Source of the DNA: a virus
Lineage: Duplodnaviria > Heunggongvirae > Uroviricota > Caudoviricetes > Ackermannviridae
Virus record (IMG/VR): IMGVR_UViG_2974516482_000001
Coordinates: 31,225 to 95,224 of that record
Direction: 5' to 3' (one strand)
DNA length: 64,000 nucleotides
Under the pieces are notes generated by a model, which was not told the origin of the DNA, did not search any database, and saw nothing but the letters and a program-made list of their open reading frames with translations. The translations under genes were made by a program, and so were the position numbers. Positions 1 to 64,000 of this stretch are shown here, piece after piece (the stretch's first letter is position 1; every line of letters starts with the position of its first letter).

Positions 1-570
1 AACTATTTCCGTGAAAAACTCTATGATGCTCTAATGATCCCTAAGAGCCGCCTCCAAGAGGAAGGATCTATTAACATTGGGGGTTCTAACCTTGCGGAGA
101 TTACACAGGAAGAGCTGCGTTTCAGCAAGTTCTGTGCTGGGTTGCGTCGCCGTTACTCCCATTTCTTTATGGAGTTTTTACGTCGTCAATTAATTTTGAA
201 AGGCGTAACGGATGAAAAGGATTGGAATGAGAAGATCAAACCGTTTATAAAGTTTGAATTCACATCAGATAGTTACATTCGTGAACAACAAGAAAACGCT
301 ATCTTGAATGATCGTCTGGCTTCATTGAACACTGTTGAGCCTTTTGTCGGTTCTATATTCTCCATTGATTACGTTATGAGAAATGTTCTCCGTATGTCTG
401 ATGAAGAAGTTAAAGAACAACAGGCCAAGATTGCAGAAGAGAAGAAGAAAGATCTCTATCCGAAGGTTCAGGCGGATGAAACTGGCAATTATAGTGGTTC
501 AGATGTTAGTCCGTTGAAGTTTAAACCTGAGACTATCCCATTCTCCGGTTCAACAGACGATAGTATTTAA
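1..570 (+). CDS. portal vertex protein (gp20-like), C-terminal part; gene continues upstream of window
   Basis: Open frame runs from base 1 with no stop. Position immediately upstream of the gp67/gp68/gp21/gp22/gp23 block matches T4 synteny. Confidence 0.5.
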   Translation, partial: NYFREKLYDALMIPKSRLQEEGSINIGGSNLAEITQEELRFSKFCAGLRRRYSHFFMEFLRRQLILKGVTDEKDWNEKIKPFIKFEFTSDSYIREQQENAILNDRLASLNTVEPFVGSIFSIDYVMRNVLRMSDEEVKEQQAKIAEEKKKDLYPKVQADETGNYSGSDVSPLKFKPETIPFSGSTDDSI

Positions 571-611
571 AGTTCAACTAAATATAGAAAATTAATTCGG
601 AGATCAAAATC

Positions 612-782
612 ATGAGCGCAATTGATATCGTTCGTGCAGTAATTGACGGTGACACTGAAACTGCTGTTGCAGAATGCAACATGGAACTTGATGCACGTAG
701 TCAAGAACTATTAAACCAAGGCACAGCATATGTTCTGGATTCTATCGCAGCTGATATGAATTCAAACAACAACGGCCAGTAA
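612..782 (+). CDS. small acidic protein (56 aa), gp67-like prohead core protein by position
   Basis: ATG at 612 with upstream GGAG. Acidic 56-aa product between portal and gp68-like genes. Confidence 0.35.
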   Translation: MSAIDIVRAVIDGDTETAVAECNMELDARSQELLNQGTAYVLDSIAADMNSNNNGQ

Positions 783-790
783 GGAGATGC

Positions 791-1108
791 ATGATGGAAA
801 TCACAGAGATCGCCACGTTCGCTGATTTCCTGGCCTCTCGTATGGACGAGCAGCGAGTCATCGATAAAGTGAACGCTCGTGGTAAACGCCGCCGCCGCTT
901 GAAATGTGCCCCTGGGTTCAAATTGTCGGCTGATGGTTCACGTTGTGAAGTTATGGACGCCAGCGAACGTCGTGTTCGCAAGATCGGCAACCGCAAAGCC
1001 CTCCGCTCTAAAAAGCGTATGGGAATGGGCTATCAACGTAAAATCGAGCGCCGCAAGAAAAAGGCTATGAAGTTCCGCAAAATGATGGGACTGAGTAAGA
1101 ACAAGTAA
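791..1108 (+). CDS. highly basic Arg/Lys-rich protein, gp68-like prohead core protein
   Basis: AAGGAG 4 nt before ATG. Acidic N-terminus and very basic C-terminus. Synteny just before the prohead protease. Confidence 0.45.
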   Translation: MMEITEIATFADFLASRMDEQRVIDKVNARGKRRRRLKCAPGFKLSADGSRCEVMDASERRVRKIGNRKALRSKKRMGMGYQRKIERRKKKAMKFRKMMGLSKNK

Positions 1109-1115
1109 GGAGTTT

Positions 1116-1784
1116 ATGATGAAACTGTTGCGTGAGATCACAGCGATAGGGAAGGATCTTCAAATCGGTGAGGCCACAACCTCAACTGGTGGGAAGGCCA
1201 TGTTCATCGAAGGTCCGTTTGTGATGTGTAACCAAGTCAACCGTAACCGGCGTAACTATGATCTGCAGAAAGTGGGTATTCCTGCTGTCGAAGCATACGA
1301 CAAAGAGTATATCCAAGATCGTCGCGCAATCGGTGAAGTCACACATCCTGACTATCCTTTCCCTAATCTGGTGGAAGCTGCGCTCAAAACCGAATCCCTT
1401 CGCTGGGAAGGCACTAATGCCATCGGTCGGGCGCGAATTTTAAATACACCAAAAGGCCAAATCATACGTGCATTGGCCGAAGCAGACTTCAATCTGGCCG
1501 TGTCTACACGTGGTCTGGGTGAGACCAAGTCAGTAAACGGTTATGACGACGTTCAACCTGGCTTTATGCTCACCGCTGTTGATGCAGTCGACCGTCCTTC
1601 TGGACAAGTTTGTTATGTTAAGGCTGTGAGTGAATCTGTTGAATGGCAGCTTGATGAGGCTTCGGGTATTTGGATGCCTCGTGATGTTAAAGGGAAAGTT
1701 GTAGACCAGTTGGTGAAAACCAATATCCAGGTTGAAGACGATTTCCTGCGCCGCCTTGATGCAGCATTGAATCATCTGGGCTGA
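1116..1784 (+). CDS. prohead core scaffold/protease (T4 gp21 family)
   Basis: 222 aa. Position and size match gp21. Sits between the gp68-like and scaffold genes. Confidence 0.75.
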   Translation: MMKLLREITAIGKDLQIGEATTSTGGKAMFIEGPFVMCNQVNRNRRNYDLQKVGIPAVEAYDKEYIQDRRAIGEVTHPDYPFPNLVEAALKTESLRWEGTNAIGRARILNTPKGQIIRALAEADFNLAVSTRGLGETKSVNGYDDVQPGFMLTAVDAVDRPSGQVCYVKAVSESVEWQLDEASGIWMPRDVKGKVVDQLVKTNIQVEDDFLRRLDAALNHLG

Positions 1785-1830
1785 ATTTCAGCTCACTAAA
1801 TACTGAAAAATCGTTCAGAAGGAAACTATC

Positions 1831-2670
1831 ATGAAACCTGAATTGCAAAAACTGTTTGAAGGCGTTAATGGCCTCAGCACCGATTTCTTGGACAAAGTAT
1901 CTGGTCTGCTGGAATCTAAAGTTGAAGCCGCCCGTCTGCAAGCTATTCAAGAAACTGAAGCGGCTGGTAACGTTGAGCGCCTGACTCTGGTAGAAGCCCA
2001 CCAGAAAGAAGTCGCAGACCTTAAAGAAAATTTCACTCTTCAGTTGGCGGAAAAAGTTGATTCGTTCCTCAACGCGGTTGTTGAAGAATGGGCTAACAAA
2101 AATGCTCCGGCTATTGACGCTCAGATCAAAACCGAAGCTGCTGAACGCTTCCTCACTGGTTTCTCTAATGTTCTGAAAGAAGCAGGTGTTAGTTTCGCCA
2201 CTGACCCAGACGGTCAGATTGCAGCTCTCACCAACCGCCTGGCTGAAGCAGAGCAACGCGCCAGCATTGCCAATACTGAATTGGCTCAGCTCAAAGAAAG
2301 TGAAACCAAACGCCAGCGCAATGATGTCATTGATCGTATTTGTGAAGGTATGGTTGACACCAAGAAAGACACTGTTGTCAACCTGCTGGAAGGTATTGAA
2401 TTCCAGACCGAGTCTGAATTTGAATCCCGTGTGCGCACCTTCCGTAACCTGGTAGAAGGCAAAGATGACTTCTCTGATAAAGTCGGCAAAGACAATGAAA
2501 AAGGCAAGCCGGATGGCGACAAGTCTGAAAAAGACATCAAAGAAGGTAAAAAACCGAAGAAAGAAGGTGAAGCCGACGATGATGACGATGACGATGATGA
2601 CAAAGACGAAGTTGGCAAAGAAGTCAACGAAGCCGTCCGTCGCCAGATCAGTGCTTTGCTGAACGGCTAA
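1831..2670 (+). CDS. prohead core scaffolding protein (gp22-like)
   Basis: Coiled-coil, Glu/Lys-rich 279-aa product with a poly-Asp tract. Immediately upstream of the major capsid gene. SD GAAGGA. Confidence 0.7.
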   Translation: MKPELQKLFEGVNGLSTDFLDKVSGLLESKVEAARLQAIQETEAAGNVERLTLVEAHQKEVADLKENFTLQLAEKVDSFLNAVVEEWANKNAPAIDAQIKTEAAERFLTGFSNVLKEAGVSFATDPDGQIAALTNRLAEAEQRASIANTELAQLKESETKRQRNDVIDRICEGMVDTKKDTVVNLLEGIEFQTESEFESRVRTFRNLVEGKDDFSDKVGKDNEKGKPDGDKSEKDIKEGKKPKKEGEADDDDDDDDDKDEVGKEVNEAVRRQISALLNG

Positions 2671-2761
2671 TTTTAGCAGCCACAGCCCTCGAAAGGGGGC
2701 TTGATTTTGAACTACTAAGTAATTTCAACTTAACTGAATATCAATGTAAGGAACGAGCATC

Positions 2762-4084
2762 ATGACTAAGAAACTTGTAACCGAAGAAATGCGCAAACAG
2801 TGGCTGCCAGTTCTCCAAAAAGAATCTGAAGCTATTCAACCTCTGTCTGCCGAAAACGTAACCATCCGTCTGATGCAGAACCAGGCTGAATGGAACGCAA
2901 AAAACCTGGGCGAATCTGACGCACCTGGTTCTGTGAACAGCACTGTCGGTAAATGGCAGCCAGTTCTGATCGACATGGCAAAACGTCTGGCGCCGATCAA
3001 CATCGCGATGGACTTCTTCGGTGTTCAGCCGCTGTCTGGTCCTGACGGTCAGATCTTTGCACTGCGCGCTCGCCAGGGTGTTGGTGACAGTTCCAACACC
3101 GCACAGTCTCGTAAAGAACTGTTCATGCAGGAAGCCGATTCCGGCTATTCCGGTGATGGTACTGTACAGGCTGGCGACCCGTCAGGCTTTAGTCAGGCTG
3201 AGATCGAAGGTTCCGGCTCTGTCGTGACCACTATCGGTAAAGGTATGCCGTCAACCGACGCGGAACTGCTGGGTACTACCACCAATCCGTGGGCGCGTGT
3301 TGGTATCACCGTTCAGAAAGCGACCGTTACTGCCAAGTCTCGCGGCCTGTACGCTGATTACAGCCATGAACTGCGTCAGGACATGATGGCAATTCACGGC
3401 GAAGACGTGGATAATATCCTGTCTGACGTGATGGTAACTGAAATTCAGGCGGAAATGAACCGTGAATTCATCCGCACCATGAACTTCAGTGCCGTTCGCT
3501 TCAAAAAATTCGGCGCCAACGGTGTTGTTGATATCACGCAGGACATCTCCGGTCGTTGGGCGCTGGAAAAATGGAAATTCCTGACTTTCATGCTGGAAGT
3601 CGAAGCGAATGGTATCGGCGTTGACACCCGTCGTGGTAAAGGCAACCGTGTTCTGTGTTCTCCGAACGTGGCGTCTGCTCTGGCAATGTCCGGCATGCTG
3701 GACTATGCTCCGGTTCTGCAGGAAAACACCAAACTGGCTGTTGACCCGACTGGTCAGACCTTCGCGGGTGTTCTGTCCAACGGCATGCGCGTCTATGTTG
3801 ACCCATATGCTGTAGCAGAATATATCACCCTGGCGTATAAAGGCGCGACCGCGCTGGATGCTGGTATCTTCTTCGCGCCGTATGTGCCGCTGGAAATGTA
3901 CCGCACCCAGGGTGAAACCACCTTCGCTCCGCGTATGGCGTTCAAAACCCGTTACGGCATCTGTGCTAACCCGTTCGCACAGATTCCGGCTAACCAAGAC
4001 CCGCAGGTTTACGTGACTGCTGACGGTATTGCCCAGGATAGTAATCCATATTTCCGTAAAGGCTTAATCAAAAGTTTGTTTTAA
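2762..4084 (+). CDS. major capsid protein (T4 gp23 family)
   Basis: Motifs FGVQPLSGPDGQIFALRA and C-terminal NPYFRKGLIK align with T4 gp23 (FDICGVQPMNSPTGQVFALRA ... NAYFRRVYVKGI). Strong codon bias. Terminator follows. Confidence 0.9.
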   Translation: MTKKLVTEEMRKQWLPVLQKESEAIQPLSAENVTIRLMQNQAEWNAKNLGESDAPGSVNSTVGKWQPVLIDMAKRLAPINIAMDFFGVQPLSGPDGQIFALRARQGVGDSSNTAQSRKELFMQEADSGYSGDGTVQAGDPSGFSQAEIEGSGSVVTTIGKGMPSTDAELLGTTTNPWARVGITVQKATVTAKSRGLYADYSHELRQDMMAIHGEDVDNILSDVMVTEIQAEMNREFIRTMNFSAVRFKKFGANGVVDITQDISGRWALEKWKFLTFMLEVEANGIGVDTRRGKGNRVLCSPNVASALAMSGMLDYAPVLQENTKLAVDPTGQTFAGVLSNGMRVYVDPYAVAEYITLAYKGATALDAGIFFAPYVPLEMYRTQGETTFAPRMAFKTRYGICANPFAQIPANQDPQVYVTADGIAQDSNPYFRKGLIKSLF

Positions 4085-4099
4085 TTAACAACAACTTAC

Positions 4100-4126
4100 A
4101 AACCCCGCTTCGGCGGGGTTTTTATT
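4100..4126 (+). terminator. rho-independent terminator after major capsid gene
   Basis: aaaccccgcttcggcggggttttt hairpin plus T-run. Confidence 0.6.
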
Positions 4127-4165
4127 TCAGAAGTATGGGGTTATAATGTCCTGAAAGGGGGAATT

Positions 4166-4813
4166 ATGAACCAACCATACGTTTACAAAATAGAATCAAA
4201 AGATGGACACATCTATTATGGATGTCGTCACGCAAAGAACTGTCACCCCAAAGAACTTTGGGTAAAATATTTCACGTCCTCGAAAGTCGTCCAATCCCTT
4301 GTATCACAACATGGACCAGATTACTTCACCCATGAAGTGATAATGCTATGTCGGGACGGAGAGGAAGCCCTCCAAGTTGAAGCGCAATTGATCGAATCCG
4401 TCCACACCAATCCTCTTTGTTTAAATCGTTTCCATGTTAAGAAAGATGGTTCCCTCGTTTATTTTGGGAGGACTGGGCCACTCAGCGAGGAAGCAAAGGT
4501 GCATTTGTCTAATGTAAACAGAGGGAAGAATAAACCAATTGGATTTTCGGAAACATCACGGCAAGCCCAAATCAAATATCAAGCAAGCGTGAGGATATGG
4601 AATCGACCTAGAGCCAAACCATTACAACACGTTTGGGCTATGGCTGACCAATTCTATCAATTATGGAAGAATGAAGGTTGGGGGCATGAACGTTTTTGTA
4701 ATCGGATGAACAATGGCAAAAACGTTCGCACATGCCACAACATGTACAAAATGTTCAAATACGAAAATTGGGTTCCTATGGAAGACCCTGAATGGGTAAA
4801 TGATTTCATGTAG
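4166..4813 (+). CDS. GIY-YIG homing endonuclease (Seg-like)
   Basis: N-terminal PYVYKIESKDGHIYYG...R GIY-YIG motif. Own promoter-like TTATAAT upstream. Paralog of the ORF at 35970. Confidence 0.75.
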   Translation: MNQPYVYKIESKDGHIYYGCRHAKNCHPKELWVKYFTSSKVVQSLVSQHGPDYFTHEVIMLCRDGEEALQVEAQLIESVHTNPLCLNRFHVKKDGSLVYFGRTGPLSEEAKVHLSNVNRGKNKPIGFSETSRQAQIKYQASVRIWNRPRAKPLQHVWAMADQFYQLWKNEGWGHERFCNRMNNGKNVRTCHNMYKMFKYENWVPMEDPEWVNDFM

Positions 4814-5113
4814 TTTTTCTTTATCTGCCCTCAGTGCTATCATGATATGGTCTATCACTGAGGAAACAAACATGAATCTATCAGGAGCAGCAATTGATGT
4901 TCTATACCAACTTTTCTGGTTTGGTCCAAGAGAAGCTGGTGAAATTCCGTCCAAATCTGGTGAGTTGGAATTGTTGTCTAACGGGTTGTGCGAACGTTTA
5001 GACTTGATTTCTACTCCTAAAGGCAAAGATACTCACCTCTGTGTTTTGACCCCAAATGGTTATATCCAATGCCGCGCCCTTTTTGTCCATTCCAACAAAC
5101 AGGAAACTAAATC

Positions 5114-5668
5114 ATGTCATCAAACATCCAATTAACTCTGTCTTCCCTGATCCCAGCATTCCGTAGCAATCTGGAAAATCTCCGTATTGTTCGGGATCGT
5201 TTACAAAACCTGGCAATCCAATTGGGTTATGTTGAAGCCCCAACCGCTGTCAAAGACGATAGCGCTGGACCCACCAATCTTATCGAAGCATACGACGATG
5301 TCGGTCGCGAAACGAATGGTATTATCCGGAGTATCGAAGATTATACCGTTTTTATCGAAAATGCTACGGGTTCTGCGTATCATCCAAATAGTGGTGAAGA
5401 GCAGCATTCCGCATTAACAACTGAGGCCATCATGAGAATTAAAAAGATCGGCGCAAGTCCGCTCACAGGGACAATCTTCCAGGGCACTCTGAATACTAAG
5501 ACCAGCATGTGGGTCGGTGAGAAGACTGATGTGACTAACGACTGTGTAGCAGCTACGGCTGAACACATGCGTCACATCAAGAAAGACTACTGCTTCCCTA
5601 CTAAAGACGGCAAGTTCCTGGTGCTGAGCGCTGAGGTTCACGACACTCTTCCTGATCGCTTCAAATAA
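5114..5668 (+). CDS. hypothetical protein (184 aa)
   Basis: ORF with aaatcATG context and good coding bias. Confidence 0.5.
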   Translation: MSSNIQLTLSSLIPAFRSNLENLRIVRDRLQNLAIQLGYVEAPTAVKDDSAGPTNLIEAYDDVGRETNGIIRSIEDYTVFIENATGSAYHPNSGEEQHSALTTEAIMRIKKIGASPLTGTIFQGTLNTKTSMWVGEKTDVTNDCVAATAEHMRHIKKDYCFPTKDGKFLVLSAEVHDTLPDRFK

Positions 5669-5694
5669 ATTTAAAATTTATTCAATAAACGGGG

Positions 5695-5722
5695 TTTACT
5701 TCTTCAATAAACCCCGTATACT
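5695..5722 (+). promoter_or_regulatory. sigma70-like early promoter cassette (TTTACT-16-TATACT) embedded in hairpin
   Basis: -35 TTTACT, 16 nt spacer, -10 TATACT. Flanked by a cgggg/ccccg stem. Downstream 70 nt are about 75% identical to 43079-43150. Confidence 0.4.
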
Positions 5723-5771
5723 TAATTCCATAAGCAGCACAACACTGACTCTGAAATGAAGGAAATATATC

Positions 5772-6053
5772 ATGGCAACTAAAGCGCAATTGGCCGAAGC
5801 CCTGAATGCTGGCACTATCACTCACTCTCGTTACAGAGTAACATTGCAGCAATTTGTTGGTATGGCCGTCGGAAATGCCAAATTCACTCCAATCTCTTCC
5901 CCTGAAAAATTTCCAGTTAAGTCTAGCCAGCCGAAGTTTTCAGTAGTTTGCCAGGGTGAAGAAATCACCGCTCTGTGGGAATATGATAACATGTATTTTG
6001 AATGTTCTGACGGCGTGTTAGCATACCATGTGGAAGGTGAGCATTTGTTCTAA
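5772..6053 (+). CDS. hypothetical protein (93 aa)
   Basis: GAAGGAaatatatcATG initiation region shared with other cassette genes. Confidence 0.5.
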   Translation: MATKAQLAEALNAGTITHSRYRVTLQQFVGMAVGNAKFTPISSPEKFPVKSSQPKFSVVCQGEEITALWEYDNMYFECSDGVLAYHVEGEHLF

Positions 6054-6113
6054 ACCTTTGAACGGGGTATGTTAACTGCATACCCTTATCCCCTACAAAT
6101 AGAGGACTTTATC

Positions 6114-6434
6114 ATGGCCAACAGCATCTCAATTTCAGAAGAAGTCGTGAAAGAGAACCCACGCGCTCGCAAACCTCGCCGTCGCCTGACCACTAAGCTG
6201 GATCTTCTGAAACAGAAGTTCGGCGATCACAGTGTGTTCACTCGCATCCGTAACGCATTAAAGGAAGGGCGAACCGAGTTGGAGCTATATCGTCCGAACG
6301 GTTCGACTCGAGCGTATCAGACCACCGACGGTTTGCTGGAACTGATACGCCTATCAGGGATGAACATAGAACCCCGTTCATCGGGAACCCCGCTATGCAG
6401 CCTGTACGTCATCAGCAATCTTGGGGTGCTGTGA
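6114..6434 (+). CDS. hypothetical protein (106 aa, basic)
   Basis: GAGGA SD and tttatcATG context. ORF-track start at 6069 is TTG; 6114 is preferred. Confidence 0.45.
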   Translation: MANSISISEEVVKENPRARKPRRRLTTKLDLLKQKFGDHSVFTRIRNALKEGRTELELYRPNGSTRAYQTTDGLLELIRLSGMNIEPRSSGTPLCSLYVISNLGVL

Positions 6435-6439
6435 GTTCT

Positions 6440-6862
6440 ATGAAGAAGTATATCGTTCTTATAACGGGTTCCCGTTCTATAACTGAGCGGGACAAAATAT
6501 TTGCCAAATTAGATGAACTCTTAATCCCTCACGAGATAGAGACGTTTATTGAAGGTGAAGCAGTAGGTGTGGATCTGATATCCCGTGATTGGTGTGAAAT
6601 CAATTATGTGCATATCACACCAATGCCGATTCCTCAAAATTACCATACGTTATATGGGAAAGGTGCGGGCAATCAACGTAACAAAGATATGTTAGACAAA
6701 GCTATGACCCTGGCCAAACAAAAAGGTCTTGAGGTCTTTGGAATTGCATTATGGGATGGTTCGTCTACTGGGACGCAAGACATGATTACCCGCATGAAAA
6801 AAGCAGGTGTCAATGTCAATATCACTCTCATGGGCAAACCCAAAACCAAACGATTGTTATAA
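6440..6862 (+). CDS. hypothetical Rossmann-like protein (possible SLOG/DUF2493-like; ITGSRS motif)
   Basis: N-terminal MKKYIVLITGSRS resembles the SLOG/DprA-like nucleotide-binding loop. Tentative. Confidence 0.3.
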   Translation: MKKYIVLITGSRSITERDKIFAKLDELLIPHEIETFIEGEAVGVDLISRDWCEINYVHITPMPIPQNYHTLYGKGAGNQRNKDMLDKAMTLAKQKGLEVFGIALWDGSSTGTQDMITRMKKAGVNVNITLMGKPKTKRLL

Positions 6863-6896
6863 ATATGTTTGCCTTCACACCCATATGGAGTTAGCT

Positions 6897-7067
6897 ATGC
6901 TGCAATTAATTTTGATTCTTTGCGTCGCTTTTACCATGTACTTTCTGGCGCGAATCAGTTATATCACACTAAATGATCTGAAAAATACACCACGCGAACC
7001 TAAATTTATATTTCTAAAGAAATACACCAAAAAGTTCTGCGAGAATTTTATCTATCATCTTCCATGA
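6897..7067 (+). CDS. small hydrophobic membrane protein (56 aa)
   Basis: GGAG 6 nt before ATG. One predicted TM helix (LQLILILCVAFTMYFLARI). Confidence 0.3.
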   Translation: MLQLILILCVAFTMYFLARISYITLNDLKNTPREPKFIFLKKYTKKFCENFIYHLP

Positions 7068-7068
7068 T

Positions 7069-7093
7069 TATAAATACCCCCAAAATTGGGGGT
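7069..7093 (+). promoter_or_regulatory. T4 late-promoter-like TATAAATA followed by ccccc-aaaatt-ggggg hairpin abutting the start codon
   Basis: TATAAATA at 7069-7076. Perfect 5-bp G/C stem at 7077-7092, then tattttATG (7099). Confidence 0.35.
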
Positions 7094-7098
7094 ATTTT

Positions 7099-7827
7099 AT
7101 GAACGCACAAATCTACGATGTCCTTTCCTCTGGCAATGCATTTAGCAATCCGCTTCCATCCCTCTCCGGTCCTTCTCAGGATTTAATAACCAGTGGCATC
7201 ACCAATATACCATTGATAACTGCCAACGCTACTCCGGAGATGCAGGCGGCTATGGCAGCTGGTGGACTAACACCAGAAAAACTCACAGCAGCCACCACCA
7301 TGTATAGCACCGCCAACACGGGGATAACGACACTGAACACATATGGCGACCAAAGTATCAATGACGCGTATTCTCGCATCGGTACTTCCGTGTCATACAA
7401 ATCAGGTCTGAAGGGTATATCACGAGAGCCAAACAATTGTGATTTGATCAACAAGGCTTTTGGTGTTGTTCAGGATTTAGGACGCCAATGGCTGAATGCT
7501 ATGGAAGGCGCTCTACAGACCGTAACAAACAAGATATCGGAATTGTATGAGATGATCATGGAAGGTGCCTCAGAAGGAATGGCAAAGCTGCAGGAATTGG
7601 CTGCAGAAGTAACGGGACACATCAATACTGCGATAACCGCAGTCAACGGGGTTATAAGTGATATTACAGATGGTATAGCCGCAGAACTTGCTCACATTGA
7701 AAGCATGATCAAAGAGTGCTTGAATTTCTCTTTTGCTAACGTGCTCGGGGAATGGGCTAAAGATCTGTGCGCCGGAGGTGTTATTGACAAAATAGGGACT
7801 CCAGCATTAAAAGAATCCCTGAAATAA
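7099..7827 (+). CDS. hypothetical protein (242 aa, Ala/Thr/Gly-rich; possible virion protein)
   Basis: ORF directly behind the late-promoter-like motif. Confidence 0.5.
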   Translation: MNAQIYDVLSSGNAFSNPLPSLSGPSQDLITSGITNIPLITANATPEMQAAMAAGGLTPEKLTAATTMYSTANTGITTLNTYGDQSINDAYSRIGTSVSYKSGLKGISREPNNCDLINKAFGVVQDLGRQWLNAMEGALQTVTNKISELYEMIMEGASEGMAKLQELAAEVTGHINTAITAVNGVISDITDGIAAELAHIESMIKECLNFSFANVLGEWAKDLCAGGVIDKIGTPALKESLK

Positions 7828-7828
7828 A

Positions 7829-8449
7829 TCAATGACGAGCAGGGAGGACTCCCACTGGTTCGATGCCTTCAATCATCAGGGAGTCCACTCCAACATCGCT
7901 CAGGCGAATCCAAACCTTACCCCCTGGCCTTATCTCATAGATGTTCATCTCGTTTCCAACAGCAGACCCATTCACAAAAACGCCTTGAGTAGCAATCCGA
8001 ATAGGCGTTTTTGTGTTGTTAATTATCTGAAAAGATATCGTGATATCCCTTGTCAATCCAACATTTCTTGCTGTTGTATATCTCCTCAATTTTTCAAAGA
8101 AAGATGGATTGAATGTGGCTATGATGCTGTTGTTTTGTGAGTAGTAAATACTGGCAGACAGATAAGGGATTTTTCCCTCATCACCTTTCCTCAATAGAGG
8201 GATCGTGGTTTTCCAGTACGGTCTCAACGCCTGGTTGTTATCATAAAAACAACCGACGACTTGTATGGTTTGGAAATTCTGGAAGTCAGCCACAACTTGA
8301 TTCAGTAACTTTTTATTACATTTGTCGACATCAGCAGAAATATTGACTGGTATAGTTCTGATTTCAGGATCCCAAAGATCGGTGACAGAAATGACGGACG
8401 TGACAAAGATACGGCAGCTTGTAAGTACAAGAACCATTATCATCGTCAT
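7829..8449 (-). CDS. hypothetical protein, possible lipoprotein (lipobox-like LTSC near N-terminus)
   Basis: Longest ORF in the region, on the minus strand. The track start at 8527 is TTG; internal ATG chosen. Start uncertain. Confidence 0.35.
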   Translation of the reverse strand: MTMIMVLVLTSCRIFVTSVISVTDLWDPEIRTIPVNISADVDKCNKKLLNQVVADFQNFQTIQVVGCFYDNNQALRPYWKTTIPLLRKGDEGKIPYLSASIYYSQNNSIIATFNPSFFEKLRRYTTARNVGLTRDITISFQIINNTKTPIRIATQGVFVNGSAVGNEMNIYEIRPGGKVWIRLSDVGVDSLMIEGIEPVGVLPARH

Positions 8450-8512
8450 GATCCATTTTCTGAATCCACGTATCAGGAACACTAAAACGTTCTCCACAGC
8501 AAAGGTGCTAAC

Positions 8513-9010
8513 ATGACAGGTGTACAATTCAAAAACGAAAATCCTAATTTCGCGGCTTCCGATAAATGGCGCTTAACTATCGGAGACCTGATATTGCTTA
8601 CTCGTTCAATACATGACTTCAGTATTCCTGGAGTGTATTCTGAAGGTATCGAGGGACCATCCCCTGGTGATGTGCTCAACTCCATACCTTCAGAACGTCT
8701 CACGTATGACCCCATCGTATTTACGTTCGTTATCGATGAGAGTTGGTACAACTGGGAACAGATTTACAATTGGATTGCGTCCAATGCTGGATCTGATTTA
8801 GCTGTCAGCCGCGACATCACCATCGACCTTCTTGATAACATGAATCGACCTATTGGTCTACAATTGTTGTTGGAAGAAGCCCGTCCCACAGCTTTGGACA
8901 ACGTATTGGTGGATGTGGATGCTGCAGTTCCCCAACTGGTCACGACTGTTACGTTCAAATATTTGAAACTGACTCCGACTCGCGTCACCCGCGAAATTGA
9001 TAAACAATAA
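8513..9010 (+). CDS. hypothetical structural protein, tentative tail-tube (gp19/gp54) family
   Basis: AAGGTG SD. Weak pattern similarity to the T4 gp19 N-terminal region. Tentative. Confidence 0.3.
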   Translation: MTGVQFKNENPNFAASDKWRLTIGDLILLTRSIHDFSIPGVYSEGIEGPSPGDVLNSIPSERLTYDPIVFTFVIDESWYNWEQIYNWIASNAGSDLAVSRDITIDLLDNMNRPIGLQLLLEEARPTALDNVLVDVDAAVPQLVTTVTFKYLKLTPTRVTREIDKQ

Positions 9011-9048
9011 GTTATAATACAGAGAGTTGAAACAGCAGGGAATAAATC

Positions 9049-9504
9049 ATGAGCGAAACAAAATTTGAAACAATGAAGACCGAAGATATAATGGCGGAAT
9101 TAGATCCTCTTATTTCGGTGAATCCTGAAGACATGAATTTAGACCAAATATCATTGAAAATTGGTCGTTCGTGGATGGCTGTGCAACGCCATTATATTCG
9201 TGAAGGAAGATATCTGGAATATCTAACTGGCAAATTCCGCCAAATAGATCTCTATTTACGCCGATTTTATGCAGGGGAATTGCCACCCAACGTTTATGTT
9301 GAACGTCCATTAAAAGTTCGCCCCCTGAAATCTGATATAGATGTGTGGGTAAAAGCTGATGATGATTATATCGAATTGTCTAGCATGCTTCAAGAGCAGA
9401 AAGCCAAAGTCAAGTTCATCGAAAGTTGCTTAGATCGTTTGAACAAACTCGGCTATGAAGTGAAAAATGCGATTGATTGGCGAAAATATTTGGATGGGAT
9501 GTAA
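9049..9504 (+). CDS. UvsY-like recombination mediator (tentative)
   Basis: 151 aa. Weak alignment with T4 UvsY over the central region. Adjacent to a nuclease and UvsW, as in the T4 uvsW-uvsY neighbourhood. Confidence 0.4.
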   Translation: MSETKFETMKTEDIMAELDPLISVNPEDMNLDQISLKIGRSWMAVQRHYIREGRYLEYLTGKFRQIDLYLRRFYAGELPPNVYVERPLKVRPLKSDIDVWVKADDDYIELSSMLQEQKAKVKFIESCLDRLNKLGYEVKNAIDWRKYLDGM

Positions 9505-10250
9505 TGGTTTCTCTACACGCTTTGCGCAAACTTAATAACTTTGAAAATCGTCATCATACATTTCAGCAATATTCCTTGCCGTTTAAGGAACTGACTTGCG
9601 TAACTACCGAAAATGGTCGTCACTATGTTTCTCCCACTGGAGTCAAACTGACTTCAGTGACGACCATGTTAGGGCGTACTGGTGACCACACATGGTTAGA
9701 AGCCTGGCGGGACAAGTTGGGACATGAAGCTGCTGATATAGAAACACATCGTTGCGCAGACCGTGGGGAAAAACTTCATTTGGCTTGTGAGTTGTATCTC
9801 AAAAACAGGCCAATGAAAGAAGTTCTGGAAGCTGCAGGGGAATACGTGTTTATGTTCAAACAGGTTTTCCCCTACCTTAACAAAATGAGCAAGATATATG
9901 CACAGGAGATTCCGTTATATAGCGAAGTCCTGGGTCTTGCTGGTCGTGTTGACCTCATCGGGGTTTACGAAGGAATTCCAAGCATAATCGATTTCAAAAC
10001 ATCCAACACCCTGAAAACTCGGAGCATGATAGAAGATTACAGCATTCAACTATGCCTGTACTCAGTCATGTTTCAACAAATGTTTAACGTCAAAATAGAG
10101 CGTTTAATCAATATTATATCCAACGAAAATGCCCTTGTTCCCACCATAATCGAATTCGATCGCAAAGACGTTATTTCTAAAATGTTTGACCGTGTCCGCC
10201 TGTATCACAAAATGGATAAAGAACAGAACGGAATCTGGGCGGATCGCTAA
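9504..10250 (+). CDS. PD-(D/E)xK nuclease, RecB/Cas4-like
   Basis: Motif VDLIGVY...IIDFKTS followed by QLCLY (the QhxxY motif of RecB-family nucleases). ATG overlaps the upstream stop (ATGTAATG). Confidence 0.5.
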   Translation: MVSLHALRKLNNFENRHHTFQQYSLPFKELTCVTTENGRHYVSPTGVKLTSVTTMLGRTGDHTWLEAWRDKLGHEAADIETHRCADRGEKLHLACELYLKNRPMKEVLEAAGEYVFMFKQVFPYLNKMSKIYAQEIPLYSEVLGLAGRVDLIGVYEGIPSIIDFKTSNTLKTRSMIEDYSIQLCLYSVMFQQMFNVKIERLINIISNENALVPTIIEFDRKDVISKMFDRVRLYHKMDKEQNGIWADR

Positions 10251-10279
10251 ATACTCCATAATATTGGGGGAAATTAGTG

Positions 10280-11779
10280 ATGTCTGAGATCCAAATAGTC
10301 AAAGTGAACGAAGTTAGAATGCGGATCCTCGCCGAGGATTATATCCGTGAAGAACTCAACGATTACTTCAAATTTGAAGATCCCAATTTCCAACCGAATC
10401 CCTTCAGTAAATGGGATGGCGTGGTACGCTTGTTCACAAAGAGTTCTGGCCTTATAGACATCGGTCTGTTGTTTGAGGTGTTTAAGTTCTGTAAGATGAA
10501 TGGTTACACCATCAAATTAGATCCCGCCTTAAAATATATCCAAGATATACCAGACGAAGAGATACATACATTTATCAATTCCCTGAACGCTGTTTACCGT
10601 GATGAAAACAAGCAATACCAAATCGCAACAGTGCGCGACTATCAATTCGACTCAGTGGCCACAGCAATACGCCAATCCAGATGCGTGCTAGAAGCGGCTA
10701 CGAGCGCGGGTAAATCGTTTATTTTGTACATCATGGCGCGTTACTACAGGCAACGCAGAGAGGCACTGGAAAGCAATCTCAAGACGTTGATCGTTGTACC
10801 TTCCATTCACTTGGTGACTCAGTTGTATGACAACTTTGAGGAATACAGCCATGGCACAAATTGGAATACCATGATGAATGTCCAGATGATATGTGAAGGT
10901 GCAACAAAGGATATATTCAAGCCCATAGTCATTTCCACTTGGCAGGGTATTCAGAATCAGCCCAAAGAATGGTTCCATCAATTTGGGGATATTGTTGTCG
11001 ACGAAGTACACACATCTAAATCTGAAAAGCTATCTTATATCCTGAACAACTGCATTAATGCTGACCAAAGATTGGGAGTAACTGGAACCCTGGCGAATAC
11101 AAAGGTCGCAGGGTTACAAGTCGTTGCTCACTTTGGTGCATATCATAAAATTATTACAGCGCGCGATTTAATCGATCTAGGATATGCGGCAGACATCAAT
11201 GTTAATATGATTGAAGTCATACATCCTATGGCAGACTGTATTGAAATGCATGGTGCTGAGTATCAAAAGGAAATAGAATTCCTCATTGCTAACGAACGCC
11301 GCAATGAATTGATAGCCCGAATGGCTCTATCTTTGAAAGGGAACGTCGCAGTAATGTTCGAACGTATCGATGCACACATGATGTTGGTTTATGAAATGCT
11401 ATCGGCAGTCAAGAAAAACGTATTCGTCATCAACGGGGAAGTCAAGACAGAAGTTCGTAAACAGATTCAGGCTGCTATGGAAGAAGGGGAAGATATAACA
11501 CTGTTGGCATCATATGGTACTATGCAACAGGGCGTATCTATCAAAAAACTCCATCATCTGATATTGGCCCATCCCAGCAAATCTTATATCCGTGTTATAC
11601 AGACATTGGGGCGTTTGATGCGTCAGCATTCCTCTAAGGATGTTGCGCGAATCTGGGACCTGGTAGACAACCTGCGCTACAACGGTTCCTACAACCATGC
11701 TCTCAGGCATTCTCATGAGAGATATAAATTTTATCTTATGGAGCGCCACCCTGTTAAAATGAAAAAAGTGGCGCTCTAA
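10280..11779 (+). CDS. uvsW: UvsW-like SF2 DNA helicase
   Basis: Walker A ATSAGKSFILYIMARYY and DEVH box. Segments TWQGIQNQPKEWFHQFG and SYGTMQQGVSIKKLHHLILAHP align with T4 UvsW (TWQTVVKQPKEWFSQFG; SYGVFSTGISVKNLHHVVLAHG). Confidence 0.85.
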   Translation: MSEIQIVKVNEVRMRILAEDYIREELNDYFKFEDPNFQPNPFSKWDGVVRLFTKSSGLIDIGLLFEVFKFCKMNGYTIKLDPALKYIQDIPDEEIHTFINSLNAVYRDENKQYQIATVRDYQFDSVATAIRQSRCVLEAATSAGKSFILYIMARYYRQRREALESNLKTLIVVPSIHLVTQLYDNFEEYSHGTNWNTMMNVQMICEGATKDIFKPIVISTWQGIQNQPKEWFHQFGDIVVDEVHTSKSEKLSYILNNCINADQRLGVTGTLANTKVAGLQVVAHFGAYHKIITARDLIDLGYAADINVNMIEVIHPMADCIEMHGAEYQKEIEFLIANERRNELIARMALSLKGNVAVMFERIDAHMMLVYEMLSAVKKNVFVINGEVKTEVRKQIQAAMEEGEDITLLASYGTMQQGVSIKKLHHLILAHPSKSYIRVIQTLGRLMRQHSSKDVARIWDLVDNLRYNGSYNHALRHSHERYKFYLMERHPVKMKKVAL

Positions 11780-11784
11780 CTATT

Positions 11785-12150
11785 TCAAAGATCTTGGTTC
11801 ACATAGGCGGGGGTTGCCTCGCCTTCTTTGTTGGAACCAAATAAACAGTCGATCGTGCCAATACATTGTTGTAGCACTTTCGGCTCAAGAATCTGAGAAA
11901 ACAATTCTTCATTAGATGCCAGCAGTGGAACAACTTTCACTTCCCGCGCCTGGCCTTGTTGAATAATGCCAACATACAGACCTTTGTTATTTGGGAGTAA
12001 TGGTATCACCATAATCGGTGTCACAACAAACCCCGATGTACAGAAAAGGCTTTGTAAATAAACGCCTTTTAATGACGAACGTTGTTCTGATATGGAAAGA
12101 ATTGCTTCTTGGTCTTCCCCTACTGCGTATAAACCAACAAATTGCTTCAT
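11785..12150 (-). CDS. hypothetical protein (121 aa)
   Basis: Minus-strand ORF diverging from gp45 across a 340-nt AT-rich regulatory region. Confidence 0.4.
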   Translation of the reverse strand: MKQFVGLYAVGEDQEAILSISEQRSSLKGVYLQSLFCTSGFVVTPIMVIPLLPNNKGLYVGIIQQGQAREVKVVPLLASNEELFSQILEPKVLQQCIGTIDCLFGSNKEGEATPAYVNQDL

Positions 12151-12360
12151 ATGTATTTCTCGCGTGTTAGCAAACTTGGCTACATAATAATGTCATGCTC
12201 TGTTTAGACCAAATAAAATATTTTAATTGTTGAATAAAAATCGCTTTCTTGTTGAACAATCCGTGCGTAATATACGAGTTGTGAGCTTTGCGAGCAACGA
12301 GTATTATCACGAGCGAAGCGAGTAGACTGATAAAGAAAGGTTTTTATTAAAACAGAATAC

Positions 12361-12383
12361 TATAAATGCCGTCAGGCATTTAT
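12361..12383. promoter_or_regulatory. perfect palindrome TATAAATGCC-gtca-GGCATTTAT carrying late-promoter-like TATAAAT on both strands
   Basis: 9-bp inverted repeat. Lies between divergent genes 11785-12150(-) and gp45(+). Confidence 0.3.
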
Positions 12384-12489
12384 TTATCGCGCGTAGGGCA
12401 TTTTAACACTTGTTCTATAACTGCAAACACGCGATACTAATTTGCGTCAAACATGACTTGAACCCCACTATATTTTGAGGATATAAACA

Positions 12490-13158
12490 ATGCAAGAGAT
12501 CACTCTCTCCGAACGCACTTTACAACTGCTGGCTAACTTTGAAACCATCTGCCCCTCTATCGTTCTGGCACCTGGTAAAAAGCTGCGCACCGTTAACGAT
12601 TCCAGTACGGTTATCGCTATCGCTGATATCGACGAAGACTTCCCGTTCGAATTCCCAATTCTAGATCTCACCAAACTGCTGGCAATCCAGCGTCTTCCGA
12701 GTTTCAAAGGCGGTAAAATTGAAATGTCAGAAGACCACATTTTGCTGAAAGGTGAAAACTCCCAACTGCAATTCTGGCGTTCCGCTAAAGAATTGACGGT
12801 CGTTCCAGCAGACAGCATCGATCTCCCGTCTGTAGAATTCGAAGCAACGGTCACTCCTGAAAAAATGAAAGAGCTGACCCGCGCCTGTTCTACTCTGGGC
12901 CACAAAACTGTACGTCTGGTTGCCAGCGGCGGTAAAACTCGTCTGGTGGGCACGACCACTACTATCGATAATTCCAACGATTACACTGTTGAGTTGGGTG
13001 AAACAACTCTGGGTGATTTTGCTATGCCTGTTGATGTGGTCAACCTGAAAATGATCGAAGGCAACTACGTGATCCGCGCCTGTGCCGAAATGCAACTGGT
13101 TAACTTCCAATCCGCAGATGGCACCATCAACTATTACGTCGGCATGCAGCTGGATTAA
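12490..13158 (+). CDS. sliding clamp (T4 gp45 family)
   Basis: 222 aa. Size and start region resemble T4 gp45. Followed by gp44-gp62-regA in T4 order. Confidence 0.85.
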   Translation: MQEITLSERTLQLLANFETICPSIVLAPGKKLRTVNDSSTVIAIADIDEDFPFEFPILDLTKLLAIQRLPSFKGGKIEMSEDHILLKGENSQLQFWRSAKELTVVPADSIDLPSVEFEATVTPEKMKELTRACSTLGHKTVRLVASGGKTRLVGTTTTIDNSNDYTVELGETTLGDFAMPVDVVNLKMIEGNYVIRACAEMQLVNFQSADGTINYYVGMQLD

Positions 13159-13188
13159 TCAATAACGATTCGGCGCTTTATTATCGGT

Positions 13189-13210
13189 GGCGGGGGTTTC
13201 CCCGCCCTTT
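13189..13210 (+). terminator. hairpin terminator between gp45 and gp44
   Basis: ggcgggg-gttt-ccccgcc followed by cttt. Confidence 0.45.
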
Positions 13211-13236
13211 GAAACGTTTTATCTAAAGAGGCTGCA

Positions 13237-14226
13237 ATGTCTAACATCACTATCGTCACAGATCAATACGCGTGGGAAAACAAATATCGCCCTGACAATC
13301 TGGATGAGATCGTCCTCCCTTCAGACGTCCGTGCAAAAATCCATGGCTATGTTACATCAGGCAATGGAAACATCCCCTCAATGCTGTTCTATTCCCCTCA
13401 GCCTGGTACGGGCAAGACTACTTCTGCTCTGGCTGTGTGTAACGAAATCGGTTGCATCAAACCGTTGATGATCAATGCGTCACTGGATAACAGCATTGAT
13501 GTCATCCGTGACCGTGTTATTCAATACGCAACTGGCGTCAGTGTTTTCGGTGGCCGCAAAGTCGTTATCCTCGATGAAGTTGAGCGACTTTCCATGGCGG
13601 CGCAGGAATCCCTGAAAGGCATCGTAGAGAAAGTCTCCAAAAACTGCTCCTTCATCCTGACGACTAATGCGAAACAGCGCGTTAACGAACCTCTGCGTTC
13701 CCGCTGTCGTGAAATTGATTTTATCTGGTCCGAAAAGGAAGCAGATGAAGTTAAACTCCAATTCATGCGTCGTTGCGCAACTATCCTGACAGAGGAAGGT
13801 ATTCCGTATGAAGCTGGTGTAATTGCTTCCATTGTGAAAGCATATTTCCCAGATAATCGCAAAATTATGGGAACTCTTCAGGATAATGCCACCACGTTTG
13901 GTAAAATCGATGAACGCGCTCTGGCACAGGTTAAAGCAGGGGAATTCCAAGCGTTGGTTGATTTCCTGAAAACCAATGATTGGGCTGGGATGAAGCAGTG
14001 GGTGACCGACAACCAAAACTACATCACTGAAGATTTTTATTCCCGTTTCTTCCATTTCTGCGTTCCCCAGAACAAGGAAAAGACTCCTTTGATTCAAAAA
14101 GAGTCAATCCCTGATCTGGTATGTGTCTGTGGTCAGTCTCAGATTGAACATCGTTCCGTCGGCGACGTCTGGTTACACGGCGTTTACTTCTTGACTAACG
14201 TCATGCTCAACATCAAATGGAAGTAA
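13237..14226 (+). CDS. clamp loader large subunit (T4 gp44, AAA+)
   Basis: KYRPDNLDEIVLP, Walker A SPQPGTGKTT, Walker B VVILDEVERLS and sensor SRC motif, all colinear with T4 gp44. Confidence 0.9.
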   Translation: MSNITIVTDQYAWENKYRPDNLDEIVLPSDVRAKIHGYVTSGNGNIPSMLFYSPQPGTGKTTSALAVCNEIGCIKPLMINASLDNSIDVIRDRVIQYATGVSVFGGRKVVILDEVERLSMAAQESLKGIVEKVSKNCSFILTTNAKQRVNEPLRSRCREIDFIWSEKEADEVKLQFMRRCATILTEEGIPYEAGVIASIVKAYFPDNRKIMGTLQDNATTFGKIDERALAQVKAGEFQALVDFLKTNDWAGMKQWVTDNQNYITEDFYSRFFHFCVPQNKEKTPLIQKESIPDLVCVCGQSQIEHRSVGDVWLHGVYFLTNVMLNIKWK

Positions 14227-14230
14227 TATT

Positions 14231-14653
14231 ATGGCCGCTCCGTCACTGTTCGATTACCTCGGTGCGTTGAATAGCACCAAAGAGAATCTGTTGATGACCG
14301 AAGACCCCGAAATCAGAAAGGCTTTTGATCCTTTCATGACTCGGCGCGGCCTTGCCCAGAGTAAAGACACGCTTGTGGTTGCTGAACAAATGAACCGCTT
14401 TCATGCCATTACTCCTTGGATGCAATGGAACCTGGCGTTTCATAGCATTCCGGCAAAACGTCGCTATGACAAGTGGTCTAAGAAGGGAGCTATGGATCCT
14501 GATGTAAAATTGATTTCTGAGTATTATTACATCAGTCCTGAAAAGGCTTCAGAATATGTTCGATTCCTGCCGAAAGAAGTCCTGGCTGAAATCAAGGCGA
14601 AGGTCGAACGTTCCAACAGCAACGAAAAAGCCAAACCGCGCAAGGCTAAGTAA
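14231..14653 (+). CDS. clamp loader small subunit (gp62-like)
   Basis: Position between gp44 and regA. 140 aa. Confidence 0.55.
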   Translation: MAAPSLFDYLGALNSTKENLLMTEDPEIRKAFDPFMTRRGLAQSKDTLVVAEQMNRFHAITPWMQWNLAFHSIPAKRRYDKWSKKGAMDPDVKLISEYYYISPEKASEYVRFLPKEVLAEIKAKVERSNSNEKAKPRKAK

Positions 14654-14682
14654 TTCAAATAATTGTTAAAGGGGTATGAGTC

Positions 14683-15147
14683 ATGGCGCGTAATACGCTG
14701 GACATCTTAAAACTTTCAGCTGTCAACGATGAGGCCAGCATTGTTGACTGTATGGTTGAAGTTCAATTGAACCAAGACAAACCAGGGATTTTCCTGGGTA
14801 TCAAGGAAACGCTGAGTCGGATAGGGGTTAACACTCGTCAAGAGCCTAACACCTTGTATCAAACGTGCCATATTCTGCATAAATTTGGCAGATATCACAT
14901 CGTGCATTTCAAGCATTTGTTCATGCTAGATGGGCACTACAACGGCTTTACGCGTGAAGATGTCCTGCGTATGAATCGGATTATACGGCTTCTGGAGCAA
15001 TGGAATATGGTTAAGATCTTGCATCCGGAACAAATAACCGAAGTGGCTGACATGTCTCGGATCAAAGTTGTAAAACATGACCAAGTTTCTGAGTGGAAAT
15101 TGGTTCCAAAATACACCATTCGCCCAAGTCGGGCAAAAAGCGAATAA
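14683..15147 (+). CDS. regA: translational repressor RegA
   Basis: YQTCHILHKFGRYHIVHFK and C-terminal EWKLVPKYTI are near-identical to T4 RegA. Alignment suggests the true start may be the internal ATG at 14752 (MVEVQL...). Confidence 0.9.
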   Translation: MARNTLDILKLSAVNDEASIVDCMVEVQLNQDKPGIFLGIKETLSRIGVNTRQEPNTLYQTCHILHKFGRYHIVHFKHLFMLDGHYNGFTREDVLRMNRIIRLLEQWNMVKILHPEQITEVADMSRIKVVKHDQVSEWKLVPKYTIRPSRAKSE

Positions 15148-15163
15148 CTGGAGTCGCTATATT

Positions 15164-16036
15164 ATGACAACTACATTTAATAAAAACGTGAGATTGAATT
15201 TGGCTTTTGGTAATGCGGCTGGAGATATTACAGCCCCTGACTTCGGTAAAATTCGCAATCAGGCCAAACTGGTTCTGGAAGAGACCCGCGAATTACTGGA
15301 AGCGGCTTATTTCGACCACGATGTGAAAATTGAGTTCACTGCATCTCCACGAGTCCTGAAAGAACCTTCTGCTGTTGACATCAAAGACATTATGCGCCAG
15401 ATTCTGGACGCCCAGGGTGATATCACAACAGTCAACGACGGCGTGGCGCACATCTCTGGTTTCGACGGCGACGAGTGCTTACAGCGCGTTTATGCATCCA
15501 ACATGAGCAAGTTCATCCGTAGCGCAGATGAAGTCGGTCCGGCGCTGCAATACTATTATGACCTGGGGTTCATCGAAGGCGAACTAGAAATCCAAGGCCA
15601 GTTCCCTCAGGCTTGTATCAAAGTGGTGGACACGGTAACTATCCGTGGCAAAGAGTACCCCGCTGGGAAGTTCCTGAAGAACATGGCCACCTTCAAAGAG
15701 CCTGACTTCAGTGATATGCTGACTGCCGAGCCTAAGCGCCAGATCACAGAAATCATCGTGACGGGCACTGCCACCGCAGGCCAAATGGGTATAAATGAAT
15801 CCATGGGTGTTGCTTTCGCGCCTTTCGATTTCCCAGAAGAGATCATTCAGTATGCCGAGATGGGCTTCCCAGCGTACTCTGGGGAAGCGCTGGAGAGTTA
15901 CATCCCTGTGTTTGAGCTGAACGAAGTGAACTTCCCAACTCTGCCTCTCCTGTGGGGTGAATGGAAAGCCAACGTCCGTATCTATGTGGCCAGCCCAGTG
16001 CAATCATCTATCACCCAGCTGACCCGTATCGATTAA
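15164..16036 (+). CDS. MazG-like nucleoside triphosphate pyrophosphohydrolase domain protein (N-terminal) with C-terminal extension
   Basis: LVLEETRELLEA ... DGDECLQR pattern is typical of MazG/dUTPase-like all-alpha NTP-PPases. GGAG SD. Confidence 0.45.
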   Translation: MTTTFNKNVRLNLAFGNAAGDITAPDFGKIRNQAKLVLEETRELLEAAYFDHDVKIEFTASPRVLKEPSAVDIKDIMRQILDAQGDITTVNDGVAHISGFDGDECLQRVYASNMSKFIRSADEVGPALQYYYDLGFIEGELEIQGQFPQACIKVVDTVTIRGKEYPAGKFLKNMATFKEPDFSDMLTAEPKRQITEIIVTGTATAGQMGINESMGVAFAPFDFPEEIIQYAEMGFPAYSGEALESYIPVFELNEVNFPTLPLLWGEWKANVRIYVASPVQSSITQLTRID

Positions 16037-16105
16037 GATATACAGTTATTCACTAAACAACAGAGGCTATAATGGCCTCTGTTTTTGTATTCTAGAGAGG
16101 ATACC

Positions 16106-17311
16106 ATGAAAGATAAACCGTGTGACATTCCTTATTGCGGTGTTCGGGAAGCTAAAATTAAATCTGCCAAACCCGTCCTGGACCAGCAGATTGTAAAGTG
16201 GTCTTACGAATGGATGCACGATCGTTACCAGATCCACGTGAGAAAGGACGTCCAGCGTCTTCCTGCTCCCTGGACCAATAATCCTATACTACGGCAAGTC
16301 AAGTTTTGTAACGTCCGGAGAGAGCACGACAGGCAGTCTCTTAACCTGATCAATAACATTGTCAAGAACGATGCTCTGGGCATGGCAGACAAGATGTTCA
16401 ACTGTGTGTTGTTCCGCATGTACAATCTCTGGGCACCGATTGAGGCTATCGGCGGTGCTCGCACTATCAAAGAGTTCGCAAACATCGATCTTGATGTAAC
16501 CCGCAATCAACTTCAGGAATTTGAGGCCAATGGTGGTAAAGTGTTCACCAATGCCTTCAACACGGGCGGCCTGAAGCAATGCCTAGCTTTCCCTGAGCTG
16601 GTTGTCAACCACAAGGAGCAGCGCTTCGGTGGGATGATGGTTAAGGTACACCGTGTTGGCGGTGTTATAGATGAAATGGATTACAAGGTTGCCAAGAAGC
16701 TGGCTGAAGATAATCCTGGTGAATACAAAATAGAAGGCTGGGAACCATACATGCCGATGCGAGTCATCCGCTCTTTGAAGGCATTCGTCAACAAACACCC
16801 TCATTATTTTGATCGCCTCAGGGAATTTAGCCGTCCCGACTCTGTTTACCAGGCGATGTATGACGATATTGAGGGGCTTGGACCATTCTTGGCATACCAG
16901 ATTTGGGTTGATTTTACATACATCGATGAATATCCATTCAGTGAAAACCACTTCACTATCGCTGGTCCAGGTTGCCGTGCTGGTATCGATCTGTTATTTT
17001 TGGACAAGGACGGCATGACGCATGAAGAATGCATATTCTGGGTTCGTGATCATCAAGATCAATTGTTCGCTCAGTATGGGTATAAACGTAATGAATTTTG
17101 GTCGGCAGAAGAACCGGAAGACCGTTGCATGAATGTTATGCAGCTGGAGAACATGTTCTGTGAACTTCAGAAATATACCCGCTGCGTTGAGGCGGTGATG
17201 CGCGGGGAGAAACCTCGAGGAAAGGTGGGGTATAATGGTGGTGAAGTTAATCAGCCATTACAGAAGACTCCCGTTCGTTCTATTAATCTGTTAGAGAAGA
17301 TGAAAAAATGA
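16106..17311 (+). CDS. hypothetical protein (401 aa), unknown function
   Basis: GAGAGGA SD. Sits where T4 carries the DNA polymerase. No motif recognised. Confidence 0.5.
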   Translation: MKDKPCDIPYCGVREAKIKSAKPVLDQQIVKWSYEWMHDRYQIHVRKDVQRLPAPWTNNPILRQVKFCNVRREHDRQSLNLINNIVKNDALGMADKMFNCVLFRMYNLWAPIEAIGGARTIKEFANIDLDVTRNQLQEFEANGGKVFTNAFNTGGLKQCLAFPELVVNHKEQRFGGMMVKVHRVGGVIDEMDYKVAKKLAEDNPGEYKIEGWEPYMPMRVIRSLKAFVNKHPHYFDRLREFSRPDSVYQAMYDDIEGLGPFLAYQIWVDFTYIDEYPFSENHFTIAGPGCRAGIDLLFLDKDGMTHEECIFWVRDHQDQLFAQYGYKRNEFWSAEEPEDRCMNVMQLENMFCELQKYTRCVEAVMRGEKPRGKVGYNGGEVNQPLQKTPVRSINLLEKMKK

Positions 17312-17715
17312 AACCCGTAAAACATCATCGTTCATGGAAAGTATGCCCAGCGTGTTCAAGTCGGGCGACAAAATTGTTCAACATGAATACTGGGAAATAT
17401 GAATGTCAAGTCTGTCGGCATCATTATGATGATCCAAAATGTCGATCTTTGGTCGACAAAATTTATAAATTTATCATTTTGTTGGGTAATTGCGAGCAAT
17501 ATCAATATACCGTGTATGGTGATAGTTTAAGCCAGATCGATAAACATCTTTTGAAATTGATTTCGAAATACGATAAAGAAAGCAAGCGCCCTGTGCGCGT
17601 TGTGAGTACTCCAAAGGGTTATCCAAAGGGAACAAGATCAGTTACGGTTGTTGGTTACACCAGTTATGACGGGAAACGGTTCAGAAGTATTCGAGTAAAC
17701 ATGATTCCCGTTTAA
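17308..17715 (+). CDS. zinc-ribbon protein (CPAC...CQVC)
   Basis: ATGA overlap with the upstream gene. Two CxxC pairs. Confidence 0.45.
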   Translation: MKPVKHHRSWKVCPACSSRATKLFNMNTGKYECQVCRHHYDDPKCRSLVDKIYKFIILLGNCEQYQYTVYGDSLSQIDKHLLKLISKYDKESKRPVRVVSTPKGYPKGTRSVTVVGYTSYDGKRFRSIRVNMIPV

Positions 17716-17812
17716 ACTTTTCAATAAATCTTTTCAGCGTATTATTGACCTCACTTTAACGACGCGCCCCGATAAGGGCGCTCACTTTGAACTGAAACAG
17801 GAAGACTATACC

Positions 17813-19831
17813 ATGGCAGAATTCAAACCCTTCGCAACGGCAGTTAATAACAACGTGCTGGCGATGTCCGCAACTGGTCTGTTCATGACCAATATCGATA
17901 AAGATGCTCTTTGGGATCTGTATCTGGCGTCCTTCCCTGAAGGCACTAACCCGCTGTACCGCGAACGTACTGAACACGATTGCACCTGCTGTAAACAATT
18001 CATCCGTAACATCGGCGGTGTTGTCACCATCGATTCAGAGCTGAACGTAATTTCTATCTGGGACAACATTGATCTGGGTAATGAATATGATGTTGTTGCG
18101 GCGGCGCTGTCAGCGTATGTCAAACAGCACGCAATCGTCGACGTGTACTTCAACGACACTAAGAAAGTTGGTGTTGAGTCGAACCACGAAATGAAAGACG
18201 GCAACGTTCGCACCTACAACCACTTCCACACCGAACTGCTGGGCAGCTATGTGCTGCGGGCGGATGACATCGCTTCTAAGAAGGGTGAAATCCGCCAGGC
18301 GATTGAAGTGTTTGAGCGCGGTCTGCGTGAACTGTCTCTGGAATCAGCCGAAATCGTTCTGGAACTGATCGATCAGAATTCTCTGTATCGCGGTGAAGAG
18401 CACAAAGCGGTAATGCAGGCGTTCGTGGTGAACAAGACTCTGTACGAACAAACTGCAGAAGAGAAACGCGCTGTGTGGGCTTGGCGCACTGGCTACCGCG
18501 CAAACGGTCATACTCCTCATGGCATTCGTAATACCGTGATTGGCTCTCTTCTGGTAGACCTCAACGAAGGTCGCGATCTGGAAACAGCCGTGAAGTCCTT
18601 CGAATCCAAAGTCGCTCCGACGAACTACAAGCGCCCGACCGCGCTGGTCACGAAGTCTATGATCGAAAATGCACAGAAAGAAGTTGAAGCGCTGGGTCTG
18701 ACTGAATCCCTGGGTCGCCGTTATGCCGTGTATGACGACCTGACCATCAACAACGTTCTGTTCGCCGACCTGGCAGCACAGAAGAAGATGGACCCGTTTG
18801 CTCAGCTGGCGTCTGAAGTGAAGACTCCGACCAAGTCCCTGGACAAGGTTGAAGAGATCACCATCGACGACTTCCTGACCAACGTGTTGCCAAAGGCGCA
18901 TTCCCTGGAAGTGCTGGTTGAGAACTCTCACACTGGCAACCTGATGTCTCTGATTGCTCCAGCTACGGCAGGTGCTCCTAACCTGTTCAAGTGGAACAAT
19001 GGCTTCAGCTGGTCGTACAATGGCGAAGTAGCCGACTCCATCAAAGAGCGCGTGAAGACCGCAGGCGGCAACGTAGACGGGTTCCTCCGTGTGTCTTTGG
19101 CATGGCATAACAACGACGACCTGGATCTGAGCCTGAACGATCCTCTTCACAACCACGTGTATTTCAACAACCGTCGTTCGGCAACTGGTGCAACCCTGGA
19201 CATCGACATGAACGGCATGGACGGTATTGACCCAAATCGCCGTCCGGTGGAGAACATCTTCTTCAGCGATGAACGCAAGCTGCGTGACGGGAACTATGAG
19301 TTCTATGTCACCAACTACAGCAAGCGCGAAACCTGCGATGTGGGCTTCGAAATCGAAGTTGAATACAAAGGCCAGACCAAGCGCTTCTCGCATCCTGGTC
19401 TGGGTAACAAAGATCGCACGTTGGCTGTTGTGGTTCAGGTACGCGCTGGTCAGGTGGTCGACATCAGTTCTACCCTGAAAGACGATGCTCGCTCTCAGGA
19501 AATCTGGGGCATCAAGACCTCGGTCTTCCAGAAGGTACAGCTGGTTCTGAACTCACCAAACCATTGGGATGGCGAGCAGACAGGCAACAAGCATGTATTC
19601 TTCATCCTGGAAGGTTGTGCCAACCCGGTCGGCACCCGTGGCTTCTACAACGAATATTTGAAGCCGGAACTGGATAAACACCGCAAGGTTTTTGAAATGT
19701 TAGGAGGTAAGATTAAAGTACAGCCAAGCACTGACCAGCTGTCCGGTCTGGGCTTCTCGACGACGCAACGCAACCACGTGTTCGTCAAAGTGTCCGGCGC
19801 GTTTAACCGTACTGTAAAAGTCATTTTCTAA
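17813..19831 (+). CDS. large hypothetical protein (672 aa)
   Basis: GGAAGA SD. Strong codon bias. No recognisable catalytic motif. Confidence 0.55.
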   Translation: MAEFKPFATAVNNNVLAMSATGLFMTNIDKDALWDLYLASFPEGTNPLYRERTEHDCTCCKQFIRNIGGVVTIDSELNVISIWDNIDLGNEYDVVAAALSAYVKQHAIVDVYFNDTKKVGVESNHEMKDGNVRTYNHFHTELLGSYVLRADDIASKKGEIRQAIEVFERGLRELSLESAEIVLELIDQNSLYRGEEHKAVMQAFVVNKTLYEQTAEEKRAVWAWRTGYRANGHTPHGIRNTVIGSLLVDLNEGRDLETAVKSFESKVAPTNYKRPTALVTKSMIENAQKEVEALGLTESLGRRYAVYDDLTINNVLFADLAAQKKMDPFAQLASEVKTPTKSLDKVEEITIDDFLTNVLPKAHSLEVLVENSHTGNLMSLIAPATAGAPNLFKWNNGFSWSYNGEVADSIKERVKTAGGNVDGFLRVSLAWHNNDDLDLSLNDPLHNHVYFNNRRSATGATLDIDMNGMDGIDPNRRPVENIFFSDERKLRDGNYEFYVTNYSKRETCDVGFEIEVEYKGQTKRFSHPGLGNKDRTLAVVVQVRAGQVVDISSTLKDDARSQEIWGIKTSVFQKVQLVLNSPNHWDGEQTGNKHVFFILEGCANPVGTRGFYNEYLKPELDKHRKVFEMLGGKIKVQPSTDQLSGLGFSTTQRNHVFVKVSGAFNRTVKVIF

Positions 19832-19868
19832 TTGTTTTTACCACAAATTCGTAATAAGGAACAATGAA

Positions 19869-20240
19869 ATGTTTGATCAAGCAACCCGTTTAAAACTGCG
19901 TTTCAACTCTAACAAAGGTCTGCTGTCTGTTGAGCAGGTTTGGGATCTGAACCTGAATGCCCTAAACGAACTGGCGAAAGACCTCAGCCGTCAGGTGAAG
20001 GAAGCCGCCAGCGATGAAGAAGATTTCATCGGCGTGAAAAGCGCAGTCGACTCTCAGTTACAACTGCGTTTCGATATCGTGAAAGCGATCATCGGTGTTA
20101 AACTGAAAGAACGTGACGAAAGCGCAACCGCCGCCGAACGTAAAGCGAATAACCAGGCGATCATGGAACTGATCCAGCGTAAGAAACAGCAGGAACTGGA
20201 AGGTCTCTCTGTTGAAGAACTGGAAAAACTCCTGAAATAA
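19869..20240 (+). CDS. hypothetical coiled-coil protein (123 aa)
   Basis: AGGAACAatgaaATG. Acidic/Lys-rich. Confidence 0.5.
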   Translation: MFDQATRLKLRFNSNKGLLSVEQVWDLNLNALNELAKDLSRQVKEAASDEEDFIGVKSAVDSQLQLRFDIVKAIIGVKLKERDESATAAERKANNQAIMELIQRKKQQELEGLSVEELEKLLK

Positions 20241-20254
20241 TCTGTCGGCCTAAG

Positions 20255-20282
20255 AAACCCCGCCATGTGCGGGGTTTCTTTT
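20255..20282 (+). terminator. rho-independent terminator
   Basis: aaaccccgc-catgt-gcggggttt plus cttttgg. Confidence 0.6.
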
Positions 20283-20293
20283 GGACAAAGAAT

Positions 20294-20668
20294 ATGAAAC
20301 CTGTCATCTGTGATTACTGCGGTCAACCTGCCAAATACGTCAGTGGTGATGTACTCTACCCTCATCGCCCAGATCTACACAAACTGAAGTTCTGGGTATG
20401 CACTCCATGTGACGCTCGTGTGGGTTGCCATACCCATGGGGATGGAAAGACCCCTCTGGGAAGGATGGCGAATGCCGCTCTCCGTGCTGCTAAGCAGGAA
20501 GCTCATAGGTCGTTTGACCCTATCTGGAAAAGTGGGCAGAGGAGCAGGAGTGATGCTTACAGCTGGCTGGCTCATAATCTGGGGATCAAGAAGCGCGATT
20601 GCCATATCGGCTTGTTCGATATCGTCATGTGCCGTAAAGTAGTGGAGGTCTGTAAACAAATATCATAG
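20294..20668 (+). CDS. Cys-rich zinc-finger protein (CDYCG...CTPCD)
   Basis: Track start at 20267 is GTG inside the terminator hairpin; ATG 20294 is preferred. Confidence 0.45.
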   Translation: MKPVICDYCGQPAKYVSGDVLYPHRPDLHKLKFWVCTPCDARVGCHTHGDGKTPLGRMANAALRAAKQEAHRSFDPIWKSGQRSRSDAYSWLAHNLGIKKRDCHIGLFDIVMCRKVVEVCKQIS

Positions 20669-20676
20669 GATAACAC

Positions 20677-21549
20677 ATGACAACTCGTACTGGCATCAAA
20701 CTCACTCCTGAAGTCCTGAAGTCACATATCGCTGAGGTGATTTACGAAGACCGCGAAGTCGGCGGTCACCGGGCTATCACTTGTCATTTCAAGATGGATA
20801 ACGGCTTCGTCGTTCACGGCACCAAGCCCAGCACATCCATAGACCCGGCCAACTTCGATGAAGCCCTGGGCAAAGAGATTTCCTACAATAACACCTTCGA
20901 CCAGCTGTGGCAGCTGGAGGCATATCGTGCGCTTGTTGAACAAGAACTGCTCTCCAAGGCGGTGGAAACAGCTGAAATCAGGATCGACCAATACATCGTA
21001 AGCAGAAGCGCTCTCAGTCCGGCGTATCACCTCGGACACAACGTGCTGATTCAAGACGTGATGTTCAAAGCGGAAAACGGTCAATCGTATATGGCGTCCT
21101 TCGTCTGTGGTCCGGAAGACATGGATCTCGTTATTGACGGACACAATGACAAATCTCGTAAGGCTGTGAGCGACTTCCTTCGCGCCAACTCCAAACTCGA
21201 CCTCATCTACTCTCCGTTGGTGCAGCGTATTGCTAAGACCTGCCATGAAGCCAACCGCGCCTATTGTGAGTCTGTCGGTGATGACTCTCAAATGCCTTGG
21301 GAACAAGCCCCGGCCTGGCAGCGTGAGAGTGCCTGTAAAGGCGTTATTTTCCATCTCACTGGTGAACGTAAGCCTAGCGAGTCGCATGAAAGCTGGCTGG
21401 CGCAGAAGGAGTCTGAGGGATGGGTGTACGGTGATGTCAAAGACTTCGATAAGAAGACTCACCCATGCATGCGCCCTTACAACGAACTCCCTGTTGAGCA
21501 GCGCACCAAGGACTACATCTTCAAAGGCATCGTAGACTCCTTCAAGTGA
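20677..21549 (+). CDS. hypothetical protein with C-terminal RyR-like domain
   Basis: C-terminal segment (CHEANRAYCE...WEQAPAWQRESACKG...YNELPVEQRTKDY) resembles the ryanodine-receptor (RyR) repeat seen in phage proteins. Confidence 0.45.
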   Translation: MTTRTGIKLTPEVLKSHIAEVIYEDREVGGHRAITCHFKMDNGFVVHGTKPSTSIDPANFDEALGKEISYNNTFDQLWQLEAYRALVEQELLSKAVETAEIRIDQYIVSRSALSPAYHLGHNVLIQDVMFKAENGQSYMASFVCGPEDMDLVIDGHNDKSRKAVSDFLRANSKLDLIYSPLVQRIAKTCHEANRAYCESVGDDSQMPWEQAPAWQRESACKGVIFHLTGERKPSESHESWLAQKESEGWVYGDVKDFDKKTHPCMRPYNELPVEQRTKDYIFKGIVDSFK

Positions 21550-21660
21550 TCTGACTTATCCTAAGCCTTTCAATAACAATAACGCCCAGTATATTTGCCG
21601 GGCGTTTCATTTAACAACCACAGTATAATACGGCTGTACAATACACCATGAGGCTACATT

Positions 21661-22515
21661 ATGTTTCGTTTGAAATTGAACGACCAAGATGTGTTCTATA
21701 AACACTTCACCTTTCCAGGCGGTGAAGAACACGTCAAGATCCAAAAGGCGGGTATCCCTGTCGCCAAAGTCCAGAAGGTGAAGATTGACGCCCACATTAA
21801 ATCATCAGCCGACTTTATTGAGCTGGCGTTGTTAGTCAATGCTGTGCGTGGGCTGAGTAATGTGGATCGCATGACCACCTTCCATGCATGCATCCCTTAC
21901 TTCCCGTATGCTCGCCAGGATCGTCATTGCGACTTTGGTGAACCTCTGTCTGTGAAGTGGGCTGCTGAGTTTATCAATAGCATGAACTTTGACCGTGTGG
22001 CCATCTATGATCCACACAGCCATGTTGTCACCTCTCTGATTAACAACGCCCATGTCGTACAACAGGATTACATTGTTCGCCAGTATCTGGGTTGGTTCAT
22101 CCGTGGAAACAATGCTGTGCTGGTAGCCCCCGACGGCGGCGCGGCCAAGAAGACCGAAACCCTCAGCCTGTCTATGGGTGGTGTTCCTATCATTTACGGA
22201 CACAAGAACCGTGACACCAAGACAGGCGAGATCATTGGGGTGAGTATTACAAACCCTGAATTGATCAAAGACCGCTATCTGGTTGTGGTCGATGACATCT
22301 GCGACGGCGGGCGCACGTTTGTTGAGCTGGGCAAAGAGCTTCAGAAGCACAAGCCTAAGCACATGACGCTCTTCGTTACCCATGGCATCTTCAGCAAAGG
22401 TCTCTCTGTGTTCGACGGGATTTACGATGCTGTGTATGCCGACACTGTCTGGTGGGAGAACATCACCGCCGACGGTCTTCCATTCAAAACTGAAAATACA
22501 GGACGTGTAAAATGA
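21661..22515 (+). CDS. ribose-phosphate pyrophosphokinase-like enzyme (PRS family; candidate ADP-ribose pyrophosphokinase of an NAD+ reconstitution pathway)
   Basis: PRTase signature VVVDDICDGGRTF. VLVAPDGGAAKK. 284 aa. ATGA overlap with the downstream NAMPT-like gene. Confidence 0.8.
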   Translation: MFRLKLNDQDVFYKHFTFPGGEEHVKIQKAGIPVAKVQKVKIDAHIKSSADFIELALLVNAVRGLSNVDRMTTFHACIPYFPYARQDRHCDFGEPLSVKWAAEFINSMNFDRVAIYDPHSHVVTSLINNAHVVQQDYIVRQYLGWFIRGNNAVLVAPDGGAAKKTETLSLSMGGVPIIYGHKNRDTKTGEIIGVSITNPELIKDRYLVVVDDICDGGRTFVELGKELQKHKPKHMTLFVTHGIFSKGLSVFDGIYDAVYADTVWWENITADGLPFKTENTGRVK

Positions 22516-24176
22516 GCATGCGCCACTTAGATCCAATCCATGCAATCGACTTCTACAAATCAGGGCATATCTATCAATTCCCTGAAGGCAGCGAGCTGGT
22601 GTTCTCCAACGGAACTCCGCGCTCCAACAAACTGTTCAACTCTCACCTGCCGAAGAACGGCGTGGTGGTCTGGGGCATCCAGGGCTTCATGACCTGGTTC
22701 CATGAACTGTTTGATGAAGCGTTCTTCCAGCGCCCGAAAGCCAAGGTGCTGAAGAAATATGCCCGTCGCATGAACAAAGTGCTTGGTCCAGGCCGCGTCG
22801 GCACAGAGCATATCGAAGCCCTGCACGACCTCGGCTACCTGCCTATCGAAGTCCGTGCTCTGCCCGAAGGCACCATGTGTCCGTATGGCGTTCCGGTGTA
22901 TGTGATGTTCAACACCTTGCCGGAGTTCTACTGGCTGACCAACTATCTGGAGACTGTGTTCAGTTCCGAGATCTGGAAACCGATGACGAACGCCACCATC
23001 GCCCTGCATTATAAGGCGCTGATGGTGAAAGCCGCTATCGCTACGGGTGTGTCACCAGACCATTGGTTCATCGATTACCAAGGCCACGACTTCTCCTTCC
23101 GTGGTATGAGCGGTTGGCATGATGCCGCGTCTTCCGGTTCTGGCCATCTGGTATTCTTCAAAGGCACCGACACCAACCCTGCCCTGGACTTCGTAGAAGA
23201 GTATTATGGCGTAGACATCGACGAAGACTATGTTGTTGCCGGCTCTGTTGCGGCTACCGAACACGCCGTGATGTGCATGGGCACGAAGGATGGTGAATTC
23301 GAAACCTTCCGCCGCCTGGTGCAGGACGTGTATCCTGATGGCATCGTCAGCATCGTGTCCGACGCATGGGATTACTGGCAGGTCATCGACGACTATCTGC
23401 CTCGCCTGAAAGACATTATCATGGCGCGTAACGGTAAAGTCGTGATCCGCCCTGACTCGGGCGACCCTGTACACATCGTTGGCGGCTACCGCATTGAATC
23501 ATTCCGCAATCGCGGGACGCTTCAGTTAAGCAGCGTGTCCAGCAGCACCGAAGTCATCCACATCGAAGAGACGAACACATATCACCTGATCACAGGCGAA
23601 GGCACGATCAACTCTCTGATGGCAGATGACCGCAATATCATCAGTCGTTCAGAAGCGGTCGGCTCTATCCAGCGCCTGTGGGAGATCTTTGGCGGAACCC
23701 AGACTGAAACTGGTCACTTCCTGTTGGACGAACACATCGGTCTGATCTACGGCGATTCCATCACCCTGGCACGTGAAGACCAGATCTTTAGCCGTCTGGC
23801 TGGCCGGAACTTCGCTTCCATCAACGTGGTGTTCGGTATCGGTTCCTACACCTACCAGATGAACACCCGTGACAGTACTGGCACGGCAGTGAAAGCGACG
23901 GCTGGTAAGGTGAACGGTGAATTCCGCGAAATCTTCAAAGAGCCGAAGACCGACAAAGGCGGGACTAAAAAGTCTGCGCGTGGTTTCCTTAAAGTCATTA
24001 AAGACTTTCAGGGTAAACTAGTGTTGGTTGACGGTATCACCTTTGATCAGGTGCAAGACGCCGACAACCAGCACCAGCTGGTGTACCGCGATGGCAAGTT
24101 CTTCAACACCCAAACGCTGGAAGATGCGCGTGTCCGCGCCGCTCCTCTGGTGGTAGAATTGGCCTCACAAATCTGA
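22512..24176 (+). CDS. nicotinamide phosphoribosyltransferase-like enzyme (NAMPT/NadV family; candidate nicotinamide ADPR transferase)
   Basis: 554 aa NAMPT-family product (GTDTNPALDFVEEYYG, AATEHAVMCMG, PDSGDP motifs). Translationally coupled to the PRS-like gene. Confidence 0.8.
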   Translation: MSMRHLDPIHAIDFYKSGHIYQFPEGSELVFSNGTPRSNKLFNSHLPKNGVVVWGIQGFMTWFHELFDEAFFQRPKAKVLKKYARRMNKVLGPGRVGTEHIEALHDLGYLPIEVRALPEGTMCPYGVPVYVMFNTLPEFYWLTNYLETVFSSEIWKPMTNATIALHYKALMVKAAIATGVSPDHWFIDYQGHDFSFRGMSGWHDAASSGSGHLVFFKGTDTNPALDFVEEYYGVDIDEDYVVAGSVAATEHAVMCMGTKDGEFETFRRLVQDVYPDGIVSIVSDAWDYWQVIDDYLPRLKDIIMARNGKVVIRPDSGDPVHIVGGYRIESFRNRGTLQLSSVSSSTEVIHIEETNTYHLITGEGTINSLMADDRNIISRSEAVGSIQRLWEIFGGTQTETGHFLLDEHIGLIYGDSITLAREDQIFSRLAGRNFASINVVFGIGSYTYQMNTRDSTGTAVKATAGKVNGEFREIFKEPKTDKGGTKKSARGFLKVIKDFQGKLVLVDGITFDQVQDADNQHQLVYRDGKFFNTQTLEDARVRAAPLVVELASQI

Positions 24177-24215
24177 TAACTGAAGGGGAGGGAACTCCCC
24201 GTTTGAGGTCGAGAA

Positions 24216-24389
24216 ATGTCCAAACCATTCAAAAATGCGGGTGTCGACAACCTCGACCGCCGCTTTACTCCATCGGAAACGCTGATGAGTCAGATTGAGA
24301 CTAATCGCGAATTCATAGAACACATGCTGGCGAAGCCGGAAGGTGAAGCCGTCCATACCACTAAAGAAGGTAATAACGATGATTGAATC
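24216..24389 (+). CDS. small hypothetical protein (57 aa)
   Basis: Follows the hairpin at 24185-24203. Its stop overlaps the VWA gene start (ATGATTGA). Confidence 0.35.
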
Positions 24390-26595
24390 ATTAACATTTA
24401 AGAATGCGGTTGCGACCGTCGCGCCGTCTAACCATGTAATCGTTGTGGATATCTCCGGTTCCATGTATCGTTCACTTCCAGAAGTCCGTAAGCATCTGAA
24501 GGAGAACCTGCCTTCCCTGGTGAAACCGGAAGATACTGTGAGCATCCTTTACTTTTCATCTCGCGGTGATTTCGGAACGGTATTTGCCGGACGTCAGATT
24601 AACAGTGCAACTGATCTCAGTGAGATCAATAATCTAATTGACCGTTTCCTGAAGCCTTCTGGTTGTACTGGTTTTGTTGAGCCGCTGAAATTGGCTGCGG
24701 AAACTGCCATTAGTCTGAATAAACCTGGTTATGTTAACAACCTGGCATTCATGACCGACGGATATGACAACTGCTGGCGTTCTAATGAAATCCTGGATGC
24801 CGCTGAAGTACTGCCCAAAGCGTTTGATAACATTACCTTCATCGAATACGGTTGGTATTGTAATCGCGAACTGCTGGCGCTAATGGCAGAACGTTCTGGT
24901 GCGACCCACGTATTCGCCGAAGGCCAGAATGAATATCAGACCGAATTGGAAAATGTACTGAAATCATCTACGCCGAAAGTGGTTGTTGATGTTCCCCTGG
25001 TTTACACTCATGCCATCTACGTTGAAAACGGCGTGGCAACTGTTTTAGCCGTACAACCTGATGAAGAACACCCGATTGGCCACGTCAGCATCCCTGAAAG
25101 CGTTTCTCAGCTGTGGGTTGTAAACCCCAACATGATCGACCAGCTGGATAATCTGGCAGACACCCAAGCGGCATACGTGCTGGCATTCTATGGCGTGTAC
25201 ACCATGGACGCCGATCTGGTCTGGGCCGCGCTGAAGAAGACGGGTGACGTCCGCTTCATCAAACAGTACAGCAACTGTTTCACCAAGCAGGATTACTCCA
25301 ACATCAAAGTTGATCTGACTCAGGCTATCGTAGACGAATCTCTGCGAGGAGTTGATGGCATCGATTATAATATGGTTCCGGCTGAAGACGCCACCACCAT
25401 TGTTGATGTTCTGACGTATCTGGCTGAAGCAGATGTCTCTATCGTCACCAAGCATCCGCTATTCTCTTACAAGAGCATTGGGCGCGGTACTGTACAGAAA
25501 GTTGATGACACCGAAGACAAGTTGGCCGAAGAGATTGCGAATGCGACTTCTAAAGAAGAGCGTAAAGCCCTGGCGCTCAAACTGGCCGAGCACGAAGATT
25601 GGACCCCCGAATTCAATCCAGCAGATGATAAAGGGATTGTCCCGATCAGCAATTTGGTCTATAATTCAGAACGCCCTAACATCAGTGTGCAGACAGTTCA
25701 ACACGGAACGGTTGTTGTGCCTGAGTTTGTACAGAAGAAATATGAACTTCCTGAAGAGCTGGGAACCTGGCGTTATCGCAATTACACCATTGTCAAGGAT
25801 GGTATCATCAACCTGAAAACAATGCCTATCACTGCGGATTCTCCGATTGTTCGGGCTAAGGTGGCACAGGATTTGACTGCCATGGGTGTTCATGTGTTTG
25901 GTGGACCGGAAGTCTTCATTGTAAATCTGGAAAGTGTCCCAATGGTTAACCGCGCTATGACAAAGAATATCAGTGCTGCTGAATTCTTTGCAGACAATGT
26001 GCACCGTGAAGCATTGAAGGCGAAACAAAAAGTTCTGAAATTCTATCGTGATGAGCTGGTTGGTAAAGGCAATGCTGCTGGTTTGGCTTCAAAATATGGC
26101 AAAGAAGCGGCTGATTTCCTGTCAGCAAACGGCATTCGCGACTATGGATTTTCACCGAAGACTTCTTCTGTAGAATCAACCGATGTCTATATGAGTCGTG
26201 AATTGAATGTGAAAATCAAAGGCGCATCTTCACTGCCGAGCATCGCGTCTGTTATCAAAAAACAGACGGACGGTAAAAAACTGAATGTCGCTGATCAGTT
26301 GATTGCTAATGCTCTGGCCGAATACAACGCTTTCGTTAAATCGCCAATGATCACCAGCGTACCTGAAGAGACTCAGAAAAAGCTGATTGAAAGCTGGATC
26401 GGAGACGCAGCAAAAGCGGCCATTAACGAAGTCCGCGCCCTGAACAAAACGCTGTCCAAGGTAGTTTATGGGATTGTTGCAGGCCATGGTTGGTTTACCG
26501 ACCTGGATTTGGAAGAATCCACTATGGATGTGGAAGTTGATGGGGTGAAATACACCGTCACTGCCGAACTGGCCGAAAAAGAAGTCAAAATCTAA
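24379..26595 (+). CDS. von Willebrand factor A (VWA) domain protein, 739 aa
   Basis: N-terminal MIDAS-type motif VVVDISGSM and subsequent VWA-like strands. Long C-terminal region of unknown function. Confidence 0.7.
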   Translation: MIESLTFKNAVATVAPSNHVIVVDISGSMYRSLPEVRKHLKENLPSLVKPEDTVSILYFSSRGDFGTVFAGRQINSATDLSEINNLIDRFLKPSGCTGFVEPLKLAAETAISLNKPGYVNNLAFMTDGYDNCWRSNEILDAAEVLPKAFDNITFIEYGWYCNRELLALMAERSGATHVFAEGQNEYQTELENVLKSSTPKVVVDVPLVYTHAIYVENGVATVLAVQPDEEHPIGHVSIPESVSQLWVVNPNMIDQLDNLADTQAAYVLAFYGVYTMDADLVWAALKKTGDVRFIKQYSNCFTKQDYSNIKVDLTQAIVDESLRGVDGIDYNMVPAEDATTIVDVLTYLAEADVSIVTKHPLFSYKSIGRGTVQKVDDTEDKLAEEIANATSKEERKALALKLAEHEDWTPEFNPADDKGIVPISNLVYNSERPNISVQTVQHGTVVVPEFVQKKYELPEELGTWRYRNYTIVKDGIINLKTMPITADSPIVRAKVAQDLTAMGVHVFGGPEVFIVNLESVPMVNRAMTKNISAAEFFADNVHREALKAKQKVLKFYRDELVGKGNAAGLASKYGKEAADFLSANGIRDYGFSPKTSSVESTDVYMSRELNVKIKGASSLPSIASVIKKQTDGKKLNVADQLIANALAEYNAFVKSPMITSVPEETQKKLIESWIGDAAKAAINEVRALNKTLSKVVYGIVAGHGWFTDLDLEESTMDVEVDGVKYTVTAELAEKEVKI

Positions 26596-26603
26596 ATTCA
26601 TCT

Positions 26604-26628
26604 GGCGGGGAAACCCGCCTTTACTTTC
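26604..26628 (+). terminator. hairpin terminator
   Basis: ggcgggg-aaa-cccgcc-tttacttt. Confidence 0.5.
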
Positions 26629-26639
26629 AGGAAATGAAT

Positions 26640-26963
26640 ATGAGCAACAAACCGACTTATGTTGAGGTGATGCGCCACCTGGCTCAGTACTCCACAGAGA
26701 ATCTGAATATGGATCTGTGGCGCGACGATGACAAGCGCAAACTACTGGATGACGTGGCGGCTCAAAACGAAGACGCTCTGGACAAGCTGGCTGGCCTCCG
26801 CACCAAGAAAGACCTTGGCGGCGACGAACTGGATGCCATCGAAATTGTGATGGACTTGGAAGAAGAGTTTCAGGTTGAAATCGAAGACGGCTGGCTGGGC
26901 AGTAAAGGCGATGACCCGACCATGGGTGAACTCGCCGAACTCGTGGTTGCCCTGTGTAAATAA
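26640..26963 (+). CDS. acyl carrier protein-like protein with Ser-to-Glu substitution at the phosphopantetheine site
   Basis: DLGGDELDAIEIVMDLEEEFQVEIED aligns with E. coli AcpP [26 protein letters not shown]. The DSL serine is E here. About 50-aa N-terminal extension. Confidence 0.65.
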   Translation: MSNKPTYVEVMRHLAQYSTENLNMDLWRDDDKRKLLDDVAAQNEDALDKLAGLRTKKDLGGDELDAIEIVMDLEEEFQVEIEDGWLGSKGDDPTMGELAELVVALCK

Positions 26964-26969
26964 TAGAAG

Positions 26970-26994
26970 TCCCCAACGTTTGTTGGGGATTTTT
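26970..26994 (+). terminator. rho-independent terminator
   Basis: tccccaac-gttt-gttgggga-ttttt. Confidence 0.55.
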
Positions 26995-27005
26995 ACTTTT
27001 AGGGG

Positions 27006-27034
27006 TTTACTTCTTCTAAAGAATATCCTATTAT
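27006..27034 (+). promoter_or_regulatory. early promoter cassette TTTACT-17-TATTAT
   Basis: Same -35/-10 architecture as the 5695, 43073, 49321, 57055 and 57523 cassettes. Confidence 0.35.
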
Positions 27035-27086
27035 TCAATAGCTGGCGAACGATGGGTTCACCAGGTTGAAAGGTATCAAATACATC

Positions 27087-27326
27087 ATGTCTAAGAAGAA
27101 AGTAGAAACAGCCGTAGAAATTGATCGTAATTGGGGATTACTCCGCGCTAAAGGTTTTCGTCGTGTTTATATGACCAAGGAAGTTTATGTTCAGCGTCGC
27201 GACGTTATTATCAGCAAGAAAGGTAAAGAGTGGGTTGCTGAAGAAGTTGACATTGAAACGGGTGTCGTCGGTAAGGTTAAAGCCAAGGCCGCGATCCTCT
27301 TCGCTCTTCTGAAGTATATCAATTAA
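27087..27326 (+). CDS. hypothetical protein (79 aa, basic)
   Basis: ORF behind the promoter cassette. Confidence 0.4.
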   Translation: MSKKKVETAVEIDRNWGLLRAKGFRRVYMTKEVYVQRRDVIISKKGKEWVAEEVDIETGVVGKVKAKAAILFALLKYIN

Positions 27327-27385
27327 TTCTATAAATTATGGCGGGGTATGATTACCCCGCCTATTTGAAATTCAGGAACTATATC

Positions 27386-27664
27386 ATGACAGATCAAAGA
27401 AGTATTGCTCGTTCGGAAATCAAAGATATTATACAGAGCAAAACCAACGAAACTCATGCTCAATCCAGAATGCTATCTCGATTTGTTGAAATTAAGTTTG
27501 ACATTGAAGAGAATAACAATCGGAGAGCGCTGGAGGGAATGTTGGCGATTATCTTGGGCCATGTCACCAATTCAGCATACGACATGGATGATTTAACTCG
27601 TTTGTTGAACGCCCAGAATAACGTTGGGACTTCTGTTCGCGAATTGCTGTTTAAGTCCGAATGA
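27386..27664 (+). CDS. hypothetical protein (92 aa)
   Basis: ggaactatatcATG context. The track start at 27338 lies inside the upstream terminator hairpin and is rejected. Confidence 0.4.
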   Translation: MTDQRSIARSEIKDIIQSKTNETHAQSRMLSRFVEIKFDIEENNNRRALEGMLAIILGHVTNSAYDMDDLTRLLNAQNNVGTSVRELLFKSE

Positions 27665-27701
27665 ACTAACTAAGGGATAACCCTATATCCCGAGGTGTGT
27701 C

Positions 27702-28151
27702 ATGTTTCTTACATCCTTTATTGACTGGATGAATATCATAAATGGCCTGAGGATTCCTGTTGGGAACCTCGGGCTTTCTCGTTCTTCTATGCCGCAAATC
27801 GATGCCGACAAACAAGAAGATTTTCACAAATATCTTGAAGACAACGGCGTGTCTATAGATGCTGCGCAAGTGCCCATCAAAATGCTTCGTCTTACCCAGA
27901 ACGAAATCAATAAAATGAAGGTCTGGAAGATTATGAAGCAGATCAGAAATAAGAAGCCCATGGGTCGAGTTTGGGTGTCTTCTGACAATTACGTTGTTGA
28001 CGGGTCTCACCGATTTGTCGCTGCGTTGAACATGGACGGCAAACAGCGCATGAAGGTCTACAAAGTTGATTTGCCAGCGATGGAATTTGTTAAACTCGCT
28101 AAACAGTTTCAGGGTGTGCGATACAGAACGGTCAGTGATAGTCGATACTGA
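27702..28151 (+). CDS. ParB-like nuclease (ParB/Srx fold) domain protein
   Basis: LRLTQNEIN ... YVVDGSHRFVAAL matches the ParB N-terminal domain signature (x-DG-HR-xAA). Confidence 0.5.
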   Translation: MFLTSFIDWMNIINGLRIPVGNLGLSRSSMPQIDADKQEDFHKYLEDNGVSIDAAQVPIKMLRLTQNEINKMKVWKIMKQIRNKKPMGRVWVSSDNYVVDGSHRFVAALNMDGKQRMKVYKVDLPAMEFVKLAKQFQGVRYRTVSDSRY

Positions 28152-28235
28152 TCTGAATACGATAGTTTATTGAAACCCTTTACTCAACATGGTGACAGCC
28201 CTATCATTTTATCCAATGAAATAAGGAGAATCACC

Positions 28236-28925
28236 ATGAAACGTTTAATCATCGGGGTTGTGCTGGCTGGTCTGGCACTTCCTGCCACCGCCAAGCTGAA
28301 CTCCACAGGTGAAAAACTGTGGTCTGATCTTTCCTACTGTGCTGGGTTCTCCCAAGCCGTCGCTATAGACAAAACTGGTTCCATAGAGAACTTTGCTGAA
28401 CTCTGGGCCACAGGTAATGTCACAGATGCCGTTGTAAATGCTGGTATTGAGTTTAATCGATATAAGCAAGGCGCGTTCAACCTGAAAGGATATATGAACG
28501 ACGAAGAATTTAACCGAGGAGGCATGGAGGCGAGCGATCTTATTATGACTGGTCGTATGGGTACACAAGGACGAATGACCGTAAGACAGTGCCGTTCTCT
28601 TCCTTCTCCAGCATTACAAAAAGGTGTGCAGGTTGGCCGACGTCAGCTGGATCTCATCAATGATGGAAACCAATGTATTCGAGTATTTGAATACAGCGCT
28701 GATCAAGAATCTGATCGAAGACTGAAAAAGGAATGGCGGACTCGCGCCCTTGGCCTGAGAGCATGGCTAGTGGAAAATGATCATTATTATGAAGACCGTG
28801 TTCAGAATGGTTTGAAAGATCTTTCCACTAATTTGTCTGTCAATCTAGACGACCCAAGGCTTTCGCGTGAACTCAAGCAAACAAGAATTGACTGTGATAA
28901 TATGATGAAGGAGAACGAAAGATGA
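28236..28925 (+). CDS. secreted/periplasmic protein with Sec signal peptide (229 aa)
   Basis: MKRLIIGVVLAGLALPATA signal peptide. AAGGAGA SD. Confidence 0.5.
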   Translation: MKRLIIGVVLAGLALPATAKLNSTGEKLWSDLSYCAGFSQAVAIDKTGSIENFAELWATGNVTDAVVNAGIEFNRYKQGAFNLKGYMNDEEFNRGGMEASDLIMTGRMGTQGRMTVRQCRSLPSPALQKGVQVGRRQLDLINDGNQCIRVFEYSADQESDRRLKKEWRTRALGLRAWLVENDHYYEDRVQNGLKDLSTNLSVNLDDPRLSRELKQTRIDCDNMMKENER

Positions 28926-29242
28926 AAATCAAAATCTTATTGTTATTCCTGTACGCTTTCATGTCTTCCCAAGTATTGGCAGCTCCGGCCAGTAAGTTGA
29001 ATATTTGTGCTGCTTGGTTGTCTACATATCAACAATTTCATCCGGATGATAAGGACACATCAATCCTTTTATCTGATTATGAAGGTGAATTGAAACGCCT
29101 TGATCTCTATAGTGTGGACCAGATAGAGAATGCGCTTGATTTACCCATGATGGAATCTGCCGCAGACAACAGCAAACAGACTATTAAAGATCTGACTATG
29201 TGCCGTGAAATTGCAACTAATTTCGTTGGAAATCAAAGATAG
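28922..29242 (+). CDS. secreted/periplasmic protein with signal peptide (106 aa)
   Basis: MKIKILLLFLYAFMSSQVLAAPA. ATGA overlap with the upstream secreted-protein gene. Confidence 0.5.
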   Translation: MKIKILLLFLYAFMSSQVLAAPASKLNICAAWLSTYQQFHPDDKDTSILLSDYEGELKRLDLYSVDQIENALDLPMMESAADNSKQTIKDLTMCREIATNFVGNQR

Positions 29243-29291
29243 TTTCAGGTTAAAATTTTATTCCCCATTGAACTGAAAGGTGTATTTCGTG

Positions 29292-30083
29292 ATGATCATT
29301 ACCAAAAAGATCGCTGAGGCGATCGTTGAAAAGAATAAAATGTTCGCACCTAGCAAAGCAAAGGTTATTCTGATCCATGATGATGGTCGCGTGGTCTTCG
29401 CTGAAAAATTTGAGCAAGGGTGCGCTTTCTGGTTTGCAGACACTATGCGTGAAAGCAAGCTACAGGGCATCATTTACAAATTAACTCTGGTTGCCAAGCG
29501 CAACGACCAGGGTGACTGGGTTACGGTTTGTGATTTCAGCTCCAAGGTTGATACTCGACCAAAATCTCGCCAAGAGAGAATTCTGGAAGCTCAGGAAAAA
29601 CTTGTTGCTGCTCGTACTTCACCAGTCATTAAGCCAGCAGTCATCTCCCCTTCTATTGATCTGCCGCCTGTCAGCCAAAAGGCTGTTGAGCAATATGCAG
29701 AAAAACGAAAAGAAGAACCCGTGAAGTCTCCGGTTGAGAATAAAGAAGAATCTGAATTTATTTCAATCAGGCAGTTATGTCCGCAAGAAAGACGATTTTC
29801 TTCACCAAATGATTTATTCGTGTCTTTCCGGTCTAATGGGAAGATTATATTGTGCAAAACCCTACGGGAACAATTGCAGTGGACTAACATCAATATGATG
29901 GTGAGTCGGAACTTCAAACGATTCGCAATCGGTGAAGGTAAAGATTATCCTGTTAATAAGAGCGGAACATATGCAAATCGTCATATGTGCGACAAATTGT
30001 CTTTCCCAAACGATTCTGGCACTATTCGTGTTCGTTTAGAATGGGATGAAAGTTTGAACATGTATGTCGGTGATATAAAATAA
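29292..30083 (+). CDS. hypothetical protein (263 aa)
   Basis: AAGGTG SD. ATG at 29292 (track start 29280 is non-ATG). Confidence 0.45.
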   Translation: MIITKKIAEAIVEKNKMFAPSKAKVILIHDDGRVVFAEKFEQGCAFWFADTMRESKLQGIIYKLTLVAKRNDQGDWVTVCDFSSKVDTRPKSRQERILEAQEKLVAARTSPVIKPAVISPSIDLPPVSQKAVEQYAEKRKEEPVKSPVENKEESEFISIRQLCPQERRFSSPNDLFVSFRSNGKIILCKTLREQLQWTNINMMVSRNFKRFAIGEGKDYPVNKSGTYANRHMCDKLSFPNDSGTIRVRLEWDESLNMYVGDIK

Positions 30084-30139
30084 TTCTATAATACAAGGGC
30101 GGTTATTATTAAACCGCCTTTATTTGAGAGATCTATATT

Positions 30140-30808
30140 ATGAACAACAAGAGCCGTATTATCATCGGGGCTGACCAGGGTAATTTATATTTTGAAAGAT
30201 CTGGTGTTGTCGCCCACGCTATCCTTCCCACTGGAATTTCCGTTTATTGTGTGGAACATCCTGACCCTACAGTTAAACGTCTTTGCTATGTCTCCCGTGA
30301 AAATGGACTAATTGTATTGCCAGAAGGCGCGATTATGCGTGCACGATTTTGGCCGATCGATTTTAATTCCATGAGCAATAGGGAGATCGACGCCCGTTTC
30401 TTCGCATATAATATGAACCGGACTCTGAAAAATGAAACTCAGAGAGTTGTTCATTTCGACAATGAAACTCATGGAGTGACGTTAGAATTCAGAATTCGTG
30501 GTGAAGCTCTTCAGGTGAAGAAATCAAGCTGGAAAACTGAAGGGACGTTCACATATGATTATGCGTTAATCGACAAATTGTGCAATCAGTTTCGCATTAG
30601 CCTGACTGCCAACGACGATTTAGGTCAGTATGTTGTATGGACAGCCCGTTCACCACATATGAACGGCATCATGATGGAGAGTGAAACTCGTAATCGCGCT
30701 GTGCTCCAACTGCTGCTGTTAGATGCGTATTCTCGCAACCCGTTGGAATATCTGTCTCGGGAACAGATTGATAACGCGCTTTCTCATTGTAATCGTCTGG
30801 AGGTGTAA
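30140..30808 (+). CDS. hypothetical protein (222 aa); first gene of a 5-gene overlapping operon
   Basis: ORF with a hairpin upstream. Confidence 0.45.
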   Translation: MNNKSRIIIGADQGNLYFERSGVVAHAILPTGISVYCVEHPDPTVKRLCYVSRENGLIVLPEGAIMRARFWPIDFNSMSNREIDARFFAYNMNRTLKNETQRVVHFDNETHGVTLEFRIRGEALQVKKSSWKTEGTFTYDYALIDKLCNQFRISLTANDDLGQYVVWTARSPHMNGIMMESETRNRAVLQLLLLDAYSRNPLEYLSREQIDNALSHCNRLEV

Positions 30809-30809
30809 T

Positions 30810-31097
30810 ATGTCCGGCGTATGGTGTGATGTATTGTTGGTAAGATTTTCAAACGGGATGGATAATCAGATCATTTCATTCTTTTATCCTGTCCCTTTTT
30901 CTTCGATGGGTCTGACTGTCAAGCGCGTTCTTGACATTGAAGAAAAACTCAACACGATGCCGTATATGGCACGACCACATGTGCTGGGTTGTGATCTGTT
31001 AAACGAAATGATGATTGACGAGAATCTTGTTGAAACAATTATCACGCGTGAACAGATGAAAACCATACTGTCTCAGGGAGAACCCCATGTCGAATAA
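30810..31097 (+). CDS. hypothetical protein (95 aa)
   Basis: GGAGGTG SD. Starts 2 nt after the upstream stop. Confidence 0.4.
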   Translation: MSGVWCDVLLVRFSNGMDNQIISFFYPVPFSSMGLTVKRVLDIEEKLNTMPYMARPHVLGCDLLNEMMIDENLVETIITREQMKTILSQGEPHVE

Positions 31098-31407
31098 ACC
31101 GTTTGAACTTAAATTTCGCGTTTGGCATATTCCCCAGGTTCCTGGGATCGCTTTTCATGTTGAGGTTCCAACATTTGAAGAAGCGCAACGTCTGAAGAAT
31201 ACTCTGGCCGATTACGACCTGTTTCAGTATAACAATAACATCAAGCCGGATTATTGTAATGCTTCCGGCGTTCAAATATACCAACATGATCTGACTGAAG
31301 AAGATCTAAATGATATGGGACTGGATGATCGTTGGGTTGATATCGAAGATATTGACGAACTCAACGATTATTTTGATCATCTGCGTAGCACAGGGTGGGA
31401 AATATGA
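31087..31407 (+). CDS. hypothetical acidic protein (106 aa)
   Basis: Overlaps neighbours at both ends. Confidence 0.4.
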   Translation: MSNKPFELKFRVWHIPQVPGIAFHVEVPTFEEAQRLKNTLADYDLFQYNNNIKPDYCNASGVQIYQHDLTEEDLNDMGLDDRWVDIEDIDELNDYFDHLRSTGWEI

Positions 31408-31613
31408 TCGGGTTAATCCGTTATCTGTTCATATTCGTAATAACAACATTCATTTTATTTTTCTTTTTCAAATACTTGAAAGAGACTAAAATCTACCGGA
31501 GTAAACGTTGGCGCAAACGGGTGAGAGTAACTTTCCTACTGCTGATTTCTTCGGTTACAATAACTGCACTCACGTTGGGTGCTTATATTTACATTTTTGA
31601 AGGAGTACATTGA
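31404..31613 (+). CDS. small two-TM membrane protein (69 aa)
   Basis: ATGA overlap upstream and TGATG overlap downstream. Hydrophobic helices. Confidence 0.4.
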   Translation: MIGLIRYLFIFVITTFILFFFFKYLKETKIYRSKRWRKRVRVTFLLLISSVTITALTLGAYIYIFEGVH

Positions 31614-32404
31614 TGTTCAAGAAACTGGTATTTGGCGCAATTATGGTCCTAGCAACAAGCCTTCTTTCAGGCTGCGGCGGTGTTATCGATGAAGGAAACG
31701 TCGGTGTTCGAACCCAATGGGGTGAAGTGGACATGAACCCTGTAACAGCGGGGATCTACACCAGCTTTGTTTCAAGCGTGGATGTTTACACGACCAAAGA
31801 AGCCGTTGTGAGTCTGACTAAAATGACGCCAAAGGCCAAAGACAACCTGACCTTGGAAGATCTGGATGTGGATGTTTATTACACACCCAATGTCGCAAAG
31901 GTTCCGTGGTTCCATACCAAATTTGCAGGTCAGAGCGCTGAACTCGGTGACGGCACGATAGCGGTGGGATTCAACCTGGTTAAAACCGCCGCAGCATCCT
32001 CAACGATGGACGCCGTTTCCTCTTTGGATTCTATGACAATTCACACCCAACGGGCTGAGTTAGAAAAGATGATCAAGGAACGCACCCAGCAGCAATTGGA
32101 AACTGCTGCGCCTGGCATGTTCACAATCACACGTGTGTTGGTGAAAAAGGCGCTGACAGATCCTTCGATTGAGCAATCTATCCGTGATAATGTCATGGCC
32201 GACAAACGTTTGGATACAGCAAGAAAGAACGTTGAAATTCGCGACCAAGAAGCCAAGGCGAATCAGAAACTGACGACATCTCTGACACCTGAATATTTAC
32301 AACACGAATATAACATGGTGTTGCAATCTTGCGCCAACAGTGGAAAATGTACTCTGATCGTTGACGGATCCGGCTCAGGTAAAATGCTGAACGTCGGCAA
32401 ATAA
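31613..32404 (+). CDS. lipoprotein with SPFH/band-7-like domain
   Basis: Signal peptide plus lipobox LLSGC. GNVGVRTQWGEV resembles the SPFH (prohibitin/HflK/YqiK) N-terminal motif. Confidence 0.5.
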   Translation: MFKKLVFGAIMVLATSLLSGCGGVIDEGNVGVRTQWGEVDMNPVTAGIYTSFVSSVDVYTTKEAVVSLTKMTPKAKDNLTLEDLDVDVYYTPNVAKVPWFHTKFAGQSAELGDGTIAVGFNLVKTAAASSTMDAVSSLDSMTIHTQRAELEKMIKERTQQQLETAAPGMFTITRVLVKKALTDPSIEQSIRDNVMADKRLDTARKNVEIRDQEAKANQKLTTSLTPEYLQHEYNMVLQSCANSGKCTLIVDGSGSGKMLNVGK

Positions 32405-32487
32405 ACGCTTTATTCAATAATATTTGTTAGGTAAGCTGTAGCCCTCTTGTAGTGAAACATTGTAAACAACTAACTGGAGTAATCCGA

Positions 32488-32766
32488 ATGAACCGTACTG
32501 ATTTTATCGCCCACATCGCCCAAACTCAGGGTGTGACCAAAGGCGAAGCAGAGAAGATCGTAGCATCCTTTATCAACGGCGTAAAAACTGCAGTCGCGGC
32601 TGGCCAATCTGTCCAATTCGTAGGCTTCGGCGCGTTCGAAGTTAAACATCAGGAAGCGCGCACTGGCCGCAACCCGCTGAACGGACAACAGATCCAGATC
32701 GAAGCGAAAAATGTAGTTAAATTCAAAGTTGGTGAAGGTCTGAAAGCTGCTGCCAACGGCCAGTAA
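32488..32766 (+). CDS. HU/IHF-family DNA-binding protein
   Basis: Full-length match to the bacterial HU pattern (MNRTDFI...GFGAFEVKHQEARTGRNP..G..I.I..K.V.F..G..LK). Confidence 0.8.
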   Translation: MNRTDFIAHIAQTQGVTKGEAEKIVASFINGVKTAVAAGQSVQFVGFGAFEVKHQEARTGRNPLNGQQIQIEAKNVVKFKVGEGLKAAANGQ

Positions 32767-32825
32767 TCACACCAGGCGTCGGCCCAGCGCATGTCTGCAG
32801 TGCAGCGGCGCAATGCTAAAAGGAG

Positions 32826-32853
32826 AAGCCGAGGTTAATGCCTCGGCTTTTTC
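32826..32853 (+). terminator. rho-independent terminator after HU gene
   Basis: gaagccgagg-ttaat-gcctcggcttttt. Confidence 0.6.
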
Positions 32854-32901
32854 GTTGTTGGGATTCGGGTAAACTATAACAGAATCCAAAGGAGGAACAA
32901 C

Positions 32902-34623
32902 GTGACAGCATTTAATCAATACCGAAAGGCGATTGACGCCATAGGCCGTAAGGTTCCTGTGGAAGAAATACAACGCCTTGCCAAAGATGAATTCCCATAT
33001 GACAAAGCGAACCCAGGCCAGATGGAATGCATCGTCGAAGCCATAGATGCGCTTATCAACAAAAAGGTTAAACATGTCATCATTGAAGCTCCGACAGGCG
33101 TCGGTAAATCTTTGATTGGCACTACCATTCATAAAGTGATTCGCCATCTAGTTTTACAGGCTGATCCTTATGGGCAATTTCGCACTTCTATCAGCACCCC
33201 GACCAAAGGTCTGCAAGATCAGTATGCTGCTGAAAAGGCGGTGGCGATAGACATCCTAAAAGGCAAGAAGAACTATCGTTGCCACGTACATCCAGATGTG
33301 TATTACAATGCTGTCCAATGCCGTATAGCATGCCGTGACGGGCATTGTAGCAAACGCCGCTGTCCTTATGTACAGGCGCGTAATTTGTGGACGGATATTT
33401 CATCATTGCGTTGTACTAATGCTGCCATGATGATCGAAATGTGTACAACCATCTGCATGAAGCCCGAAAACCGTTCCGATATGCTGATCCTTGACGAGTG
33501 TCATAAAATGCCGTCTACGCTCCTAGAGCACACGATCATGGAATACAATACAAAGGCCGTGGAGGGGCTGCGTTCTATCCCTGAGGGCAAGGAGATCGTC
33601 TCTACCATTGGTGATATCGTAGAACGTACCAAGGACTATGTTCTGGGCAAGTTATATTCTTTGTCTGGCGAACTACATTCAATGTTTGAAGACCTCCATC
33701 TCAAAGTAGAAAATTTGTTGGAAGTTCTTGAAGAATTGGTCGAAGATGATCGCTTGAGTGAAAGCCAAGTGATGAAACTCGCCGACATTATAGATGTCTT
33801 GCATAACTTGAGTGATTATTGCGGTATTATGTCACAAACCCAAGCAAGTACATTTATTGTGCAAGAAAAGGGGGAAGATTTTATCCGGTTTAAACCTGTT
33901 ATGCCTTCTGATGTAAGCGAATTCGGGTTATTCCGAAAAGCCGATTATCACGTTCATATGTCAGCAACGATCTGTGGCATAGATTCTTATGCTCGTTCAT
34001 TGGGTATTCGACAGGGGGATTATCATTCCATTCAGATCGGCAACCCTATCCCAATTGAAAACAGAAAAGTCAACTATATGCCCATAGTGAAGATGACTAA
34101 CAATATGGGTGACTATGAAATGAAAAGGTTGACGGAATATATTGATGAAATAATCGCGTTCCACCCAGGTCAGTCCGGTATTATCCATACAGTGAGTTAT
34201 GATCGCGCCTTGGCAATACAAAAATTCAGCAAATATCAGAATTTTATCCATGTTCCGCGTACCCGAAAGGCGTTGATGGATATTATGGAAAATGCTTTTA
34301 GAACAAAGTCCCCATGCGTCATTGCCAGTCCGGCTATGGAAGAAGGTTATGATTTCAAAGGGGATTACAGCCGTTTCCAAATACTGATCAAAGTCCCTTA
34401 TGATTATCTGGGCGATCCACTGATAGCACATATCAATTCAGTGGATCCGTCGGCATATTTCCGCAATGCAGTACTGCGCATTGTTCAAATGTGCGGGCGT
34501 TCGGTCAGGGGTATTGATGACTGGGCTGCGACATACATCATTGATTCATCCTTTGAATCTCTTATGATGCGCAACCCAGAATTCTTCCCAACCTGGTTCA
34601 CCGATGCAGTGTTTGAGGTTTAA
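32902..34623 (+). CDS. DinG/Rad3-like SF2 helicase
   Basis: GTG start behind AAAGGAGGAA. Walker A APTGVGKS, DECH box, Cys cluster, C-terminal QMCGRSVRG. Confidence 0.7.
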   Translation: MTAFNQYRKAIDAIGRKVPVEEIQRLAKDEFPYDKANPGQMECIVEAIDALINKKVKHVIIEAPTGVGKSLIGTTIHKVIRHLVLQADPYGQFRTSISTPTKGLQDQYAAEKAVAIDILKGKKNYRCHVHPDVYYNAVQCRIACRDGHCSKRRCPYVQARNLWTDISSLRCTNAAMMIEMCTTICMKPENRSDMLILDECHKMPSTLLEHTIMEYNTKAVEGLRSIPEGKEIVSTIGDIVERTKDYVLGKLYSLSGELHSMFEDLHLKVENLLEVLEELVEDDRLSESQVMKLADIIDVLHNLSDYCGIMSQTQASTFIVQEKGEDFIRFKPVMPSDVSEFGLFRKADYHVHMSATICGIDSYARSLGIRQGDYHSIQIGNPIPIENRKVNYMPIVKMTNNMGDYEMKRLTEYIDEIIAFHPGQSGIIHTVSYDRALAIQKFSKYQNFIHVPRTRKALMDIMENAFRTKSPCVIASPAMEEGYDFKGDYSRFQILIKVPYDYLGDPLIAHINSVDPSAYFRNAVLRIVQMCGRSVRGIDDWAATYIIDSSFESLMMRNPEFFPTWFTDAVFEV

Positions 34624-35387
34624 TAACCCGCAATAAACGATAAATGGCACTTGATATTTGGTTCAAGTGTCGTTATCGTGATAATCATATTGTCCACATC
34701 TTGGCTGAAAGATATATTTGCGATCGGTTTGGTTTGAACATGATTATACAGGCTATAAATCAGATCTTCACCACGATAACCGATTTTGCCATCAGTGTCC
34801 TGCCAATGACCGAGGGTAGACTCTCGAGCGTGTACTCGGAATTCGACCATATGAAACAATGCTTTTGGGATGGTCTTCAGTATGCTGGTCCCAACAACCG
34901 GAATATCAATAGAAGAGTCGTTGGAGTTTCCTTCATAAACAGATTCCCAACCAAATATTGGATCACCTCCTGCCACAGGAGTTCTTTTCCAGTATTGGAA
35001 TTCTGGGTTGCCCGAAGCGTTCTTTTGTAGGAGGATTACTTCACCGCCTTCAAAATTGGAAGTGTCTATATCGTCCCTTGCTAATAAATCTGCCGGAGAA
35101 CCAATAAATTTCCAAGTTTCGCGATCTAAAATAGACTTATAATAATCGGTGAATACGTTGCTGTCGTTAGCTGCATTGATTGCGTCTTTAAGACCTTCAC
35201 CTGTGACCATCTCATTAAGTTTTAGCCACATGTTTTTGACAGCTGACGCAGCTGCGACCTGACCTTCAGTCCCACCCGCCGTGTAGTCATATACGATGTC
35301 CAGCTTTTGGATGGAGTCGTTTATGGACAAGAGCAAACGCTCAATTTCTGGGGCGGTCAGACTGAAACGATATGCGCGTTCTGACAT
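34620..35387 (-). CDS. hypothetical protein (255 aa)
   Basis: Lone minus-strand ORF with GAGGAA SD. Convergent with the helicase gene. Confidence 0.45.
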   Translation of the reverse strand: MSERAYRFSLTAPEIERLLLSINDSIQKLDIVYDYTAGGTEGQVAAASAVKNMWLKLNEMVTGEGLKDAINAANDSNVFTDYYKSILDRETWKFIGSPADLLARDDIDTSNFEGGEVILLQKNASGNPEFQYWKRTPVAGGDPIFGWESVYEGNSNDSSIDIPVVGTSILKTIPKALFHMVEFRVHARESTLGHWQDTDGKIGYRGEDLIYSLYNHVQTKPIANISFSQDVDNMIITITTLEPNIKCHLSFIAGY

Positions 35388-35429
35388 GATTCGTTCCTCA
35401 TCGATAAAACCAGTTTGGGATACTTATAC

Positions 35430-35966
35430 ATGATTGAAATATACACTGACGGGGCATCATCCCCTCAGAAGACAAGAGCTGCTGGTTGGGCATTTGCCAT
35501 CAGTCCAATCACTGGAGAGCAATGGAAAGTGTTTTATGGGTATTTACCCCCGCCGTCAACGAACAATATAGCTGAGTTACTCGGGGTTATAAACGCGATG
35601 AAGATCCTATGGAAATTCTCTAATTGCGGTGAACGCTGCATTCCCCCAGCCCGCATTATATCCGACAGCCAATATGTTATCAATAGCGTTTTGGAGTGGC
35701 GTCGTAAATGGGAATATGAAGGAATGCCGCCTAAGAACACAGAACTTCTGCTCGAGTTGTTCGATTATTATGACAAAGTTTGTTCAATTTGTGAACTTGA
35801 ATTAAAATGGGTGAAAGGTCATGCAGGAACGATGGGCAACGAAATTGCGGATCAGTGGAGCGTTAGAGCCAAAGAAGATAGTTCAATGGTTCTTGAAAAT
35901 AACCGTTTCTCGGTCAAGAAAGTCGTTGGTTCTTTCAATGAATTCATTGGTATCTCTGAGGGGTAG
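35430..35966 (+). CDS. rnhA: ribonuclease H (RnhA family)
   Basis: IEIYTDGAS ... NNIAEL ... WVKGHAGTMGNEIADQ catalytic motifs. Confidence 0.8.
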   Translation: MIEIYTDGASSPQKTRAAGWAFAISPITGEQWKVFYGYLPPPSTNNIAELLGVINAMKILWKFSNCGERCIPPARIISDSQYVINSVLEWRRKWEYEGMPPKNTELLLELFDYYDKVCSICELELKWVKGHAGTMGNEIADQWSVRAKEDSSMVLENNRFSVKKVVGSFNEFIGISEG

Positions 35967-35969
35967 ATC

Positions 35970-36692
35970 ATGAGTATTCCATTCGTTTACTGTTTGAAAA
36001 GTAAGGATGGACATTTGTATTTTGGCTCCAAGATTGGAGAAGATTCTGATCCAAAGCAGCTTATGGAAACATATTTCACTTCATCAAAATATGTCAAAGA
36101 CTTGATGAAAACAAAAGGAAACGATTATTTTCAGGTAGTGGGTATAGAAATATTTCCAGGTAAACCGGAAGAAGCGTTTTGGAAAGAACAACAATTGATA
36201 GAGTCCTCTTACGACAACCCCATGTTACTAAACAAACATTATCAAACTGTTGGGACTAAACCATGGACTCAATTAGGCAGAAAGGGGAACAAACAGTATT
36301 TGTTTGGAAAGGGGCACCTCCGCGCTGGTAAAAATAATCCAATGTTTGGTAAACAAGGAGCCATGAAAGGTATTACAGGGAAAGACCATCCGGCCTATGG
36401 CGTAGATCGGTCGGGTGACAAAAATGGTATGTTTGGGAAATGCGGGGAATTACATCACCACTATGGAACTCCTCCATGGGAAGTTCCAATAAGCAAGAAA
36501 TTGGGGACTTCAAAACATTGGTTGGTTGCAGAAGAAATACGATTGGAGTGGGTTGCTGGCGCAAGGCAATGCGACTTGTCAAGGAAATATGGAATTAGCA
36601 TAAAGACCATTGAAACTATGGTCGGCAAATTCCGTTCCGGTTGGATACCTTCACAAGACCCTCAGTGGGTTAATTTTAAAGGTGGTGTATAA
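35970..36692 (+). CDS. GIY-YIG homing endonuclease (Seg-like), paralog of 4166-4813
   Basis: PFVYCLKSKDGHLYFG GIY-YIG motif. C-terminal W(V/I)P..DP.WVN tail shared with the 4166 ORF. Confidence 0.75.
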   Translation: MSIPFVYCLKSKDGHLYFGSKIGEDSDPKQLMETYFTSSKYVKDLMKTKGNDYFQVVGIEIFPGKPEEAFWKEQQLIESSYDNPMLLNKHYQTVGTKPWTQLGRKGNKQYLFGKGHLRAGKNNPMFGKQGAMKGITGKDHPAYGVDRSGDKNGMFGKCGELHHHYGTPPWEVPISKKLGTSKHWLVAEEIRLEWVAGARQCDLSRKYGISIKTIETMVGKFRSGWIPSQDPQWVNFKGGV

Positions 36693-37486
36693 TGTGTGCT
36701 ATGAATTTTGTAGACAGGGGTGATAACGTCACCAAATATTTCACAGACGAAGATAATGACCGTGTTGTTGGAATATTGAGAGATTGGATTCCGGCTCGCA
36801 AAAAGGCTTTGGCCGAAGGAACACCCCCACCAAGAATCCCCAATTATGTGGCCATGAATGTTCAGATGATTATTAAGAACATGAGTATGCGCTACAACTA
36901 TCGTGATTATCCATACCGCGAAGACATGGTCAGTGAGGCCGTTGTCAACATCCTTCGTTACCTCCATACATTTGACGTCAGTCATATCGGCAAGAAAGGA
37001 AAAATCAATTTCTTCTCTTGGGTAACGATGTGTGCCGACCGTTCATTCGCCAAGAAACTCACCAGTGAAGAAGAACACAATTATATCAAGTTGCGTTCAT
37101 TTGAAGAAGCAGGTGGTTTCGCTGCATTATCAGATGACCCAGACTTCCAGCAACAGACATTCGTAGACAGCACTGGTATAACAATGGACTTCCGTGAGCG
37201 TATCGGAAATTTTGAAACTAAGAAAGAAGCCCAGCGCGAAAAGGAACGCCAAAAGCAAATCGCCATCAAAGAAGAGGAAAAGAATAAGAAAATTCCTCGC
37301 GGTATACTTCAATGTCTCACAAAGAGTGAAAATACCATTACCGCCGACGCCGAAGATAATTCAGACTATGACTTCGGCTCTACTCAATTCAATCTGGAAG
37401 ACGAAATATGTTCTATGGAACCAGATTGGGAAGAAGCAAAGAAACGAGCATTAGAACGGGAGCAACAAAATAATGGCGATTGCTAA
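36692..37486 (+). CDS. late transcription sigma factor (gp55-like) with long C-terminal extension
   Basis: N-terminal region resembles T4 gp55 (ILRDWIPARKK; NYVAMNVQMIIKNMSMRYNYRDYPYREDMVSEAV). Precedes gp47/gp46 as in T4. Confidence 0.55.
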   Translation: MCAMNFVDRGDNVTKYFTDEDNDRVVGILRDWIPARKKALAEGTPPPRIPNYVAMNVQMIIKNMSMRYNYRDYPYREDMVSEAVVNILRYLHTFDVSHIGKKGKINFFSWVTMCADRSFAKKLTSEEEHNYIKLRSFEEAGGFAALSDDPDFQQQTFVDSTGITMDFRERIGNFETKKEAQREKERQKQIAIKEEEKNKKIPRGILQCLTKSENTITADAEDNSDYDFGSTQFNLEDEICSMEPDWEEAKKRALEREQQNNGDC

Positions 37487-38588
37487 AATAGGCGATTTAC
37501 ATATCGGGAGCCGTAATGGTTCCCGTTACGTTCGAGAATTCATAAAGAATTATCTCATCAATTATTTTATTCCAGAATTGGTTGACGCCGATATTAAAGA
37601 AGTGTGGCAATTTGGTGATACGTTTGATGTTCGCAAATTCATGTATGGGCGCGATAAAGATTGGTTGAAAGATGAATTGACGCCAGCGCTGCGCAAAGCA
37701 GGTATTAAATGGAATGGCATCGTCGGCAATCATGATATCACGTTAGAAGAGTCCAATCGCATTAACTGGCCTTCTTATCTTAATGAATTGGCACCAGATG
37801 TTTATCATTATTACAGCGAACCAACTGAAGTAATGATTGAAGGTGTCAAGACCCTCCTACTGCCGTGGATTAACAAAGAGAACTATGATGCGTCCATTAA
37901 AGCGATACAAGATACAGACGCCAAGTACTGTTTTGCGCATCTGGAGTTGGCAGGGTTCAAAATGTACCAGTCCTCTGTATGTGATAAAGGTCAGATCGAC
38001 TTGGCGCTCCTTTCGAAATTCGAGCGCGTGGATACCGGACATTTCCATACCCGTTCGATGGAAGGTAACATTCAGTATATTGGGACTCCTTATCACCTTA
38101 CCTGGGAAGACCACAAAGACGGGACGAACCGAGGATTCTATGTAGACGACATGAATGGCGGGGAATTGTTTATCCCCAACAACGAACAACAAACGTTGTT
38201 CCGGTTCGTGGAATACGACTACACGCAAATGTCTTCTGATACTGAAGGTAATTGGATCGACCCCGATTGGTTAAACAATGTTTTGGGCATTGAAGGGCAA
38301 ATCGTTAAGGTGATTGTACAGAACCGTGACAATGCCAAGCATTATGAAAAGTTCTGTGACGCATTGAAGCGCTGTAAATGCATCGATTACAACTTCATCG
38401 ATCGGACGATTACTGTTGCTTCCGAGAAGGTAGAAGTCACTGAAGAGATGGTGGCTACTGATGCGGTGGAAGTCCTGAAGAAAGATATCCGCGCCGCCAA
38501 TAATATCCAGCGCCCTGAAAATGTTTGCAAACTTGCAGAACAATTTTATAATGCTGCCCAACAACGCCTGAACACATTGGATGCATAA
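37473..38588 (+). CDS. recombination endonuclease subunit gp47 (Mre11-like)
   Basis: Calcineurin-like phosphoesterase motifs IGDLHIG, GDTFD, GNHD. Confidence 0.8.
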   Translation: MAIAKIGDLHIGSRNGSRYVREFIKNYLINYFIPELVDADIKEVWQFGDTFDVRKFMYGRDKDWLKDELTPALRKAGIKWNGIVGNHDITLEESNRINWPSYLNELAPDVYHYYSEPTEVMIEGVKTLLLPWINKENYDASIKAIQDTDAKYCFAHLELAGFKMYQSSVCDKGQIDLALLSKFERVDTGHFHTRSMEGNIQYIGTPYHLTWEDHKDGTNRGFYVDDMNGGELFIPNNEQQTLFRFVEYDYTQMSSDTEGNWIDPDWLNNVLGIEGQIVKVIVQNRDNAKHYEKFCDALKRCKCIDYNFIDRTITVASEKVEVTEEMVATDAVEVLKKDIRAANNIQRPENVCKLAEQFYNAAQQRLNTLDA

Positions 38589-38590
38589 TA

Positions 38591-40924
38591 ATGAACAATG
38601 TAGATCTACTGTCTAAATTCGGTTCCCTTCTGAAAGAAGCGGACACTCCTGTTTCTGTTGAAGCACCATTTGAAATCCGTGGGGAAATTACTCACAAACT
38701 GACTTTCCATCGCGGTCGTGCTAAAAACTTCCGTTCCATCGGTAATGAATTCATGGAAATTGATTACCAACGCAATTCGGCAACCTTGGTTACATCCGAT
38801 GACAATGGCGCTGGTAAATCCACCATGCTTGTCTGGCTGCTGTTCTTCGTTCTGTATAATGACACATATAGCAAGAAAGAAAAGAAAGCCGGATTAGTCA
38901 ATTCCCAAAACAAAAAGGAATGCGTGGGTGAAGTTGAGTTCTCCACTCGAGGAAGTGAATGGAAAGTCCGTCGTGGTATCAAACCTGATTTCGTAGAAGT
39001 CTATCAGATGGTAGACGGTGAGTGGAAGCAGGTCGTGAATGATGCGGCCAAAGCTGACATGAACAAATATATCGTGAACCTGATTGGCGTAGACCAGAAG
39101 ATGTTTGAGAACTCCCTGGTTCTAGGCAAAGAGAAGTTCATCCCATTCACGGAAATGTACACTGCCGACCGTCGCGCTATGGTAGAGACAATCTGGGATT
39201 TGGGGTTCTTCAGTCTGATGAATGAAGATGTAAAAGCATCTATCAAGACAGTAACAAATGAACTCACGACGGTCACCAATGATTACGCCTTTCATGATGT
39301 AAATTTAAAAGGCCAGCAAGCGCAGTTGGAACAGATCAATAATTCCAATGCGATGATCCAGCAACAATCTGCGGATATCCTTGTCCAAGAGAAGGAACGT
39401 CTGAATAGTTTGAATTCAGATATTGGTGCTTCTCAAGAAGAACTGACGGAATTCCGTGCTCAAGACTCTAAATTGGAATCAGAATTATCAGAAGTCCGTA
39501 ATCGCCTGAACGCTGAAATGAAGGTGGATATCGATTCCATCAATGACGAGTATTTTGCCAAAATTCAAGCGGTTCAGGATGAGGCTGATACCAAGGCTGA
39601 AGACTATGAACGTATCGAGGTGTCTGATGGCGAACGTTCATTACAAGAAATTCGGGAGAGAATGGCGGTAGTCGCGGAACGTAAAAATGATCTGGTCAGC
39701 CAACGGAATGCTAACCTGGATGAACTGAACAAAGCATTAGCGCGGCGTCAGCAGGGTGAGAACTTCCGTATCAAATTCGTAACAGAAATGGAAGGACATG
39801 AATCTGCCATCAAACGTTTCCACGATATGGGCACTTGCCCTACGTGTACGCAATTAGTGTCGGACGATACCAAATCACGCATTGAAAGTCAATATTATCC
39901 ACAAATCAGTGAACTGACTGACAAGATTCTTCAGGTTGATACAGCCCTAGAAGAAGTGAATTCCCTGATTGAGAATTACAATGTCAGAGATTCAGAATTA
40001 TCTTCTCAGATTTCGGTTATTGACAAAGAACTGGATGCTTTGCGCAATGAAATCCGAGAAGCGGAATCAGCGATCGCTACATTAAAACGCGACATCCAAG
40101 GATTCTATGATGTCGCTGCTGTTGAGAAAACATCTTTACAGCGGGAACAACAGTCCAAAATTAACGACGTCCTCAAGGCCGTAGACACCCGTTATGAAGA
40201 TATCACGACGTCAATCCGTCAAGCGCGTGAGCAGCTCTCTAAGAGTATCAACGACACGGCTGATAAACTCACCAGCCTGAAATCACGCCGTGCCCCTCTA
40301 GAGGCATCTATTGCCGATTTAGAGCGTAAATTGGCGGTTAAGCCGACACCAACTGACGCCCTGGAAGGAGAGATCGCTCGCATCACGGCATTAATGGAAG
40401 ATCTGAATGCGCGGCGCGTAGAGTTGGATGAGAAATTGCAAGACCTGAACCATCTTCTGTTCTTCCTAAAAGATGATCAGACCAAGGCTCGAATTATCAG
40501 CCTGTATTTGCCTTTCCTCAATAGTAAAATAAACGAGTATCTTGAAGCACTCAATATGTTCTTGGATATTGCGGTTGATGATACATTTGAAATCACCATG
40601 AGCGCTGCAGGTCGTAAAGGGCAAAGCATATTCTCCCTGTCTACGGGACAACGCAGCCGACTCAATCTGGCTGTGACATTAGCCCTGCGGGACGTGGCCA
40701 ACCTCAAGGCGTCGGTGCAATGTAACCTGTTTGTGTTAGATGAAATCCTTGAGAACATGAGCGAGCGTGGCGTACAAGAATCGGTTGAGATGCTGAAACA
40801 TAAATTTGGTGGGAACAATCTATTTGTCATCAGTCAGCGTGAGCAGGAGTTCCAAGAATATTTACAACATAACATTCGTTATGGTCTGCGTAATGGCATG
40901 ACCGAAGTGATTAAGAAGGATTGA
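38591..40924 (+). CDS. recombination endonuclease subunit gp46 (Rad50/SbcC-like ATPase)
   Basis: Walker A DDNGAGKST, long coiled coil, CPTC zinc hook, signature LSTGQRSRL, Walker B FVLDE. Confidence 0.85.
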   Translation: MNNVDLLSKFGSLLKEADTPVSVEAPFEIRGEITHKLTFHRGRAKNFRSIGNEFMEIDYQRNSATLVTSDDNGAGKSTMLVWLLFFVLYNDTYSKKEKKAGLVNSQNKKECVGEVEFSTRGSEWKVRRGIKPDFVEVYQMVDGEWKQVVNDAAKADMNKYIVNLIGVDQKMFENSLVLGKEKFIPFTEMYTADRRAMVETIWDLGFFSLMNEDVKASIKTVTNELTTVTNDYAFHDVNLKGQQAQLEQINNSNAMIQQQSADILVQEKERLNSLNSDIGASQEELTEFRAQDSKLESELSEVRNRLNAEMKVDIDSINDEYFAKIQAVQDEADTKAEDYERIEVSDGERSLQEIRERMAVVAERKNDLVSQRNANLDELNKALARRQQGENFRIKFVTEMEGHESAIKRFHDMGTCPTCTQLVSDDTKSRIESQYYPQISELTDKILQVDTALEEVNSLIENYNVRDSELSSQISVIDKELDALRNEIREAESAIATLKRDIQGFYDVAAVEKTSLQREQQSKINDVLKAVDTRYEDITTSIRQAREQLSKSINDTADKLTSLKSRRAPLEASIADLERKLAVKPTPTDALEGEIARITALMEDLNARRVELDEKLQDLNHLLFFLKDDQTKARIISLYLPFLNSKINEYLEALNMFLDIAVDDTFEITMSAAGRKGQSIFSLSTGQRSRLNLAVTLALRDVANLKASVQCNLFVLDEILENMSERGVQESVEMLKHKFGGNNLFVISQREQEFQEYLQHNIRYGLRNGMTEVIKKD

Positions 40925-41096
40925 ACATGAACTGGGATCATCTGTGGTTGGCTATCAGTGTCTTTATGTTCTTTGATGCGTTGTTGGGAACGTACGAGAT
41001 GAGTAGGGAGTCCAGAGTCGGGGTGATGGTTTGTTGTTCCCTTATCGGCGTGGTATCCCTTTATTTCGCGATTGGGTTTGCCGCAGAGATCTTCAA

Positions 41097-41426
41097 ATGA
41101 AAGTTGTCCACTTCAAGAAGGAGCCATACGACGTCTACATTGGTCGCCCTGGTAAATGGGGAAACCCGTTCGAGGTTAAAGACCACGGGCGGGGAAACTG
41201 TATTGAGTTGTTTGAAGACGACTTGTATGTGCGCCTGATTGAAGGGGATATCACCGAAGATGAACTCCTTGAATTAGATGGAAAGACCTTGGGATGCTGG
41301 TGTAAGCCGCGCCCATGTCATGGAGATGTTTATGTCAAAGTGATCGGTCGTATTAAACTATTCCGTAAGTTGGGTAAATCTTTTACTGAATATTTGAGAC
41401 AAACATATGTCAGAAGAGAAAGATGA
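41097..41426 (+). CDS. hypothetical protein, DUF4326-like (GRPGKWGNPF motif)
   Basis: Conserved GRPGKWGNPF ... CWC motif family seen in phages. Confidence 0.4.
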   Translation: MKVVHFKKEPYDVYIGRPGKWGNPFEVKDHGRGNCIELFEDDLYVRLIEGDITEDELLELDGKTLGCWCKPRPCHGDVYVKVIGRIKLFRKLGKSFTEYLRQTYVRRER

Positions 41427-41691
41427 AATTCAGATTGCTTGTGATATCGCTGTCGAGTTATGGAATCAGCGAAACAAACATTATCAGGTGACGTTGACCC
41501 CAAAGCGTTATCTAGAGCAAGGTGGCTTAATAGTCGTTGATGCCGTGTTAGGTTTCAACAAATATACTGATATGCAAATCTTGGACGGGGATTTCACTAT
41601 TGCTTCCAATACAGCTTGGGATGATCCTATGGAATTTGTCTACGGTTGGTTGGAATGCATCGAGGAATCATACCATCTGATCTACGAATAA
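41407..41691 (+). CDS. hypothetical protein (94 aa)
   Basis: ORF overlapping the upstream gene by 20 nt. Confidence 0.35.
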   Translation: MSEEKDEIQIACDIAVELWNQRNKHYQVTLTPKRYLEQGGLIVVDAVLGFNKYTDMQILDGDFTIASNTAWDDPMEFVYGWLECIEESYHLIYE

Positions 41692-41694
41692 GGT

Positions 41695-41728
41695 GAAGGG
41701 CACTAAATATCACGTGCCCTTTATCTTT
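41695..41728 (+). terminator. rho-independent terminator
   Basis: aagggcac-taaatatca-cgtgccctt-tatctttt. Confidence 0.5.
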
Positions 41729-41788
41729 TAACCCTGTCAGGAGGCTCCAGCGAGCTGCAAGTCGACAAACCACATAAGGAACGCCATC

Positions 41789-42403
41789 ATGACGATGACA
41801 ACGTTGAAGGCCATGGCCTTGTCCGTGACCTTTACCATTGCCAGCGGGAATGTGCACGCTTCCCAAAATACAAGTCAATGTGTTTATGATTTCTCTGAGC
41901 AACAACTTAATACGCTGGCAACCGCCTATCAGATAGGCAAGACGCAAGACCTTGGTTACACTCTGGCCGCCATATCTTGGCGAGAGAGTCGCGCTGGTGA
42001 AGATGTAGTGTCAATGCGATACGGCCTCAAGGCGGCCAACATGGGAGCCTTTCAGAACAAGGTGAAGACAGTTGGTGATCGCGAAGGTTGTAAGAATCGC
42101 AAGTGTTATGCCAATGTCGCCATAAAGTTGCTGACCGACCAAGAATATGCCGCGCAAGCCGCCCTCGATGAGATGCAGTTCTGGCTGGCCTATCACAATC
42201 AGAATATCCGCAAATCTCTCTCCTCTTACAATGCTGGCTTCGCCCGTAATCCCGCATCGAACGCCTATGCCGCCGACGTCGTGAAGAAAGCTAAATATCT
42301 TCAGAAATGTGTGTCCTTCAAAGGCCGGACCATCTCCGAGGTAGATCCTCAGGTGATCGCCATGAACAAGCGCACGATAGAGAAACTGAAGAGGACAAGA
42401 TAA
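41789..42403 (+). CDS. secreted lytic transglycosylase-like (SLT domain) protein
   Basis: Signal peptide (MTMTTLKAMALSVTFTIASGNVHA). LT family motifs AISWRESRAG, GAFQN, SYNAGF. Confidence 0.5.
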   Translation: MTMTTLKAMALSVTFTIASGNVHASQNTSQCVYDFSEQQLNTLATAYQIGKTQDLGYTLAAISWRESRAGEDVVSMRYGLKAANMGAFQNKVKTVGDREGCKNRKCYANVAIKLLTDQEYAAQAALDEMQFWLAYHNQNIRKSLSSYNAGFARNPASNAYAADVVKKAKYLQKCVSFKGRTISEVDPQVIAMNKRTIEKLKRTR

Positions 42404-43041
42404 TGAACATCACTCCATCTCAGACCGGATATGAACATATCTTGGTCTTCATCGCTCTACAGGGCGCGAAGGAAGGCATCATCGTATCCGAGTACTCGGG
42501 GACTGTGCGCCTTGCCGATTATGTCGCACCCGAGGCGTTCATTAAGAAGTGCATTGATGCGTGGTGCCTCTATGCCCTCGGCACGTATCCTGCTCCTCCT
42601 GAGGGCGAGCTGTTGTTTACTGTACCGACTCCGGCTGCTGGTGATACGGATGCGATCTTTGCCGATATGCTGGCCAAGGGGTATCTGGCGTATGATATCA
42701 CTCACGATGTCTATTCCTTCACCTCCCTGAACACTGTGTTTGGATTCACCATCACATCTGAAGCCAACATCCCTGACTGGGGCATCTTGGCGTGGGGCGT
42801 TGACGGCCTGGGCGCAACCTATGCATCATCTGATGTCGGTCCTGTTCTGATTGATGATGGTGTAACCATGGAGCAGTACCTTGCCCAGTTCCCTCAACAC
42901 AACATCACAGGCAGCGACATCATTTTGGTTCAGCCTGGTGCTATCGCTCTCCCTCGTTTGGTGGATGGCTGGAAGCCCCAGCTGAAGGACATCATTGCCG
43001 GAATCAGATTCCATATTCCCATCGTGAACCCAGCACCGTAA
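42403..43041 (+). CDS. hypothetical protein (212 aa)
   Basis: Start overlaps the upstream stop. Confidence 0.4.
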   Translation: MNITPSQTGYEHILVFIALQGAKEGIIVSEYSGTVRLADYVAPEAFIKKCIDAWCLYALGTYPAPPEGELLFTVPTPAAGDTDAIFADMLAKGYLAYDITHDVYSFTSLNTVFGFTITSEANIPDWGILAWGVDGLGATYASSDVGPVLIDDGVTMEQYLAQFPQHNITGSDIILVQPGAIALPRLVDGWKPQLKDIIAGIRFHIPIVNPAP

Positions 43042-43072
43042 AAATAATTCAATAAAAGGGGCGAAAGCCCCT

Positions 43073-43101
43073 TTACTTCTTCAATATCCTTCCCTATACT
43101 T
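43073..43101 (+). promoter_or_regulatory. early promoter cassette TTTACT-17-TATACT directly after terminator hairpin
   Basis: aaggggc-gaaa-gcccctt hairpin, then -35/-10. 70 nt downstream is homologous to 5700-5772. Confidence 0.4.
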
Positions 43102-43148
43102 CATTCCATAAGCAGTACGATACCAACTTGAAACGAAGGAGCTATATC

Positions 43149-43484
43149 ATGACACAACTCAAAAACTTCACCGCAGATGACATGTTTGCCTTCCAGGGCG
43201 CTGAGCACTTTGCTGACGGCTCCGTCCCGCGCATCTACTATTTCTCTGATGAAGAAATGGAAGATTTCTTCGCCCTGATGGAAAAGGAATACACAGAAAC
43301 TGATTTCGTCTACGTCATCCACCATGCCGAAGGGTTGTCTCTTGGTTGGACGGCCAACGGCGAGCCGGAAGAAGTGAACTTCCCTGAAGGCATCATGTCC
43401 GAGCGCGTAGAGTACCTGCTGGAAGCCCTGGATCCACACACCCTCCCACTCTGGGCGATGTCAGTTGCCCAAATTCAAAAATAA
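43149..43484 (+). CDS. hypothetical acidic protein (111 aa)
   Basis: GAAGGAgctatatcATG context. Confidence 0.5.
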   Translation: MTQLKNFTADDMFAFQGAEHFADGSVPRIYYFSDEEMEDFFALMEKEYTETDFVYVIHHAEGLSLGWTANGEPEEVNFPEGIMSERVEYLLEALDPHTLPLWAMSVAQIQK

Positions 43485-43563
43485 GACAAGGGGAGCCGAA
43501 GCTCCTCTTTTGTTTTCGCTAATTAAGGGAAACCGCACCGATTTTATAATCAGGAGAATTATA

Positions 43564-45831
43564 ATGGCCATCCCATCTTTCTTGAACTTTCTTGAAGAGT
43601 CTAAACAATTAGACGAAGCGTTTAACTCATCCCCGTATGAATTGACATTCGGAAAGAAGAACGCTGGTGACATTTTCTTCACATTTGTTGATGAAGACGA
43701 AAAAGAATTCCGTATTCAATTCTATACTCCACAAGGTCTAGGCAAGAATGTTCGCCAAGTCTTTATCGGTCAGAAGCGTGGTTCAACCTATCCAGACGCA
43801 ATCGGTCGTTTCAAGAATCCGATGCGTGTTATCGCATCCATGATTGAAGCAACAAAGCAATTCATGGCGACGCCTTTGGGGAAAACCATTGACGGCTTTG
43901 CAATTAACTTCTCCAAGAAAGCATTGGAACGTGGTGTTACCCTCCTGCCGAAGATCATCCGTCAGTCCGGCCTGAAGCAGAAGCTCAATGTCATGGACCT
44001 GACGTATACCCCTATCCCTGATCGTGCATTCGTATGGGTTGTGCGTAAAGGTAAGGATCCTGCTCAGGTATTCGATGGTCCGAAAATGAAAGGTGTCACA
44101 TGGGATGATCCGGACAAAGTCGGTGACGTTCCTGACCAGGCTGCTCGTGACGCCGCACTACAAGGTGATATGGATGATTTGAGCCAAGCCATAAATGCCG
44201 ATTCTCGCTGGATTCTGACCAAAGCTGATCATACTCAGCCTATGCTGGTCTGGTCTGGTAAAGAACGTGGGCGGACTATTACCGCCAATATCGCACCTCA
44301 CGCGAATGAACCTGGTGTGTATGCTGGTAGTATCATGAACGAGAAACGGATCCGCGCTCAATCCCCAGACGCTATTGTACGCCAACTGGGATTACCGCAG
44401 ATCCCTGTGAATATTCTGAATGATTTCACCAAGCAGTCGTCCATCTTCTGGAAAGAGATGACGGGAGATTCTGGAAAAATAGACATGCAGACTTTGCCAA
44501 AAACAGGATCTGTGGATGACTTACGAAATCAGGGTTATATCGCCCGCATCTTGGGTATCGTTGATACATATGCTCCACAACAGGTCGGTATGTATGCAGG
44601 TGAGAAATTAACACGAATCGGCGCGGGTAAATATCGTACTTCGGGTGGTCTGGACATTCAGGTTTATTTCTGGGGAATCGTCAACGGAAAACTTTCTGTA
44701 GAAGTAGTATCAGATTTGTCTGGTCATGACCAACTTATGCTGGAAGGAGACGTGAAAAACGCCGCTTTTGAAATCGTCAGTGCGATATCCCGTGCTGCTG
44801 ATTCTCAGTTCAACGGTGAAGTGGAATGTCGTGTTGTTCCGGTCAACGGTGCCCCATACCCGATTCAAAAGGTTTCCCGTTCCCAGGGTTATTCCTATGT
44901 GGATTGCGGTTCGTTTGTTCTGAAAGTTTCTGATGCGCTGCTGGAACGCTTTACTGTCGGCAAGGCGGTAGAATTAGACCTCATGCGTGAATTCCCTCGT
45001 ACGACCTTCCCGGTTCGTTATGACTGGTATGGCAAAACTGAACTTGTTGTAAAGGCCAGCGATGGTAAGACCATATTCGGTAGCATCAATACCAACGCCA
45101 GCGATAAAGACGCTGTCATCACCGCTAACCTGAAAGCGCCTTCCAACGGTACTTTCTTTGGTGAAACGGTTCACGGTTTCTCCATTCGGTGGGCTGTCAA
45201 TTTCCCCGAAACGGGAAAATATGCCGGTACTTCTATGATAACCAACGTAACCTATTATCATGACAAAGGCAAAGTTGCATTCACCCCAATTATCTCCCAG
45301 AAAGGGCGTACCCTGAACAATCCGAAGACCTATGAACTCCCTTTGAACAAAGATTTGGTCCAGAGTGTGATTGATGAGATTTCATCAAAAATGGAATATC
45401 TTTCCAGAAACCTCCAACAGTTGAAAAGTCAGACATACAACCCAAACCAGGTTTTCTTGAATGATATAACCATCACGGATAAAGGTGAAGTGATTTGGAA
45501 CGATTACAACTTGTCTGACGGCAAAGTTACACAAATTATGCTGTCCATGATAAGCGCAGAAAATAAACGCTTGGAGAAAGTGACAAACAAGCCGGATATC
45601 ACATTACCAAAGAAACAAGCCGAAGTAGTAGAATTTATAAACCGGATGATTGATATTGATCTCGGACCTTATTTGAGAGAACCCAAAAAACGTGATGTGG
45701 TATTATTTGACTCTTCTGAATTGTCGATAAACCAACTCAACAACATAGAACGCCTGGGAAGAGAAACAGGAAAATGGTCTCTTCAGTCAAACGGCGGTAT
45801 GGGTCATGCACTATTTCTGAATGTTTGGTGA
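43564..45831 (+). CDS. large hypothetical protein (755 aa)
   Basis: AGGAGA SD. Strong coding bias. No motif recognised. Confidence 0.55.
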   Translation: MAIPSFLNFLEESKQLDEAFNSSPYELTFGKKNAGDIFFTFVDEDEKEFRIQFYTPQGLGKNVRQVFIGQKRGSTYPDAIGRFKNPMRVIASMIEATKQFMATPLGKTIDGFAINFSKKALERGVTLLPKIIRQSGLKQKLNVMDLTYTPIPDRAFVWVVRKGKDPAQVFDGPKMKGVTWDDPDKVGDVPDQAARDAALQGDMDDLSQAINADSRWILTKADHTQPMLVWSGKERGRTITANIAPHANEPGVYAGSIMNEKRIRAQSPDAIVRQLGLPQIPVNILNDFTKQSSIFWKEMTGDSGKIDMQTLPKTGSVDDLRNQGYIARILGIVDTYAPQQVGMYAGEKLTRIGAGKYRTSGGLDIQVYFWGIVNGKLSVEVVSDLSGHDQLMLEGDVKNAAFEIVSAISRAADSQFNGEVECRVVPVNGAPYPIQKVSRSQGYSYVDCGSFVLKVSDALLERFTVGKAVELDLMREFPRTTFPVRYDWYGKTELVVKASDGKTIFGSINTNASDKDAVITANLKAPSNGTFFGETVHGFSIRWAVNFPETGKYAGTSMITNVTYYHDKGKVAFTPIISQKGRTLNNPKTYELPLNKDLVQSVIDEISSKMEYLSRNLQQLKSQTYNPNQVFLNDITITDKGEVIWNDYNLSDGKVTQIMLSMISAENKRLEKVTNKPDITLPKKQAEVVEFINRMIDIDLGPYLREPKKRDVVLFDSSELSINQLNNIERLGRETGKWSLQSNGGMGHALFLNVW

Positions 45832-45903
45832 AACAAGCTGGACTTGAACAGAATAAAGCCCCTCCGGGGGCTAATTACATCTAAATCCCCGAGGAGAGAT
45901 CCA

Positions 45904-46473
45904 ATGAAACCTTTTATCGAATATTTTAAAGAGCAAGCTGCACAGCCTCAGACCCATGCTGGTGTCCAGGGTAAGACCGTATCCATCACCAAGCAAGCTG
46001 ACGGAACTCAATGGTGTACTGGTGCTACCGTGACCCAGATCACTCCTGACAATCAGGCGGATGTCTACAACCTGGAGTTAACCAACGGCAACACCATCAA
46101 GGTGAAGCTGACCCCAGACCAGACTCACGGTATCTCCCAAGGTCAGGAAGTCGTTGCTGTCCATGACGGTTTCGAATTCTTCTTTGGCAAATCTGCCGAC
46201 AAAGGCCAGGTGACCGAAGCCTATGCTCAGGAACTGGCGAACATGGACAAGATGATCGGTAAAGCACTGGGTGTTGGCAAGTCTCGCAAGAGTGGTCGTA
46301 CTGAGTTCGAATATTCCGGTATTCCTGGTATTGGAAAACCTGTAGCAATCGACTTCGGCGGCGAAGACGATCCGTATGTGATCGTCACAGTCGCTGGTAA
46401 ACAGCATGACATCAGTAAGGGAAAAACCCTAGCTGCGGACATTGCCAAATATATCGGCGTGAAACCTGTCTAA
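45904..46473 (+). CDS. hypothetical protein (189 aa)
   Basis: GAGGAGAgatccaATG. Confidence 0.45.
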   Translation: MKPFIEYFKEQAAQPQTHAGVQGKTVSITKQADGTQWCTGATVTQITPDNQADVYNLELTNGNTIKVKLTPDQTHGISQGQEVVAVHDGFEFFFGKSADKGQVTEAYAQELANMDKMIGKALGVGKSRKSGRTEFEYSGIPGIGKPVAIDFGGEDDPYVIVTVAGKQHDISKGKTLAADIAKYIGVKPV

Positions 46474-46482
46474 GGAGGTAGT

Positions 46483-46725
46483 ATGAAAGGGTTCCAGGAC
46501 TTCCTCTTGAAGGAAGCAAAGGTTGACCATCGCCGTCTTGGACAGCAGGGCATGTATGACATCACCGACGTTGGCCGCCCTAACAAAGGCGATCTGATTG
46601 ATTACTATGATCGCAACGGGGATAAACATCAGGGGAAAGTGAAGTCTGTGAACGCACAGAACATTATGACCCTGACGAACACCAGCACAGGCGAAACCGT
46701 CAAACTAACTCTGATCAAGCCTTGA
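46483..46725 (+). CDS. hypothetical protein (80 aa)
   Basis: GGAGGTagtATG. Confidence 0.4.
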   Translation: MKGFQDFLLKEAKVDHRRLGQQGMYDITDVGRPNKGDLIDYYDRNGDKHQGKVKSVNAQNIMTLTNTSTGETVKLTLIKP

Positions 46726-46728
46726 TGA

Positions 46729-46759
46729 CAATCCCCCTAAATACAGGGGGATTTCTTTT
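46729..46759 (+). terminator. rho-independent terminator
   Basis: atccccct-aaataca-gggggat-ttctttttc. Confidence 0.55.
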
Positions 46760-46774
46760 TCTGAGGAAACAATC

Positions 46775-47128
46775 ATGGTTAACGCGAGTATCTTCATCAA
46801 TCGTGGGTTGCTTGCTATAGCCCACTCTCATGCCCTCCACTTCGTTACAACTTCCTATGCCAAGCACAAGGCACTCGGGGAGTTCTACGGGGAACTGGAG
46901 GACTTGCTGGATACCTTTACAGAGGCATATATCGGCGCGGGTGGTGTATATGTCCCAGGGTTTGAGAATATTAAACTGTACAACCCAGATCCTATATCGT
47001 ATGTCAACAGCGTTGTTATCGACGTAAACGGAATTTATGGTCAATGTGACAGCCATCTTCAAAATACGCTCGATGAAATCAAAACCCTGTGCTATCAGAC
47101 CATCTACAAACTGAAGCAATTGTCCTAA
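46775..47128 (+). CDS. hypothetical protein (117 aa)
   Basis: GAGGAAacaatcATG. Confidence 0.4.
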   Translation: MVNASIFINRGLLAIAHSHALHFVTTSYAKHKALGEFYGELEDLLDTFTEAYIGAGGVYVPGFENIKLYNPDPISYVNSVVIDVNGIYGQCDSHLQNTLDEIKTLCYQTIYKLKQLS

Positions 47129-47191
47129 CTCAATAGGATCATCATCAGGTTATAATTTTGCCCATTCGTCATCAATAGGATACAGATAACA

Positions 47192-47809
47192 ATGGGCAAA
47201 ATCTTTATACCTTCTCACTCAGAAGGTTGTCAAATCGCTGCAAAATTTCTACACAAACAAATGAATTGTGGTGCTGTGTTCGTAGAACCAAATTCATTCG
47301 ATAATCGTGAATCCCCTGACGCCATCGGGTTCAGACCTGGAGGTTGTTCTATATTAATGGAAGTTAAAGTCTCCCGCGCCGACTTCCTGACAGACAAAAA
47401 GAAACCTCATCGCATGAATCCTTCCATAGGCATGGGAGCATATCGTTTCTATGTTTGCCCAGCAGATGTTATTAAAATTGAAGACCTCCCTCCCAAGTGG
47501 GGTTTGTTGTACTTCACCCCTAGAAAATCTTTGAAGCCCGTTCACGTTCCAAATATGCAATATTCCTCTTTGTCTTCACCGGAACATTATGCATCATATT
47601 TGTCTAAATCTTTGGACAAAAGAAGACCTACAGATATCCCTCCTTATCTATTAGGGTACAAACAGATGCTGGAAGAATTCGCCCACTTTGAACGCAATCA
47701 GGTTGCGGAACAAAATATTCTGTATGGGGCTTGGCGACAGCTTTGCATAGCTCAAAGTCGCGGGGTGGATTATAATGTAACAGAAGTGTTCCAGAGGCCA
47801 AACATATGA
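47192..47809 (+). CDS. hypothetical protein with PD-(D/E)xK nuclease-like motif
   Basis: SPDAIGF...ILMEVKVS pattern (PD...EVK). Tentative. Confidence 0.35.
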   Translation: MGKIFIPSHSEGCQIAAKFLHKQMNCGAVFVEPNSFDNRESPDAIGFRPGGCSILMEVKVSRADFLTDKKKPHRMNPSIGMGAYRFYVCPADVIKIEDLPPKWGLLYFTPRKSLKPVHVPNMQYSSLSSPEHYASYLSKSLDKRRPTDIPPYLLGYKQMLEEFAHFERNQVAEQNILYGAWRQLCIAQSRGVDYNVTEVFQRPNI

Positions 47810-47970
47810 ACTATAAAAGGATACATGACTCTATAATTTACAGAGCAGTTAATCGGTCACTGCCTTCGGGATACACAGAGAAACATCATATCATTCCTCT
47901 TTCCATGGGTGGTAAAGAAGACGAAGATTGGATTGTCTTTGTCAAGGAGAACAAACGTGAAATTTCTTGA
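47806..47970 (+). pseudogene. truncated HNH homing-endonuclease remnant (54 aa) overlapping the primase start
   Basis: GYTEKHHIIPLSMGGKEDEDWIV matches the HNH core (YTE+HHIIP+GG), but the ORF ends after 54 codons, inside the primase 5' end. Confidence 0.4.
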
Positions 47971-49021
47971 TGAACAATTTATCAATTATCTAGCCCCAAG
48001 GTTAGAAAAATTTGTCTGGGAAAGAACTGGTTCCGTTGCGAAATTTCGTTGTCCCCTATGTGGTGATTCTCAAAAACACGCCAGCAAACGTCGAGGACAT
48101 TTCTTCTATGACCATGATGAAGATGTGTTTAGATTTAAATGTTTCAATTGCAATGAGATGAGCGGTTGGGCGTTTGAATTCTGGTTGAAGAAGTTTGACG
48201 AGCGTCTGTATAATGAATACAACCTTGAAAAATTCAGGATCATGGGGGATACCAGTTCCCGCCCGTTACAAAAACTCAAACCACTACAGCGCCTGACCCA
48301 GACAGCACGTATCGGTTCTCAGGTCGCCAAACTGGATGAAGAGCACCTTGGGAATATGATACGCCTTGATCTTCTTGACCGTGATCATATCGCCCGTCGT
48401 TACGTTGAAGGCAGGGGAATGCCGGAGAGCACGTTATCTTTGTTGTATTACAGCAGAAATTTTCGTCAAGATCTTCTGAGTTTCGAAACGGATGTTGAGA
48501 AGCAGAAGAAGATACCCGAAGATGAGCGGCTGGTAATCCCATTCTGGACCCAAGACGGGCGCATGAAGATAGTTCAGGGGCGCGCATTCGGCGATAACCT
48601 TCCTGATGGGGTATTACGGTATGCCACTGTCAAGCCTAAGAACGAAGATACTAAGATCTACGGGGAAGAGCGCATCATTTGGAACAAAACAAAGTTGGTA
48701 GTAGAAGGTCCAATTGATAGCTTGTTTCTACCCAATTGTCTTGCGACTGCCGATGCCGACTTATTAAGTGCTAAGGGAGACATCTATATCCCCGATAACC
48801 AATACAGGAACAAACAAGTTTGTGACGGTATACAGAAGATGATAGACAGCGGAGTCAAAGTCGTTCTGTTTCCACCGGAAATACCGTGGAAGGATATCAA
48901 TGATATGGTTCGCCCCGACAAGGGAAATATCCCGATACGTGATCTGCTTCAGATCATAGCCAAGAACGTATATCAGGGACTGTCGGCGTCCTTACGATTT
49001 TCTGACTTGAGGAAGATATGA
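47957..49021 (+). CDS. DNA primase (T4 gp61 family)
   Basis: GTG start behind AAGGAGA. Zinc ribbon FRCPLCGDS...FKCFNCNE. TOPRIM EGPIDSLFLPN. Colinear with T4 gp61. Confidence 0.85.
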   Translation: MKFLDEQFINYLAPRLEKFVWERTGSVAKFRCPLCGDSQKHASKRRGHFFYDHDEDVFRFKCFNCNEMSGWAFEFWLKKFDERLYNEYNLEKFRIMGDTSSRPLQKLKPLQRLTQTARIGSQVAKLDEEHLGNMIRLDLLDRDHIARRYVEGRGMPESTLSLLYYSRNFRQDLLSFETDVEKQKKIPEDERLVIPFWTQDGRMKIVQGRAFGDNLPDGVLRYATVKPKNEDTKIYGEERIIWNKTKLVVEGPIDSLFLPNCLATADADLLSAKGDIYIPDNQYRNKQVCDGIQKMIDSGVKVVLFPPEIPWKDINDMVRPDKGNIPIRDLLQIIAKNVYQGLSASLRFSDLRKI

Positions 49022-49227
49022 TGGATTTAAAAGAACTGAATAGTATGGACGATGAAGAGATTCTTCGCGGGTATATGCAAGCCCGTGAAGGATATGTCCT
49101 ATCTGGTTTAGAATCTAAGAGTTTCATCCATGGTTGGAGGAACGGAATGGTGGACTTCGGCGGTTGTCCTATCTCTGAAGAACAAATGAATTTGGCTCGC
49201 CAGTATTTGAAAAAGAAGCCGACCTAA
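49018..49227 (+). CDS. hypothetical protein (69 aa)
   Basis: ATGA overlap with the primase stop. Confidence 0.35.
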   Translation: MMDLKELNSMDDEEILRGYMQAREGYVLSGLESKSFIHGWRNGMVDFGGCPISEEQMNLARQYLKKKPT

Positions 49228-49320
49228 AACTTTTTAACTCAAAAACCTTCTCTCTAGGCCTCATTCTACGAGGCCTCTTAAAATACTTCAAAAATATTTT
49301 AAAAATTTATTGAAAAAGAC

Positions 49321-49349
49321 TTTACTCTTCAATAATGATGCACTATTAT
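49321..49349 (+). promoter_or_regulatory. early promoter cassette TTTACT-17-TATTAT
   Basis: Same architecture as the other cassettes. Upstream of a strongly codon-biased gene. Confidence 0.4.
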
Positions 49350-49426
49350 AGTTCACATAGGGCGGTACACAACACCCCGCCGAATGAAAAGTGAAACGAC
49401 CCAACTACATTATGAGGAATTACATC

Positions 49427-49915
49427 ATGGCTACTACCAAAACTCTGATCACCAACGGCACCATCTCTTTCGAACTGAACACCGAAGTTGCTAAAGTTGA
49501 AATGTTCCGCATCGCTCAGGCAGCTGGCTTCACTGGTGGCAAAACTTCCTTCATGAACCTGCTGAACGGCAAAGTGAAAGCGACCAACGGCTTCACCCTG
49601 GTAGAGCAGGTTGTGGTTGACAAGGCTGTAGTTGCTAAGACTGCCGACAAAGTTGGCATGCTGAAAGACCTGGGCCACGACATCCATGTTGTCGAAGCGA
49701 ACACCGAAACTTACGGCACCATCGTGGTTGGCAAAGGTCGCATCCAGCTGAACCCGCTGAACAACGGTTCCTTCTCTGTGATGGTCTTCCCTAAGAAAGG
49801 CTACGCAAACGAAGACATCGTGAAAGCCGCTGGCGGTGAAGCGAAATCCCAGTATGTCAAAATGGGTAAACTGACCGCCAAAGACGTTCAGACCCTGGTG
49901 AGCAAACTGGCTTAA
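49427..49915 (+). CDS. hypothetical protein (162 aa), probably highly expressed
   Basis: Extreme bias to GGC/CTG/AAA/ACC codons. GAGGAattacatcATG. Strong terminator follows. Confidence 0.55.
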   Translation: MATTKTLITNGTISFELNTEVAKVEMFRIAQAAGFTGGKTSFMNLLNGKVKATNGFTLVEQVVVDKAVVAKTADKVGMLKDLGHDIHVVEANTETYGTIVVGKGRIQLNPLNNGSFSVMVFPKKGYANEDIVKAAGGEAKSQYVKMGKLTAKDVQTLVSKLA

Positions 49916-49918
49916 TCG

Positions 49919-49956
49919 AAAGGGGGAGGAAACTCCCCTCCTTATTCAGATTTTTT
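49919..49956 (+). terminator. rho-independent terminator
   Basis: gggggagg-aaact-cccctcc plus T-rich tail. Confidence 0.6.
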
Positions 49957-49970
49957 GGTAGGAGACCATC

Positions 49971-50159
49971 ATGTCACGCGCTGTCATCCAAGCCTCTTCA
50001 GGCGCTCTCTGGGTTGCCGACCGCATCCCGAACAAAGTCTTCCCTCAGTTCCAAGAAGAACTCGAGCAGGCGATGTTAGCAGTCCTGGAAAAATACGGGT
50101 ACGACACTGAAGTTCGTACGTCCTTCAACGAAGTCATGCCTGTGGTGGTAGCAAGATGA
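49971..50159 (+). CDS. hypothetical protein (62 aa)
   Basis: AGGAGAccatcATG. Confidence 0.35.
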   Translation: MSRAVIQASSGALWVADRIPNKVFPQFQEELEQAMLAVLEKYGYDTEVRTSFNEVMPVVVAR

Positions 50160-50434
50160 AAATGACTAACATTGAATTGATCAGGCAGGCTAAATGGGAT
50201 TTGAAAGTATCGTTAGGACACGATGACTGGCTTGTATTGATGAATATCGAAGGGCGAGACATCAAGATGGGGCGTTCTGGGGTTCTGTTAACATACCATC
50301 AAACCACCAAACGCTGGTCGGCTCATATCGTCGGGATCCCTCTAGAGGTGAGATCCGAACCTTCGGCAGCAGAAGCATATATCCGACTTCGCCATATGGT
50401 CGAGAAAATATCGCACTTCTTATCTGGAATGTAA
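50156..50434 (+). CDS. hypothetical protein (92 aa)
   Basis: ATGA overlap with the upstream ORF. Confidence 0.4.
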   Translation: MKMTNIELIRQAKWDLKVSLGHDDWLVLMNIEGRDIKMGRSGVLLTYHQTTKRWSAHIVGIPLEVRSEPSAAEAYIRLRHMVEKISHFLSGM

Positions 50435-50494
50435 TCCTCAAGTAGTTCACTTTCACTTTAAATACCTTAGCATTCATTGCGGAGGTATTTTCTT

Positions 50495-51289
50495 ATGGCC
50501 ATTCTAAAACTTGGCAACCGTGGCACTGAAGTGAAGGCACTTCAGGACAGCCTCAACAAAATCGGCTTCACTCTCGTCGCCGACGGCATCTTTGGTAAGG
50601 CAACAGAGAACGCCGTCAAGACCGTTCAGGCGGGTGCGGGGCTTGTCATTGATGGTATCGTAGGTCCAAAGACCTCCTATGCTATTCGCAACGCCGGAGA
50701 CGCTCATCAGGAACATCTGACCGAAGCGGACTTGGTTGACGCAGCACGTGAACTTGGTGTTGAGCTGGCCAGTATGAAAGCTGTGAATCAGGTAGAATCC
50801 CGTGGCACGGGTTTTACCAAAACTGGCAAGATCAAAACTCTGTTTGAGCGCCACATCATGTACAAAAAGGTGACGGCCAAATTCGGGCAAGCAAGAGCCA
50901 ATGCTCTGTACCAACTCTATCCAACATTGGTTAACCCCAATTCTGGCGGGTATATCGGCGGAGACGCGGAGTTGGAACGCCTTCAGGGTGCAATCGCCCT
51001 TGACGAGGACTGCGCTTACGAGAGTGCTTCCTACGGCCTATTCCAGATCATGGGGTTCAACTGCCAAATCTGTGGCTATTCAAATGCCAAAGAGATGTTC
51101 ACTGATTTCCTGACTGGTGAACGCGCTCACCTTCTGGCATTTGTCAAGTTCATCAAGGCAGATGCCAATATGTGGAAAGCCCTGAAGAACAAGAATTGGG
51201 CCGAGTTTGCTCGTCGGTACAATGGTCCGGCATATGCGAAAAACCAGTATGATACTAAACTGGCGGCAGCATACAAGAGTTTCTGCTAA
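50495..51289 (+). CDS. endolysin: N-terminal peptidoglycan-binding domain plus muramidase-like (DUF3380-type) catalytic domain
   Basis: LQDSLNKIGF...DGIFGKATENAVKTVQ and a second DGIVGPKTSYAI PG_binding_1 repeat. C-terminal domain resembles phage N-acetylmuramidase-family endolysins. Confidence 0.7.
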   Translation: MAILKLGNRGTEVKALQDSLNKIGFTLVADGIFGKATENAVKTVQAGAGLVIDGIVGPKTSYAIRNAGDAHQEHLTEADLVDAARELGVELASMKAVNQVESRGTGFTKTGKIKTLFERHIMYKKVTAKFGQARANALYQLYPTLVNPNSGGYIGGDAELERLQGAIALDEDCAYESASYGLFQIMGFNCQICGYSNAKEMFTDFLTGERAHLLAFVKFIKADANMWKALKNKNWAEFARRYNGPAYAKNQYDTKLAAAYKSFC

Positions 51290-51295
51290 TTCTCA

Positions 51296-51319
51296 AGGCC
51301 GGAAACGGCCTTTTTCTTT
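51296..51319 (+). terminator. rho-independent terminator
   Basis: aggccg-gaaa-cggcct-ttttcttt. Confidence 0.6.
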
Positions 51320-51396
51320 ATCTGATATACAGGTATGCTGGACGTGTCGCTTAATTAAAGGTGTCGACAACCCCTGTAGATATAGGAAGGTTCAAC

Positions 51397-52236
51397 ATGC
51401 AATCTGCGTCTAAAGTTGTATCCATGAAGCCAGCGAAGACAAAATCTGCTCGTAAGAAAGACACCATCCAGAAAGAAGAAGACTGGATGAAGTTTTCCAA
51501 AGGCGATTTCAAAATTGCTCCGTTCAATGGCCTCTCAGAAAATCAGAACCTCGCATATCAATCCGCATTAAACGAACACCTCACTATCGCAATCGGTCCG
51601 GCAGGTACAGGCAAATCCTATTGCGGTGCATCTGCTGCAGCAAAACATCTGATAGACAAAACAATCAACAAGATCATCATCACACGTTCTCCCCTTCCAA
51701 CTGGTACCACAGCAGGGTTCCGGCCTGGTGACACATATGAAAAGCTGATGCCTTATTTGATGCCGCTCATACAGACATTTAAAAAGGTTCTCAAAACAGA
51801 TACGGGTTCCGACGGTTTCTTCAACTATCTGTGGGAGAAACGCATCATAGAAATTCAAGACCTTGAAACTGTAAAGGGGATGACTTTCGATGATTGTTTC
51901 CTGATTATTGAAGAAGCACAGGAATGTGATATGGAGCAGCTGAAAAACTTGTTGACTCGTGCTTCAGATTCTTCGTACATCTTCGTGAATGGAGATATCA
52001 AACAGTCTAACAAGCGACTGCGTGACAGTGCGTTACAGACGTATGTGGATTCCTTTAAAGACTTCAACAATAAGCTGGAAACAGGTTCCTTGCAAATTGA
52101 CGGTGTAGAAATCGGAGATGAATATCCAGAGTGGGTTCAACCATTCAGCATCATCGAATTCGATAAGTCTGATCGTAATGGTCGCGGCAACTTCACCCGC
52201 CTGATGTTAGAAATTAACGACCTGTACAACATTTAA
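51397..52236 (+). CDS. phoH: PhoH-like ATPase
   Basis: Walker A IAIGPAGTGKSY. PhoH-family length and layout. Confidence 0.8.
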   Translation: MQSASKVVSMKPAKTKSARKKDTIQKEEDWMKFSKGDFKIAPFNGLSENQNLAYQSALNEHLTIAIGPAGTGKSYCGASAAAKHLIDKTINKIIITRSPLPTGTTAGFRPGDTYEKLMPYLMPLIQTFKKVLKTDTGSDGFFNYLWEKRIIEIQDLETVKGMTFDDCFLIIEEAQECDMEQLKNLLTRASDSSYIFVNGDIKQSNKRLRDSALQTYVDSFKDFNNKLETGSLQIDGVEIGDEYPEWVQPFSIIEFDKSDRNGRGNFTRLMLEINDLYNI

Positions 52237-52320
52237 ATACCACACGAACTTCCCCGCCGCCTTCAATCCATGGAGGCGGTGTATAATAACAGCCTGCATA
52301 AACACAAACCGAGGATCGCT

Positions 52321-55300
52321 ATGATTAAAATCATAAAGCGGGACGGATCTTCTGTCCCCTTTGACATTGAAAAACTCCATACCGTTATTGAACGAGCATG
52401 TGACGGCCTTGAAGGAGTATCGGTGTCTGAGGTGGAAGCTGCATCGAAGATTCAATTCACCGATAACATGAAAACCGAACGCATTCAGGATATCATTATC
52501 CAAGCTGCGGCCACCTTAATTTCTGTTGATAAACCCAATTATCAATATGTTGCTGCCCGCCTGAAGTCGTATGACCTGCGAAAGGTTGTCTATGGTCAGT
52601 ACAAGCCACCTCATTTGCTGGATATTTTTGCAAAGAACACCAAGCTGGGTGTTTATGACCGCGAATTCCTCGAACTTTACTCTAAAGAAGAATTCGAAGA
52701 ACTTAACACAGTCATCAACCACAAACGCGACAAGAATTTCACTTGGGCAGCAATGGGCCAGCTGACTCAAAAATATCTTTTGCGTGATCGTTCTTCTGAC
52801 AGCAAAGTGTATTATGAAACCCCTCAAGTCATGTACATGGCAATCGCTATGGCATTATTCTCAGCGTGGGATAAAGAAAGCAGACTGACAATGGTGAAGA
52901 AGTTCTATGAATACGCCAGTACAGGCAAATTCAGTCTTCCAACACCTATTATGTCCGGCGTCCGCACCCCGACCCGACAGTTCAGCTCTTGTGTATTGAT
53001 CAAAACTGGTGACACATTGGACTCAATTAATACCACTGCGAAAAGCATCGTGGATTATGTTTCCAAACGTGCTGGCATCGGATTCGATGTTGGGGCAATT
53101 CGTGGCATCGGCAGCCCTATCCGTAAAGGGGAAATGGTCCATACAGGTCTGGTTCCATTCATCAAGTATTTGACTGGTGCCCTGAAGTCTTGCTCTCAAG
53201 GCGGTATCCGTGGTGGATCGGCAACATGCTATGTTCCCATCTGGCATTATCAATTTGATGATGTCGTTGTTCTCAAAAACAACCGTGGATTGGAAGAGAA
53301 CCGTGAACGCCGTATCGACTATGGGATTCAGATTAACCGCGTCATGTTCGAGCGCCTGGTGAACAAACAGCCTCTATACCTGTTTGATCCAAAAGACAAC
53401 CGCGAAATGTATGAAGCATTTTTCGCAGACGTCAATAAATTCCGCGAAATGTACGACAATATGATCAAGGCCGCCGACGCCGGATTATGTCGTTCCAAAA
53501 AGCTGCAAGCTGAAGAAGTGTTCCAAATGCTACTAGACCAGCGTTCTGACACTGGCCGGATCTACATCGCATTCGTTGATCACATGAACGAGTATAGTCC
53601 GTTCAACCTCGACACCATCTACAGCTCCAACCTATGCTTTACAGGTGAAACCATGGTGGCTGTCGCGGATGGTCGTAACATGGTAAGCATCAAAGAACTG
53701 GCCGATTGGTCTGGGTATGACAAGAAGTTCCCTGTGTATTCCGCTCGTCCTTCCAAAAGGAATGACGGTACGTGGGTGTCTGAAATCAAGATGGCCAAGG
53801 CAACCAAAACTGGGATTCGTGAAGTTGTGGAAGTACTGTTGAGCAATGGGCAGTCATTCCGTTGCACCCCAGATCACCCGCTGGCACTTTCGGACGCTCG
53901 TGGTAATTATCCATACGTCCAAGCACAGCATGCTATTGGTCAGAAACTGAAAGGTTTCTACACCACGATGTCAGAGAACAAATATCGACGCATCAACAGC
54001 GTCAGCAACGGATTGTCGAACCAACACAGAATGATCTATGAGTTTTACAATGGTCCTCTGGATTCTGGTAATCATATTGATCATATCGTTGATGACGCTG
54101 TTGTCTTGGATGAAATTAGCAATCTCCGTTCCATCCCAGCGGAAGACAACTTCGCCAAGAAATCGGCGTCTATGTCAGGCGTAGGCAATCCAAGCAACCC
54201 TGCTGTGAAAGCAAACAAAGTCCGTGCTGCGCACAACTGCTCTGCGCGTACTTCTATGGAAAGAAACCCTAAGTTCAAGGGTATGAGCAACCAAGACATC
54301 CTCGATCTTGCTTGGGAAATGAAGGACAACGGAGAAATGGTTACTTTACCGAGAATGGTTAAGAAATCACCGTTCATGCCAAATTCTTTCAGCAAAAACC
54401 GATTTGGTGGTAAGTTCTCCAACCTCACGAACATGCTGGATGCTGGAGTCAGAACTATTGAACCATTTGAACACAAAGAGAAATTGGTTGTTTCAAACGT
54501 TTCTCGCGAATCTCCTATGGAAGACCCAACTGTTGTTTCTATCACCCCTGCTGGAGTGGAGGATGTGTATGATCTGACAGTTGATGACAACCACAATTTC
54601 TTTATCGTGACCAATGGAGACCCTCTGAGTAGCGAAGGCATTTTGGTACATAACTGTCTAGAAATCGCGCTCCCGACTCGTGAGTTCCAACAGTATGATG
54701 ATGAAGATGGTCGCATTGCCCTATGTACACTCGCATCATTTAACCTGACGGCATTTGAAGATCCAACAGAAATGGAAGATGTTGCTTTCGTTCTGGTTTC
54801 AGCTTTGGATATGTTGTTGGAATATCAGGACTATCCAGCTCGCCAAGCCCGTTTGGCCGTAGAAGAATATCGTCCTCTGGGTATCGGTATCGTCAACGTC
54901 GCACATTTCCTGGCCAAGAATTTCACGGGTTATGGATCGCCTATCGGATTAGAACTTCTAGACAAGTGGATGGCGCATCTTCATTTCTACTTGGTCAAAG
55001 CGTCCAACCGTCTGGCCATGCGTTTCGGATCTTGTAAGAAGTCAACTATCCATGATTCTGGATTTGTGACAGCCGACCTTCAGCCTCTCCCGCTGGACAT
55101 CCTACCCAATGGCAAAAAGCCTGTTGGGCAAGCCTATGGTCTTGACTGGGAAGGTCTGAAGCAGAACCTATCCGAGTATGGGATCCGTAACGCCACGTTG
55201 TTAGCCGTAGCACCAACTGAAAGCTCCTCTCAGGTGCTGAACGCAACGAACGGTATAGAGCCACCAAAAGGTCTCATCAGCATCAAAGGCAGCAAGGACG

Positions 55301-55620
55301 GCGTCTATAAACAGATCGTTCCGGATGTAGAAACCCTTGGTCCTCTATATGACCTGAAATGGAATCTGGATTGTATTGAATACCTGAAGACGGCGGCGGT
55401 CATACAACGTTGGGTAGATCAATCCATCAGCACCAACACATGGTATGACCCAGAGAAATATCCAGAAGGCAAGATCCCGCGCTCTCTTATGATGCAGGAT
55501 ATTCTGTCTTTCTACATGTGGGGTGGTAAAACTCTGTATTACAACACCAACAAAGACTCCAAGGAAGACGAGGAGTTGAAACAAATTGAAGAACCTGGTT
55601 GTGAGAGTTGTGTTGTTTGA
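52321..55620 (+). CDS. nrdA: ribonucleotide reductase class I alpha subunit NrdA, interrupted by an in-frame intein (53635-54654)
   Basis: ATP cone at the N-terminus. Active-site SSNL|C...HN|CLEIALPT is split by a 340-aa insertion. Extein about 759 aa. Confidence 0.85.
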   Translation: MIKIIKRDGSSVPFDIEKLHTVIERACDGLEGVSVSEVEAASKIQFTDNMKTERIQDIIIQAAATLISVDKPNYQYVAARLKSYDLRKVVYGQYKPPHLLDIFAKNTKLGVYDREFLELYSKEEFEELNTVINHKRDKNFTWAAMGQLTQKYLLRDRSSDSKVYYETPQVMYMAIAMALFSAWDKESRLTMVKKFYEYASTGKFSLPTPIMSGVRTPTRQFSSCVLIKTGDTLDSINTTAKSIVDYVSKRAGIGFDVGAIRGIGSPIRKGEMVHTGLVPFIKYLTGALKSCSQGGIRGGSATCYVPIWHYQFDDVVVLKNNRGLEENRERRIDYGIQINRVMFERLVNKQPLYLFDPKDNREMYEAFFADVNKFREMYDNMIKAADAGLCRSKKLQAEEVFQMLLDQRSDTGRIYIAFVDHMNEYSPFNLDTIYSSNLCFTGETMVAVADGRNMVSIKELADWSGYDKKFPVYSARPSKRNDGTWVSEIKMAKATKTGIREVVEVLLSNGQSFRCTPDHPLALSDARGNYPYVQAQHAIGQKLKGFYTTMSENKYRRINSVSNGLSNQHRMIYEFYNGPLDSGNHIDHIVDDAVVLDEISNLRSIPAEDNFAKKSASMSGVGNPSNPAVKANKVRAAHNCSARTSMERNPKFKGMSNQDILDLAWEMKDNGEMVTLPRMVKKSPFMPNSFSKNRFGGKFSNLTNMLDAGVRTIEPFEHKEKLVVSNVSRESPMEDPTVVSITPAGVEDVYDLTVDDNHNFFIVTNGDPLSSEGILVHNCLEIALPTREFQQYDDEDGRIALCTLASFNLTAFEDPTEMEDVAFVLVSALDMLLEYQDYPARQARLAVEEYRPLGIGIVNVAHFLAKNFTGYGSPIGLELLDKWMAHLHFYLVKASNRLAMRFGSCKKSTIHDSGFVTADLQPLPLDILPNGKKPVGQAYGLDWEGLKQNLSEYGIRNATLLAVAPTESSSQVLNATNGIEPPKGLISIKGSKDGVYKQIVPDVETLGPLYDLKWNLDCIEYLKTAAVIQRWVDQSISTNTWYDPEKYPEGKIPRSLMMQDILSFYMWGGKTLYYNTNKDSKEDEELKQIEEPGCESCVV
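53635..54654 (+). mobile_element. intein with HNH homing-endonuclease domain inserted at the catalytic Cys of NrdA
   Basis: Begins CFTGETMV (block A). TPDHP (block B). Internal HNH-like NHIDHIVDD...N. Ends DDNHNFFIV...ILVHN (blocks F/G) followed by +1 Cys. Confidence 0.75.
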
Positions 55621-55652
55621 TTAGGTCTATACCACACAATCGTTTAATATCA

Positions 55653-55680
55653 GGGGTGATTCGTCACCCCTTATTCATCA
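55653..55680 (+). terminator. hairpin between nrdA and nrdB (terminator/attenuator)
   Basis: aggggtga-ttcg-tcacccct followed by tattcatc, 10 nt before the nrdB SD. Confidence 0.4.
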
Positions 55681-55690
55681 GGAAAGAAAC

Positions 55691-56794
55691 ATGAACGAAC
55701 AAAAGCAATTTTCAGTATTTGACCCATCTTCAGATAATACAGGTTTGCCGTTCTTTGGCGACCCTGTAAGTATCCAGCGTTATGACAAAGTGGCTTGGCC
55801 TTTTGTTCAAAAATGGTATGAAAAAGGCCTCAGCCAATTCTGGCGTCCGGAAGAAGTGGATGTCACCAAAGACAAAGCGGACTTTGCCACTCTATCCGCT
55901 GCGGAACAACACATCTACTTCAGCAACCTGAAACGCCAAACCATGCTGGACTCTATTCAAGGCGCTGCTCCATTCGAAGCGTTTGGCCCATGGGCATCAA
56001 CACCAGAAGCGCAATTTGCTATTCTGGAGTGGACGCGCCAAGAAGCCATCCACTCACTATCTTATACGCATATCCTTCGTAACACAGTGAATGATCCTGG
56101 TATCGTTTTTGACCATGTTCTGGACGTTCAGGAGATCGTCGATTGCGCCGGACAGATCAGCGTATACTACGACGACATGGTGCGTTACAGCGGGATGCGT
56201 ATGGCTGGACGCGCGTTCACCCGTGAAGACATCATGAACGCCAAGCGTGCATTCTGGCGTGCTCTGTTTGCTGCTAACTCCCTCGAAGGCGTCCGTTTCT
56301 ATGTTTCATTTGCGTGTTCTTGGGCATTCATGCAATTCCTTAACAAAATGGAAGGCAACGCTAAAATCATCCGTCAGATTGCTCGTGATGAGCAAGATCA
56401 CCTCATCCTGACCCAGACTTTCCTGAACCGTCTGCCGCTGTTGGACCCTGATTTTGCCATTATTAGAGAAGAACTGCGCGGCGAAATGACCCAGGTGTAT
56501 GTCGACGTCGTCAACCAAGAAAAAGAATGGGCGAATTATCTGTTCAAAGACGGCTCAATGCTGGGACTGAATGCAAATATCCTTCATCAAATGGTGGACT
56601 GGTTGGCAACACATCGTATGGGAGCCATTGGCCACCCATATCCAGGACAAGCCCGTAAAGACAATCCGGTGCCATGGATAAATGAGTGGCTAGATAATAA
56701 AACAATGCAATATGCATTACAGGAAGCGGAAGCCCCTGATTATCTGACTGGTGTCCTTACTGGATCAGTCTCCGACGGTCTGAAATTTGCCTAA
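55691..56794 (+). CDS. nrdB: ribonucleotide reductase beta subunit NrdB
   Basis: Ferritin-like diiron ligand segments (EAIHSLSY, NSLEGVRFY, EQDHL). 367 aa. Confidence 0.85.
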   Translation: MNEQKQFSVFDPSSDNTGLPFFGDPVSIQRYDKVAWPFVQKWYEKGLSQFWRPEEVDVTKDKADFATLSAAEQHIYFSNLKRQTMLDSIQGAAPFEAFGPWASTPEAQFAILEWTRQEAIHSLSYTHILRNTVNDPGIVFDHVLDVQEIVDCAGQISVYYDDMVRYSGMRMAGRAFTREDIMNAKRAFWRALFAANSLEGVRFYVSFACSWAFMQFLNKMEGNAKIIRQIARDEQDHLILTQTFLNRLPLLDPDFAIIREELRGEMTQVYVDVVNQEKEWANYLFKDGSMLGLNANILHQMVDWLATHRMGAIGHPYPGQARKDNPVPWINEWLDNKTMQYALQEAEAPDYLTGVLTGSVSDGLKFA

Positions 56795-56803
56795 AGGTGA
56801 GAA

Positions 56804-57028
56804 ATGATTACGATTTATTCCAAACAAGGTTGTGCGCAATGTTTACAAGCTGAAAACATCTGTCGCATTCGCGGTATTGAACACCAAATTCTGAAGCTAG
56901 ACAAAGACTACAAGCTGGAAGAATTACAGAAAATCACTGGTAAGCAACGCATGTCTATGCCCGTGATTGTTCTGGCTGACCAAACCGTGACCGACGTTAC
57001 TGGACTCGCCGCAAGTTTGAAACGCTGA
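56804..57028 (+). CDS. glutaredoxin-like protein (NrdH/Grx family)
   Basis: N-terminal IYSKQGCAQC CxxC motif. 74 aa. Directly after nrdB. Confidence 0.65.
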   Translation: MITIYSKQGCAQCLQAENICRIRGIEHQILKLDKDYKLEELQKITGKQRMSMPVIVLADQTVTDVTGLAASLKR

Positions 57029-57054
57029 TCTTTCAAAGCCCCTAACCCAGGGGC

Positions 57055-57082
57055 TTTACTTTTCAAAAACCTGGTTTATAGT
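57055..57082 (+). promoter_or_regulatory. early promoter cassette TTTACT-16-TATAGT after terminator hairpin
   Basis: agcccct-aaccc-aggggct hairpin overlapping the -35. Confidence 0.4.
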
Positions 57083-57130
57083 ATTCTAGGTCACGGCAAC
57101 AACGCCACATTTGACCAGAAGGACTATATC

Positions 57131-57496
57131 ATGTATCTGAACACACCAGCCGTATTAGAAGCCACCATCTCTTTCCCTATCCAAGGCCTGGCGAAGTCCA
57201 GAGCGTTCCTTAAACAAGTCCCCTTTGCGTTTAACGTCCACGGGGAGAGATACCCGCGCTCTATCCTGCGTGCCCTGCGTGATGCCCTGCGTAACGGGGC
57301 GGCGCTGACCAAGGAAGAGTTGCGATCTAAAGAAGTGCACCTGATCGACCCGGAACTGTTATCTGAAGAACCAGAACTGTACCAAGATTTCCAAAACGAC
57401 GCCCGTAAAGCTCAGCTGATGTTCAAGAAGGGCGATGACGCTCTGTACGTGGTAGACAAGGGCACAAACCTGCCTCTGGTACTCTTCATCAAGTAA
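57131..57496 (+). CDS. hypothetical protein (121 aa)
   Basis: GAAGGActatatcATG context. Confidence 0.45.
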   Translation: MYLNTPAVLEATISFPIQGLAKSRAFLKQVPFAFNVHGERYPRSILRALRDALRNGAALTKEELRSKEVHLIDPELLSEEPELYQDFQNDARKAQLMFKKGDDALYVVDKGTNLPLVLFIK

Positions 57497-57522
57497 CCCG
57501 ACCAGCCCCTCATCGAGGGGCT

Positions 57523-57551
57523 TTACTTCTATAAATCCTGCGCTTATACTT
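57523..57551 (+). promoter_or_regulatory. early promoter cassette TTTACT-17-TATACT after terminator hairpin
   Basis: agcccct-catcg-aggggct hairpin, then -35/-10. The spacer contains TATAAAT. Confidence 0.4.
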
Positions 57552-57600
57552 CCCAGTAATTCATTGGCCAACGCCACAAATTGAAAGCGGGTACTACATC

Positions 57601-57843
57601 ATGACCAACTCTGAAATATATCATGCTTCTATGCATTATCACGACCTACGCGCCCGTCCAGGACACGCCAAACAAAAAGCATTCTGGGTGGCAGAACTCA
57701 GATTACGCCGTGCTGTCGTTAACCACCAAATAATCATGAACCGAAGCAATGAAAAATCTCCTCTGTTAGCCGATTCTTATCTTGAACTCCGTACAGCTTA
57801 TGAACAAGCCTCGGAGCACGTAATAGGGGCACAAAATGTCTAA
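57601..57843 (+). CDS. hypothetical protein (80 aa)
   Basis: tactacatcATG context. Confidence 0.4.
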   Translation: MTNSEIYHASMHYHDLRARPGHAKQKAFWVAELRLRRAVVNHQIIMNRSNEKSPLLADSYLELRTAYEQASEHVIGAQNV

Positions 57844-58297
57844 CAAATTACTGACCAACCCTCGTCACAACTTCGGTTACATCCAATTGCCTGAAGTGAT
57901 CGATACGTTATTCCCAGAAGACAAGGAAGAAGTTTGTTGGGCACCAGCGACCCTTATTGAACGCGAAATTTTCAAATCTGAAGTAGACGTGATGTTCCGT
58001 ATCGGTTCATCCGGAGACCTCCATTATTTGGGGAAAGTGACCGAGTTAAAGACCTGCCATGCTCAAAGATTTTTGCGCATTGACACCACTCAATGTGAAG
58101 ACTTTTCATTCAGCATTCTGCGTGAATATGTTCAGGTCAACCGTCCTGTGTATCAACACCGTCCTTATTTGACGTCGATGCATATAGACAATTATATTTC
58201 TGACATTCATTTACGTGCATCAACTATCCATGAAGAAGATTCTGGTATCGCGGTTGATACAGTACTCAATATGATCGTCATTACTTTGGTGCCGTGA
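57836..58297 (+). CDS. hypothetical protein (153 aa)
   Basis: Overlaps the upstream stop (ATGTCTAA). Confidence 0.4.
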   Translation: MSNKLLTNPRHNFGYIQLPEVIDTLFPEDKEEVCWAPATLIEREIFKSEVDVMFRIGSSGDLHYLGKVTELKTCHAQRFLRIDTTQCEDFSFSILREYVQVNRPVYQHRPYLTSMHIDNYISDIHLRASTIHEEDSGIAVDTVLNMIVITLVP

Positions 58298-58298
58298 T

Positions 58299-58637
58299 AT
58301 GTACAAATTCCCGATATTAGAAACAGTGTACTCTGTTCACAAAAAGGAAGGTCCATTATTTGAAAATTTGGATATTCTGTTAAAGGAAAATGTCCGTATC
58401 CCTCTGGTTCTAAAGGGAAAGCAAATAGGATATAGCCATGACTGCCAAATAATGCGTTCTGAAGGCACCGACGTCTTACGCATCCGTCTAACATTTGTGT
58501 TGACAGGTAATCTGGACGGTATGGTGGTTAATCTGAAACCAACCACCATAGTCCACAGAACGGGTGGGAAAATATTATATCGTTTATTAACTCATTTTGA
58601 GTTGGTGACAAAATGCTCTGCCACGGACGTTCTTTAA
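58299..58637 (+). CDS. hypothetical protein (112 aa)
   Basis: TGAtATG coupling to the upstream gene. Confidence 0.35.
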   Translation: MYKFPILETVYSVHKKEGPLFENLDILLKENVRIPLVLKGKQIGYSHDCQIMRSEGTDVLRIRLTFVLTGNLDGMVVNLKPTTIVHRTGGKILYRLLTHFELVTKCSATDVL

Positions 58638-59018
58638 TCAATTTGTCCGTTTCAACCATATGGTGTCTGTTATCGGCTCTGGGTTGTTGACCACATAGAA
58701 CGTGATGGTTACGCCCAGAGAATGATAATCGTCCGACAATGATACATCAACAGATTGCAATTCAGCTCTTGGCTCAAAAAGAGCAATGGCATCTTCAACT
58801 TTGTTCTTCACGTCGACCTGTATCGTGGGATTTGTATTTTCTCCCAGCATGGTATACAACCCCGCCCCAATACTCGGATATGTCGGCCAATCACCTACCG
58901 TCGACATCACTATATTACGCACAGATTGTAGTACAGCATAAATGCCTGTTTTCTTAGTGACATCTTTGGTGACCGGATGCATGCCAAACTTCAGGTCAAT
59001 GTCCTTGTACTCTTTCAT
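58638..59018 (-). CDS. baseplate wedge protein gp25-like (GPW/gp25 family)
   Basis: Central/C-terminal region aligns with T4 gp25 (…EPR…L.V….DD..L.V.I.F.V…PE.I…L). AAGGGG SD before the ATG at 59018. Confidence 0.55.
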   Translation of the reverse strand: MKEYKDIDLKFGMHPVTKDVTKKTGIYAVLQSVRNIVMSTVGDWPTYPSIGAGLYTMLGENTNPTIQVDVKNKVEDAIALFEPRAELQSVDVSLSDDYHSLGVTITFYVVNNPEPITDTIWLKRTN

Positions 59019-59082
59019 GTTAAACCCCTTTGGATATTGCCTCTCCAGCACGAGAGGGCATTATCTGCCCTCACCAGTGTAA

Positions 59083-60708
59083 TCATGCGCCTTTACCACC
59101 AAAATTGCCGCCGTTATCCTCTAACTCCGGTTTTATATCAATTGGACCTGGGCCTGTAGTTGTTACAGGAGTTGCCCCCGCACGTGAGGCGGCGCGGCCA
59201 GCGCCTTCAGCATATTTGATGTTGCCTTCAATAGTCTGTGCAACCGATAATTTATCACAAATTATTTCAGTTGCCAGTATCTTAGGAACCTTCAAAGTGT
59301 TAGACACTTCAAACATTTCACAGATGAGACGCAACACGTTCTGTGCCTGTATCTCAGCCAATTGGGAAAATTTCATCAACGCTGTTCCAGCGACCACATT
59401 GGAATAGTTAGAAGAGTGTAAGTGATAAACTTCTCCTGTCTTGCGCTGTACTTCAGTCCCACCAATTGTCAGGTTATGATCACGCCCCACATAATAACGT
59501 TTGTCGAACATCGTCAGGTCATAATGATCTTTGACTGATTTATTAACAACATCACCGTCAGGAAGCATTTGCTTGTAAGAACCAGAAGAGTGCATCCAAT
59601 GCAAACGTTCCCCGCCTGGAGTGTCATCGACCTCCATAATATGCCCAGCGCGAGAAGCCATAACATTGTTGTATGGATAACGAGACCCCCCAGCCGAAGG
59701 AACCGATACCTCTCCTGTGTTGTCAATATCCTGAACACGACCAGAAGGAGGCGGTGTTTCTTGGACTTTCGGGGTACGATCTGGAATAGGTTCAGACCAT
59801 TTACCGTTTTGTTGTGCCGGAGCTGCTGAAGCTGTAGTTGCTGGACCTGGCCAACGATAACCCAACACGGATGAGCGGCTAAAACGGCTCACCTTCACAG
59901 AATCGGATTGGTTTCCCCCGATACACCAAACGTAGTTGGCGTCAAATTTCTGAACGAATGCAATGTGACCAAATGTCGGGTTGTTCCCGCGCCGGAACAC
60001 TACAACAGCGCCGTAACGTGGTTCTGACAGAGGAGATCCCCATTGTAAATATGAGCGAGCCAAAGCAGAACGTGTTGATGTATATCCGGCCTGTATCAGA
60101 ACCCATCCAACAAACGACGCACACCAACTAACTTCATCTTCTGAAGCCCCCAGGGAAGTTGTCTTATGATATTCCAATATCCTTGGGTTGTTATTGAACT
60201 TACCAGAATATTCTTTGACACCCAATTCCCCACGAGCCACGGTCATCCACTTCTCAGGATCATATCCGTCTACTGGTGGTTGTGGATCCGGTTGCGGTTC
60301 ATCCTCAATCTTAACAGGAACATTCTCGACGGCATTATACTTCTGCCTTTCTATAGATTGAACGACCTGACCCAGCGCCAATGGGTTTGTATCTGACCCA
60401 TCTGTTGGTGTTGCTGCTGGCCATACCCATGCAATACGGATGTTCTGATATGCTTCATCCAAAGCAAACCCCATGACGTCAGAGCCGACAGTGATACCCG
60501 TCGGAGACCAGCCTAAACCTGCCGAGGAGGCGTTAGATGCTGGCATAAGCATTTTACCCCAAGGCAATAATTCTGTAGGCAGGAGAGTGGTATCCTCCGT
60601 GTGTACCCCATAGATGCGTACTGCGACGCGCCCGTTTTGATCGGGATCATTCACGTCTTCAACGCGCCCGTAAAACCAACGCAAGTTGTCTAACATATTG
60701 AAACCCAT
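59083..60708 (-). CDS. baseplate hub/tail-spike protein gp5-like with CHAP/NlpC-P60-type peptidoglycan hydrolase domain
   Basis: N-terminal NLRWFYGRVEDVNDPDQNGRVAVRIYG..LPWGKM resembles the gp5 OB domain. Central WCASFVGWV...GHIAFV Cys/His hydrolase motif. C-terminal Gly-rich tail. Confidence 0.55.
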   Translation of the reverse strand: MGFNMLDNLRWFYGRVEDVNDPDQNGRVAVRIYGVHTEDTTLLPTELLPWGKMLMPASNASSAGLGWSPTGITVGSDVMGFALDEAYQNIRIAWVWPAATPTDGSDTNPLALGQVVQSIERQKYNAVENVPVKIEDEPQPDPQPPVDGYDPEKWMTVARGELGVKEYSGKFNNNPRILEYHKTTSLGASEDEVSWCASFVGWVLIQAGYTSTRSALARSYLQWGSPLSEPRYGAVVVFRRGNNPTFGHIAFVQKFDANYVWCIGGNQSDSVKVSRFSRSSVLGYRWPGPATTASAAPAQQNGKWSEPIPDRTPKVQETPPPSGRVQDIDNTGEVSVPSAGGSRYPYNNVMASRAGHIMEVDDTPGGERLHWMHSSGSYKQMLPDGDVVNKSVKDHYDLTMFDKRYYVGRDHNLTIGGTEVQRKTGEVYHLHSSNYSNVVAGTALMKFSQLAEIQAQNVLRLICEMFEVSNTLKVPKILATEIICDKLSVAQTIEGNIKYAEGAGRAASRAGATPVTTTGPGPIDIKPELEDNGGNFGGKGA

Positions 60709-61037
60709 TAGTCAATTAGAATCATGTGATATTTATGGCGGGGATTTGAAATCTGTCGAATAATATATTATAGGAAGCTCTGCTTCCGTTCAACCTTTAT
60801 TCTTTTCGTTCCTACTCGCTGAAGCTCGTAACACCGCCTTGACAGGCAGTCCCATTCCAATGCCATGGAGGCATAAAGGCGAGGAAAATACTGTACACCT
60901 CAGAACATGCGTAGAAAAGGATTATTTTTGCTTCAAAACAAATTCAAACCCCAATTACACAACACTTACTTCAGCAACAACGGTGTTATAGCAATTTAAG
61001 GTTAAACGTTCCTGTCTTAACCTATAAAACAGGTAAG

Positions 61038-61066
61038 CAAAGAAAACCCCACATTACGTGGGGTTA
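61038..61066 (-). terminator. minus-strand rho-independent terminator
   Basis: On the minus strand: aaccccacg-taat-gtggggtt then ttctttg. Confidence 0.5.
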
Positions 61067-61214
61067 GAAGATTTCTTAGACAATCTAATTTTCAGTGTCT
61101 CGGTAAGCAAATCAAGATGCCACGGCATCGATTCACTGATTTCAAATATGCTATAGCCGTGTGCCTTTAATTCGTCACACATCACAAAATAGGAGAGTAA
61201 ATCAATTTCAAAAA

Positions 61215-62018
61215 TTAAATGAAAATCTCGGTGACACTGTTAAATTTGACTTCGTGTTCTTTCCCACACGAAGGGCATTTAATTTTTGTCGCGTAACGAA
61301 TACGCGGAATCTTTTTAAAGAAATCATTCGAAATGTCCTGAACAATCTCAGATTCAATATTGTCCCCGACCCATTTGACAAATTCATCCTTAATGCGTTG
61401 GCGTTCTTTAGCAACTTCTGGATCGATACCAGGTTCAGCCGGATTTTCCACCTTCCAAACCTGACCATCGTCGTCATACAGACAATCGATAAAGGTGGCA
61501 ATCATTTGTTCAACAGAGGATGCTTCATTAAGCACTGAGGCATCCGAGAAGGACGGCTGGCGCATCTTTATATGATAACCACCTGGTAGATCAAACGTCT
61601 CCCTGAAGCCTTCTGGGGACACGCATTTTACCTGATTGAGCGGGATCGGTAACACAAGCTCTTGACCACAATCTTTAACACCAGAAACTGGTTCTTCACC
61701 TTCATTTATGTCGGCTTGAACTTTATTGTTACATTTGTAACGTATCTTCATGACCTCGCCGATAGATATACAGCGCATCTTTAAAAATACTTCTTCAGTA
61801 ACACCGATTGGCAGTTTACTAAAGGGAACCCCAGCGTCAACACAACTATCAAACAGTTGCTCCAGTGTCGCTACACGCTCACTCATAGGAGTGTTCGGAT
61901 CAGCAACCTGAAGTAACATGGTCTGTTGCCCTGCTGTAAAGGCGCGGTATTTGATCACAGTCGGCCAGAAATCACTTTTATGTGTTCTCTCAGTTTTGGG
62001 CAATGATGGTAAATTCAT
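61215..62018 (-). CDS. hypothetical structural (baseplate-region) protein with C-terminal zinc ribbon CPSCGKEH
   Basis: Minus-strand ORF co-oriented with the gp5-like and gp25-like genes. Confidence 0.45.
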   Translation of the reverse strand: MNLPSLPKTERTHKSDFWPTVIKYRAFTAGQQTMLLQVADPNTPMSERVATLEQLFDSCVDAGVPFSKLPIGVTEEVFLKMRCISIGEVMKIRYKCNNKVQADINEGEEPVSGVKDCGQELVLPIPLNQVKCVSPEGFRETFDLPGGYHIKMRQPSFSDASVLNEASSVEQMIATFIDCLYDDDGQVWKVENPAEPGIDPEVAKERQRIKDEFVKWVGDNIESEIVQDISNDFFKKIPRIRYATKIKCPSCGKEHEVKFNSVTEIFI

Positions 62019-62067
62019 AATGTATCTCCACGGTATATTGTAATTGTATTTATAACGAGGACTGAAA

Positions 62068-62592
62068 ATGCACGCGTTCTGTTTCAGTAAAGTGGGGGAG
62101 CAACTCGCAATTAATTATCCGGATGCAAACACGGACTTTTTTGTATTACTCACAGATTTTGCAAATAAATTGGGGATAAAGAATGTCGCCATGACCGTGT
62201 CCGATATGAAATTCGGGTGGCTGGGAGTTAAAGATTTATTGAATTATGGATTCAATGTGATTATCATTGATCCAACGTACAGCCCAATTGAAGAGGATGA
62301 TGTTATTCCGGTTTGGGTGCAACGAGATATTAACACCCTGGACAAACACTATCCGGATTGTATCATCATCGGTGAATTAATACCGTATTTTCATAAACGT
62401 CGTCGCCTTGAAACAATTAAAAGTTATTTTCAAGATAATGATTGTGGATATAAAATGGATGTCCTTACGAGCGGTTGGGTTGTGAAGAATACTACAGGCA
62501 ATGCCGACCGAATTACTTCCCGTCTTTATGAATATGTTAAAGAACGGGATTATGAACTGGAGAACAATAATGCCAAACGTAGAACGCGCTGA
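62068..62592 (+). CDS. hypothetical protein (174 aa)
   Basis: GAGGActgaaaATG. Confidence 0.45.
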   Translation: MHAFCFSKVGEQLAINYPDANTDFFVLLTDFANKLGIKNVAMTVSDMKFGWLGVKDLLNYGFNVIIIDPTYSPIEEDDVIPVWVQRDINTLDKHYPDCIIIGELIPYFHKRRRLETIKSYFQDNDCGYKMDVLTSGWVVKNTTGNADRITSRLYEYVKERDYELENNNAKRRTR

Positions 62593-63055
62593 TATTCAGC
62601 AGGTACAAAAAGTTATCCTTCAACGCCTCCGCGCTGTTATCACAAATGAAAAGGGAGAAATTGCGCCAGGGTTTGAAGGCGCATTCGACGGTTTCGTTGC
62701 TGATGATCAGGGGAACCCCGTTGTACAAACGATCGCTGGCATGATTATGCTGAATAGTGAATTCATGTCGGAAGGGAAAATTCATTATTCGCCGAACCTT
62801 AGTGTTGATGGTGAGTCTTTGGCTTCCGAAGTGGTTGATTTAACGGTTGCCGTTGGTGGGTTGGGTTATGTTTTGATGGTTTGCACCGCGCATTATGTGG
62901 ACGCCAACGGCCATGTGTCATATGGTGATGAGGCGCGAGGGATCAAACGTCATGTGGACACTTCTGCATTACTGCAACAGATACGTCAGATGCAAGAAGA
63001 AATGGACTCCAAACCTCGCCTGATTTTACCGGAAAGCAAAATCGTCACCAGATAA
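62570..63055 (+). CDS. hypothetical protein (161 aa)
   Basis: GGAGAacaataATG. Overlaps the upstream gene by 23 nt. Confidence 0.4.
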   Translation: MPNVERADIQQVQKVILQRLRAVITNEKGEIAPGFEGAFDGFVADDQGNPVVQTIAGMIMLNSEFMSEGKIHYSPNLSVDGESLASEVVDLTVAVGGLGYVLMVCTAHYVDANGHVSYGDEARGIKRHVDTSALLQQIRQMQEEMDSKPRLILPESKIVTR

Positions 63056-63104
63056 TCCGGTCTAAATACCCATAACACAATGAAACTTCGTTATGGGTAT
63101 TTTT

Positions 63105-63704
63105 ATGAAATTTTGCGGAATCGACTATTCTTACGGCTGTCCAGCCATGTGCTTCTGGGACGACAAAGATCCTCTGGATTTTGATCATCTTCATTTCTAT
63201 GCACACCATACCGTTGAGAAGCACTGTCGTCAAGTGCGACACAATATTCTTATTTTACGTCAACCCAAATATGAATCCCCCGAAGAACGGTTTTATAACA
63301 TTTCCAAATGGGCTGAAGCCGTACTTCTTACGGAGAAGCCGGATTTCATCACCCTAGAAGGCTATGCTATGGGGAATTCAAAAAACTCCAATAACATATG
63401 CCAAACCGCCGAGAACACATCTCTATTGAAACAAGCGATGCGCCGGAACAATATGGAATTTCAGATTGTTACCCCGTCTTTTGTTAAGAAACATTTTTGT
63501 GGTAAAGGAAATGCCGACAAATTGGTCATGATAGATCACTTTGAGAAGCTGTTCAACGTTAAGATGCGCGGTATAATGGACATGTTGGACGTAAAGGATC
63601 CAAAGCCAATCGATGACCTCGTGGATTCGTTTGCAAATATGGTTTCTGGTCCTTACTTCATAGAAAATTATCCTGATTTCAATAGAGGTGTAAGAAATGA
63701 TTAA
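63105..63704 (+). CDS. RuvC-like Holliday junction resolvase (tentative)
   Basis: N-terminal MKFCGIDYSYGCPA (GID.G motif) and TLEGYA resemble RuvC/A22-type resolvase motifs. Confidence 0.4.
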   Translation: MKFCGIDYSYGCPAMCFWDDKDPLDFDHLHFYAHHTVEKHCRQVRHNILILRQPKYESPEERFYNISKWAEAVLLTEKPDFITLEGYAMGNSKNSNNICQTAENTSLLKQAMRRNNMEFQIVTPSFVKKHFCGKGNADKLVMIDHFEKLFNVKMRGIMDMLDVKDPKPIDDLVDSFANMVSGPYFIENYPDFNRGVRND

Positions 63705-63993
63705 CTACTGGCTGCTGGCAGATATACTGCTTTTCGCCTTGCTGTTGATGACGGCGTTTGTTTGGATTAAGGGATTCTTGACATTCCTTCATTCATTAAG
63801 CGCCATGGTATCTTTCTATGCGGTTTCGCCACATAGTGACGTCAATGTAAGAGCTGCAAATCAATCTGATATGTTGGCCGAATATGTTTTGCTGCGTGAC
63901 AAAGCAATCAGGATTGTCCTGTTTTCTACGCTGGTGGGAGCAGTTATTATATTTCTACGACACGTATTGGAGGCGATTCATGCCGTTTTATGA
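63697..63993 (+). CDS. small membrane protein (98 aa, 2-3 TM)
   Basis: Overlaps the upstream stop. Hydrophobic helices. Confidence 0.4.
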   Translation: MINYWLLADILLFALLLMTAFVWIKGFLTFLHSLSAMVSFYAVSPHSDVNVRAANQSDMLAEYVLLRDKAIRIVLFSTLVGAVIIFLRHVLEAIHAVL

Positions 63994-64000
63994 TTATGCC

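Follow-up and report, generated by a model that had tools for sequence, protein, structure and literature searches.

We wanted to establish whether an overlapping gene pair in Salmonella phage maane (Kuttervirus, Ackermannviridae) rebuilds NAD+ directly from ADP-ribose (ADPR) and nicotinamide, or whether it serves classical salvage through NMN. The window, that is the whole stretch of 64,000 nucleotides analyzed here, matches the maane record exactly (record positions 31225-95224). The initial annotation had described a Prs-like gene overlapping a NAMPT-like gene by ATGA, with no NMN adenylyltransferase in the window, and had preferred the NAD+ reconstitution pathway 1 (NARP1) over classical Prs + NadV. 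It had proposed comparing both proteins with profiles and searching the rest of the genome for an NMNAT or Nudix gene. The ORF list and the sequence agree with the described gene pair. The first gene, adps (gp052; 21661..22515, plus strand, ATG start), encodes a Prs-like protein of 284 aa, assigned as ADP-ribose pyrophosphokinase from the ORF list, Pfam and an Adps profile. The second, namat (gp053; 22512..24176, plus strand, ATG start), encodes a Nampt-like protein of 554 aa, assigned as nicotinamide ADP-ribose transferase from the ORF list and PF04095. The two genes lie on the same strand and share 4 nt, ATGA, made up of the namat ATG (22512-22514) and the adps TGA (22513-22515) (aaATGAgc near 22510).

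In GenBank gp052 is labelled 'ribose-phosphate pyrophosphokinase' and gp053 'nicotinamide phosphoribosyl transferase', and the PHROG matches carry the same names (1e-90 and 1e-192, respectively). Both genes were previously listed in the tables of Osterman et al. 2024 (doi 10.1101/2024.02.11.579819): MT074480_00052 in Table S1 ('Adps homologs') with 'Namat within 10 genes' = Yes, and MT074480_00053 in Table S2 as 'Adps-associated'. Therefore, the maane pair was already known as NARP1. Our analysis leads to the same assignment: gp052 and gp053 very probably form a NARP1 cassette, and the annotations 'Prs' and 'NAMPT' should be corrected to Adps and Namat. We computed the family placement, the conservation of catalytic and substrate-selectivity residues, the absence of alternative pathways and the structure of the cassette. 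The chemistry and the anti-defence phenotype of the maane pair are predicted by analogy with experiments on the Bas63, SPbetaL1, FADO, DyoEdafos and ICP1 homologs.

gp052 matched the Pfam families PF00156 and PF13793 far beyond chance. It shares these two-domain PRPS fold families with canonical class I Prs (E. coli Prs, human PRPS1), and both have the Lys of the catalytic loop and a DD motif where ribose is bound, in the ribose-binding loop. However, gp052 is 27% identical to canonical Prs, has 284 aa instead of 315 aa and lacks the C-terminal PRPS regulatory helices; its loop reads KNRDTKTGEI instead of KRRPRANVSQV, and it has DPHS in place of DLHA. The protein scored under the cut-off in 11 of 11 NCBIfam Prs models (105.1 versus a cut-off of 113 for TIGR01251; 52-94 versus cut-offs of 296-536 for the Prs equivalogs). 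E. coli Prs scored 423-532 on the NCBIfam Prs models. The validated Adps of SPbetaL1 and DyoEdafos were likewise under the Prs cut-offs, which is true of most validated Adps. Pairwise BLAST was rejected as a discriminator, as gp052 obtained 69 bits to E. coli Prs and 70 bits to FADO Adps (70-127 bits to validated Adps in general). Because it left Adps and Prs unseparated, we adopted the curated cut-offs and an Adps profile made of 17 Adps, all from outside Ackermannviridae. On this profile gp052 reached 276.9 bits, compared with 137.4 for E. coli Prs and 171-268 for the profile members in leave-one-out analysis.

The identity of gp052 to validated Adps is 27-39%, and the residues expected of this family are largely present. 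The catalytic Lys, K182 (in HKNRDTKTGEI), corresponds to SPbetaL1 K162 and ICP1 K185 and lies in the loop signature K-x-R-[DN]-x-x-T-G-x-I. Residues F18, R85, H119, D158, D211, D212 and D215 of gp052 align with ICP1 F18, R87, H121, D161, D212, D213 and D216 from the published list of Adps ADPR/ATP-site residues; the adps of the ICP1 isolate is truncated, so that direct alignment covers residues 1-206 and D212-F221 were placed by motif. The motif VVVDDICDGGRTF occupies residues 208-220 of gp052. ICP1 F92 is replaced by C90, and Bas63 and SPbetaL1 also do not have this Phe. The PDB sequence search for an Adps structure returned canonical Prs entries only.

For gp053 we observed a match to PF04095 (E = 9.7e-32) and a clear preference for Namat. 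The identity was 43% to SPbetaL1, 43% to Bas63 and 42% to DyoEdafos Namat (419, 409 and 378 bits, respectively), versus 29% and 154 bits for KVP40-type NadV. Results of tblastn with gp053 over 50,697 phage records were bimodal: NARP1-type phages had at least 37% identity and KVP40-type phages at most 30%. The top PDB matches were the SPbetaL1 Namat entries 9w5w/9w5x (452 bits); human NAMPT obtained 172 bits. All residues of the catalytic core (D13, Y15, F194, R197, D220, A248, R313, D315 and H251) are conserved with respect to SPbetaL1 Namat (D13, Y15, F189, R192, D215, A242, R306, D308 and the catalytic His), and so are all NAM/NMN-site residues. The model NCBIfam NF006629 gave 470 bits for gp053 (cut-off 405), which could be taken in favour of NadV, but a validated Namat passes equally. 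Since this model passes Namat and NadV alike, it was rejected as a discriminator and we relied on the clamp motif and on identity to validated proteins.

The clamp (SCH) motif of gp053, GSYTYQMNTRD (residues 444-454, with Y446 at position 3), has the length and pattern of Namat, for which the published consensus is GSX-phi-X-phi-X-phi-TRD; KVP40-type NadV has GGGLLQQLDRD at this position. Two sites differ from known NARP1 systems. SCH position 7 is the non-aromatic Met450, instead of Tyr (SPbetaL1 and Bas63) or His (the active DyoEdafos enzyme), and the SCL reads K40-L41-F42 rather than R or K-W (K42-W43 in Bas63). The clamp signature thus appears to be of Namat type overall, with two adenine-stacking positions deviating from the published selectivity clamp. 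Further, gp053 has an insertion of about 55 residues (~326-381) after DSGDPVHIVGG. Bas63 Namat carries about 100 extra residues at the same site, and SPbetaL1 and DyoEdafos Namat have no insertion there. As Namat enzymes retain some PRPP-to-NMN activity in vitro, some production of NMN by the maane pair is possible.

The lack of an NMN adenylyltransferase in the window was borne out and extends to the complete maane genome of 159,128 bp. NadD, NadR and NatV homologs, the Nudix box and the HxGH motif were found in 0 of 1,832 six-frame genome ORFs, while the positive controls were recovered. The genome was queried (phmmer --max, tblastn) with KVP40-type NatV, E. coli NadD and NadR, a KVP40-type NadR-like protein and a small profile, and no match of the NMNAT/NadR-type queries had E < 0.06. 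There was also no NMNAT, NadR, Nudix or PnuC/NadR-type entry among the 209 annotated features. Consequently, the genome does not have the NatV-type NMN adenylyltransferase that, together with a Nampt, defines NARP2. For NARP3, which consists of a PnuC-like transporter and a NadR-like bifunctional enzyme (PMC13464706), we found neither a NadR-like ORF nor a PnuC-like transporter annotation among the 209 features. NARP1-AP combines Adps, the Macro-domain phosphatase Adpp and Namat (doi 10.64898/2026.01.28.702374), the ADPR-1''-phosphate phosphatase gene lying within two genes of NARP1. Pfam scans of the four genes upstream and three genes downstream of the maane pair detected DUF3268, gp49_66 + RyR, VWA and ACP domains and no Macro domain; therefore maane is predicted to be unable to overcome aRES. 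The preference for NARP1 expressed in the initial annotation is thus supported by the profiles, the overall pattern of the clamp motif, the absence of NMNAT and the published listing.

According to the mechanism that we propose for maane, a host SIR2-HerA, type I Thoeris, DSR1/2 or SEFIR system would cleave NAD+ to ADP-ribose and nicotinamide. Adps (gp052) would attach the beta,gamma-pyrophosphate group of ATP to ADPR at its terminal ribose, giving ADPR-pyrophosphate (ADPR-PP), and Namat (gp053) would exchange the pyrophosphate for nicotinamide, so that NAD+ is regenerated directly, bypassing both NMN as an intermediate and NMNAT. The two genes are expected to be translationally coupled by the ATGA overlap. 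Conversion of ADPR and ATP to ADPR-PP, and of ADPR-PP and nicotinamide to NAD+, has been described for homologs from SPbetaL1, DyoEdafos, ICP1 and P. foliorum, and rescue from NAD+-depleting defences for Bas63, FADO and an SBSphiJ knock-in (NARP1 literature: Osterman et al. 2024, doi 10.1101/2024.02.11.579819; PMC12774641; PMC13586617).

The adps-then-namat order and tight coupling are common to maane and the NARP1 of coliphage Bas63, Bacillus phages SPbetaL1 and FADO, mycobacteriophage DyoEdafos and Vibrio phage ICP1. They also have in common the catalytic Lys and ADPR-site residues of Adps, the catalytic core of Namat, the overall pattern of the SCH clamp motif and the lack of a phage NMNAT. 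NARP2 of Vibrio phage KVP40 (NadV Nampt and NatV NMNAT/Nudix) resembles NARP1 in having a Nampt-fold enzyme, using nicotinamide and countering NAD+ depletion, but it has no adjacent Prs-like gene, which maane does have.

The pair is part of a cassette of 2.55 kb that appears to be self-promoted and that the sister phages kage and Marshall do not have. Ahead of adps, its leader (21621..21660, plus strand) contains a -10-like TATAAT (21624-21629) and a Shine-Dalgarno GAGG (21650-21653). A sigma-70 promoter scan of the region gave 16 sites (11.2 +/- 3.4 expected), which was not significant; we consider the TATAAT element a putative promoter because it is conserved together with the cassette, and not because of the scan. 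The cassette appears to be transcribed from this promoter-like element, and hairpins bracket it. The upstream one (21581..21606), GC-rich (AACGCCC...GGGCGTT, terminator-like match, predicted fold -14.1 kcal/mol), lies between the preceding RyR-domain gene and the cassette and is probably the terminator of that gene; in phage Marshall the corresponding hairpin carries a terminator annotation. The downstream one (GGGGAG-GGAA-CTCCCC; 24185..24200, plus strand, predicted fold -13.3 kcal/mol) starts 9 nt past the namat stop and is, with its weak T-tract, a candidate terminator. In blastn, the homology between maane and Klebsiella phage phi1_146021 covered 21621-24175 (87% identity), and in the latter phage the cassette occupies a different gene slot. 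In comparison with the cassette-less phage kage, homology stops at 21595. The NARP1 unit is an accessory cassette, which some Ackermannviridae carry and their close relatives lack.

The gene in front of the cassette, gp051 (20677..21549, plus strand), is followed after 111 nt by adps, which has the same orientation. It encodes a protein of 290 aa in which a Phage_gp49_66 domain (PF13876) at the N terminus precedes a RyR/R12 domain of the RyDEP family at the C terminus (PF02026, 39.8 bits, cut-off 27.4). In phmmer DyoEdafos RyDEP matched gp051 with E = 3.9e-11. Residues H237, W240, H262 and D279 of gp051 correspond to RyDEP H75, W78, H100 and D117, the equivalents of the ligand residues and catalytic dyad, and the protein shares 86.6% identity with H6, one of the homologs in the RyDEP preprint (doi 10.64898/2026.05.28.727677). 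Members of the RyDEP family bind or cleave Thoeris signals (doi 10.64898/2026.05.28.727677). Judging by these similarities, gp051 is probably a separate anti-Thoeris protein, and a functional link to NARP1 is possible.

One form of such a link would be a three-gene pathway of gp051, gp052 and gp053. Insertion of the cassette behind the RyR gene in the maane subgroup of Kuttervirus would then have created, independently of DyoEdafos, a working three-part unit in which gp051 captures or cleaves the cADPR signals of Thoeris and the ADPR set free is recycled to NAD+. The domain score, the conserved residues and the proximity of gp051 to adps are in line with such a pathway, as is DyoEdafos itself, where the RyDEP gene is part of the NARP1 operon and its product feeds the pathway (doi 10.64898/2026.05.28.727677). 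In that case M450, L41 and the 55-residue insertion might reflect a tuned substrate preference of Namat. However, none of the eight tested homologs, H1-H8, cleaved cADPR, although all of them keep the same four residues; H6 was cloned as the C-terminal domain only (doi 10.64898/2026.05.28.727677). Because non-catalytic homologs keep these residues, the sequence of gp051 fits a 2'cADPR/3'cADPR glycosidase and a sponge equally well. The arrangement also argues against one pathway. DyoEdafos has the RyDEP gene between adps and namat; in maane the RyR gene belongs to the conserved backbone, outside the cassette, separated from it by a hairpin and by a promoter-like element. It occurs as well in NARP1-free Kutterviruses and in phiEa2809, which likewise has no NARP1.

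Adps or Namat was found within 10 kb in 0 of 80 other IMG/VR RyR loci (query made from an alignment of five sequences), and the annotated phages TG1, PX29 and Moby showed no RyR-NARP1 linkage. A general association of the two was rejected on these grounds. The gene pair has matches in 19 Dickeya records, and Dickeya is absent among the RyR-match genera listed, of which the smallest has 9 records, so Dickeya relatives appear to carry NARP1 without a detectable RyR gene. We therefore regard both the three-gene pathway and an independently assembled three-part unit in maane as unlikely. The two-gene NARP1 cassette of maane still resembles NARP1-AP and the RyDEP-NARP1 of DyoEdafos in that a core NARP1 adjoins an ADPR-related gene, which in maane is the RyR-domain gene.

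It is very unlikely that the pair is an auxiliary metabolic gene set which raises NAD+ for replication irrespective of defence. The cassette does lie among replication and nucleotide-metabolism genes, and NARP2 raises NAD+ even when no defence system is present. Nevertheless, in the case of Bas63 ADPR-PP was found only in cells with an NAD+-cleaving defence system, the pathway depends on free ADPR supplied by NAD+ cleavage, and accessory counter-defence genes typically come and go, as this cassette does, between phages that are otherwise nearly identical. Least probable of all is classical salvage, with gp052 as PRPP synthetase, gp053 as NadV and NMN converted to NAD+ by host NadR or PncC/NadD: the existing labels, the generic Pfam families and the in vitro NMN synthesis by Namat homologs agree with it, but besides the family placement of both proteins it is opposed by the homologous Bas63 operon, functional without host pncC and nadR, by SPbetaL1 Adps, which gave no product with the Prs substrate, and by a published survey in which 94% of phages with KVP40-type Nampt encode the Nmnat that maane does not have.

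The NARP1 cassette of maane brings nothing conceptually new to NARP1 biology. Beyond the published listing, we describe the structure of the cassette and its absence in sister phages, its different slot in the Klebsiella relative and the adjacency of the RyR gene, which is a feature of maane and not a general one. Among Salmonella Kutterviruses the cassette was present in 24 records and the RyR gene in 68. For maane and roughly one third of these phages we predict an ability to resist SIR2-, TIR- and SEFIR-type NAD+-depleting defences, which kage and Marshall would not have. Cassette status bears on the selection of Ackermannviridae phages for biocontrol or therapy, and the natural relatives with and without the cassette provide a ready-made comparison in Salmonella.

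The window matched Salmonella phage maane, a Kuttervirus of the Ackermannviridae, exactly (MT074480 / NC_049508, record positions 31225-95224). The initial annotation had described a Prs-like gene overlapping a 554-aa NAMPT-family gene by ATGA, and both ORFs and their domains were found: adps (gp052, 21661-22515, + strand, 284 aa, PF13793 and PF00156) and namat (gp053, 22512-24176, + strand, 554 aa, PF04095 (NAPRTase/Nampt), E = 1e-31), with the ATGA shared by the adps stop and the namat start. The motif VVVDDICDGGRTF corresponds to residues 208-220 of the Prs-like protein. The GenBank and PHROGs labels are ribose-phosphate pyrophosphokinase for gp052 and nicotinamide phosphoribosyltransferase for gp053. 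The NARP1 route (Adps + Namat) had been preferred over classical salvage by Prs + NadV, and all available computational criteria favored NARP1. Judged by sequence, the pair is very probably a bona fide NARP1 cassette that acts by the NARP1 mechanism.

NARP1 was described by Osterman et al. (bioRxiv 10.1101/2024.02.11.579819). Its first enzyme, Adps, adds pyrophosphate to ADP-ribose; Namat then combines the resulting ADPR-PP with nicotinamide into NAD+. The pathway is active against SIR2-HerA, type I Thoeris, DSR1, DSR2 and SEFIR. The exact maane sequence is listed there as MT074480_00052 in Supplementary Table 1 ("Adps homologs", "Namat within 10 genes" = Yes), and MT074480_00053 is "Adps-associated" in Table 2; therefore maane is counted among the 859 NARP1-encoding phage genomes of that study. 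The entry is bioinformatic, and the NARP1 experiments there were performed on Bas63, SPbetaL1 and FADO. Later experiments on NARP1 enzymes concerned DyoEdafos, ICP1 and a Paenibacillus homolog. The NARP1 assignment of the maane pair is already known and catalogued in the literature.

Pairwise scores of gp052 were 127, 99, 83 and 70 bits with the Adps of Bas63, SPbetaL1, DyoEdafos and FADO, respectively, and 69 bits with E. coli Prs. These values leave the choice between Adps and Prs undecided, and at the sequence level it is the curated thresholds that decide. The profile comparison suggested in the initial annotation placed gp052 under the cut-off of all 11 NCBIfam Prs models (105.1 versus 113 on TIGR01251; 52-94 versus 296-536 on Prs equivalogs), while E. 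coli Prs scored 423-532. The Adps of SPbetaL1 (106) and DyoEdafos (81.7) likewise failed the Prs cut-offs, and that of Bas63 (138.5) was above the cut-off of the broad TIGR01251 model. On an Adps HMM built from 17 Namat-linked Adps, none of them from Ackermannviridae, gp052 scored 276.9 bits, more than every leave-one-out member (171-268), and E. coli Prs scored 137.4. All but one Adps of the HMM set share the catalytic-hairpin signature K-x-R-[DN]-x-x-T-G-x-I; the hairpin reads KNRDTKTGEI in maane, in contrast to KRRPRANVSQV in E. coli Prs. K182 of gp052 aligned to SPbetaL1 K162 (10.1101/2024.02.11.579819) and ICP1 K185 (PMC13586617), both essential in experiments. The ADPR/ATP-site residues of ICP1 Adps (F18, R87, H121, D161, D212, D213 and D216; PMC13586617) have the maane counterparts F18, R85, H119, D158, D211, D212 and D215. 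The regulatory helices found at the C-terminus of PRPS are missing from the maane protein, a feature described for Adps (PMC13586617).

The second protein was closer to known Namats than to NadV. In BLASTP, gp053 showed 43.0% identity to the Namat of SPbetaL1 (419 bits), 43.4% to Bas63 (409 bits) and 41.9% to DyoEdafos (378 bits); with the NadV of Vibrio phage phi-pp2, which is of the KVP40 type, identity was only 28.8% (154 bits). A tblastn search of 50,697 phage records gave a two-peaked identity distribution, with known NARP1 carriers (Staphylococcus K-like, Felix O1-like, mycobacteriophages and others) at 37-47% and KVP40-like and other T4-like phages at 30% or less. The closest solved structures by sequence were 9w5w/9w5x (452 bits), which match SPbetaL1 Namat residue for residue; human NAMPT gave 172 bits. 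In a MAFFT alignment, all NAM/NMN-site residues named in PMC12774641 were kept: the counterparts of SPbetaL1 D13, Y15, F189, R192, D215, A242, R306 and D308 in maane are D13, Y15, F194, R197, D220, A248, R313 and D315, with H251 as the catalytic His. The Namat-specific clamp motif GSX-phi-X-phi-X-phi-TRD, which is not in Nampt (PMC12774641), reads GSYTYQMNTRD in maane (residues 444-454), GSFTYQYNTRD in SPbetaL1, GSYTYQYMTRD in Bas63 and GSFTYQHNTRD in DyoEdafos; the equivalent region of KVP40-type NadV is GGGLLQQLDRD. By its residues the maane clamp is Namat-type overall and not fully canonical, because position 7 is the non-aromatic Met450 and the variable loop is K40-L41-F42 versus K42-W43 in Bas63. 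Directly after the DSGDPVHIVGG strand, about 55 residues (~326-381) are inserted in maane Namat. Roughly 100 residues are added at this site in Bas63 Namat and none in the Namats of SPbetaL1 and DyoEdafos.

The initial annotation had seen no NMN adenylyltransferase in the window, and this held for the whole 159-kb genome. No NMNAT, NadR, PnuC, Nudix or Macro gene is annotated in it. Further, we searched its 1,832 six-frame ORFs of at least 40 aa with E. coli NadD and NadR, a KVP40-type NadR-like protein, KVP40-type NatV (sequence recovered via a published primer) and a small NMNAT profile. None of these queries gave a match with E < 0.06, and neither a Nudix box nor a GxFxPxHxGH motif was found in these ORFs; the positive controls Adps, Namat and the RyR gene were all retrieved. 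NARP2 (Nampt + Nmnat) and NARP3 (PnuC + NadR) were excluded, as their Nmnat, PnuC and NadR genes were not found in the genome. NARP1-AP, in which a Macro phosphatase, Adpp, lies at most two genes away, was also excluded, as the neighbor domains were only DUF3268, gp49_66 + RyR, VWA and ACP. Since it has no Adpp, maane should stay sensitive to aRES.

Upstream of adps lie a GC-rich hairpin (21581-21606, predicted -14.1 kcal/mol), a promoter-like TATAAT (21624-21629) and GAGG (21650-21653); beyond the stop codon of namat lies another hairpin (24185-24200). These are putative transcription signals; a generic promoter scan gave no significant result for the cassette region. Other Kutterviruses, kage and Marshall among them, share the maane gene order (gp048, gp049, gp050, RyR gene, terminator, small gene, vWA gene and ACP gene) and lack adps-namat. 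Homology between maane and kage ends at 21595 and restarts at 24364, so that 2,768 bp of maane (21596-24363) stand in the place of 255 bp of kage (L020 2237-2491). In Klebsiella phage phi1_146021 the cassette lies two genes further upstream (gp049, adps, namat, gp050, gp051-like). Its nucleotide homology to maane runs from 21621 (CAGTATAAT...) exactly through the namat stop at 87% identity, and its Adps (93%) and Namat (91%) contrast with flanking proteins of only 43-76%. Erwinia phage phiEa2809 has the RyR and vWA genes and no NARP1. Taken together, our comparisons show the promoter-like element, adps and namat as a self-contained cassette gained, lost or moved within one Ackermannviridae variable region. 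Gain, loss and relocation are the usual behavior of counter-defense genes. The natural cassette-plus and cassette-minus phage pairs are of practical value, and the RyR neighbor is a further point of interest of this locus.

Kage comes from the same isolation campaign as maane. Where maane has the 2.77-kb segment, kage and Marshall have 255 bp that comprise intergenic and small-gene DNA, and their allele of the downstream small gene gp054 (24216-24386) differs, with only 45% protein identity. The phi1_146021 cassette lies between two near-identical stem-loops, AACCCCGCC(C/A)TGTGCGGGGTTT (L022 1876-1976 and 4475-4566), which could serve as recombination substrates for its movement. The maane cassette is embedded in a conserved block of uncharacterized genes, with a 672-aa protein without Pfam match (phrog_1735, 17813-19831), a 738-aa vWA-domain protein (24379-26595) and, adjoining the latter in this lytic phage, an acyl carrier protein homolog (26634-26963).

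In the upstream neighbor gp051 (20677-21549), a protein with the annotation "hypothetical", a Phage_gp49_66 domain at the N-terminus is combined with a RyR/R12 domain at the C-terminus (PF02026, 39.8 bits versus a cut-off of 27.4). Its residues H237, W240, H262 and D279 correspond to H75, W78, H100 and D117 of RyDEP, the RyR-type protein of mycobacteriophage DyoEdafos. Other phage RyR homologs act as sponges (10.64898/2026.05.28.727677). Homolog H6 (UniProt A0A0C5PQF8, Salmonella phage) shares 86.6% identity with full-length gp051 (290 residues). The eight homologs in which no cleavage occurred all keep the same residues, so the sequence does not separate a hydrolase from a sponge. A coupled three-gene pathway of gp051, Adps and Namat is unlikely. 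The parts of the RyDEP preprint available to us mention NARP1 adjacency for DyoEdafos only. Adps or Namat lay within 10 kb of the RyR gene in 0 of 80 IMG/VR RyR loci, no NARP1 was near the RyR genes of TG1, PX29 and Moby, and within Ackermannviridae RyR gene and cassette are distributed independently of each other, the former being present also in Kutterviruses without NARP1. A general adjacency rule was rejected on these grounds, and gp051 is probably a separate anti-Thoeris protein beside which the cassette landed. In phi1_146021 the gp051 homolog, which bears the annotation "anti-CRISPR protein", no longer has the RyR ligand motif.

Several other records showed irregularities. In Shigella phage Ag3 (FJ373894_00125, Osterman Table S1), Adps residues 1-222 are fused to Namat from about residue 226, either by internal deletion or as an assembly artefact. 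The family phrog_12872 ("nicotinamide phosphoribosyl transferase", 547 positions) rests on this fusion and matches both maane genes, hence the GenBank NAMPT label on both in MT074480. In isolate 2019_Dha_H of Vibrio phage ICP1 (L103 1519-3967), the reading frame of adps breaks off at about 206 residues, and that of namat is missing its N-terminus, being open from about residue 35. NARP1 seems to be inactivated there through a deletion that spans the junction of the two genes, a region also affected in Ag3. The 111-kb record OR844942.1 ("Enterococcus phage Efm 3-10") is attributed to a phage of Enterococcus faecium; it shares 99.8-100% identity with maane across NARP1 and the RyR gene. Almost certainly this is a Kuttervirus sequence that was mislabelled or contaminated, and the same may apply to three "Ralstonia" records from that search. 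The ICP1 records MW794186.1 and MW794143.1 gave a NARP1-type Namat match (42%) and a NadR-like match (36% to E. coli NadR), one per isolate record. ICP1 may have a NadR-type (NARP3-like) route in addition to NARP1, the two matches coming from different isolates.

Follow-up and report, generated by a model that had tools for sequence, protein, structure and literature searches.

What does a phage protein do that is annotated as an acyl carrier protein (ACP) and has no serine at the position where the phosphopantetheine arm of such proteins is attached? The question is raised by a gene at positions 26640-26963 (plus strand) of the window, the whole 64,000-nucleotide stretch of DNA analysed here. 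The gene encodes a protein of 107 amino acids that lacks this serine and has an ACP fold; it is identical to YP_009889191.1, 'acyl carrier protein', gp056 of Salmonella phage maane (NC_049508.1; Kuttervirus, Ackermannviridae), and the surrounding region (26000-27600) is 100% identical to the genome of that phage. In the list of open reading frames, the frame of gp056 opens slightly earlier, at 26634 (109 aa); the annotated ATG at 26640 is preceded, at a distance of 6 nt, by an AGGAAA Shine-Dalgarno sequence. The protein is strongly acidic (pI 4.2, net charge −15.4), with a charge equal to that of E. coli AcpP.

In RefSeq and PHROG 4154, the family of gp056 is given the name "acyl carrier protein" and classed as an auxiliary metabolic gene. 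A full-text literature search found no description of serine-less ACPs in phages, the only mentions being in annotation tables. One of these is a virion mass-spectrometry table, in which gp186 of phage Sajous1, a putative ACP, has a retrieval count of 1.

ACP fold and replacement of the attachment serine

The ACP fold proposed in the original prediction was borne out by profile and sequence comparisons. The Pfam model PF00550 (PP-binding) matched gp056 residues 58-101 with 23.8 bits, above the cut-off of 20.8, the match spanning profile positions 26-66 of 67, i.e. the C-terminal two thirds of the model; PF14573 scored 25.9 bits, under its Pfam cut-off of 32. All phmmer matches of gp056 among PDB sequences were ACPs (best E = 1.5e-5). 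Thus, gp056 carries the four-helix carrier-protein fold. HMMER aligned the segment K-D-L-G-G-D-E-L-D of gp056, without gaps, over E-D-L-G-A-D-S-L-D of the B. subtilis ACP, and the alignment of E. coli AcpP to gp056 by MAFFT had the same register. Because the two alignments agree, Glu63 (codon GAA, 26826-26828, plus strand) can be identified as the equivalent of the phosphopantetheine-attachment serine. The serine of the D-S-L motif at the N-terminus of helix II is absent from gp056, and the predicted change from DSL to DEL is confirmed.

A different residue might have been the true attachment site, so hydroxyl residues in the vicinity were inspected. No serine or threonine lies within 7 residues of position 63; the hydroxyl residue nearest to Glu63 is Thr55, which is not conserved (T, C, A or V among relatives), and the sole invariant hydroxyl residue of the family, Thr94, is distant, in a DDPT turn ahead of the last helix. 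An alternative attachment residue was ruled out on these grounds. Against the equivalogs of the housekeeping AcpP (NCBIfam TIGR00517 / PRK00982), gp056 reached at best 32 bits, compared to a cut-off of 70.45, and over residues 54-83 only. We conclude that gp056 belongs to the PP-binding superfamily by fold and sequence; the test for the defining serine was negative, which places the protein outside "acyl carrier protein" as a functional family. Judged from its sequence, gp056 cannot be a conventional acyl carrier: modification at position 63 is chemically excluded, there being no hydroxyl for AcpS- or Sfp-type enzymes, and so no acyl chain would be carried. The label "acyl carrier protein", attached to about 270 sequenced phages, therefore implies a function that this family cannot have, and many of the mislabelled phages are biocontrol candidates against Salmonella, E. 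coli O157 or Klebsiella.

Conservation across the family

A search space of 5.8 billion proteins yielded 38 clusters of gp056 homologues, every one of them 104-110 aa long. Residue counts were made on 26 aligned sequences, namely that of the window and 25 representatives. Position 63 is Glu in 24 of the 26 and Asp in the other two; L59, G60, G61, D62, L64, D65, I67, E68, E74, I81 and D83 are invariant, and E63, M71, E75 and E76 are near-invariant. Additional full-length relatives (P0039-P0046; 30-45% identity) were recovered by a profile search of 1.84 billion representatives, and all of these show D-E-L-D or D-D-L-D/S, with Glu or Asp at the serine site, as do 13 Ackermannviridae-type loci from IMG/VR. 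Ser or Thr at position 63 was seen in no relative examined, the only exchange being between Glu and Asp. Conservation of the acidic residue in related phages, a check that the original prediction had called for, is accordingly complete, and its inference that the protein is unable to carry acyl groups extends to the whole family, none of whose members can be a conventional carrier.

By tblastn, the gene is present in 272 phage records, down to 55-60% identity and with an invariant helix II; nearly all of these are enterobacterial phages (of Salmonella, Klebsiella, Escherichia, Dickeya, Shigella, Enterobacter and Serratia), and the full-length matches listed are all in genomes of ~110-170 kb. 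The acidic face of helix II is under strong purifying selection. With non-carrier scaffold subunits of the Plasmodium mitochondrial ACP type, the gp056 family shares an ACP fold, a lost phosphopantetheine (Ppant) site and purifying selection.

Predicted structure, N-terminal helix and recognition surface

An AlphaFold2 model of gp056, built with 26 homologues (pLDDT 75, pTM 0.67), has six helices, of which an additional one at residues 7-21 precedes the ACP core. This family-specific N-terminal helix (26658-26702, plus strand; Y7, V10, L14, N21 and L22 invariant) corresponds to a stretch that aligned to no ACP. Since the alignment of ACP helix I begins at about residue 30, the extension, which had been put at ~50 aa, is actually about 25-29 aa long and consists of one conserved helix. 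A second family-specific element is the loop W85-x-G87-x3-D91-D92-P93-T94 (26892-26921, plus strand), formed by invariant columns, which takes the place of the short helix-III region in canonical ACPs and is also found in the more distant relatives P0049, P0051, P0055 and P0058.

Between these elements lies the loop with recognition helix II, L59-G-G-D-E-L-D...E74-E-E-F...I81-E-D83-G84 (26814-26891, plus strand). In real ACPs, the acidic surface of helix II is the docking face for basic patches on partner enzymes. In gp056, this surface is the best-conserved part of the protein and is nearly as in host AcpP: residues 56-84 are identical to E. coli AcpP residues 30-58 at 17 of 29 positions, the residues corresponding to AcpP D35, D38, E41, E47 and D56 (gp056 D62, D65, E68, E74 and D83) are invariant, and those corresponding to S36, M44, E48 and E49 (E63, M71, E75 and E76) are near-invariant. 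Thus, the partner-recognition surface of AcpP is preserved in gp056, as expected of a decoy.

Transcription unit

Two hairpins surround the gene. One, GGCGGG-GAAA-CCCGCC at 26604-26619 (plus strand; dG −15, z −2.9), lies between the gene for a von Willebrand factor A-like (vWA) protein and the ACP-like gene and has a weak T-tract; the other, an intrinsic terminator, TCCCCAAC-GTTT-GTTGGGGA followed by TTTTT, at 26970-26995 (plus strand; hairpin 26970-26989, dG −19.6, z −4.4), is strong, and its palindrome was also flagged on the minus strand. Both hairpins are kept as structures, with different sequence, in the divergent loci L002, L003, L005 and L008. In relatives, the T-tract of the upstream hairpin is weak or absent (absent in L008) and the downstream element is always a strong terminator; the upstream hairpin is probably an attenuator or RNA-stability element rather than a clean terminator. 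No promoter-like element was found in the 20 nt between the upstream hairpin and the ATG of gp056, and for this reason gp056 is predicted to be cotranscribed with the vWA gene, as the last cistron of that unit. Of the original description of the gene as an independent cassette flanked by its own hairpins, the hairpins stand, being real and structurally conserved, and the independence does not: the gene lacks its own promoter, and other genes of the run are likewise set apart by hairpins, e.g. at 24185-24200.

Such G+C-rich hairpins occur at 24183-24202, after the gene for nicotinamide phosphoribosyltransferase (NAMPT), and at 21581-21606, before a PRPP-synthetase-like gene; hairpin punctuation is general to this co-oriented gene run and not special to the ACP-like gene. 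A sigma-70-like promoter was not found upstream of the PRPP-synthetase/NAMPT/vWA run, and the literature search turned up no paper on an Ackermannviridae transcriptome. Directly past the gp056 terminator, at 27006-27085, there is a sigma-70-like element, TTTACT-N17-TATTAT, followed by a leader hairpin of gp057; both are conserved in the divergent L005 and L008, and L003 has a similar pair. A new transcription unit, which host RNA polymerase would read, appears to begin here.

Gene neighbourhood

The gene preceding gp056 in the putative operon encodes the vWA protein (gp055; 24379-26595, plus strand; 738 aa; Pfam VWA), with an intact metal ion-dependent adhesion site (MIDAS; DISGS ... CTG ... 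MTDG); DxSGS and TDG are also present in its alignment to 8s05_A. This protein (phrog_2426) has no known function, and ~550 of its residues are of unknown fold. It ranges over Ackermannviridae, T4-like Straboviridae (Lw1, 48% identity) and phages of Shewanella (Thanatos-1), Alishewanella and Rhizobium. The start of the vWA gene is overlapped by a small ORF of 56 aa without a family match (24216-24386, plus strand), the third member of a trio of small ORF, vWA and ACP-like genes that are adjacent and co-oriented in all relatives with the N-terminal extension, including L002, L003, L005, L008 and L009. Obligatory co-occurrence of the ACP-like gene with the vWA protein was not found. The vWA gene is present in 497 phage records vs. 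272 for the ACP-like gene; in L010, L011, L012 and Lw1, the 3 kb on either side of the vWA gene contain no ACP-like gene; and in the Serratia Miltonvirus, a different gene follows vWA, with a 90-aa ACP-like protein encoded ~900 nt further on.

Just upstream of the trio, at 21661-24176, the PRPP-synthetase-like gene and the NAMPT gene (PF04095, 1e-31) form an NAD-salvage pair; L005 is without the NAMPT and PRPP-synthetase genes and has the vWA/ACP-like pair nonetheless. Among the neighbours of gp056, no phosphopantetheinyl transferase (PPTase), synthase or ligase genes were seen, nor were fatty-acid or polyketide genes found alongside it. The further neighbours gave no informative family matches, and none of them stood out as a candidate partner, of the LYR type or any other. 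A link with spanin or lysis genes was considered, as the ACP-like gene of maane lies 1.3 kb upstream of the spanins and a marine family described below sits beside endolysin-like, membrane-protein and lipoprotein genes; the association proved not to be general, since the neighbour of the phiMAM1 ACP-like gene is unrelated to i-spanin.

Two side observations concern the DNA downstream. The product of gp059 (27702-28151, 149 aa) matches ParB-like proteins weakly (phrog_1033, E = 0.0015), and its match to phrog_2859 is confined to the middle of that family (316-467 of 740); it is called 'putative structural protein' in other records, while relatives have the name 'RNA polymerase ADP-ribosylase' on a gene close by, and the annotation looks unreliable. 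In phages Det7, FEC14, PhaxI and SS9, the 1601-nt query (26000-27600) spans 2161-2516 nt in 2-3 aligned pieces, which indicates variable inserted DNA somewhere within this 1.6-kb stretch (noted for ~26990-27600).

Acidic residues at the serine site in other ACP-like proteins

IMG/VR was scanned at the DNA level with degenerate patterns encoding D-L-G-x-D-[E or D or S]-[L/F]-D-x-[I/V/M]-E. The patterns matched 35 loci with Glu, 37 with Asp and, with Ser, at least 120 in each of two sets; removal of 9 false positives left 63 acidic viral loci, compared to at least 240 with Ser. Only 13 of the 63 are of the Ackermannviridae type. The largest further acidic group is a marine viral family of 71-75 aa with the motif DLGAD[E/D]FD, in which Glu and Asp exchange (L015, L018, L021, L026, L027, L029, L032-L036, L038, L042, L049, L290, L294, L301, L305, L309, L310, L312, L314 and L324). 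The genes of this family always have an endolysin-like gene and a small Zn-ribbon ORF on one side and genes for a membrane protein and a lipoprotein (spanin-like) on the other, and are also near PhoH, DnaJ and peptide deformylase genes. A canonical-length DELD protein is encoded by L006, a phage contig on which ThyX and HNH genes were also found.

Among cultured phages, the Serratia phage phiMAM1 (Miltonvirus) encodes a 90-aa 'acyl carrier protein' with the motif DLWFDELD and Glu in place of Ser (5570-5842 of L014, corresponding to NC_020083.1 81875-82147); its gene and the end of a gene for a small membrane protein overlap, vWA is not adjacent to it, and the protein has no N-terminal helix. 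Its closest cultured-phage relatives among the sequences checked, PHM1_027 of P-HM1 (LELDSLD) and VPLG_00009 of Vibrio phage eugene (DLWMDSLD), keep the serine. Because cultured phages also encode such serine-keeping ACPs, the acidic state is best read as derived, having arisen or been kept in several lineages.

Among bacterial proteins from metagenomes, Asp or Glu at the serine site was also seen in ACP-like ones that bear a lipoprotein or signal peptide and are unnamed in databases (P0122, P0311, P0313-P0316, P0319, P0320, P0091, P0098, P0108, P0145 and P0181); the relatives of P0122 all have DLGADDLD. From their sequences, these proteins appear to be an exported non-carrier family with the ACP fold. 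The literature searched describes no function for the Miltonvirus, marine or exported proteins.

Proposed function and alternatives

The protein probably works by binding other proteins, and the likeliest description of it, as far as sequence can tell, is an ACP fold without carrier function that acts as a protein-binding module. As to what it binds, our preference is tentative and carries somewhat less than an even chance: gp056 may dock on host ACP-binding proteins as an arm-less look-alike and compete with AcpP. It would then be a dead-end look-alike of holo-ACP, in which the carboxylate of Glu63 takes the place of the cofactor phosphodiester, and the competition with AcpP would damp or redirect ACP-dependent processes. 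The candidate targets would include PlsB (glycerol-3-phosphate acyltransferase), AcpS, lipid A acyltransferases, SpoT, IscS and MukB. The small-ORF/vWA operon would supply the protein from its final cistron, with the conserved upstream hairpin probably setting the dose.

The mimicry of host AcpP suggested in the original prediction is plausible, and several observations are consistent with gp056 being a decoy. Obligate apo-ACP suppresses growth of E. coli, and accumulated apo-ACP inhibits glycerol-3-phosphate acyltransferase (PMC4736557). ACP binds IscS via D35 and D38 of helix II, and SpoT and MukB are ACP-bound as well; binding of IscS needs the phosphopantetheine arm, as S36T abolishes ACP binding (PMC13343975). 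This counts against the decoy: armless gp056 might bind arm-requiring partners such as IscS poorly. The Ser-to-acid change is found in unrelated phage ACP-like proteins with different gene neighbours and no common phage partner, and given this recurrence, a universal bacterial target fits better than a phage-specific one. The location of gp056 in a region with host-metabolism genes (PRPP-synthetase-like, NAMPT) was also counted for the decoy. Other points tell against a simple mimic. The score of gp056 against enterobacterial AcpP is 24.6 bits, and those against B. subtilis, plant and apicomplexan ACPs are 27-28 bits; gp056 does not resemble the enterobacterial protein more than the rest and represents an old phage lineage, not a recent copy of a host gene. 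The N-terminal helix and the W85/G87/DDPT loop, both with invariant residues, point to a dedicated partner or to a changed structure. Furthermore, Asp or Glu at the N-terminus of the helix may merely be the best structural substitute for phospho-Ser; the acidic residue alone is no proof of holo-ACP mimicry, because the exported lipoproteins, which never meet AcpS, carry Asp.

A first alternative is that gp056 serves the neighbouring vWA protein (738 aa) as an accessory subunit or ligand and would regulate or stabilise it; we regard this as rather unlikely, although the trio is adjacent and co-oriented in every genome with the N-extended version, even in L005 with neither NAMPT nor PRPP-synthetase genes, and no promoter separates the vWA and ACP-like genes. 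In integrin I-domains, a Glu or Asp of the ligand completes the metal coordination of the MIDAS; the MIDAS of the vWA domain is complete (DISGS, Thr, TDG), and Glu63 or its Asp counterpart might conceivably, in a purely conjectural detail, play the same part. However, the vWA protein does not require the ACP-like protein, as the excess of vWA records and the four vWA loci without an ACP-like gene nearby demonstrate, which weakens the idea and tells against an obligate partnership; the Miltonvirus protein is both displaced from vWA and devoid of the N-terminal helix; and with gene order conserved family-wide, adjacency is weak evidence. Less probable still, in our estimate, is a positive role, in which gp056 would serve as a cofactor or scaffold that stabilises or activates a host or phage complex with no acyl chain involved. 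The precedent is the serine-less mitochondrial ACP (mACP) of Plasmodium, which has no Ppant and yet is essential, since it binds and stabilises the complex for Fe-S biogenesis, Isd11-Nfs1 (doi 10.1101/2021.04.13.439690). Moreover, IscS is bound by ACP in E. coli (PMC13343975), and the ACP-like gene is present in essentially all Ackermannviridae. For gp056, though, the neighbourhood yields no LYR-type or other candidate partner, and sequence data alone do not separate such a scaffold from a decoy. ACP without its prosthetic group reportedly also supports the synthesis of membrane-derived oligosaccharides (Therisod & Kennedy 1987), which was counted in favour of the scaffold.

The remaining two explanations fare worse. 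Small acidic proteins are frequent among phage anti-restriction proteins, and a pI of 4.2 with a net charge of −15 would suit a generic polyanion or DNA mimic that blocks a DNA-binding host protein, e.g. a restriction or defence nuclease; we consider this very unlikely, given that the conservation sits in the ACP-specific helix-II motif with no periodic charge pattern, that canonical AcpP is equally charged and is not a DNA mimic, and that gp056 matched no defence or anti-defence family (PADLOC best E = 0.031). To our knowledge, there is no DNA mimic with an ACP fold. Scarcely credible, finally, is a cryptic carrier charged at another residue or through non-canonical chemistry of the carboxylate: the invariance of Thr94 and the annotation of gp056 as a carrier in databases speak for it, whereas Thr94 is far from the canonical site, the surroundings of position 63 offer only the variable Thr55, beyond 7 residues, position 63 itself alternates between Glu and Asp and is never Ser or Thr, the neighbours include no PPTase, synthase or ligase genes, and the TIGR00517 score of 32 bits falls far below 70.45.

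Implications

If gp056 is a decoy of AcpP, it would represent a new route of phage takeover, via a highly connected bacterial protein, and the target interface could guide inhibitors of ACP-dependent enzymes. A broader reading, which we consider doubtful, is that the acid-for-serine look-alikes form a widespread, unrecognised class of dead carriers, comprising arm-less phage phosphomimics of holo-ACP that jam or reprogramme the host ACP hub and exported bacterial envelope lipoproteins. The hub processes hit would be the synthesis of lipids and lipid A, the stringent response through SpoT and the biogenesis of Fe-S clusters, and the phages concerned would belong to several lineages unrelated to one another (Ackermannviridae, marine phages and others). 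The 63 acidic viral loci, set against at least 240 with Ser, together with the exported bacterial versions, suggest a general route from carrier proteins to pure binding modules. What was seen in the sequence is well founded, the name in the databases misleads, and the pattern extends beyond one gene; the mechanism is a proposal drawn from sequence comparison.

Comparison with known systems

Compared to the type II AcpP of E. coli and Salmonella (PF00550), gp056 has Glu or Asp in place of Ser, an additional N-terminal helical region of ~25 aa and the W-G-x3-DDPT loop in place of the helix-III region, and scores 32 bits against an equivalog cut-off of 70. It resembles the obligate apo-ACP mutants (S36 variants in E. 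coli, S39A in S. elongatus), which have an ACP fold without phosphopantetheinylation and provide a functional model of a decoy. However, those mutants are laboratory constructs with a neutral residue, whereas the change in gp056 is natural, acidic, phage-family-wide and accompanied by extra structural elements. Like gp056, the mACP of Plasmodium falciparum is a naturally occurring homologue of ACP whose prosthetic-group site has been lost, and it functions as an essential protein-binding subunit; unlike gp056, it is a eukaryotic organelle protein and pairs with the LYR protein Isd11 together with Nfs1. In place of the serine, Plasmodium mACP has Phe, which is not acidic.

The true phage ACPs (e.g. 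PHM1_027 of the Prochlorococcus phage P-HM1 and VPLG_00009 of eugene) share with gp056 the small ACP fold, the large phage genome and the annotation; in contrast to gp056, they keep the serine and may be real carriers. The closest parallels in the replaced residue are the 90-aa Miltonvirus protein, the marine D[ED]FD proteins and the exported DLGADDLD proteins, which show the fold signature and the change from Ser to Asp or Glu as in gp056, but have no N-terminal helix and other genomic neighbours. The exported bacterial look-alikes differ further in their lipoprotein or signal peptides, with which they are predicted to act outside the cytoplasm.

Follow-up and report, generated by a model that had tools for sequence, protein, structure and literature searches.

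A predicted homing intein with an HNH-type nuclease at the active-site cysteine of NrdA in Salmonella phage maane

Organization of the nrdA locus

The window analysed here is a stretch of 64,000 nucleotides of viral DNA whose nrdA region is 100% identical to that of Salmonella phage maane (MT074480; Kuttervirus, Ackermannviridae), and a position in the window equals the position in the MT074480 record minus 31224. The nrdA open reading frame, on the plus strand, contains at 53635-54654 an in-frame insert of 1020 nt, corresponding to 340 aa, and reads ...DTIYSSNL/CFTGETMV...GILVHN/CLEIALPT, where the slashes mark the two junctions. Coordinates, length and both junctions had been given in the original prediction, which was made from the sequence alone, and they are exact in the ORF translation. 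In GenBank and RefSeq the 1099-aa ORF is annotated only as an RNR alpha subunit, and the same unspliced length, also part of the prediction, is correct for the annotated start at 52321. This ATG has a GAGGA 8 nt on its 5' side, and the alignment with E. coli NrdA starts there as well; an in-frame ATG at 52270 would encode 1116 aa and is found without such a GAGGA.

When the insert is removed, the resulting protein of 759 aa aligns over its full length to the class Ia alpha subunit NrdA of E. coli (2r1r, E 4e-233). The N-extein matches the Pfam families ATP-cone, Ribonuc_red_lgN and Ribonuc_red_lgC, and NCBIfam PRK09103 (class Ia alpha) with 881 bits. In a residue-by-residue alignment the Cys at position +1 falls on Cys439 of E. 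coli R1, within N437-L438-C439-L440-E441, and in established RNR biochemistry this is the cysteine bearing the thiyl radical. The insertion directly before this residue, as originally proposed, is thus borne out. The downstream partner genes of nrdA together span 55691..57028 on the plus strand. The features of the locus are the following:

52270/52321-55620, plus strand: nrdA ORF; the annotated ATG at 52321 gives 1099 aa
52321..53634, plus strand: nrdA N-extein, 438 aa, with the ATP-cone, the all-alpha domain and the first part of the barrel, ending in ...S-S-N437-L438
53607..53634, plus strand: putative upstream co-conversion tract, eight synonymous substitutions with respect to the intein-free allele
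53635..54654, plus strand: predicted intein, 340 aa, 37.7 kDa, from C1 to H339-N340
53635..53937, plus strand: Hint N-terminal lobe, residues 1-101, with TIGR01445 over residues 1-83 and a modelled pLDDT of about 77-96
53635-53637, plus strand: block A, Cys1
53866-53868 and 53875-53877, plus strand: block B, T78 and H81
53938..54159, plus strand: linker and predicted HNH (H-N-N) nuclease core
54079-54084, 54121-54123 and 54148-54150, plus strand: HNH residues D149-H150, N163 and N172
54160..54528, plus strand: putative DNA-binding part of the endonuclease, with GxxNP, NPxFxG, a helical bundle and a conserved SFSKNRFGG
54529..54654, plus strand: Hint C-terminal lobe, residues 299-340, with TIGR01443, aligning with the C-terminal lobes of DnaB and DnaE mini-inteins; block F is V311-Y-D313-L-T-V-D-D-N-H320-N-F and block G is I-L-V-H339-N340
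54655..55620, plus strand: nrdA C-extein, 321 aa and stop; C+1 (54655-54657) corresponds to E. coli Cys439 and is followed by L-E441
55691-56794, plus strand: RNR small subunit, labelled "alpha subunit" in GenBank; the syntenic gene of LIMEstone1 is nrdB
56804-57028, plus strand: glutaredoxin; the syntenic gene of LIMEstone1 is annotated as glutaredoxin

Other features were also considered over the insert. Rfam gave no match in 51500-57500 at E <= 0.1, by which a group I intron or another RNA element is ruled out. Neither of the two antisense ORFs that lie over the intein on the minus strand (54081-54716 and 53619-53867) matches Pfam, and both were treated as spurious; promoter-like and terminator-like matches within the intein did not clearly exceed the shuffled expectation. 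The insert is no chance feature, because the same gene exists without it in about 250 phage records.

The original prediction counted the intein among four or more homing-type elements of the window. This count stands for the NrdA intein, while the other three candidates are all under Pfam cut-offs and weakly supported:

35970-36692: GIY-YIG ORF candidate, below the Pfam cut-off
4166-4813: SegE-like ORF candidate, 23.2 bits against a cut-off of 25
47806-47970: candidate HNH fragment of 54 aa, below the Pfam cut-off

Intein domains and predicted splicing

Three curated profiles recognize the insert above their cut-offs: Pfam Intein_splicing (PF14890) with 39.4 bits (cut-off 35.8), NCBIfam TIGR01445 intein_Nterm with 41.1 bits (cut-off 24.5) and NCBIfam TIGR01443 intein_Cterm with 25.0 bits (cut-off 15.6). 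All the residues of class-1 splicing are present, namely C1, T78-P-D-H81, D313, H320, H339-N340 and C+1. Blocks A, B, F and G, as read by the original prediction, are therefore in place (C1, T78/H81, D313/H320 and H339-N340), and on precise alignment the C-terminal Asn and the +1 Cys nucleophile are found as N340/C+1. Among the relatives in alignment A1, T78, H81 and D313 are invariant, H339 and N340 are nearly so, and C1 is conserved in at least 90%.

Structure prediction gave a consistent picture. In the AF2 model of the whole intein, built from 10 sequences, the terminal lobes reach a pLDDT of about 77-97 and the nuclease domain about 40-60. When this model was compared with the PDB using Foldseek, the best 40 matches consisted only of inteins and Hedgehog Hint domains; mini-inteins aligned over both Hint lobes with a TM of about 0.70-0.75. 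The modelled insert is a Hint fold made from both lobes around an inserted domain. A phmmer search of the whole intein against the PDB placed designed ankyrin repeats on top, which is a spurious result coming from the stretch EVVEVLLSNG; after these, the same search listed only weak matches to DnaB and DnaE inteins, which were not used as evidence.

According to the proposed mechanism, nrdA would be translated as a precursor of 1099 aa (predicted 123.9 kDa) in which the N-x-C-x-E loop is interrupted by 340 residues. Splicing would begin with an N-S acyl shift at Cys1, continue with trans-thioesterification to the +1 Cys and with cyclisation of Asn340, His339 assisting, and would be completed by an S-N shift. 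The predicted products are an 86.2-kDa NrdA and a free intein of 37.7 kDa, and the predicted spliced junction peptide is ...IYSSNLCLEIALPTR... The spliced NrdA would be identical to the NrdA of the intein-free sister phages, with the exception of A238T. Since the insert sits directly before Cys439, the catalytic cysteine of the RNR would double as the splicing nucleophile. From the residues described above we infer that splicing takes place, and, judging from the position of the insert, it is sound to expect that RNR activity would require it.

The nuclease domain

The middle domain of the intein (residues 102-298, 53938-54528) holds N146-H147-I-D149-H150. The internal motif NHIDHIVDD pointed out in the original prediction is therefore real, and the maane copy alone reaches 20.4-22 bits with Pfam HNH_3, under the cut-off of 24.8, so that the HNH assignment rests on profiles at the family level and on the fold. 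At the family level HNH_3 matches all seven of the full-length members (best E 6.8e-9), and PHROG 99 (HNH) matches at 2.4e-5. A profile of the HNH core that includes free-standing relatives (A3) has I-HmuI (1u3e) as its best PDB match, at E 8.1e-5, and the two are in register at D-H, at N-L-R and at the distal Asn; with a profile covering the whole endonuclease domain (A2), the PDB gave no meaningful match. AF2 applied to the nuclease domain alone, using 30 sequences, gave a pLDDT of 93-96 for the core and of 86-98 for the downstream helical bundle, and the domain has the beta-beta-alpha-metal fold.

The H-N-H/N motif consists of D149-H150, N163 and N172, of which H150 and N163 do not vary among 30 relatives. 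At the third position maane and the other Ackermannviridae copies have Asn (Asn172), and at least 90% of the relatives have His. This Asn is compatible with activity, because I-HmuI also has Asn there. By these comparisons the middle domain is a predicted I-HmuI-like HNH (H-N-N) nuclease joined to a helical DNA-binding module.

Either the free intein or the precursor would carry the nuclease, and during co-infection it would nick or cut an intein-free nrdA near the SSNL/CLE codons; repair off the intein-containing genome would then copy the intein together with a few tens of flanking bases. We infer that the nuclease is active, with a cut site probably near these codons.

The nuclease domain was also searched with HMMER against 1.84 billion representative proteins, giving 46 clusters (50% identity) at E <= 1e-3. 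In about 35 of these clusters the proteins are long RNRs and the matching part lies inside an intein at the same site, so that the nuclease module looks dedicated to that target. The junctions take the form SNL/C...HN/C[T/S/L/M]E when the enzyme is of class I and NP/C...HN/C[G/A/S]E when it is class II-like. The amino acid identity to the maane intein is 92-96% for the Dickeya phages LIMEstone1 and Coodle, 47% for Vibrio phage YC, 38% for Synechococcus phage S-CBWM1, whose record already has a "similar to intein" feature, and 30% for the uncultured 735-kb jumbo phage LR756501. Shorter members exist as well: Vibrio phages SUMAE and VPALA have a 233-aa copy without the DNA-binding segment, and in several metagenomic RNRs there are mini-inteins of this family of 146-168 aa.

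Empty sites and evidence of mobility

A megablast search retrieved 257 related records and the insert is present in 22 of them, RefSeq duplicates counted: maane, pertopsoe and all the Dickeya Limestoneviruses. The records without the insert align as two pieces that are exactly the exteins. The comparison with intein-free relatives that the original prediction had proposed gave a positive result, as an intein-free nrdA with an identical protein junction was found in about 250 related Ackermannviridae records. Occupied sites are distributed sporadically: among about 190 records of Salmonella and Escherichia phages only maane and pertopsoe have the intein, versus 18 of the 18 Limestonevirus records.

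Among the intein-free phages, allotria permits a detailed comparison. Between its nrdA and the maane exteins 11 of 2280 nt are different, and nine of these differences, all synonymous, lie between -28 and +3 of the junction (-28, -27, -25, -19, -16, -13, -7 and -4 upstream, +3 downstream, at 54657). The probability of such clustering, corrected for window position, is about 2e-12. The two NrdA proteins differ at one residue out of 759, A238T, which lies 603 nt on the 5' side of the insertion point. The cluster from -28 to +3 looks like a co-conversion tract. The maane-type flank occurs in no intein-free record, the best match being 93.3% over 120 nt, and pertopsoe has the tract in common with maane only from -19 onward. 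This difference in length is as expected for co-conversion tracts, which are variable, or for later recombination.

The similarity of the inteins is discordant with that of the genes around them. The maane intein is 95.0% identical in nucleotides to the Coodle intein, against 75-77% for the exteins, and 89.7% identical to the LIME1 intein, the exteins of Coodle and LIME1 being 75-79% identical to those of maane. Among the maane, Coodle and LIME1 alleles the dN/dS of the nuclease and DNA-binding segments is 0.07-0.16, as low as that of the splicing lobes, and the full-length intein ORF is intact in 22 of 22 records. A donor with the exact maane flank was also looked for and none new was found: IMG/VR gave LIMEstone1 itself and one distant locus, and a pattern scan of metagenomes gave one LIMEstone-type contig only.

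The sporadic distribution, the empty sites, the co-conversion of the flank and the discordant similarity of intein and exteins all point to a mobile element. Considered together with the dN/dS, the empty sites, the footprint and the discordance speak for a nuclease whose activity either continues or ended only very recently, and not for a decaying relic.

Alternative explanations

On the whole it is very probable that the insert at 53635-54654 is a canonical class-1 intein that carries a homing endonuclease, has been homing now or recently and is predicted to be competent for splicing. It could be argued that the intein splices with an inactive HNH endonuclease and has been kept since a precise deletion is hard to obtain at an essential active site, its spread being due to nothing more than ordinary homologous recombination when phages co-infect; we regard this reading as improbable. 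The HNH_3 score is indeed sub-threshold, the third HNH position has changed from His to Asn in the Ackermannviridae clade, and degenerate copies do exist, such as the 233-aa inteins of SUMAE and VPALA and the 146-168-aa mini-inteins of the metagenomic proteins P0004-P0008. However, Asn at the third position is the state of I-HmuI itself, and the selection just described acts on the nuclease and DNA-binding segments as strongly as on the splicing lobes, with no record having lost the full-length ORF. Moreover, the exchange tracts stop 3-28 nt from the junction, which is typical of repair initiated by a break and unlikely from random crossovers, the exteins being only about 76% identical.

It is scarcely credible, instead, that the insert is retained in the mature protein as a domain insertion, or that nrdA is a pseudogene and the phage uses the RNR of its host, even if the hosts of Kuttervirus possess their own NrdAB. 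The splicing residues are all intact and under purifying selection, and the exteins are no less conserved than the NrdA of intein-free phages (1/759 aa different). A retained insert would part N437/L438 from C439/E441 and so destroy the active site, and the intein is fixed in all the sampled Limestoneviruses, where the nrdA-nrdB-grx operon is intact.

Possible exchange of intein alleles in Limestoneviruses

Coodle and LIME1, two phages of one species, have 108 differences over the 1020 positions of the intein (10.6%), yet their nrdA exteins differ only at -7, -4 and +6, and these are the only differences in more than 2.7 kb of flank. That near-identical Limestoneviruses have intein alleles 10.6% apart is a modestly novel observation. 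It may tentatively be proposed, as a possibility against which the balance still leans, that the endonuclease also cuts nrdA alleles occupied by a diverged intein, so that intein alleles would compete and drag flank markers with them. Such cutting would account for exteins without any difference outside -7..+6 around such diverged inteins, and all the Limestonevirus records are occupied, which means that no empty Limestonevirus site is known. The metagenomic NrdA P0034, with two tandem inteins at this site, would also agree with it, as would the finding that, among solved structures, I-HmuI is the nearest relative of the nuclease. I-HmuI reportedly cuts both intron-containing and intron-less DNA, and competition between I-HmuI and I-HmuII is said to have been described by Goodrich-Blair and Shub in 1996. 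That work is cited in both Limestonevirus genome papers (LIMEstone1: PMC3296691). However, the same pattern could be left by two very recent and independent invasions of an empty ancestral allele, a loss of the intein followed by re-invasion also fits, and the Coodle-type allele has been sampled once (n=1).

A more general proposal, that intein alleles displace each other as precise cassettes, also across Limestonevirus and Kuttervirus, seems to us rather unlikely. If it were true, the Coodle/LIME1 pair would be the footprint of an intein replacement and the tandem double intein of P0034 a failed or intermediate outcome of replacement, and the place where Limestonevirus (on Dickeya) and Kuttervirus (on Salmonella) met would be wastewater.

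Relevance of the element

The mature NrdA of maane is predicted to have 759 aa, versus the 1099-aa ORF of the GenBank/RefSeq annotation, and maane would have one homing endonuclease beyond those listed; the genome paper of LIMEstone1 missed its copy too. The maane intein, though clear-cut, is an ordinary case of a selfish element of known kind that is still moving between phages, and the current understanding of inteins is unchanged by it. On the other hand, maane, pertopsoe, allotria, Coodle and LIME1 constitute a very clean natural experiment on intein homing in lytic phages, offering a known empty site, flank tracts of unequal length and two diverged alleles in otherwise identical genes; all five are cultivable and their hosts are tractable. 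HNH-type inteins are far less studied than LAGLIDADG ones. Since in class I and class II RNRs alike the family appears dedicated to the N-x-C-x-E codons, it could reveal how the target is recognized, that is, how a modular nuclease made of HNH and helix-turn-helix parts recognizes the conserved coding sequence of an active site.

Comparison with known systems

RNR genes of phages are recognised as a hotspot in which introns, inteins and free-standing endonucleases occur (PMC3653736). The site of the thiyl-radical Cys is the commonest intein insertion point in RNRs, and inteins are reported to have domains of the LAGLIDADG or the HNH type (Dassa et al. 2009, PMC2677866). Since site, nuclease class and kind of element have been documented before, all three are known. 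The maane nrdA intein itself appears to be previously unreported: our literature search found no paper linking an intein to nrdA in Ackermannviridae, LIMEstone, maane and pertopsoe included, and the sole reported Ackermannviridae intein that it turned up was that in the terminase of Klebsiella phage Magnus. In the tables of the LIMEstone1 genome paper there are 14 homing endonucleases and three introns but no intein, and the paper has no mention of nrdA (PMC3296691).

Within its own family, the maane intein shares the insertion site and the Hint-HNH-DNA-binding-Hint architecture with the inteins of LIMEstone1, Coodle, YC, S-CBWM1 and LR756501. These copies belong to other host genera, and the members outside Ackermannviridae have His at the third HNH position, where maane has Asn; LR756501 and several metagenomic members lie in a class II-like RNR with the junction TNP/CGE, whereas the maane enzyme is of class Ia.

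By insertion site the maane intein is like the InBase RIR1/NrdA alleles and GOS NrdA-1 to -7, all placed directly N-terminal to the thiyl-radical Cys. In the GOS NrdA inteins, as in maane, the +1 nucleophile is the catalytic Cys and the hosts are phages or phage-like; those inteins, however, are split and accompanied by free-standing genes for GIY-YIG or Vsr-like endonucleases, while that of maane is contiguous, with an HNH domain inside it (PMC2677866). The nuclease resembles I-HmuI (1U3E), the nicking HNH homing endonuclease of the group I intron of Bacillus phage SPO1's DNA polymerase gene, but I-HmuI is intron-encoded and a free-standing protein, while the maane nuclease is embedded in a Hint domain, and the identity between the two is about 13%. 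Finally, nrdA of Aeromonas phage Aeh1 has also been invaded by an HNH-type homing endonuclease, encoded by the free-standing gene mobE, and its host enzyme is functional (Friedrich et al., summarised in PMC3045599 and PMC2677866). In Aeh1 there is no intein and the gene is split into two polypeptides that reassemble, whereas in maane a single polypeptide is made, for which protein splicing is predicted.

Annotation of nrdA and other maane genes

In nrdA, a second in-frame ATG lies 51 nt upstream of the annotated one (window 52270-52320) and extends the ORF, called mechanically, to 1116 aa. Homology to NrdA begins only from the annotated start at 52321, and a search for a Shine-Dalgarno-like sequence at the upstream ATG (window 52270) found none. 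Two further genes of maane carry database descriptions that can be compared with our results:

16106-17311, + strand, hypothetical protein maane_46; strong match to PF18723 (5-hmdU DNA kinase helical domain), E 1.3e-82
55691-56794, + strand, small (beta) subunit of ribonucleotide reductase (RNR), nrdB, by synteny with LIMEstone1; labelled RNR 'alpha subunit' in GenBank

The 'alpha subunit' label is probably a mis-annotation, because synteny with LIMEstone1 places nrdB at this position. The match in maane_46, which is not annotated as a 5-hmdU DNA kinase in the GenBank record, is in keeping with the pathway for thymidine hypermodification in ViI-like phages.

Other homing endonuclease candidates

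Apart from the intein, three ORFs in the window are candidates for homing endonucleases or their remains:

35970-36692, + strand, GIY-YIG homing endonuclease ORF (maane_72), by annotation
4166-4813, + strand, hypothetical protein maane_27; SegE-type GIY-YIG match near threshold (23.2 bits against 25)
47806-47970, + strand, 54-aa ORF annotated as 'homing endonuclease'; weak HNH match (17.4 bits against 21.4)

The ORF of maane_72, which is found in allotria too, is flanked by the RNase H gene on one side and the late sigma factor gene on the other, and the Pfam search returned for it a weak NUMOD3 match alone (16.4 bits, under the cut-off). The ORF of maane_27 adjoins the gene for the major head protein, and its product may likewise be a homing endonuclease of the free-standing type. 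The 54-aa ORF, which overlaps the 5' end of the primase gene, looks like a remnant. Allotria has in addition a hypothetical ORF of 657 nt (L011 11734-12390) between the sliding-clamp and clamp-loader genes, absent from maane (window ~13158-13237), and this may be another mobile ORF of the presence/absence type.

Intein alleles and flanking sequences

The inteins of the Dickeya phages Coodle (L009 1501-2520) and LIMEstone1 (L003 4364-5383) differ at 108 of 1020 nt, whereas the nrdA exteins of these two members of one species differ only at -7, -4 and +6 from the insertion point. As read from these alignments, the pattern is either that of a precise swap of the intein cassette or that of two independent invasions. 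The pertopsoe intein is 99.8% identical in nucleotides to that of maane; the upstream synonymous tract starts at -19 in pertopsoe (L010 ~1472-1500) and at -28 in maane (window 53607-53634), and pertopsoe retains the allotria-type AATTTG at -28 to -25.

Variant architectures in the intein family

In the Vibrio phages SUMAE (L005 2501-3220) and VPALA the intein is a 233-aa copy that keeps both splicing lobes and has lost ~105 residues of the DNA-binding segment, and it looks like a degenerating stage in the homing cycle. The metagenomic class I NrdA P0034 (1226 aa) carries a tandem pair of inteins at the thiyl-radical Cys site, from residue 294 onward, in the order SNL, a 159-aa mini-intein ending in LLVHN, an HNH intein (CFAGETIV...ILTNN) and CTEVTLPA; with this arrangement, the +1 nucleophile of the first intein would have to be Cys1 of the second. 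In two other metagenomic RNRs, P0007 and P0019, inteins of the same family sit one residue further downstream (SSNLC|CFTGE... and YNPC|CFTGE...), an insertion point that agrees with the shifted 'NrdJ' point of Dassa et al. 2009 (PMC2677866).
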